From the IMG/VR virus record IMGVR_UViG_3300005805_000374, positions 1 to 27,451 of that record: a DNA stretch of 27,451 nt. One strand, 5' to 3'. Each line of letters begins with the position of its first letter. The first letter of the stretch is position 1. Origin of the DNA: a virus. Lineage: Duplodnaviria; Caudoviricetes. A model generated the notes under the pieces. It saw only the letters and a list, made by a program, of their open reading frames with translations. It did not search any database and was not told where the DNA came from. The position numbers and the translations under genes were made by a program. This document shows, piece by piece, positions 1 through 27,451 of the stretch.

Positions 1-85
1 AAACGCCAAGTTTAACTCCCGAACTTAGGAGAGATTTGGCAATGTTTCCCATTGGCGTATCTAAGATTTGTGCTTTTCCAATAAC
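1..85 (-). pseudogene. Fragment of a T4-like (gp21-type) prohead core protease; in-frame stop upstream, runs off the left edge
   Basis: Minus-strand translation of 85..2 gives VIGKAQILDTPMGNIAKSLLSSGVKLGV, matching the remembered T4-like gp21 segment (IGKA.IL.TPMG.IAK.LL..GV.LGVSSRG). In-frame TAA at 94..92, no start codon with an RBS. Confidence 0.7.
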
Positions 86-143
86 TAAAGATTATTATGG
101 CGCAAATGTTGGGGCGGGAACAGGGACAATCTCCTTCTCCTAA
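3..143 (+). CDS. Possible 3' end of an upstream gene (ends ...GAGTGTISFS*)
   Basis: Frame is open from 3 to TAA at 141-143. The C-terminal AGTGTISFS resembles the ends of Gly-rich phage fibre proteins, but the first ~27 codons are just the antisense of the gp21-like fragment. Confidence 0.3.
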   Translation, partial: TPSLTPELRRDLAMFPIGVSKICAFPITKDYYGANVGAGTGTISFS

Positions 144-176
144 TTATGTCATATCAACTAAAGGTAAATATACCTA

Positions 177-205
177 TTGTTTTTTCTATTTAAATTTGAT
201 AAAAT
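177..205 (+). promoter_or_regulatory. Sigma70-type promoter, extended -10, probably leaderless
   Basis: TTGTTT (177-182), N17, TAAAAT (200-205), TG at 197-198. ATG at 214 lies 8 nt downstream with no Shine-Dalgarno. Confidence 0.55.
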
Positions 206-213
206 AGCAACAT

Positions 214-2563
<2,350 letters not shown>

Positions 2564-2565
2564 TC

Positions 2566-4326
2566 ATGGTAAGCAAATTATATGACGGCTCATCATGGAA
2601 AAACCTTAATGGATTAAAGCTTTATAGTGGTTCTGATTGGAAAAATGCCGTTAGAGGCTGGTCATGGGATGGATCAAATTGGAAGCAATGGTATCCAGAA
2701 TATCCAGTAAATACGGCGGCGCCAACAGTATCTGGAACTGCAACTCAAGGAAACACTTTATCAACTACAAATGGCTCATGGAATTCAAATCTAGCATACT
2801 CTCCAGCATCATATTCATATCAATGGCGTAGAGGCTCATCTGATATATCTGGAGCAACAAGCTCAACATACGCAACCGTTTTAGCAGATGTAGGAAATGC
2901 AATATCTTGTAGAGTAACTGCAACAAATAATAGAGGGTCCACACCAGTAATATCAAGTAATTCTATTACAGTCACAAGCGCTTTACCTGGAGCTCCAAGT
3001 AATTTAACTTTTTCAAATAATACTGTAACCCCAGGAACATTTAGTGTTTCGACATCAAGCTCTGCTGCTACTACGGCAAGTGGTAGCTGGACGGCAGCAT
3101 CTAGCGCCACATCTTATTCGGCATCAACAAGCTTAGGATCAATATCAGCAGATACTGGAACAAGAACATTTTCTATTACTGGAGGAACAAGCGGATCATC
3201 CTATACAGTTACAATAACCGCTTTTAACAGTTCTGGTATTGTGGGGTTAAGCTGGACGGCAGGATCAAACGCAACATCGTATGACATTTATGTAAATGGA
3301 TCCTATTGGACTAACACCGCCAGCACCTCAGCTACTTATAATTGGGGAACAACTGGAAGTATTACTTTTAATGTTAGATCTAGAAATGCGGCGGGTGCAG
3401 AAACAACAGGAGTTACAAATACTGCTAGTATTTCTGCTGCATCTAGATCCGCTCAAGCAAGCAGCACATTTTATGCTGTAATTCCTACAATTTCTGGAGT
3501 TACAAATTCAAATGTAACTAGCAATTCAGCAACAATTAGCTGGAGTTCAACAAATCAAAGTTCTTATTCTATAAGTGGATTGCCTTCAGGATATACTGGA
3601 GGAACATCAACTTCTGTAAATGTAAGTGGATTATCTGGAAGCACATTCTATAATCCCACTGTGACAGTAACTTCTTCGACAGGACAAACAGCTAGCGGCT
3701 CAACTTCATTTACTACTTTAGTAACTCCGATAATTCCAACAGTATTTAATGTTGCAAACGCCCAAGGAACTGTACCTTCAACAACAAGAATTGTAAGTTG
3801 GGATTCTACAAATCAAGCATCGTATGTAATTAACTTATATACATCTGGAGGAAGTTTTGTTACTAGCCTCTCTGCAACATCAACATCCGCCAGATCACGA
3901 CAGTTTAGCGGATTAACTGCTGGCGCATCATATTATGCTACAGTTACAATTACTTCTAGTACTGGAAATAGTGTTACTTCTGGACAAACTTCTTGGACTA
4001 TGCCAGGTGGAGGAACGGCTCCTTCTTCACCAACTATTACTTCTTGGACATTTAGCTCAGGACCAAGCTGGAGCGGCTCATTTACTGGAAGCTCTTCTGG
4101 AAGCACTCCAATAACCTACTATTATGAACACTGGTGTGCTCAAAATAGTAGCGGAACAAGCGCTACTTTTGTAACTAGTGGAAATGTATCCTCATCTTCT
4201 ACTGGAGGAACTTTTAACGTAGGTCCATTTAATAATGGAGGAACAGGTTTTGTTTGGGGACAACTCAGAGTATACGCTTCAAATAGCGTAGGAAATTCAA
4301 GTACGGTGACAAGCTCATGGGTCTAA
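2566..4326 (+). CDS. Ser/Thr-rich Ig-like/fibronectin type III repeat virion protein (fibre or adhesin)
   Basis: N-terminal YDGSSWK/WDGSNWK motifs, an Ig-like unit (PVNTAAPTVSG...YSYQWRR...ISCRVTATN), and FN3-like units (ATISWSS...SGLSGSTFY; SGLTAGASYYATV). Confidence 0.75.
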   Translation: MVSKLYDGSSWKNLNGLKLYSGSDWKNAVRGWSWDGSNWKQWYPEYPVNTAAPTVSGTATQGNTLSTTNGSWNSNLAYSPASYSYQWRRGSSDISGATSSTYATVLADVGNAISCRVTATNNRGSTPVISSNSITVTSALPGAPSNLTFSNNTVTPGTFSVSTSSSAATTASGSWTAASSATSYSASTSLGSISADTGTRTFSITGGTSGSSYTVTITAFNSSGIVGLSWTAGSNATSYDIYVNGSYWTNTASTSATYNWGTTGSITFNVRSRNAAGAETTGVTNTASISAASRSAQASSTFYAVIPTISGVTNSNVTSNSATISWSSTNQSSYSISGLPSGYTGGTSTSVNVSGLSGSTFYNPTVTVTSSTGQTASGSTSFTTLVTPIIPTVFNVANAQGTVPSTTRIVSWDSTNQASYVINLYTSGGSFVTSLSATSTSARSRQFSGLTAGASYYATVTITSSTGNSVTSGQTSWTMPGGGTAPSSPTITSWTFSSGPSWSGSFTGSSSGSTPITYYYEHWCAQNSSGTSATFVTSGNVSSSSTGGTFNVGPFNNGGTGFVWGQLRVYASNSVGNSSTVTSSWV

Positions 4327-4520
4327 TAACAAGTCAAGAAAAAATAGAATTCCTACAATCATATGTAGATGGAATACAGAGATCTATAGATATTTTAGAA
4401 CAAGATATAATAGATGATCCATCATATAATATTGAAGGAAAGCCTACAAGGCAAAATATTTTACAAGATTTAATTTCACAAAAAGCTAGTCTATTGAACG
4501 AAATAGAAGGCTTAAAATAA
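4317..4520 (+). CDS. Small acidic helical protein, unknown function
   Basis: 67 aa, overlaps the upstream stop, heptad-like pattern. Confidence 0.65.
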   Translation: MGLITSQEKIEFLQSYVDGIQRSIDILEQDIIDDPSYNIEGKPTRQNILQDLISQKASLLNEIEGLK

Positions 4521-4532
4521 TAGGAGGAAAAA

Positions 4533-4730
4533 ATGGCAACATACCAAATACTATCAGATGATGAAAAGGCACAAATTAAGATTGCGGCAAAACGTAATCT
4601 TGAATATCAGATGTATGCTCTTGAGGTAGAAGTAATTGCAGAAAATGCAAAGTCTACACCAGATGCAACAAGGCTTTCTGATTTAGCTGATCAAATTGCT
4701 GAAAAGCAGGATCAAATAGCAGCTATCTAA
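4533..4730 (+). CDS. Small acidic helical protein, unknown function
   Basis: 65 aa, strong SD AGGAGG at 4522-4527. Confidence 0.75.
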   Translation: MATYQILSDDEKAQIKIAAKRNLEYQMYALEVEVIAENAKSTPDATRLSDLADQIAEKQDQIAAI

Positions 4731-4732
4731 AA

Positions 4733-6604
4733 ATGTCATATAAAGCATCTGTACTATATGATTATCCAATAGCATACTATCCATTGGATGATTTAACTAC
4801 TGTCGACCTGGTATCTGATTTTACAGATTTCTTGTCGCAGTTTTCAACGTATCAAGATGTTTTAGATAATGTATCTTCATATGCAAATATTTATGGAGAC
4901 ATTGCCTACGATCATTCTGGATGTGAAAATGATGGAAATTATATTGGAGATCCCGCCCCAGATTTAGTCCCACTTGTAGCTGGAAATAGTAGGGCTACAA
5001 ATGTAACAAATAGTAATTCTATTATATATAACATCAATAATGATTACACAGCTAGTGCTACAACTAGTCAATTTGGGACGGCGGAATCATCGGATAATGA
5101 TTTTACAATAGAACTCTGGTTTTATCCGTCATTTACTACAACCGAAGAAACTCCAATAGTAGCAGATCCAACAAATGAAATTGGAGTATTTTATGAAAAA
5201 GGTAACATAACATTTAAGGTCGGCTCAGAGCAAGTTTCATATACTTTACCCTTTATAAATAAAGCATTTTATATTGCTTGCACGTATAACCCAAACTATA
5301 TAAGTTTATATGTTGATGGAGAAGTAGTTGCAGAAAAAATATTATCTAATTTCTTGTTTACAAATAGCTCTATATCTTTACAAAGTGGTCCAACGTCTAG
5401 CGCTAATGATTATTTTTTAATAAATAGCGTAGCTATATATAGATACGCATTATCACAGCAGGCCATGCAATATCATATCGAAGAAGCCCAGTCACTCCCA
5501 GCAATAAATGTAGCAAGTCCAGACGGAGGAGAGGTATTCAGTATATTTGATAATGATTTAACTACTGTATATAAATTCTCATATCCTACTGATAAAAGCT
5601 GGAACGAATTAATTGAAACTGGATTGACATACTTTAGCGAAGATGATTCTTTGCAGATAACTTATACCAGCACACCATCATCTAGTACCGTCGTAATAGA
5701 TGATTATTTTGTAGTTCCATCAATATCGTCAGCAGATTCCTCTAAAGTAAAATGGTATGGAGATAACGGAGTATCCATTTCTGTAAGTACAGATGGAATT
5801 ACATATACTCCATGTGTAAATAATCAACAAATTCCAGGTTATACTTTAACCAATTTTGGATCCTTAAGTGGAATTTATATAAGAATTACTTTCACCTCAA
5901 CAGATACTTCAAAGTTTTTACCAAAGCTTTATAACCTTTCGTTTTCGTTTTTTAATGATCAAAGAATATACTCTGATAACGGAAGCTCTTATATATCTAC
6001 CCTAGAGAATGAGTCTGGTATTTCTAATTATGATATTACATTTGGTAACTTTGAAGAGAATATACTTTCTAGAAGCAAAATGAATGGCCTAAAAACAGTG
6101 GTTGATTCTGGATTTAATTTGAATACAGAAAATTCCGTACAGACTATAGAATTTTTTTATACTCCATATACCCTAACCGACAGTGGGATTATATCAACCC
6201 AAGCCACAAATGGGTATGCAGCCTCAGCCTATTATTGGCATAATGTCGGCGGCATATCAAAAACAAATATATCAGCAATTTATGTAAACGGGGTAAATAA
6301 AACCTCTGAAACAAATGTATCCAATGTATTTAGAGTTGGACAACTACATCATGTCCTAATTGTATTTGGATCGGCAGTAGGCGAAGAAATCAGATTTAAT
6401 TATTCATTATATGGTTCTGTTCCTGCCTCGTATCAAAATATAGCTATTTATGATACTCAGTTTAATAGCACCCTGGCAGCCCAGCATTATGATTATTATA
6501 GAAGAAGATCTTCCTCATCTATTACTGATTCTTCTACCACCACCCTGACAGAAGATGGTGTTGAGGCCTATAATAATGACTGGATAGTAATACAAAGCAT
6601 ATAA
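4733..6604 (+). CDS. LamG/concanavalin A-like domain virion protein
   Basis: PIAYYPLDD, DFTIELWF, LYVDG and VAIYRYALS are LamG-type signatures. A second degenerate unit lies at the C-terminus (TIEFFY...HHVLIVF...IAIYD). Confidence 0.75.
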   Translation: MSYKASVLYDYPIAYYPLDDLTTVDLVSDFTDFLSQFSTYQDVLDNVSSYANIYGDIAYDHSGCENDGNYIGDPAPDLVPLVAGNSRATNVTNSNSIIYNINNDYTASATTSQFGTAESSDNDFTIELWFYPSFTTTEETPIVADPTNEIGVFYEKGNITFKVGSEQVSYTLPFINKAFYIACTYNPNYISLYVDGEVVAEKILSNFLFTNSSISLQSGPTSSANDYFLINSVAIYRYALSQQAMQYHIEEAQSLPAINVASPDGGEVFSIFDNDLTTVYKFSYPTDKSWNELIETGLTYFSEDDSLQITYTSTPSSSTVVIDDYFVVPSISSADSSKVKWYGDNGVSISVSTDGITYTPCVNNQQIPGYTLTNFGSLSGIYIRITFTSTDTSKFLPKLYNLSFSFFNDQRIYSDNGSSYISTLENESGISNYDITFGNFEENILSRSKMNGLKTVVDSGFNLNTENSVQTIEFFYTPYTLTDSGIISTQATNGYAASAYYWHNVGGISKTNISAIYVNGVNKTSETNVSNVFRVGQLHHVLIVFGSAVGEEIRFNYSLYGSVPASYQNIAIYDTQFNSTLAAQHYDYYRRRSSSSITDSSTTTLTEDGVEAYNNDWIVIQSI

Positions 6605-6605
6605 T

Positions 6606-6659
6606 TTTGACAATTAGTTTGACAAAAAGCTGGACTTAGACTTGCAAAGGTGGTAAAAT
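6606..6659 (+). promoter_or_regulatory. Promoter of the portal operon with upstream direct repeats
   Basis: TGGACT (6631-6636), N17, TAAAAT (6654-6659) with extended TG. TTTGACAA is repeated at 6606 and 6618. ATG at 6668. Confidence 0.6.
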
Positions 6660-6667
6660 AAAGGTCT

Positions 6668-7015
6668 ATGGTAATGGATTTGGGTAAATTAAAAAATTCA
6701 GAGTTTGTAGAAGATACAATTCTTGGAATTTATGTCTGGGAAACTCATGATGGCCGTTGGGTTGGAGACGATGAGGGGAACTTCTTGTCTATTGCTTCTA
6801 AAAAAGGCAATAAAGCTAACATGGAGACTTTGGCCAAAGTAGTAAGATCCTATGGAATTGATCATGGCAAACCATTATTTTTGGCGGGACGCAGAAAAAT
6901 AGACGATGAAGAATTTGAATATCAGAAGCAAAGATTAAACCTAGGCTTAGTTCCAGATCCATATGATATTGGAAACTATAAAGACGAAATGAAAAAATTG
7001 AAGGGGTCAAAATAA
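6668..7015 (+). CDS. Hypothetical phage protein, translationally coupled to portal
   Basis: 115 aa (GIYVWE..DGRWVGDDEGNFLSI; GLVPDPYD). TAATG overlap with the portal start. Confidence 0.8.
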   Translation: MVMDLGKLKNSEFVEDTILGIYVWETHDGRWVGDDEGNFLSIASKKGNKANMETLAKVVRSYGIDHGKPLFLAGRRKIDDEEFEYQKQRLNLGLVPDPYDIGNYKDEMKKLKGSK

Positions 7016-8598
7016 TGCAAATATTTGAAGATGGCGAAGATACTGGTACAAACATACAAGCATTTACTGCCTCCGATTTTCATATACCATCAGCAACAGT
7101 AGTTAAAACAAATGATGCCTTTATGGTATCTGGCGATGAATTGCAAAAGGTTCAAGGATTAGGATCAACATTCCGCCGTAAAATGAATCGGAATATCCAA
7201 AAGAGATTTGTTGGAATTGATGGCGTTGAGACTCAACAGAATCTTCTTGCACAAGCTATTACTGGCTATGCGATGTTTGATCTTATTGAGCCGCCATATA
7301 ATCTTGAGTACCTTTCACAAGTTTATGAAGTATCTCCATACAACTATGCAGCAATTAATGCAAAGGTTTCAAACATCGTAGGCCTTGGATATGATTTTAT
7401 TGAAACTCGTAAAACTGTAGATGCAATTGATGGTATTGACAATGAGAGTCAATTAGAGCGGGCACGGAGAAAGCTAAATAGACTTCGTCAAGACTTACAT
7501 GAATGGCTAGAAGATTGCAACGAAGAGGAAACATTTAAAGAGACTTTAATTAAGTTCTACACAGACGTAGAAGCAACAGGCAATGGATATCTAGAAATTG
7601 GTAGAACAACTTCTGGCAAGGTTGGATATGTCGGACATATCCCAGCAAAGACAATGCGTGTTCGTCGTTTGCGTGATGGATTTATTCAATTGCTATATGG
7701 CAAGGCTGTATTCTTCCGCAATTTTGGAGATCAAGAAACTCCAAATCCAATAGCGGACGGCAGCGATAGGCCAAATGAAATTATTCATTTTAAGAAATAT
7801 ACTCCTAGAAACAACTACTACGGAATTCCAGACATTGTGGCGGCTTCAAGCGCCATGGCTGGAAATGAATTCGCTGGCAAATATAACCTTGACTACTTTG
7901 AAAACAAGGCGGTCCCAAGATATATAATTACAGTAAAGGGCGCAAAATTATCGCCAGAGTCTGAGAGAAAACTTCTGGAATTTTTCCAGGTTGGTCTTAA
8001 AGGAAGAAATCACCGCTCACTATATATCCCTCTTCCACCAGATACATCAGATTCAAAAGTTGAATTTAAAATGGAGCCAGTTGAGGCGGGAACACAAGAG
8101 TCCTCATTTAATGTTTATCGACAATCAAATAGAGATGAAATATTAATGGCACATCGTGTCCCTATTTCTAAAATTGGAAGTCCTCAAGGAATTTCTTTGG
8201 CAAATGCCCGTGATGCAGATAAAACATTTAAAGAACAAGTTTGTAAGCCAGTTCAGGATATTTTAGAAAAGAAATTAAATAAATTAATTGAAGAAATGAC
8301 AGATGCCCTTCAAATTAAATTTAATGAATTAAGTCTAACCGACGAAGATACCCAATCTAAAATTGATGAGCGTTATTTAAGAATGCAGGTAATTACCCCT
8401 AATGAAGTTAGAATTAGAAAGGGTATGGTCCCTATGGACGGTGGCGATGAGGTAGTTCAATTAAAGCCTCAACAGCAGGCGGAAGTAAGAGCCCAGGCTG
8501 GAAATACCAGAACCAGAGATCAAGAAAGGGATAATAATTCCCCAGATATTTCGGGGGAATCTAGAAATCCTCAAGGTGAAGGCAGACAGGTTGAGTAA
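7015..8598 (+). CDS. Portal protein (PBSX/HK97-like family)
   Basis: TGNGYLEI, EIIHFKKY..YYGIPD, YFENKAVP, ILMAHRVP, ITPNEVR motifs. Lies directly before protease and capsid. Confidence 0.92.
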   Translation: MQIFEDGEDTGTNIQAFTASDFHIPSATVVKTNDAFMVSGDELQKVQGLGSTFRRKMNRNIQKRFVGIDGVETQQNLLAQAITGYAMFDLIEPPYNLEYLSQVYEVSPYNYAAINAKVSNIVGLGYDFIETRKTVDAIDGIDNESQLERARRKLNRLRQDLHEWLEDCNEEETFKETLIKFYTDVEATGNGYLEIGRTTSGKVGYVGHIPAKTMRVRRLRDGFIQLLYGKAVFFRNFGDQETPNPIADGSDRPNEIIHFKKYTPRNNYYGIPDIVAASSAMAGNEFAGKYNLDYFENKAVPRYIITVKGAKLSPESERKLLEFFQVGLKGRNHRSLYIPLPPDTSDSKVEFKMEPVEAGTQESSFNVYRQSNRDEILMAHRVPISKIGSPQGISLANARDADKTFKEQVCKPVQDILEKKLNKLIEEMTDALQIKFNELSLTDEDTQSKIDERYLRMQVITPNEVRIRKGMVPMDGGDEVVQLKPQQQAEVRAQAGNTRTRDQERDNNSPDISGESRNPQGEGRQVE

Positions 8599-8623
8599 TA
8601 CTACTCAACTGATTATTTGCCTT
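8579..8623 (+). terminator. Hairpin spanning the portal stop codon (terminator or operator)
   Basis: Inner stem GTTGAGTA/TACTCAAC (8590-8609) with outer AAGGCAGA/TTTGCCTT. No clear U-tract. Confidence 0.45.
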
Positions 8624-8645
8624 ATATATAATAACGTTATAAAAT
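8617..8645 (+). promoter_or_regulatory. Promoter TTGCCT-N17-TAAAAT for protease/capsid, probably leaderless
   Basis: -35 at 8617-8622, -10 at 8640-8645, ATG at 8653 (7 nt downstream, no SD). Same hexamers as at 14877-14905. Confidence 0.7.
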
Positions 8646-8652
8646 TAAGCAT

Positions 8653-9972
8653 ATGAATATTGAAAAGTCTCTATGGTCATCTAATGGCGATAATATCAAT
8701 TTATCTGTGCCGTTCACAAAAGTCAATCGTGAAAAGCGCACAGTTTCTGGATTTGCAACTCTAGACAATCTTGATCAAACAGGAGATGTCGTAACAGCAG
8801 AAGCAAGTCTAAAAGCATTTGAATCTTTCCGAGGCAATATCAGAGAGATGCACGGAAGTAATGCTGTTGGTAAAATGGTTTCATTTAAACCAGAAACATA
8901 TTTCGATGCAAAGACTGGCGAATTTTTTAACGGAGTTTATGTAGACGCATACATTTCCAAAGGCGCACAAGATACATGGGAAAAAGTTTTGGACGGAACC
9001 CTACAAGGATTTTCAATCGGCGGAAAGATTATAGATTCAGAGAACGAAGTTAATAAGTCAACAGGTAAACCAGTAAGATTTATTAAAGAGTATGCTCTTA
9101 TGGAGCTATCTGTAGTAGATTCTCCAGCAAATGAACTTTGCAACATTTTGTCTATTCAGAAAATGAACGGTCAGTTAATGTTCAAAGGTATTGCAGCAGA
9201 GACAAAAACAGAAAACATTTTTTATTGTGAAGATAGTGATTCTGTATTCATGTCAACAGATGCAGAATACACATCACCAGTTTCTGGAAAGCCCGCAACT
9301 TTAATTGGTTGGGTAGAATCAAATGATACAAACAAAGCAAAGGAAATAAATAGAATTCTTGATTTGCACAAAAAGTCAAGATTAACGTTGCCTGATACAA
9401 ACACAATTGCAAAACAGGCAAACGCAGAAGGAGGTAATGAAGTGTCAGAAAACACAGAAAATGCAGTAGTTGAAGAAACTCCTGCAGTTGAAGAAGCAGC
9501 ACCTGCTGAAGTAGCAGCTGTTGAAGAGTCAGCTCCTGCCGAAGAGGCAGCACCAGCTGAAGACGCTTCTGCCGAAACTCTGGAAAAAGCAGCCGACGTA
9601 TCAGAAGTTATGGTTGATGAACCTGATTTTGCAAAGATGCTTGGCGATCTAAAAGGCTTTTTCTCAGAAACTCTAAATAAGGCATCAGAAGCAAATGCTG
9701 CTCAAGTTACAGCTATTAAAGATACAGTTGAAACTTTCAGCAAGAGCGTTGATGGACGTATTTCAGAATTGGCAGAACAACATGCAGCACTTTCAAAGGC
9801 TGTACAAGATATCAAGAGCACGATTGATGGCGTAGAAAAGCGTGTCGTAGCGGTAGAATCAGAGACCGCAATTAAGAAGTCCTCAGACCTTGGCGGGTCT
9901 CAGGAAGTAACAATAAAGAAATCAAAATGGAACGGTTCTTTCCTCGGTTCCGTGAATGAACTTTTAAAATAA
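8653..9972 (+). CDS. Prohead (capsid maturation) protease fused to scaffold domain
   Basis: HK97-type protease motifs IREMH, GFSIGG and ELSVVDSPAN, then an acidic Glu/Ala/Pro linker and coiled coil. Confidence 0.88.
   Translation: MNIEKSLWSSNGDNINLSVPFTKVNREKRTVSGFATLDNLDQTGDVVTAEASLKAFESFRGNIREMHGSNAVGKMVSFKPETYFDAKTGEFFNGVYVDAYISKGAQDTWEKVLDGTLQGFSIGGKIIDSENEVNKSTGKPVRFIKEYALMELSVVDSPANELCNILSIQKMNGQLMFKGIAAETKTENIFYCEDSDSVFMSTDAEYTSPVSGKPATLIGWVESNDTNKAKEINRILDLHKKSRLTLPDTNTIAKQANAEGGNEVSENTENAVVEETPAVEEAAPAEVAAVEESAPAEEAAPAEDASAETLEKAADVSEVMVDEPDFAKMLGDLKGFFSETLNKASEANAAQVTAIKDTVETFSKSVDGRISELAEQHAALSKAVQDIKSTIDGVEKRVVAVESETAIKKSSDLGGSQEVTIKKSKWNGSFLGSVNELLK
9442..9972 (+). CDS. Nested in-frame scaffold protein (internal GTG start, 176 aa)
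   Basis: Perfect SD AAGGAGGT (9428-9435) 6 nt before an in-frame GTG at 9442, exactly where the acidic/coiled-coil region begins. Confidence 0.7.
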   Translation: MSENTENAVVEETPAVEEAAPAEVAAVEESAPAEEAAPAEDASAETLEKAADVSEVMVDEPDFAKMLGDLKGFFSETLNKASEANAAQVTAIKDTVETFSKSVDGRISELAEQHAALSKAVQDIKSTIDGVEKRVVAVESETAIKKSSDLGGSQEVTIKKSKWNGSFLGSVNELLK

Positions 9973-9992
9973 AAAGGTAGGTGAAAAATATA

Positions 9993-11048
9993 ATGAGCAA
10001 TGAAAACTTAGAAAAAACAGTCGCAGCAAACACAACTCTAACCACAGGCATGACAGGACCAGCAGTAGCAAATACTGGTATCCATATCGGATCTGAAGGA
10101 GAAGGTGGTCTACTCAACCCTGAGCAGTCAGCACGTTTCCTAGATTATATGTTTGATGCAACAGTGATTGGTAAAGTGGCTCGTACTGTTCGCATGCGAG
10201 CAGACACCACAGAGATTGATCGTATTGGCGTTGGTGAGAAACTTATGGTTCTCGCTTCTGAGGCAGATGATGCACAGGCAGCAAACAAAGCTGTAACCTT
10301 CTCCAAGATCTCTCTTACAACAAAGAAGCTTCGTTTGGATTGGGAGCTTTCAACAGAATCTCTTGAGGACAATATCGAAGGTCCAGATCTAGAAGATCAT
10401 ATTGCAAGAATGATGGCAACACAGGCAGGTAATGACATTGAGGATGTACTCCTAAATGGAAACACTTCGCTAGGATCAGATAACCTTTATAAGGCATTTG
10501 ATGGTGTAGTCAAGAAAGCAAAGACCTACGGTCACGTAGTAGATGCAGCTGGTGCAAACATCAGCCGTGCACTATTTAACTCAGCCCTTAAGGCTCTTCC
10601 ACGTAAGTACAAGCAACGTCGTTCCGACCTTCGCTTCCTTGCGGGTTCCAATTTGATTCAGGACTTCCTGTACGCAAATAGCATTGGAACAAATCAAACC
10701 ATCCCACAGGATATCGCTTCAAGCATTATCCGTGGAGAAGGTGTACAACCACTAGGTGGTCCAGCAGGTTATGTGGCTCCATTCGCATTCGGTATTCCGA
10801 TTGTTGAAGTTCCACTACTTCCTGAAGCACAAGATGGAGATTACTCAGGTGAAACTGGTAATCATGGAGATGTCCACTTAACATTCCCAAATAACGTAGT
10901 TATTGGTGTTAAGCGTGATGTAACCGTCTATCGCTTCTTCTGGCCTAAGAAGGATGCTATCGAATATACAATGTATACTCGTGTTGGCGTTCAAATTGAG
11001 CAAGCAGACGCATGGGTTGTAGTCAAGAATGTGAAAGTCGCAAGCTAA
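9993..11048 (+). CDS. Major capsid protein (HK97 fold)
   Basis: GGLLNPEQSARF, ELSTESLEDNIEG, LLNG, FGIPIVEVP motifs. ATG 9993 is preferred over GTG 9981 because AGGTAGGTG (9975-9983) then acts as the SD. Confidence 0.92.
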   Translation: MSNENLEKTVAANTTLTTGMTGPAVANTGIHIGSEGEGGLLNPEQSARFLDYMFDATVIGKVARTVRMRADTTEIDRIGVGEKLMVLASEADDAQAANKAVTFSKISLTTKKLRLDWELSTESLEDNIEGPDLEDHIARMMATQAGNDIEDVLLNGNTSLGSDNLYKAFDGVVKKAKTYGHVVDAAGANISRALFNSALKALPRKYKQRRSDLRFLAGSNLIQDFLYANSIGTNQTIPQDIASSIIRGEGVQPLGGPAGYVAPFAFGIPIVEVPLLPEAQDGDYSGETGNHGDVHLTFPNNVVIGVKRDVTVYRFFWPKKDAIEYTMYTRVGVQIEQADAWVVVKNVKVAS

Positions 11049-11065
11049 CTTTAGCATCGGCTTTA

Positions 11066-11074
11066 TGATATAAT
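11066..11074 (+). promoter_or_regulatory. Extended -10 promoter for the endonuclease gene, overlapping the hairpin's left arm
   Basis: TGaTATAAT at 11066-11074. SD AGGAG at 11107-11111. Confidence 0.5.
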
Positions 11075-11106
11075 GGGTCTAGGTAACTAGGCCCATTATT
11101 CATTTT
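11070..11106 (+). terminator. Rho-independent terminator-like hairpin after the capsid gene
   Basis: 13-bp stem ATAATGGGTCTAG/CTAGGCCCATTAT (one G-U), GTAA tetraloop, followed by TCATTTT. Confidence 0.7.
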
Positions 11107-11116
11107 AGGAGTAAAT

Positions 11117-11719
11117 ATGGAAAGATACAGATTACGCTCACGTTGGGTAAAAATGCTGTCTCGTTGTGAAGATGAAGATTATCCGCAGTATAAAGATTAC
11201 GGTGGAAGAGGAATTAAAGTTTGTAAAGATTGGCACGACTTTAATAAATTTTATATTTGGTGCATCAATAATGGCGTACAGCCAGAACTATTTCTTGATA
11301 GGATAGATAATGAGGGAGACTATAAACCCTCAAATTGTAGATTTGTTACAAGGAAAGAGAATAATAACAATAAATCAAACAATACATACCTAAATGCTTT
11401 TGAAGAACAAAAAACATTGAGTCAGTGGGTAGATGATAAAAGATGTAAGGTTGAATATGCTACCCTGCAAAAAAGACTTAGATTAGGTTGGGATCCTGAA
11501 GACGCCCTTACTATTGTTGCGGGAGATGGAGGAAGGTCGTATAAACCTAAAAAAAATTCTAAATTCTATAAAGCCTTTGGAGAGTCTAAAACCCTATTTC
11601 AATGGTCTAAAGATGAACGCTGCAAGCCTTCATATAAGATGTTATGGCAGCGTATTGAGCAGCTTGGCTGGCATATAGAAGATGCTATAGAAATTCCTAC
11701 TAAGACCCTTTCCAAATAA
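11117..11719 (+). CDS. Free-standing HNH-type (putative homing) endonuclease with duplicated C-terminal domain
   Basis: W..M..RC, YGGRGIKVCKDW and LDRIDNEGDYKPSNCRFVT motifs typical of this phage family. Two ~39-aa repeats AF.E.KTL.QW..D.RCK..Y..L..R...GW..EDA. Confidence 0.8.
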   Translation: MERYRLRSRWVKMLSRCEDEDYPQYKDYGGRGIKVCKDWHDFNKFYIWCINNGVQPELFLDRIDNEGDYKPSNCRFVTRKENNNNKSNNTYLNAFEEQKTLSQWVDDKRCKVEYATLQKRLRLGWDPEDALTIVAGDGGRSYKPKKNSKFYKAFGESKTLFQWSKDERCKPSYKMLWQRIEQLGWHIEDAIEIPTKTLSK

Positions 11720-11728
11720 TAGCGACAA

Positions 11729-11737
11729 TGCTATAAT
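11729..11737 (+). promoter_or_regulatory. Extended -10 promoter for the head-completion genes
   Basis: TGcTATAAT at 11729-11737. SD AAAGGAG at 11751-11757. Confidence 0.6.
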
Positions 11738-11763
11738 TAAATAACCTATAAAAGGAGAAATTA

Positions 11764-12159
11764 ATGTCATTTGATACATTAAAAGTTGCAGAGCTTAAGC
11801 AAATTGCAGAAGATTTTGCAGTAGATGTCGAAGGAGCTAATGGCAAAAAAGATATTATTGCCACCCTCGCAGAAGAAGGCGTAACTTGGGCTATCTATAA
11901 GAAAGCCAAAGGCATAGAGGAAGAAGAAAAAGAAATGAATGAAACTTTACCAAAGGCGGCACCAAAAGTAATTAATAAAGAAGATATGGTCCTTGTTAAG
12001 ATGACCCGCTCAAATTATAGTTATGAAATTAGAGGACATAAGTTTACTAAAGAACACCCATTTGTTGCTATGGACAAAGATACAGCCCAAGCAATTTTTG
12101 ATAAGGAGGAAGGCTTTGTTATGGCGACTCCAGCAGAAGTGCAGGAGTTTTACAGCTAA
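11764..12159 (+). CDS. Rho-N/HeH-like domain protein
   Basis: N-terminal LKVAELKQIAEDFAV...KKDIIATL helix-extension-helix pattern. Typical position after the capsid gene. Confidence 0.65.
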   Translation: MSFDTLKVAELKQIAEDFAVDVEGANGKKDIIATLAEEGVTWAIYKKAKGIEEEEKEMNETLPKAAPKVINKEDMVLVKMTRSNYSYEIRGHKFTKEHPFVAMDKDTAQAIFDKEEGFVMATPAEVQEFYS

Positions 12160-12168
12160 GCCAATTAA

Positions 12169-13161
12169 ATGGCAGAGATATACATAAATACAAATTCTCC
12201 AATAACTCATAGAGTATTTTGGCAGGGTGAGATATCAGCATCAGATTCGGTTCCAACAGTAAAAGTATATGATGTAACCGCAGACGCTACGATTAGTCCA
12301 GCAGTTAATCCAAGCACTATTTTAGCTACATTAACATCTTCAGCATCTGAAACAGATACTGGAAGCTATTATGTAAATTTGCCCTTGAGCCTAACTCAGC
12401 GTCAAAGAAAATTAAAATTAGTTTGGGAATATGCAGTAAGCTCAAATGCAGTCTCCCATACCTCATATGTAGATATTACAACTCCATATACAAATATTTA
12501 TGAGGCAATGAATGAATTAAATTTTGGAGTAGATCCAAGCGATCCTAATTATAAAACATATGAGGATGTAAAAAGGGCTGAAAGATTTGCTCGTAAATTA
12601 ATTGAAGATTATACAGGGCAAGACTTTTTTACATATGACGATGTAGAAGTTATATTTGGAAATGATTCAGATATCCTTCCGCTCCCTTATCGTATTGTAG
12701 ATATCCATAAGCTTTATCATAATGATATTTTACTTGTAGACAACTTGGCGAATCCAGTAGTAAACAATTGGCTATACGAGCCCATGATTTCAGAAAGCAA
12801 TTTTGGAATAAGAATAGATAGAACTGGATTACTTGATAATACAGTTTATATTGCAAACGGAATGGTGCCGCCATCTATTAATGATACATATAGCGGAATG
12901 GCATTTGGCAAATATGTAAGATATAGAGTTGAAGGAAGATACGGCTGGGAGGAAGTACCAAGTAATGTACAGCTAGCATGTGTAGAATTAATGAAAGATT
13001 ACTTTGCTAAAGATACTATTTGGAGACAGAAATACGTAAAGAATATACAGACATTCGACTGGCAGTTCGAATATTCTGGTGATGCATATTCTGGAACTGG
13101 AAATCAGTTAGCAGACAAATTGCTTGGCTCATATGTTCTTACACAAATGGTTGTGTTTTAA
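12169..13161 (+). CDS. Head-to-tail adaptor with N-terminal beta-sandwich extension
   Basis: AERFARKLIEDYTGQDF and YGWEEVPSNVQLACVELMKDY match adaptor (gp6/gp15-like) patterns; synteny agrees. Confidence 0.7.
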   Translation: MAEIYINTNSPITHRVFWQGEISASDSVPTVKVYDVTADATISPAVNPSTILATLTSSASETDTGSYYVNLPLSLTQRQRKLKLVWEYAVSSNAVSHTSYVDITTPYTNIYEAMNELNFGVDPSDPNYKTYEDVKRAERFARKLIEDYTGQDFFTYDDVEVIFGNDSDILPLPYRIVDIHKLYHNDILLVDNLANPVVNNWLYEPMISESNFGIRIDRTGLLDNTVYIANGMVPPSINDTYSGMAFGKYVRYRVEGRYGWEEVPSNVQLACVELMKDYFAKDTIWRQKYVKNIQTFDWQFEYSGDAYSGTGNQLADKLLGSYVLTQMVVF

Positions 13162-13590
13162 ATGTTGGATCTTGTAGATTCAATACTGTCCATGAAAATG
13201 GATGTTTATAGACAGGTCGATCTACAGGACCCAGACACTGGTGCTCTTGTAAAAGAGTGGATTTATTATAAGACCGTAGACTGTTCTGCTAAAGGGGTTA
13301 TTAGTAATTCTTCTTCTACCCGCACAAATAGCATTCAGTCCTTTGGAGCAAAGTATGTCAATGAAGAAATCTTACAAGTAAGAACTTCAATGAGACTTAC
13401 GTATAGAGAAAAAATTAAAAACATTAGAGATTCAAAAGGAAATGCAATTTGGGTAGAATTAAATTACCCCACAGAGACCCCAACAGTTTTTGAAGTTATA
13501 GGAAGCACTCCAGTAACAGATGGTTTTGGAAATATCATAGCCTACAACTCAGTAGTTAAAAGATCGGAGAACCAGAACATTGGAATATAA
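13162..13590 (+). CDS. Head closure/stopper protein (putative)
   Basis: 142 aa beta-rich protein (DPDTGALVKEW, FEVIGSTP) directly after the adaptor. Confidence 0.55.
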   Translation: MLDLVDSILSMKMDVYRQVDLQDPDTGALVKEWIYYKTVDCSAKGVISNSSSTRTNSIQSFGAKYVNEEILQVRTSMRLTYREKIKNIRDSKGNAIWVELNYPTETPTVFEVIGSTPVTDGFGNIIAYNSVVKRSENQNIGI

Positions 13591-14359
13591 TCTCCCATTA
13601 ATTCAGGCCTCTAGTGGTCTAAGAAATCTTATGTCCGCATCAAAAGGCGGGATAATGAAAGAAAGCCTAGTAGCTCAAATATCTGCTTACGTATATTACA
13701 ATGCACAGGTGATAAGCAAGATTACCTCAAATTCAGGATTTAAAAATAAATTTAGAGAAGTTATATTTAATCAAATAGAAAAAGATTTTGGGGAATTTAT
13801 AGATTCCCAGGCTAGGGTAAAGCCAAGATCCCTTCACCATGTTTATGAATGGGATCAAACAGGAAGCTCAGAAGCAAGATTATTTAAATTAAATAAACTT
13901 AATACAGATGGCTTAGGGTTCTCAATTTCATATGAATTCCTCCCTTCAAAGACATTTGCAAAATCAGAAGGCAACCGTAGACACGTTTTTGTAAATAAAG
14001 CGTCTGTGATGGAAGCTGGAATGCCCCTTAAAATTGCTCCACGCCATTCTAAGCGCCTTGTATTTGAGACCAATGGGTACAAGGTCTTCATGCCAGAAGG
14101 AGCCTCTGTAACGGTCAAGAGGCCTGGAGGCGTGGGAGTTAAAAATGCATTTATGATGACTTATTCTAGATTCTTTAAATCTAATCTAGTTAATCTATCA
14201 ATTAAAAAATCTGGCTTTCAGCAATTATTTAATAATTCAATGGCCAAGGCTCTTAGGCTTCCGTCGGAAATTAAAACCGTTAAATATTCATTTAGTCCTA
14301 ATTCATTGTCAACACAAGCTGACGCAGCATTAACTTCTGCATTTGGAGCATCGCTATGA
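13580..14359 (+). CDS. Basic neck/tail-completion protein (putative)
   Basis: 259 aa, Lys/Arg-rich, sits between stopper and terminator, overlaps both neighbours, TTG start. Confidence 0.5.
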   Translation: MEYNLPLIQASSGLRNLMSASKGGIMKESLVAQISAYVYYNAQVISKITSNSGFKNKFREVIFNQIEKDFGEFIDSQARVKPRSLHHVYEWDQTGSSEARLFKLNKLNTDGLGFSISYEFLPSKTFAKSEGNRRHVFVNKASVMEAGMPLKIAPRHSKRLVFETNGYKVFMPEGASVTVKRPGGVGVKNAFMMTYSRFFKSNLVNLSIKKSGFQQLFNNSMAKALRLPSEIKTVKYSFSPNSLSTQADAALTSAFGASL

Positions 14360-14871
14360 CAATTAATTATAAATTAGATTCAATGCTTGAGCTTCGTAAA
14401 TATCTTTGGGGCAGGCTAAAAGCAACAGGCATATTTGATGAGGATAATTACTATAGTGACAATATAGGCGAGGCAATAATTCCTATTCTGCCAGTTCAAC
14501 AGCAACCAGATATGAGTCAATTTTTGAGCGGGAAGAAACATATAATCTACGATAAGATAGGAGTCTCATATGACACCCTATGGCTTATATGCACAGAGCA
14601 AATATTGTTTACCGTATATTCAACAGATGTTTCCGAGATCAATGAAATTAGAAATTTTATGATAGATGAATTCCGCAGAATGGACGATTCAGCAAAAGAT
14701 ATAAATAGGTCTACTGGATTTAATACTAGCAAGTTTAATATTCATAGCGTTCATGTGGCAGACATGTCGCCAACTGCTCCTTCTGAGGAGATTCAGGGCT
14801 TTTTCTCTGCCGATATCATCCTTGAGGTTAAGTATTCAAGAAATACAGACTCATCAGGCAGGTTTATTTAG
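14356..14871 (+). CDS. Tail terminator protein (putative)
   Basis: 171 aa, ATGA overlap, immediately before the major tail gene. Confidence 0.55.
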   Translation: MTINYKLDSMLELRKYLWGRLKATGIFDEDNYYSDNIGEAIIPILPVQQQPDMSQFLSGKKHIIYDKIGVSYDTLWLICTEQILFTVYSTDVSEINEIRNFMIDEFRRMDDSAKDINRSTGFNTSKFNIHSVHVADMSPTAPSEEIQGFFSADIILEVKYSRNTDSSGRFI

Positions 14872-14876
14872 TAGAT

Positions 14877-14905
14877 TTGCCTTTTGGCCTTTTATAGCCT
14901 AAAAT
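14877..14905 (+). promoter_or_regulatory. Promoter TTGCCT-N17-TAAAAT for the major tail gene
   Basis: Same hexamers and spacing as 8617-8645. SD AGGAGGT at 14964-14970. Confidence 0.7.
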
Positions 14906-14978
14906 TGGATATAGAGGAAAGAGGAAAGAGCCTAGCCAGCTCAATTAACTAAATTTTTAAATTAGGAGGTAGAAAAAT

Positions 14979-15701
14979 ATGGCATTTAATAATGCTAAAA
15001 ATATTATCGTAGGTGCTGCACCTGTTTACATCTCTGTAAAGGATTCAACAGACAATGCATACGTAGAGAATCTTCTAGACGTTCCGTCTGGAGGTATTAC
15101 TCTTGCTGCTCGTACATCTGCTGCAACAACCTTAGATGCTGCTACTACAAAAGTTCGTAACGTAGGTTTTACAAACAATGGTTTGCAAATTACTTACAAC
15201 CCAACATATGAAGATGTTACTGTAGATCAGCTACTTGATGCTGCTAAGCTTTTCAAGTCTGCTATGCAGGTTATGATTATGACCGAAATGACAGAGGGAA
15301 CTTTACAGAACACTCTGACAGTTTTCGGACAACCAGCTTCAACACTAAAGAAGGATGGATCTGCTTCAACAGATCTTTATCCAACAAAGGGCGCAACCAG
15401 CGCAGGCGACAAAGACCTTACTCTAGGATTTGAAGCAGGCGCACTAGGCGTTGCTCCAACAGAGCGTCAACTATTTGCAGTTGGACAAGCTCCAACATTT
15501 GCTCTAGACAGCGCAGCTGCTGAGACATCAGCAACAACTGAGCGTGTATATTATGCTCGTCGTGTTCTTTCTGTTCAACAGACCCAGTTCACACTCGCAC
15601 GTAATACACCAACTACATTCCCAGTGACCTTCCGTCTTCTTCCAGACGCCCGCTATGCAGGCGCAGAATACGGCAAGATTATTGATCGTGTCTTGGCTTA
15701 A
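14979..15701 (+). CDS. Major tail (tube) protein
   Basis: NIIVGAAPVY, VGFTNNGLQITYNPTYEDVTVDQ, FPVTFRLLPD. Strong SD, followed by a terminator and the chaperone genes. Confidence 0.85.
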   Translation: MAFNNAKNIIVGAAPVYISVKDSTDNAYVENLLDVPSGGITLAARTSAATTLDAATTKVRNVGFTNNGLQITYNPTYEDVTVDQLLDAAKLFKSAMQVMIMTEMTEGTLQNTLTVFGQPASTLKKDGSASTDLYPTKGATSAGDKDLTLGFEAGALGVAPTERQLFAVGQAPTFALDSAAAETSATTERVYYARRVLSVQQTQFTLARNTPTTFPVTFRLLPDARYAGAEYGKIIDRVLA

Positions 15702-15717
15702 TTAATTTAAGCTATTT

Positions 15718-15747
15718 GCAAAACCCCCATTTTTATGGGGGTTTTGT
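15718..15747 (+). terminator. Rho-independent terminator
   Basis: GCAAAACCCCCAT-TTTT-ATGGGGGTTTTGT inverted repeat right after the major tail gene. Confidence 0.85.
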
Positions 15748-15749
15748 GC

Positions 15750-15778
15750 TTGTGTTAATAAAATGTATTTGTTATAAT
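15750..15778 (+). promoter_or_regulatory. Promoter for the chaperone/TMP operon
   Basis: TTGTGT (15750-15755), N17, TATAAT (15773-15778) with extended TG. SD AAGGAGGA at 15793-15800. Confidence 0.65.
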
Positions 15779-15804
15779 GTTTATAACTATCCAAGGAGGA
15801 TAAA

Positions 15805-16137
15805 TTGGCTACTACAGTATACGACGTAGAAGATATAAAACTACAAAATGGATCAACTGTTCAGTTGAGACCACTATCAATTAAACAGCTGAGAAAATTT
15901 ATGGCTGTAATGAATAAAGCTTCTGAATCAACTACAGAAGATCAATCACTAACCGTTTTGATTGATGCTTGTGCAATTGCTTTAGAAACACAACTTCCAG
16001 ATCTTGTTAAAGACAAGGACAAATTAGAGGAAGCTCTTGATGTTCCTACAATTAATAGAATTCTTGAAGTCTGTGGGGGAATTAAACTTGATGACCCAAA
16101 CCTAGTGGCGGCGGCGGTTCTGGCTGGTCAGAACTAG
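15805..16137 (+). CDS. Tail assembly chaperone (gpG analogue)
   Basis: TTG start with strong SD, located between major tail and TMP, contains the slippery site. Confidence 0.85.
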   Translation: MATTVYDVEDIKLQNGSTVQLRPLSIKQLRKFMAVMNKASESTTEDQSLTVLIDACAIALETQLPDLVKDKDKLEEALDVPTINRILEVCGGIKLDDPNLVAAAVLAGQN

Positions 16138-16469
16138 ACCTTGCCGCTTTATTGGGTAAAGTATTTCTTGTTGGATCCTGGAAATCATACCAGGATTTAG
16201 AAGAAAGTTTGTCAATGCCAGAACTTTTGCAAACGATAGAATCGATGCAAATGAAAGAAAAAGAAGATAGAATATTCTTAGCATCTCTTCAGGGAGTCGA
16301 CATAAGAGGTGATGAGAAAGAAGAAAAAGGTCCAACCTTTGAAGACATTCGATTGAGGGCCATGGGGATAGAGGCATCAACTGATGATGTTGTTTCTCTT
16401 CAAGGCGCTATGGCTGCAGAAGCAGGATTCGGAGTCGGAGCAGGACTTGGATACTCTAAGGAGCAATAA
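15805..16469 (+). CDS. Tail assembly chaperone frameshift product (gpGT analogue, ~221 aa; join 15805..16101,16101..16469)
   Basis: The -1 frame opens at 16095, exactly at C CCA AAC, and continues (PSGGGGSGWSELDLAALLGKVF...) into the 16152..16469 ORF. Confidence 0.85.
16095..16147 (+). other. Programmed -1 ribosomal frameshift signal
   Basis: X XXY YYZ heptamer CCCAAAC (16095-16101) in the correct phase, a 6-nt spacer, then a stem-loop (GCGGCG/TGCCGC outer, GTTCTG/CAGAAC inner). Confidence 0.85.
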
Positions 16470-16477
16470 TTATATAA

Positions 16478-19400
16478 ATGGCTGACGAAAAAATAGTAAC
16501 TAGTATAGTTGCTAATTCAGATTTTTCAAATCTCATTGCAGATGTGCAACGAGTTACAGCCAGCCTTTCTAGATTGCAGCAAGAATTTGCTGGATCAAAT
16601 AGGTCACTCGCTGGACAGATTGATGCGACTAACGCAATGTTTTCTGAGACAATGCGTAAGACGGGACAATTTTCTACACACTTCGTCAGCCTGACATCCG
16701 ATGTAGAAAAATTTGGAAGAAATCTAGACAGCGGAAGATTAAAGCTTAGAGATTATTTTAGAGTATATCAAGATCATACAAGAACAACAGGCGGACTTAT
16801 AAGAGACTTGGCTAAACAACAAGTCCAATTACAAAATGCTGTACTTCAACCCCTAGGCAGAAATGCTCAGGGGTTGATGCAATACAATGTTCATATTCCA
16901 AGAGGATTAGATTTAACAAAAAATAAGACTTCTATATTAAAACAAGAGCTTCAAATAATGAACAAGGTAATTCAGGATGGTGGAGTTCAACTTATTAACT
17001 GGGGTAAAAATACTCAATGGGCAGGTCGTCAGTTAACAGTAGGATTAACATTACCATTAGTGGCATTCGGCAAAGCGGCAGCAGATGCATTTAAAGTTGC
17101 AGATCAAGAACTAACTCGTTTAACTAAGGTTTATGGAGATATTGCAGGAACATCTGCACAAGAATTAGGACAAATTAGAAAAGAAGTTTCTGCTACAGCT
17201 AAAGAACTATCAGCAGCAATGGGCGTTAATTTTACAGAAACAATTGGTCTCGCCGCTGATATTGCTGCTACTGGTAAAACTGGAAATGAGCTTTTATCAT
17301 CTGTTTCTGAAACAACTCGCTTAGCAGTACTTGGTGAAGTAGATAGACAAGAAGCCATGAAGGCTACTCTTGCTATTCAGTCAGCATTTAAACAGAACAC
17401 TGAAGAATTAGCAGAAACAATTAACTTCTTAAACGCAGTTGAAAACCAAACATCTACAACTTTGAATGATTTAGTTACTGCTATTCCAAAAGCAGGACCA
17501 GTTATTAAGGGATTGGGTGGCAGCGTACAAGATTTGGCTTTATATCTTACTGCTATGCGTGAGGGCGGAATTAATGCAACAGAAGGAGCAAATGCTTTAA
17601 AATCTGCATTAGCGTCTTTAATTAATCCAACAGATGTTGCTGTTAAAAGATTTCAAGGTTTTGGAATAGATCTTTTAGGCATTGTTCAAAAAAATGCAGG
17701 AAGTACAACAGATACTTTATTTGCACTACAAGCTGCTTTAGATAATTTAAATCCATTACAAAAACAACAAGCAATTGAGCAGCTGTTTGGAAAATTCCAG
17801 TATTCAAGATTAAATGCTCTATTTGAAAATCTAGGAAAACAAGGTAGTCAGACCTTACAAGTATTAGACTTGATGAAAGCAAGCGCAGGCGAACTAGAAG
17901 CTGTGGCTGGTCGAGAGTTAGCAGCAGTAACTGAGTCGGCTGCTGGAAGATATAAGAGAGCGGTAGAAACATTAAAGGCGGAATTAGCTGGGGTCGGAGA
18001 TCAATTTTTAAATATTGGAACCAAACTTGTAAATGTTCTTAGTAAAATAATTGAATTTGCACAAAAACTACCAGATCCAATTAAAAAGATAATGGCTTTT
18101 GGCGGAGCCTTTACAGCAATTATTGGTCCAATAATTATGCTTACTGGTGTTCTTGCAAACTTTTTTGGTTACATTATTAAAGGACTTGGACATTTTAAAG
18201 CTCTATTTAAAGGGGCAGAAGGATTTAAATTATTAACGCCAGAAATTATGGCGGCAAAAGCGGCAGGCTCACAGCTTGCTAATGAATTTTATAGCGATGC
18301 ATTAGCAGCGGATACACTAAGAATAGCAATAGAAAAGCTAAACAATGATTTAGTTTTATTACAAAAAAATGCTTTAGGAATTTCTAAACCTGGATCAACA
18401 ACAGGGCAATTAATTTCAACTATTGCTGGAACCCCTTTGATGGCAGTCGGCGGCGGAGCAAGAGTAACAGATCCAAATCATCCACTAGTAGGCACACAAT
18501 CAAGAGCGTCGGCACATTTAAATCCAAGAGATCCAAATAATCCATCATCTATATTTGGTTTAACACTACAACCAATTCCATTAAATAGAAAGATTGGTAG
18601 AACTCCTCAAGTTATGATGACAGAGGCACTGCCAAATATTGAAGGAGTTACTTCTCATCAAGGATATTCAACTGGAGTTGTAGCTGGTGAGCATGCAAGA
18701 TATGCAGCTCTTATGGCTACCCTCGGCGTTCAGAGCAGACAAGAAATTGAAGCATTAAAGAAAACAATTGCTTTAGGTGGACAAGTATCAAGTGAATTTA
18801 TTGCTACATTTGATGATATCCTTCCAATTACTCAGAGATTAACTCAAAATGCCGCAACTCAATCTGCTTCAATTGTTGCACAATTAAGAGCTGGCCAGCT
18901 AAGCGCAGAGCAGGCACGAGCAGCAATCATTGCAGTAAATGCAGATCTTGAAAGAATGATGGGCTCAGAAATTAGCCTTTATGCCGCATCAAGAGGCAGA
19001 ACAATTGATTTATCAAAAGCTCCATTAATTAATCAGCCAGTTGTAGATGCATCAGGAAAACCAAATACTCGTGGCATGTTCCGACAAGGAATATTCAGCG
19101 ACGTAATGAGTGCAGTTGGTCGTGCAACAGGAACAAGAACTTTTGGCGGACCGTATAGTATTGAAACAACAACGCCTTCTGGATTAATAATTCCAAGAAG
19201 AAATGCAGGCGGACCAATATTTTATAATAATGGAGATCAAGTACCAGGACCAAATATCAATGCAGATGTAGTTCCTGCAATGCTTACTCCTGGAGAATTT
19301 GTAATTCGTAGAGATGTCGCACAGCAAGATCCGAATGGAATGAGAGCTCTTAATGAAGGAAGAGCAATGATTATTCCTACATTTAATAGAGGCGGTAAAA

Positions 19401-22400
19401 TCCCAGGAATTCAGTATAGAAATACTGGTAACGGCATACATAGATCTCCTATAAGGCTACAAAGGACACATATTACAGATGATTTAAGCGGACTTGCTTT
19501 ATTGCTTCCAGACTGGGTAAATCAGGGAATTAATTCTCGCAATAATGGACTTACTGGTGCTGCGATAGCAAGCGGAATAAAACAAGTATTAGACGAAGGC
19601 AATGTTTCTAATAGGTACAGACCAAACGATTTATTAGTGGAGGCTACAAGAACATTAGGAGGCGATGTAGGACAAGCGCAAAGAAGATCGAATGTCGCGT
19701 TACAGCAATTAATAAATACGCTAGAAAGTGAAGAGTATAGGAGCCGTACTATAGGTGGAAGAAGTAATCCATTTGGATTTGAAAGACTTGCCAGAGACAT
19801 ATATCGGCCAGCTTTAAGAGGAATTAGAGTTGATCCTTCAAGAACTGGTGGATCCACCAGAAATTTATTCTCTGCGCTTTCACAAATTTTTACAAATAGA
19901 GCTCAAGGTAGGATGACTGAAGATGAAGCTATATCACGTGGATTAACTAGCGGAGAGAAAACTGGCTCTAGATCTCTTGGACAAATTGTAACTAGAAAAG
20001 ATGGAAGAAAAGCTTGGGTTAGAGCTGAGACTACGATTGGATCCTCTATGCCATTATGGGCTAGAAGAACAAATCTAAGTTCGCTTCTAACAACAGCTAG
20101 AGGAATGAGCTCTGCTTTGTCTGTGATTAAAAGAAATCGCGGCGGAAGTGTTCCAGGATATGTAAGGGGCGGCGGAATTGTAAGGTCTGGAAGAATAGCT
20201 TACGGAGATAATTTTGATTATCGAAGAACTCCATTTGGAATGGGATTTACAGGAATTCCTCAAGCACAAGGAATCCAGCCAATATCTACTCCTCCAAAAC
20301 AAATAGGAATGCTTGCTGGATCTTTGATATCTATGGGAGGGTTTTACGGAGGGTCAGCCCTAGGTTCAAGATTTGGTCAAACTGGTTCAATGGTTGGAGG
20401 ACTTCTAGGAAGTATGCTATTGCCATCTTTGATGGGCGGAATGGGTGGAATGCGTGGACAAACTGATCCTGCTATATATGCAGAAAAATTAAACAAATCA
20501 ATGTTAGCAAATAAAGCTTGGGCACAGTCAGCAGCAATGTCTGCACAACAAGGAAGTAAGTGGGGCAGAATACTAACTGGTCTAATTGGCGGAATAACAA
20601 AAACTAATTTAATTATTGGTGCTGGCGTTGTGGCAGTAACTGCAGGATATAAAGCTTGGCAAAACTATAATGAAACTCAAAGATTAAGCGCTGCAGCATT
20701 TGGCATGACCGCAGATTCTGCACAAAAAGCAGGACTTAAATTTACTGATTATGGTAAAAAAATAAAAGATGCAATTGCAGCACAAAAGCTACTTATTGAT
20801 CAAAATATGATGACATATGAGAGCTTGCAATCTGCTGGTACTCCATTTAAGATGACAATTGAAGAGTATAAAAAGCTTCGTAAAGAATTAAAAGAAACGA
20901 TGGCTGAACAGATTAAGGTTATTAATGCCACCAGCCGCCCAGATGCCGCAAGAGTTGCAGTTCAATTAAAAGAGCAGCTTATGGCTGCTGGGGAATCTGC
21001 AGAAGAAGCAGCCAAAAAAGTATATACTTTATTTAATTTGTCTAATAAATCAGGAATGTCGGCTGGCGTACTGAATACAGAGGCCTTTAAAAAAATAACT
21101 GATGCTCAATCTGCCGCAGTTAGCGCAGTAGGATCATTTAATTACGCAAAAGCTTTTGAAAACAGTAGAGACGCAGCCGCCGCATTGAATACAGCTTTGA
21201 TGGCCATCAATAATGGAATAGATGATTTAGTTAGTAAAACAGAAAAGGCGGCTAAAAAGAAGGGCCAAGATTTTAATGAAACTGCTGCAAGATATGAAGC
21301 GGAAAAAAAGCAGTTAGACTCTATTGCAAGCAAGGTAAAGAATCAAGAAGAAATAGGTAAAGGAGTTTTAGATCAGCTTAAAAAACAAAATCCAGAAGTA
21401 GAAAAATTTGTTACTGCTCAAGATACAGCAGTTAGCGTATTTCAGAAGCTAAGATTAGTTGCTAGAGGATTTACTGGAGATTTGTTAGATATGAATGCTC
21501 AGCAAGTAGATGCTATTTATAAGCTACAAATAGCAACTGCTCAAGCTGTTGAAACAGTAAATAAAGAAGGATTATTGGCAAAAGAATATGAAGCTTATAA
21601 TAAACTTAAAAAACAAAGAGACGATTTAGCAAAAGCTACAAAGGGCCAAAGCGTACAAGAACAAATTGACATAAGAGAAAGATTAAAGGCTCTTGATAAA
21701 GAAATAAAAAGAATTAATGATAAGGCGGAAGCAAAAAAGAAAGCATTACGTGAAGAAGCCCAAGCTGAAGACATGGCTCTTCGTATCCAGCAACAGCAAC
21801 TTGAGTATGAAAAAGCCGTAGCCTCTGGAGATTTTGGCGGGGCAGCATCAGCACAATTAGAGCTTAAGCAGTTATTAAATGAACAACAGGTCATATTAAC
21901 TGAGCAGCAAATAGAAGAACGTAGATTAAAAGATGTAAGGCCACTTGAGCGTGAAAGAGAAAAAATTCAGGAGGCACAAGAAAAGCTTGGAGATAAAGCC
22001 GCTCTTGCTGCTGAAAGTTTAGACTCTGTAAATAAAAGACTTGAAAAGCAAAAAGAAAAAATTGATAATGTAAATACCGCAATGACTTCATTGCAAGTTG
22101 CTTTAAAATTAAATGCAAATAATATAGAAGAGTTTAAAACAACAAAAGAGTTTAAAGGTCTTGCTGCAGATTTAGTCGATGCAGTAAGAGAAGCAGGAAT
22201 AGTTACTCCTAACACAAACCTGCCAGATGTACGTAACGGACAGCTTGTAGATAATATAGGCCAGCAGGCTTTAGACCTTCTTTCAAAATATGGATCTGGA
22301 ATAGATACTATTGTTGCAGATCAAGGGCTAACTGTAAATGCTACTGGAGACATAGTTGTTAATGGAAAATCAGTAAGCACATCTACAGATACTGTTGGGG

Positions 22401-25147
22401 GCAAAAAAACTCCACATAAGATTACAGATCCTTCACCAGATCGTCGTTATGAAACTAAAGACGGAGTGTTAACAGATAAAGCAAGAGGAGAAATAGTAGA
22501 TACTTTTAAATTCAGTAGAAATGAATATTTTGAGTATCAGGGTAAAGTTTATAGAGTTACTGGATCCAAAATGACTAACACTAGAGCTATTTTACAAAAA
22601 GCCGACGGCGGAAAAGTGTCAGGCCCAGGAACTGGAACATCTGATTCTATTCCAGCATATCTTTCAAATGGAGAATATGTAATTCGTGCCTCATCTGTAA
22701 ATAAATACGGTAAAGAATTTTTTGATGGATTAAATGCACAGAAATTTAAAGAAGGCGGATCAATTGATAAATCTAATAGAAACGGAGCAGTTTATCCATA
22801 TAATAAAACAAGTATTATAGACGCAACTGGCTCAAAGCTTCCTATTAGAAAACCTGGATACAAGATTGAAGCTCCAAAAAGAGAAGATTTTAATAATGAA
22901 AAAGAATATTATGACGCTATAAGAAAATGGCAGATTGATTCTACATATGTAACTACTCCAGAAAAAGAATATGGTATAGATAAGATTACTTCTCCAATGG
23001 GATCACTCAGAAGATTTATGGAAATTGCAAGAAGTCAAATTGGTGCAGGACATAGCTATGATTTACAATCACCCGTAACTAAAGACAGACCTCTAAACGC
23101 TAATAAATATAGTATTTGGGCAAACGATATCTATAAACTTGGCTCAGATGTATTGCAATGGTGTGGTGCTTTTGTTGCATGGGTGGCAGCAAATTCTGGC
23201 GTTAAAGTTTCAGATAAAATGTTTAGTGCTTTTCAAGCAACAAAAGATTACAAAAAACAAGGACTGTTTAAAGATTCAGCAATGAAAGATCTTAAGATGG
23301 GAGATCTTGTATGGTTTGACAGCAGTAGCGAAGAATATAATCCAAAAGGAGTTCCCGATCATGCAGCAATAGTTTCTGCCGTAAGAAAAAACGAGATTAA
23401 CGCAATAGGATCTTTTGGCATAGGATCGGTTGACAACTATCCATTCCCTAAAAAAAATCTTTTTGGATCAGTAAGGCCCAATTTTACAAGTTTTGCTAAA
23501 GGCGGAATAGTCAAAGGATTTAAAGATGGCGGAGCCCCTCATGAAATGGGAATGCGTAATCAAGTTCCAGCTAAAAAATTAAATTGGTTCCAGAGATATG
23601 TAAATAATTTAACAGAGGTTCAAGATCAGGCTGCTAGCATGCTTGGAATAGGAGAGGCATTACCAGTAGGCTCATTACTTAGAAAGATTGCTGGACAAGG
23701 AAGAAAGGGTGATACTCTAAGCGCTGCATTACTACCACTTAACTTTACTGGATTAGGACTTGGCTCAAAAATTGGAGCGGTAGGAAAAGGAATATCTTCT
23801 GGAGCTTCTATAGCAAAAGTATTTGCAAAACAAGCGTATGGTAATGTTTTAAATAGAATGCCAGGAACAATTGGTTTAAGAACAAAATATCATGGAGGAC
23901 CATCTGAAATTCCAAGTGGTGGATTTACAAAACAAGATTTGCGTGGATGGAATTTCCCAGGAACATATTTAACAGACGACCCAATCACTGCAGCACAATA
24001 TGGAGCAACAGCATCTAAAAATTTAGGAAGGTATACTCCAGGCTCTACATATCAATTTGCAGTAAAACCAGGTGAAAAAGTTTCAATTCTGAATTTATCC
24101 AAAAAAGCTTCCTCAGATCTTAAATCTAATTTAATAAATGTTATAAATTCAACAGATGGAATAACCGACGAATCTAAAAATCTTGTAATAAATGCTATTA
24201 AAAATGCTAAAACAATGGATGAAGCAATATTGGCCGCCAGGTCAGTAAGGTTTGACGTCAACGACTTAAATAAATTTTCTGAAATGTCACAGTCTTTTAA
24301 GTCAAAAATTTTTGAAGTATCTGGAATAACAAACGAATCTATTGATTTAATTAAAAATTTTAGATCAAGATCAACTTTAGAGAGATTGGCAGAGTTAAGA
24401 AGATCTGTTAATGAAAAGCCAGGGCTAGGCGGCTTAAGTACAGAGGATGACTTAAATCAATGGATTATAACAAATATGTCTAAATTTGTTTCTAAGGAAA
24501 GCCCAACAAATATTGATAACTTATTTGGAGCAACCCCAAGGCTTCAGTCAGCGATTAATAGATATGGACTATTAGAAAATTCTGTTGGACCCTACATAGC
24601 ACAACAAAGTCTTGGAAATTGGACAACTTTTATAAAAGAAATTATTAAAAATAGAAGAAATCCAGGCTCAGTCCCAGCCAACGAATTGTCTGATTGGATT
24701 GATCATCTGCTTCCTAACCTTGGAAAATATGCCCAAAATAAAAACAGCTTTAGCATATTTAGTCGTTTGACTGGAAGTAAACATCCATACGATTATGGCT
24801 TTAGTGATACATTGATGGCACAAGGCGGATATGTAAATCCTTCCTATTCATCAAATATGTCAATGCCATCATATAAGACTGGCGTGAAATACCTTTATGA
24901 TGATACAATAGCACAGTTGCATAAAGGCGAAGCAGTAATTCCAGAGAATATGAATCCTTGGAATCCTAATTCAAATAGCTCAATAGGGGGAACAACATAT
25001 TATATCCAGCCAACTATTAATGCCGCTCCTGGAATGGATGAAAATGCTTTAGCCAATTTAACAGCACAAAAAGTTCATAATATATTTAAAGAAAAAGAAG
25101 TAAAGGCTGGAAGAAATAGAGTGTACTCTGGAGGAGGAACAATATAA
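16478..25147 (+). CDS. Tape measure protein (2889 aa) with embedded CHAP-like and ADP-ribosyltransferase-like domains
   Basis: TP901-type core (NAVENQTSTTLNDLVTAIPKAGPV), hydrophobic segments, long coiled coils, position after the chaperones. QWCGAFVAWV...DHAAIV (CHAP-like) and YHGG...GTYLTDD...AAQY (ART-like). Confidence 0.93.
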   Translation: MADEKIVTSIVANSDFSNLIADVQRVTASLSRLQQEFAGSNRSLAGQIDATNAMFSETMRKTGQFSTHFVSLTSDVEKFGRNLDSGRLKLRDYFRVYQDHTRTTGGLIRDLAKQQVQLQNAVLQPLGRNAQGLMQYNVHIPRGLDLTKNKTSILKQELQIMNKVIQDGGVQLINWGKNTQWAGRQLTVGLTLPLVAFGKAAADAFKVADQELTRLTKVYGDIAGTSAQELGQIRKEVSATAKELSAAMGVNFTETIGLAADIAATGKTGNELLSSVSETTRLAVLGEVDRQEAMKATLAIQSAFKQNTEELAETINFLNAVENQTSTTLNDLVTAIPKAGPVIKGLGGSVQDLALYLTAMREGGINATEGANALKSALASLINPTDVAVKRFQGFGIDLLGIVQKNAGSTTDTLFALQAALDNLNPLQKQQAIEQLFGKFQYSRLNALFENLGKQGSQTLQVLDLMKASAGELEAVAGRELAAVTESAAGRYKRAVETLKAELAGVGDQFLNIGTKLVNVLSKIIEFAQKLPDPIKKIMAFGGAFTAIIGPIIMLTGVLANFFGYIIKGLGHFKALFKGAEGFKLLTPEIMAAKAAGSQLANEFYSDALAADTLRIAIEKLNNDLVLLQKNALGISKPGSTTGQLISTIAGTPLMAVGGGARVTDPNHPLVGTQSRASAHLNPRDPNNPSSIFGLTLQPIPLNRKIGRTPQVMMTEALPNIEGVTSHQGYSTGVVAGEHARYAALMATLGVQSRQEIEALKKTIALGGQVSSEFIATFDDILPITQRLTQNAATQSASIVAQLRAGQLSAEQARAAIIAVNADLERMMGSEISLYAASRGRTIDLSKAPLINQPVVDASGKPNTRGMFRQGIFSDVMSAVGRATGTRTFGGPYSIETTTPSGLIIPRRNAGGPIFYNNGDQVPGPNINADVVPAMLTPGEFVIRRDVAQQDPNGMRALNEGRAMIIPTFNRGGKIPGIQYRNTGNGIHRSPIRLQRTHITDDLSGLALLLPDWVNQGINSRNNGLTGAAIASGIKQVLDEGNVSNRYRPNDLLVEATRTLGGDVGQAQRRSNVALQQLINTLESEEYRSRTIGGRSNPFGFERLARDIYRPALRGIRVDPSRTGGSTRNLFSALSQIFTNRAQGRMTEDEAISRGLTSGEKTGSRSLGQIVTRKDGRKAWVRAETTIGSSMPLWARRTNLSSLLTTARGMSSALSVIKRNRGGSVPGYVRGGGIVRSGRIAYGDNFDYRRTPFGMGFTGIPQAQGIQPISTPPKQIGMLAGSLISMGGFYGGSALGSRFGQTGSMVGGLLGSMLLPSLMGGMGGMRGQTDPAIYAEKLNKSMLANKAWAQSAAMSAQQGSKWGRILTGLIGGITKTNLIIGAGVVAVTAGYKAWQNYNETQRLSAAAFGMTADSAQKAGLKFTDYGKKIKDAIAAQKLLIDQNMMTYESLQSAGTPFKMTIEEYKKLRKELKETMAEQIKVINATSRPDAARVAVQLKEQLMAAGESAEEAAKKVYTLFNLSNKSGMSAGVLNTEAFKKITDAQSAAVSAVGSFNYAKAFENSRDAAAALNTALMAINNGIDDLVSKTEKAAKKKGQDFNETAARYEAEKKQLDSIASKVKNQEEIGKGVLDQLKKQNPEVEKFVTAQDTAVSVFQKLRLVARGFTGDLLDMNAQQVDAIYKLQIATAQAVETVNKEGLLAKEYEAYNKLKKQRDDLAKATKGQSVQEQIDIRERLKALDKEIKRINDKAEAKKKALREEAQAEDMALRIQQQQLEYEKAVASGDFGGAASAQLELKQLLNEQQVILTEQQIEERRLKDVRPLEREREKIQEAQEKLGDKAALAAESLDSVNKRLEKQKEKIDNVNTAMTSLQVALKLNANNIEEFKTTKEFKGLAADLVDAVREAGIVTPNTNLPDVRNGQLVDNIGQQALDLLSKYGSGIDTIVADQGLTVNATGDIVVNGKSVSTSTDTVGGKKTPHKITDPSPDRRYETKDGVLTDKARGEIVDTFKFSRNEYFEYQGKVYRVTGSKMTNTRAILQKADGGKVSGPGTGTSDSIPAYLSNGEYVIRASSVNKYGKEFFDGLNAQKFKEGGSIDKSNRNGAVYPYNKTSIIDATGSKLPIRKPGYKIEAPKREDFNNEKEYYDAIRKWQIDSTYVTTPEKEYGIDKITSPMGSLRRFMEIARSQIGAGHSYDLQSPVTKDRPLNANKYSIWANDIYKLGSDVLQWCGAFVAWVAANSGVKVSDKMFSAFQATKDYKKQGLFKDSAMKDLKMGDLVWFDSSSEEYNPKGVPDHAAIVSAVRKNEINAIGSFGIGSVDNYPFPKKNLFGSVRPNFTSFAKGGIVKGFKDGGAPHEMGMRNQVPAKKLNWFQRYVNNLTEVQDQAASMLGIGEALPVGSLLRKIAGQGRKGDTLSAALLPLNFTGLGLGSKIGAVGKGISSGASIAKVFAKQAYGNVLNRMPGTIGLRTKYHGGPSEIPSGGFTKQDLRGWNFPGTYLTDDPITAAQYGATASKNLGRYTPGSTYQFAVKPGEKVSILNLSKKASSDLKSNLINVINSTDGITDESKNLVINAIKNAKTMDEAILAARSVRFDVNDLNKFSEMSQSFKSKIFEVSGITNESIDLIKNFRSRSTLERLAELRRSVNEKPGLGGLSTEDDLNQWIITNMSKFVSKESPTNIDNLFGATPRLQSAINRYGLLENSVGPYIAQQSLGNWTTFIKEIIKNRRNPGSVPANELSDWIDHLLPNLGKYAQNKNSFSIFSRLTGSKHPYDYGFSDTLMAQGGYVNPSYSSNMSMPSYKTGVKYLYDDTIAQLHKGEAVIPENMNPWNPNSNSSIGGTTYYIQPTINAAPGMDENALANLTAQKVHNIFKEKEVKAGRNRVYSGGGTI

Positions 25148-25596
25148 TGGCATCATCAACAACATATTTGCCTAGAGGAGTCTTGCTTCAAATAGAAACT
25201 CAGACCACCCCCACTTCAGTATTCACATCTATTACAGAGCACAATAGAGCGCCTATAGAGGTATCAACAAATAGATTTGAGCAAACAGTAAGAATGGCAA
25301 ATGGAACACTAAGAAAATTTTTTGTAGCAGATAAAAAACAGTTCTCTATATCTTGGAGAACCCTTCCAGCGACAACTTCATATACTACTGATGGATATTG
25401 GGGAGCAAAGAATCTAATTGATTTTTATGATAGCTCCGCAGGACAAGGAACATTTAGAATTAAATTAAACTATGCCCAAGAAGGATCTGAGTCATTTACT
25501 ACATATACTGTAAATTGCACATCCTTTAGCTCAACACTAGTAAAACGTGGTGTTGTAGCACATTGGGATATTTCTATGACATTGGAAGAAGTATAA
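25147..25596 (+). CDS. Distal tail (Dit-like) minor tail protein
   Basis: 149 aa right after the TMP (TAATG coupling). RMANGTLRKFFVADK.F.ISW and a terminal WDISMTLEEV. Confidence 0.65.
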   Translation: MASSTTYLPRGVLLQIETQTTPTSVFTSITEHNRAPIEVSTNRFEQTVRMANGTLRKFFVADKKQFSISWRTLPATTSYTTDGYWGAKNLIDFYDSSAGQGTFRIKLNYAQEGSESFTTYTVNCTSFSSTLVKRGVVAHWDISMTLEEV

Positions 25597-27451
25597 TGAT
25601 ATCGGCAAGTGAAAACTTACAAAGAGTTTTATATGAAACCTCTTCCATAAATATAGGCACCGCCTGCACAATAGAATACAATATGAATAATCTACTAGAT
25701 AATATTGTAGTGACTTATGCAAGTTCATTAGAATCTCAATATGCCACGACTCCAGATGGAAGAATAAATGTATTTAAAAAACTGTTCCCAATTGATTCAA
25801 TAGTTAAACCGTTTAGGCCAACAAATTCTGGAGTTAAATATTATATAATGCTTCAGCAAGATTTTGAAGCTAACCCGCCAGCAGATTATAAAATTTTAGG
25901 ATATCCAAAAGATACAAAGCCAAGAATGTATTATCCAGCCACAACAAATTATTATAAGTATTGGGTTACTCCTGAAAATGGCGAAGTTGATTTGACTGTA
26001 AAATATATACAAAGCTCTGCTACAATTGCATCGGCTTATAGTAGTGGGCCAGATGCTGACTCTTATCCAAACAGAGCAATATTTACAACTACCGCTCCAC
26101 ATGGATTTAGGGCGGGACAACAAGTTGTTATAAGTGGAGGCACATCAACAGCATTAAGATTTGGCGGAGCTCAACAAACAATAGCAACAATAGTATCCCC
26201 AACACAATTTATGATAGAGACTAACATCGCAACTACTACATCTACAGGAGGAACTGCAACCTTATCATCTGCAACAAAGCCAGCATTGGCCAATAAGATA
26301 TCAGTAAGATTTGAAAAATATCACAAAGTTCCAACAACATGCAGTTTAGAAATAACATATTCAGACAATACAGTTGCAACAGGCACAACTGGAATTTCTG
26401 TTCCATCCAGCGGAAATTTAAATTTATATTGGAATGGAACTACTTGGTCTACCTCAATGCCTTACACAACCTCACAGCCTATAAGTTGGCCAGCTCCAAA
26501 AGAAATTAAATCAATAAGACTATATGGAACTGGGTCGGCAGGAACAGGAAGAATATTCGGAATAATAGAAGTATCAGCAAGATGGGTAAAAAATATTAGC
26601 CAAGATGTAGTATCATTTGATATTAAAAAAGAGTCAACAGCCACTCCAGATTCCTTATTGCCAGTAGGAACAATAACAGCAAATAATTTAAATTTAAATA
26701 TAGCTAGATTTGATGAAACTTTAACATACTCTGGCGGCAATTTACAAACAAGAAAAATAAAAATACTTCCGTATAATCGTGATGATAATTGGAAAGCAGA
26801 ACCAAACGATTTAATATATTTGTATAAAGATGTTGAGATAACACCATACTTTACAATATATCATAGTAATGGAGCGGTTACTGATGGGTCTTTAAAGTAT
26901 GACAGAATACCTCAAGGAGTTTATTATTTAGATACATTTGACATATCTACATATGGCGAGGCATCAATTACTTCATTGGATGGAGCAAAATATTTAATGC
27001 AAACTATTCCAATTAATTTATATCTTGAAGATTTTTCTGCAACATCAATTATAATGACTCTTCTTGATACAATAGGATTTACTAATTATAATTTTAATTT
27101 ATTATCAAGTGATACTTCTGTTCCATCTATGAGTAAATGGTGGACAAATAACGAAAAAACAACATGGGAACATTTGCAGGATCTTTGCAGAGATATTCAG
27201 ATGAATGCATATTTTGATGAAAATAATATTTTACAATTTTCAAGCAGAGATTATATGTATAGCAAGTCATCCGCAGACTGGTCTTTCTATGAATCAGCTA
27301 CTTCCGTTGGCGGCAGAACAAGACTTCCCAGCATTATAGATTTTAATAAACAAGAGATAGCCTCAGCAAATCAAGTAAAAATTATTTGGAGAACTCCTTT
27401 GGCTTCTTTATATGAGTCAGACGGAACAGCAGAAGGCTTATGGTCATCAGA
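25596..27451 (+). CDS. Large minor tail/baseplate hub protein, truncated by the window end (>=618 aa; absent from the supplied ORF track)
   Basis: ATG at 25596 overlaps the previous TAA. Frame reads MISASENLQRVLYETSS... with no stop seen to the end. Hub-like segment TTWEHLQDLCRDIQMNAYFDENNILQF. Confidence 0.8.
   Translation, partial: MISASENLQRVLYETSSINIGTACTIEYNMNNLLDNIVVTYASSLESQYATTPDGRINVFKKLFPIDSIVKPFRPTNSGVKYYIMLQQDFEANPPADYKILGYPKDTKPRMYYPATTNYYKYWVTPENGEVDLTVKYIQSSATIASAYSSGPDADSYPNRAIFTTTAPHGFRAGQQVVISGGTSTALRFGGAQQTIATIVSPTQFMIETNIATTTSTGGTATLSSATKPALANKISVRFEKYHKVPTTCSLEITYSDNTVATGTTGISVPSSGNLNLYWNGTTWSTSMPYTTSQPISWPAPKEIKSIRLYGTGSAGTGRIFGIIEVSARWVKNISQDVVSFDIKKESTATPDSLLPVGTITANNLNLNIARFDETLTYSGGNLQTRKIKILPYNRDDNWKAEPNDLIYLYKDVEITPYFTIYHSNGAVTDGSLKYDRIPQGVYYLDTFDISTYGEASITSLDGAKYLMQTIPINLYLEDFSATSIIMTLLDTIGFTNYNFNLLSSDTSVPSMSKWWTNNEKTTWEHLQDLCRDIQMNAYFDENNILQFSSRDYMYSKSSADWSFYESATSVGGRTRLPSIIDFNKQEIASANQVKIIWRTPLASLYESDGTAEGLWSS

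Follow-up and report, generated by a model that had tools for sequence, protein, structure and literature searches.

The window, as we call the whole stretch of phage DNA analysed (27,451 nt), carries a very long tape measure gene in whose product short peptides of the form xxxGG recur. This raises the question of whether these peptides are places where the tape measure protein (TMP) is cut, places where pieces of it are exchanged between phages, or both, and of what the pieces between them are. The parts of the gene and its downstream neighbour, all on the + strand, are the following.

16478..25147, +: TMP gene, 2,889 aa, with a Pfam PhageMin_Tail match at aa 239-438 (E 4e-28)
16478..19198, +: N-terminal ruler scaffold (aa 1-907), conserved and motif-free, delimited by identity to relatives and hydropathy
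19199..19432, +: joint 1, a GG...GE unit with core LTPGEF (aa 936) and motifs at aa 908/916/969/981
19430..20131, +: insert 1 (aa 985-1218), predicted to fold as a mainly helical domain and belonging to a slot-1 family that diverges fast
20132..20173, +: joint 2, tandem RNRGG / YVRGG, 9 aa apart
20174..22597, +: second scaffold (aa 1233-2040), a Gly-rich hydrophobic start passing into a charged, coiled-coil-like ruler
22598..22759, +: joint 3, a GG...GE unit (KADGG...LSNGEY...FKEGG)
22760..23491, +: insert 2 (aa 2095-2338), a CHAP-like predicted peptidoglycan hydrolase with Cys2229 and His2295
23492..23533, +: joint 4, tandem FAKGG / FKDGG, 9 aa apart
23534..24814, +: insert 3 (aa 2353-2779), a leader of ~85 aa followed by a YHGG...GTYLT...AAQY domain
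24815..24967, +: joint 5, terminal unit MAQGG...YKTGV...LHKGE, which corresponds to the C-terminal unit of lambda gpH and T5 pb2
24968..25147, +: C-terminal segment with a PHROG TMP match, presumably a tail-tip anchor by analogy with solved siphophage tips
25147..25596, +: next gene, conserved, directly adjoining the TMP stop and distal-tail-like to judge by its position

As judged from its sequence, the product of 16478..25147 is a siphophage TMP. Its PhageMin_Tail score is 99 bits against a cut-off of 33, and, over 66-75% of aa 1-900, its N-terminal part shows 31-35% identity to TMPs annotated in Streptomyces phages. The ORF is very long and largely helical and lies between a chaperone-like and a distal-tail-like gene, as expected of a siphophage TMP; the upstream ORF (15805-16137) has a weak PHROG tail assembly chaperone match (E 0.0011), and the downstream ORF begins at most 4 nt from the TMP stop in 43 of the 43 full-length TMPs listed, whatever their insert set; L021 and L062, whose ORFs are short and split, depart from this arrangement. 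The N-terminal scaffold, which includes a hydrophobic stretch at aa 535-567 by hydropathy, is 61-98% identical to the ten relatives checked. A comparison set of 81 TMPs (80 loci and the window) was reduced to 59 by dropping exact duplicates and those under 1,000 aa, and among these 43 segments homologous to the second scaffold form one cluster; in the window, this scaffold contains a hydrophobic segment at aa 1369-1387 (hydropathy). At the other end of the protein, TMP C-terminal helices are present in the solved tail tips of Douge, JBD30 and T5.

The first-pass annotation had listed nine xxxGG motifs (RNAGG 908, FNRGG 969, RNRGG 1219, YVRGG 1228, KADGG 2041, FKEGG 2090, FAKGG 2339, FKDGG 2348 and MAQGG 2780), two variants (RNTGN at aa 981 and YKTGV at aa 2799) and two pairs spaced by exactly 9 aa (1219/1228; 2339/2348), and all of them are found at these residues. 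The nine are among 28 GG dipeptides past aa 850, and a regular expression fitted to them gives 9 matches against 0.44 expected. As this expression is post hoc, we trained a scoring matrix on relatives only, with the window and L001 left out. This matrix finds six matches of at least 10 bits in the window TMP after aa 880 and none before, while shuffled sequences give a mean of 0.09 and a maximum of 1 in 300. After iteration, eight matches reach at least 9 bits against 0.14 expected (aa 908, 916, 969, 981, 1219, 1228, 2041 and 2339), the one at aa 916 having been missed at first reading, and aa 1-907 hold no match of at least 7 bits. The sites at aa 2780 (6.5 bits; 10.2 with the seed matrix) and aa 2090 (5.4 bits) are weaker, and those at aa 2348 and 2799 stay below 4 bits. 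Across the 59 TMPs there are 362 matches in 72,314 aa past residue 850 and 2 in the 50,150 aa before it, a contrast that is partly circular because the matrix was trained on C-terminal parts. The motif has the form x-[A/N]-x-G-G with [V/I] at a fixed offset, and 87 of 189 short inter-motif spacings are 8 or 9 aa. Twelve other ORFs of the window, 4,487 aa in total, hold no match; the window is only 27 kb of the genome.

Comparison of related TMPs, which the first-pass annotation had proposed as a check, revealed that similarity indeed breaks at the motifs and that the cargo between them differs: related lake phages swap, gain and lose inserts there. The DNA of the window and that of its closest relative (L001) agree at ~96% as far as nt ~19430, where RNTG ends, and at random beyond it. 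Among 47 slot-1 inserts (1,081 pairs), 36 of the 40 pairs with backbones at least 85% identical have inserts less than 30% identical, and 10 of the 12 pairs with inserts at least 50% identical have backbones at most 74% identical. Slot-1 inserts are partly homologous among themselves, so some of this variation is divergence within one family; the insert-free counts for L022, L044 and L065, probably reflecting missed motifs, were set aside. All 14 alignment (HSP) starts lie at most 11 aa from a motif, as do 70 of 133 HSP ends at most 15 aa from one (21 expected, maximum 35 in 2,000 draws; the ends are not independent). In many relatives similarity resumes at query aa 1216-1222, in joint 2. Conserved motifs also draw alignment ends toward themselves. 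A DNA-level recombination site or repeat was considered and rejected: the best inter-joint match lies in the GE core (76% over 38 nt), and the 20 repeat families listed, out of 40, include none formed by the short motifs.

The motif opens a unit of ~50 residues, GG...GE, which is common in ordinary TMPs and not restricted to the window phage: it occurs in 1,162 of 50,697 cultured-phage records. The unit of joint 3 matches the PDB-listed TMPs of Douge (two copies) and JBD30, and the copy at aa 2780-2830 lies near the C terminus, as in TMPs of the lambda/T5 type. In T5, as described in the accessible sections of Linares et al. 2023 (PMC10038345), pb2 matures to pb2* and a 92-aa pb2C by a cut after R1127. 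The sequence at this cut is R1127-A-E-G-G, where the GG...GE unit of pb2 begins. When a profile of 12 lake-phage units is compared with pb2, it aligns at 1125-1164 (E 1.4e-5 with pb2 as the only target, 0.71 PDB-wide), and the relatives-only matrix places 1127 at the top of 1,209 windows (6.7 bits, below the calling threshold of 8; next -0.3), although the seed matrix puts it second (3.8 vs 5.3); pb2 contains only five GG dipeptides. The T5 link is one mapped site, and the Arg that precedes this cut is found at the corresponding position in only 45 of the 362 family motifs. Since the mapped cut of T5 sits in the same motif of the same unit, cutting at the motif is likely, by analogy, in the window TMP.

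Lambda bears on the timing of such a cut. According to the available text of a 2025 paper (PMC12617516), gpH is converted to gpH* and gpHC after tail assembly and before head joining, with a C-terminal fragment reported as ~14 kDa and with cleavage site and catalysis unknown. The C-terminal unit of gpH reads FATGG (733)...HRGEF...YATGG, and a cut at F733 would leave 12.5 kDa, in rough agreement with the reported size; the best-scoring lambda motif is Y778 (7.7 kDa fragment) rather than F733. Release of the inserts by cutting at injection, as the first-pass annotation had it, is unsupported in view of this timing; by the same analogy, the window TMP would probably be cut at tail assembly and not by a head protease. 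The prohead protease encoded in the window (8653-9972, Peptidase_S78) is thus disfavoured as the cutter. Wall-degrading activity has been ascribed to the released pb2C (PMC10038345, in the part accessible). The single His of pb2C lies within G-E-H-G-T-E, probably the 'metallopeptidase motif' of this fragment, and in lake-phage units of that subtype, as picked out by the search pattern, its position holds N, R or K in 11 of 12 and His in none.

Alternatively, the motifs may be structural joints that stay uncut (hinges, or register or folding units), with inserts extended in the lumen and refolding while still attached to the TMP channel, exchange being a by-product of recombination and the terminal copy being cut at most. 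This reading draws on Thermus phage P23-45, whose RNA polymerase cargo remains in the full-size TMP in virions, in the accessible text of bioRxiv 2022.12.01.518664, so that cargo cleavage is not obligatory. It is also consistent with the highly variable first motif residue, with the likeness of the tandem 8-9-aa runs to linker repeats, with the demonstration of cutting for T5 and lambda TMPs only (PMC12617516, available text), and with the accessible text of the Douge paper, which makes no mention of cleavage ('cleav' 0 occurrences). We nevertheless hold it to be somewhat unlikely: the motif is in register with the sole mapped TMP cut, lake phages share one specific, conserved peptide with T5, lambda, JBD30 and Douge, and [A/N] and [V/I] at fixed offsets would be unnecessary for a plain hinge. 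Cutting at the motif predicts cut sites in laboratory phages, namely after F733 in lambda, after F1019 in JBD30 and at two internal sites in Douge gp16, close to residues 965 and 1413; for JBD30, a cut at R1066 has been proposed in its paper from a peptide-cutter program. If these predictions are true, one peptide would define TMP processing across more than 1,000 cultured phage records.

Concerning the pieces between the motifs, the first-pass annotation had called all three effectors, which goes beyond what we found, as insert 2 is the sole one with a family match. Insert 2 is CHAP-like: its score against Pfam CHAP is 25.3 bits (E 2e-5), just below the cut-off of 26, Cys2229 and His2295 fall within the match, and its homologue in L002 clears the cut-off at 31.3 bits. 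Insert 2 also has a PHROG endolysin match (E 2e-8) and 49% identity to L063, and an IMG/VR pattern scan for it returned two loci, one of them the L063 contig again; the same scans for inserts 1 and 3 gave zero loci, and PDB sequence searches with insert profiles returned nothing useful. Insert 1 is 59% identical to L046 and 45% to L069/L070, and its AF2 model has a pLDDT of 80. Fold searches with it gave no clear match (best Z 4.1) and no His-Me finger fold among the matches, and a word-index homologue search found one unannotated fragment. RxH is present in 8 of 11 aligned family members, with DRGH in L014, and the RxH...W..N pattern may resemble that of His-Me nucleases; slot-1 members share few invariant residues.

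Relatives' TMPs carry CHAP, LysM and OmpA domains (Pfam). The Pfam scan took 87 of 93 candidate segments; 76 of the 86 other than window insert 2 had no match at E<=0.05, and the polyvalent-protein families (MPTase, LPD, ART-PolyVal, MuF) had zero matches in the 87 segments or in 15 whole TMPs. In one relative insert family R, SS and E residues are invariant in 7 of 7 aligned, presumably the R-S-E pattern of ADP-ribosyltransferases (ARTs). By motif only, the C-terminal domain of insert 3 is likely ART-like: HGG is present in 3 of 4 aligned sequences and TYLT...A..Y in 4 of 4. As a lead only, ART-PolyVal is present among its ESM Atlas neighbours at scores of 0.88 (12% of members) and 0.79 (92%); an hhalign comparison with other ART-like inserts gave 0.1%. 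The AF2 model of insert 3 is poor (pLDDT 52, with the motif-bearing part below 50), and ART is absent from its top fold matches. With this model, the top match of both aligners, again a lead only, is residues 1418-1602 of the cyanophage A4 pre-ejectosome chain 9k3a_B (E 0.015; Z 6.9, rmsd 5.0, 165 aligned), to which the accessible section 8 of the A4 paper assigns no function. Word-index searches found no homologues of insert 3; homologues are present at P0001 2071-2493 and P0003 1256-1605, in another slot, between motifs, in TMPs with N termini only 35% identical, and the ~85-aa leader also occurs on unrelated inserts.

Most inserts could instead be inert or decaying spacers tuning tail length or surface, with exchange as neutral mosaicism. 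The lengths of 43 complete TMPs (2,040 to 3,828 aa), the predominance of inserts lacking a Pfam match, the few invariant residues of slot 1 and the P0001 copy of insert 3, which lacks the candidate catalytic His, would fit such a view. It appears very unlikely to us, given that the CHAP Cys and His are kept in insert 2, that a globular, well-folded domain is predicted for insert 1, that a relative insert family retains invariant ART-type residues, and that LysM and OmpA wall-binding domains are recurrent.

The exchange was also seen at population level. In run X6, backbone contigs have depths of 44 and 38 vs 10.6 for insert 1, and a contig departs from the window sequence at nt 20134, in joint 2; in run X5, a contig links 22684 to 23518, omitting insert 2. 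In run X1, contigs break within each of three GE units (depths 17, 9.5, 14 and 9.3), so the exact block combination of the window could blend co-occurring strains. That the mosaic as a whole is an artefact of assemblers fusing different phages at the conserved unit, as these X1 breaks and unequal depths might suggest, is hardly credible, since joint 4 is spanned by single contigs in both X1 and X2, as is joint 2 in X1, an X7 contig from another study (X8 is apparently the same data set) has inserts 2 and 3 in tandem, the window and L001 fork ~130 nt past the GE core, at RNTG, and dozens of independent IMG/VR contigs show this motif-bounded pattern again. The motifs as swap points are thus supported at protein, DNA and population level, and homology, the DNA fork and pairwise incongruence confirm the three motif-bounded segments as real, separately inherited units.

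In summary, this siphophage TMP carries three inserts that are bracketed by x-[A/N]-x-G-G and exchanged there, and, with the T5 cut lying in this peptide, we consider it probable that it marks cuts, made during tail assembly, that would free the inserts on ejection. An ancestral C-terminal processing unit of the lambda/T5 type (motif, ~50-aa GE unit and closing motif) would have been duplicated inward, and short tandem copies of the motif, 8-9 aa apart, would have spread between domains. Because conservation is at the peptide level, with no DNA site, we propose that ordinary recombination, homologous or by microhomology, takes place between co-infecting phages in the conserved patches. Cleavage would follow the first residue (x|[A/N]xGG), with recognition from the C-terminal side; the agent would be either the GE unit, through its invariant Glu, or another tail or host protease. 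Once ejected, the CHAP piece may break down peptidoglycan, and targets in the host may be acted on by the ART-like and slot-1 pieces; selection on host range or for anti-defence functions would drive insert turnover. In a bolder version, which we regard as doubtful and rather unlikely, the GG...GE unit would be the self-processing agent of lambda/T5 TMP cleavage; by multiplying it, lake phages would have made a polyprotein magazine, cut within the tail, from which a varying assortment of wall hydrolases, ADP-ribosyltransferases and nuclease-like anti-host proteins is discharged before the DNA. The TMP family belongs to an abundant lake phage group, estimated at about 1,800 IMG/VR stretches; if the preferred reading is true, the motif would mark off, in lake phages, a large set of virion-delivered proteins that await characterisation, and offer a natural route for loading proteins into phage tails.

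Polymorphic toxins (Rhs, CdiA, MuF) swap variable domains at a conserved peptide that is sometimes also a cut site. The window family similarly exchanges variable domains, as observed here, with both the junction and the carrier conserved, whereas its inserts are several and internal rather than one C-terminal tip. No immunity gene lies directly downstream of the TMP in the 43 full-length TMPs listed or in the window, where the abutting conserved next gene leaves no space for one, so that a polymorphic effector system in the strict toxin sense, as first proposed, is not supported. Polyvalent and MuF-fused proteins are large virion proteins with disparate enzymes including ADP-ribosyltransferases, mosaic among orthologues, in the accessible text of Iyer et al. 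2017 (PMC5512222), where 'tape measure' occurs 0 times. They resemble the window TMP in being large virion proteins with architectural mosaicism and in combining what, in the window TMP, may be disparate enzyme domains, and differ in that its carrier is a tail ruler, its domains are fenced by a processing-like peptide and it has no polyvalent Pfam match. Our literature search, which covered few subscription journals, found the motif described neither as a signal for TMP cutting nor as a joint between cassettes in the texts accessible. Enzymatic cargo in the ruler, delivered on ejection, is shared with mycobacteriophage TM4, in which gp17 motif 3 is an enzyme domain embedded in the TMP (PMC1796659), and with P23-45, in which gp96 is an RNA polymerase within the TMP (bioRxiv 2022.12.01.518664), as far as the accessible parts of both sources go; those parts describe no repeated boundary motif or cassette exchange, and the P23-45 cargo remains in the full-size protein. 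Lambda gpH has the same GG...GE unit near its C terminus and is cut during tail assembly, but it has a single unit and no cargo. T5 pb2 shares both the motif, with its cut after the first motif residue, and the GE unit; it has a single terminal unit with no swappable inserts, whereas the window TMP carries several units.

The window is a tailed-phage virion module, in which portal, prohead protease, capsid, adaptor and tail genes precede a long tape measure protein (TMP) ORF. The nearest cultured relatives of this TMP are those of Streptomyces phages (31-35% identity), which makes an actinobacterial host likely on sequence grounds, and the three runs containing at least half of the window's words all come from one study's metagenomes of lake water. 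A GT2 glycosyltransferase whose end is TPR-like (214-1275) and a collagen-repeat protein (1283-2563), a pair possibly serving virion glycosylation, are encoded upstream of fibre-like genes and the portal. After the capsid gene, a 200-aa ORF (11117-11719) matches HNH endonuclease families in PHROG (E down to 8e-49) and nothing in Pfam. The features under study are:

16478-25147, + strand: TMP ORF, 2,889 aa, with a PhageMin_Tail domain at aa 239-438
23534-23797: insert-3 leader, ~85 aa long, after the joint and common to unrelated inserts

The first-pass annotation had read nine xxxGG motifs and two variants in this TMP as processing sites and/or swap points for effectors, and all eleven are present at the positions it gave. 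We retrieved 80 IMG/VR loci (the best 80 of 596 confirmed) and retained 59 TMPs, the window's included; to guard against post hoc pattern bias, both the window and the relative nearest to it were kept out of the training of the motif matrix. This matrix found 6 window sites at >=10 bits after aa 880 (0.09 in shuffles), and its iterated form 8 at >=9 bits (0.14 in shuffles), while FKEGG (2090) scored 5.4 bits and FKDGG (2348) and YKTGV (2799) less than 4. The consensus is [K/R/G]-[Y/F/M/R/L/K]-[N/A]-x-G-G-x-[V/I], frequently in tandem runs at 8-9 aa, and the motif was not found in 12 other window proteins. It occurs in two settings, either opening and closing a unit of ~50 aa in which one Glu is invariant (GE unit; subtypes L[S/T][N/P]GE[F/Y], VGExGPE and LH[K/R]xE), or placed between domains, singly or in tandem. 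The window TMP reads scaffold 1, unit 1, insert 1 (aa 985-1218), tandem joint, scaffold 2, unit 2, insert 2 (aa 2095-2338), tandem joint, insert 3 (aa 2353-2779), terminal unit and tip segment; complete TMPs (n=43) span 2,040 to 3,828 aa. The GE unit is widespread, matching 1,162 of 50,697 cultured phage records, with a tape measure label on 34 of 40 rows sampled down that ranking, and it is contained in lambda gpH and in the Douge and JBD30 TMPs (PDB sequences).

Alignment of the relatives' TMPs bore out the swap-point reading, since similarity breaks at the motifs and close backbones carry different inserts. The closest relative, L001, is 98% identical to the window over the first 880 aa, and at DNA level the two agree at ~96% until the RNTG variant ends at nt ~19430, beyond which they are unrelated; insert 1 instead resembles that of L046 (59% identical), where the backbone is 64% identical. 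Among 47 inserts compared at the position of insert 1 (slot 1), 36 of 40 pairs with close backbones had inserts <30% identical. Conversely, where the inserts were alike, the backbones were <=74% identical in 10 of 12 pairs. High-identity alignments started within 11 aa of a motif in 14/14 cases, and 70 of 133 ends, which are not mutually independent, fell within 15 aa of one (21 expected), many of the others lying inside unit 1. Because profile links join many clusters, slot 1 holds unrelated inserts together with members of a few families that have diverged. Insert 2 has a counterpart in L063 (49% identical), and homologues of insert 3 (35-40%) occur in TMPs of other subfamilies, also in another slot, flanked by motifs in P0001 and P0003 and more loosely delimited in P0002. 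In L021 and L062 the TMP ORF ends early (aa 1021 and aa 1179) and the next ORF continues slot-1-type sequence, by natural split, frameshift or assembly error.

Population data, as contigs from 8 of 20 listed runs, gave a similar picture. In run X6, from another study, backbone contigs had depths of 44 and 38 against 10.6 for insert 1, and a contig diverges from the window at nt 20134, the RNRGG motif, its diverging part translating similarly to the L001 sequence that precedes the L001 motif. An X5 contig, matched at 90% likeness, links 22684 to 23518 without insert 2, possibly with other sequence between these points, and one X7 contig carries inserts 2 and 3 in tandem. In X7 and X8, apparently the same data set, a 144-nt part of the insert-3 leader (23604-23749) is replaced by an equal-length diverged stretch between flanks >=98% identical; exchange therefore also occurs inside inserts, not just at joints. 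In X1, single contigs span the tandem joints and contigs break within every GE unit, so several strains may be blended in the exact set of blocks that the window shows. The strongest DNA repeat between joints was 76% over 38 nt, a result in favour of peptide-level selection and ordinary recombination rather than a site-specific system.

As for cargo, insert 2 has a CHAP match containing Cys2229 and His2295. The insert-3 leader, found also in L010, L059 (twice) and most of 31 library matches, looks like a pre-toxin linker. The YHGG...GTYLT...AAQY pattern that follows resembles that of His-type ADP-ribosyltransferases, and Atlas neighbours carry ART-PolyVal; profile searches gave no clear match of this kind, and no such enzyme was among the top fold matches. 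For 23807-24814, both structure aligners put residues 1418-1602 of 9k3a_B, an ejection protein of cyanophage A4, at the top, weakly and from a low-confidence model. Insert 1 has a confident predicted fold, for which searches gave no structural match, and its RxH...N pattern is a lead only, towards a candidate nuclease. Relatives' TMPs carry LysM, OmpA, a weak kinase-like match and an R-S-E ART-like family. The last is motif-bounded (L002:8747-9517, L006:10942-11796, L064, L069, L070, L071, L074), and in it RG, RRSSWS and E-x-E-type residues are invariant, which we take to be the R-S-E ADP-ribosyltransferase pattern; it has no Pfam or PDB sequence match. A 3,892-aa TMP, P0020, has as inserts a domain of the OmpA family at aa 2678-2771 (E 1.7e-18) and, at aa 3118-3156, a weak ABC1 kinase-like match. 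No immunity gene follows the TMP.

One line of evidence on cutting is T5, whose TMP pb2 is cut after R1127, as mapped by mass spectrometry (Linares et al., PMC10038345). Searched against the PDB with E values up to 5, a profile of 12 lake-phage units matched 6 sequences, none individually significant, 5 of them TMP C termini. It aligns to pb2 1125-1164, where pb2 reads R1127-A-E-G-G (E 1.4e-5 against pb2 alone), and among 1,209 windows position 1127 ranks first by the iterated and second by the seed matrix. The T5 cut thus falls after the motif's first residue, and the 92-aa fragment agrees with the published size. That fragment (L084:8122-11781, residues 1128-1219) carries its only His within the GE unit (G-E-H-G-T-E). 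At that position His is absent from all 12 aligned lake-phage units of this subtype, which therefore appear to lack the 'metallopeptidase motif' of T5. In lambda gpH the unit is opened by F733-ATGG, predicting a fragment of 12.5 kDa, where the reported size is ~14 kDa; Y778 outscores F733 but predicts 7.7 kDa.

A general cutting rule is argued against by Arg being first in only 45 of 362 motifs, by cleavage being demonstrated for T5 and lambda alone (PMC12617516) and no more than inferred for DT57C and phiTE (PMC10713586, PMC11972413), and by P23-45, whose cargo is described as remaining in the full-size TMP (bioRxiv 2022.12.01.518664). Cutting at some or all joints of the window TMP is nevertheless the reading we lean towards by analogy, and self-processing by the GE unit seems rather unlikely. 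Cutting by the head protease and cutting at injection, both raised in the first-pass annotation, are disfavoured, as lambda gpH is reported to be cleaved once the tail is assembled but before it joins the head (PMC12617516).

Enzymes within TMPs are already known from TM4 (PMC1796659) and P23-45 (bioRxiv 2022.12.01.518664), and TMP cleavage is itself known. Multi-enzyme virion proteins are known too, in an account whose accessible text does not mention tape measures (PMC5512222). Our literature search, with the T5 study's supplement outside its scope, yielded no description of a peptide repeated along a TMP and serving as cassette joint and cut site at once. In conclusion, beside these known systems stands a real architecture of swappable cassettes, built on a TMP processing unit, in which cutting at the motif is likely for the window TMP and can be tested directly in lambda, T5, JBD30 and Douge.
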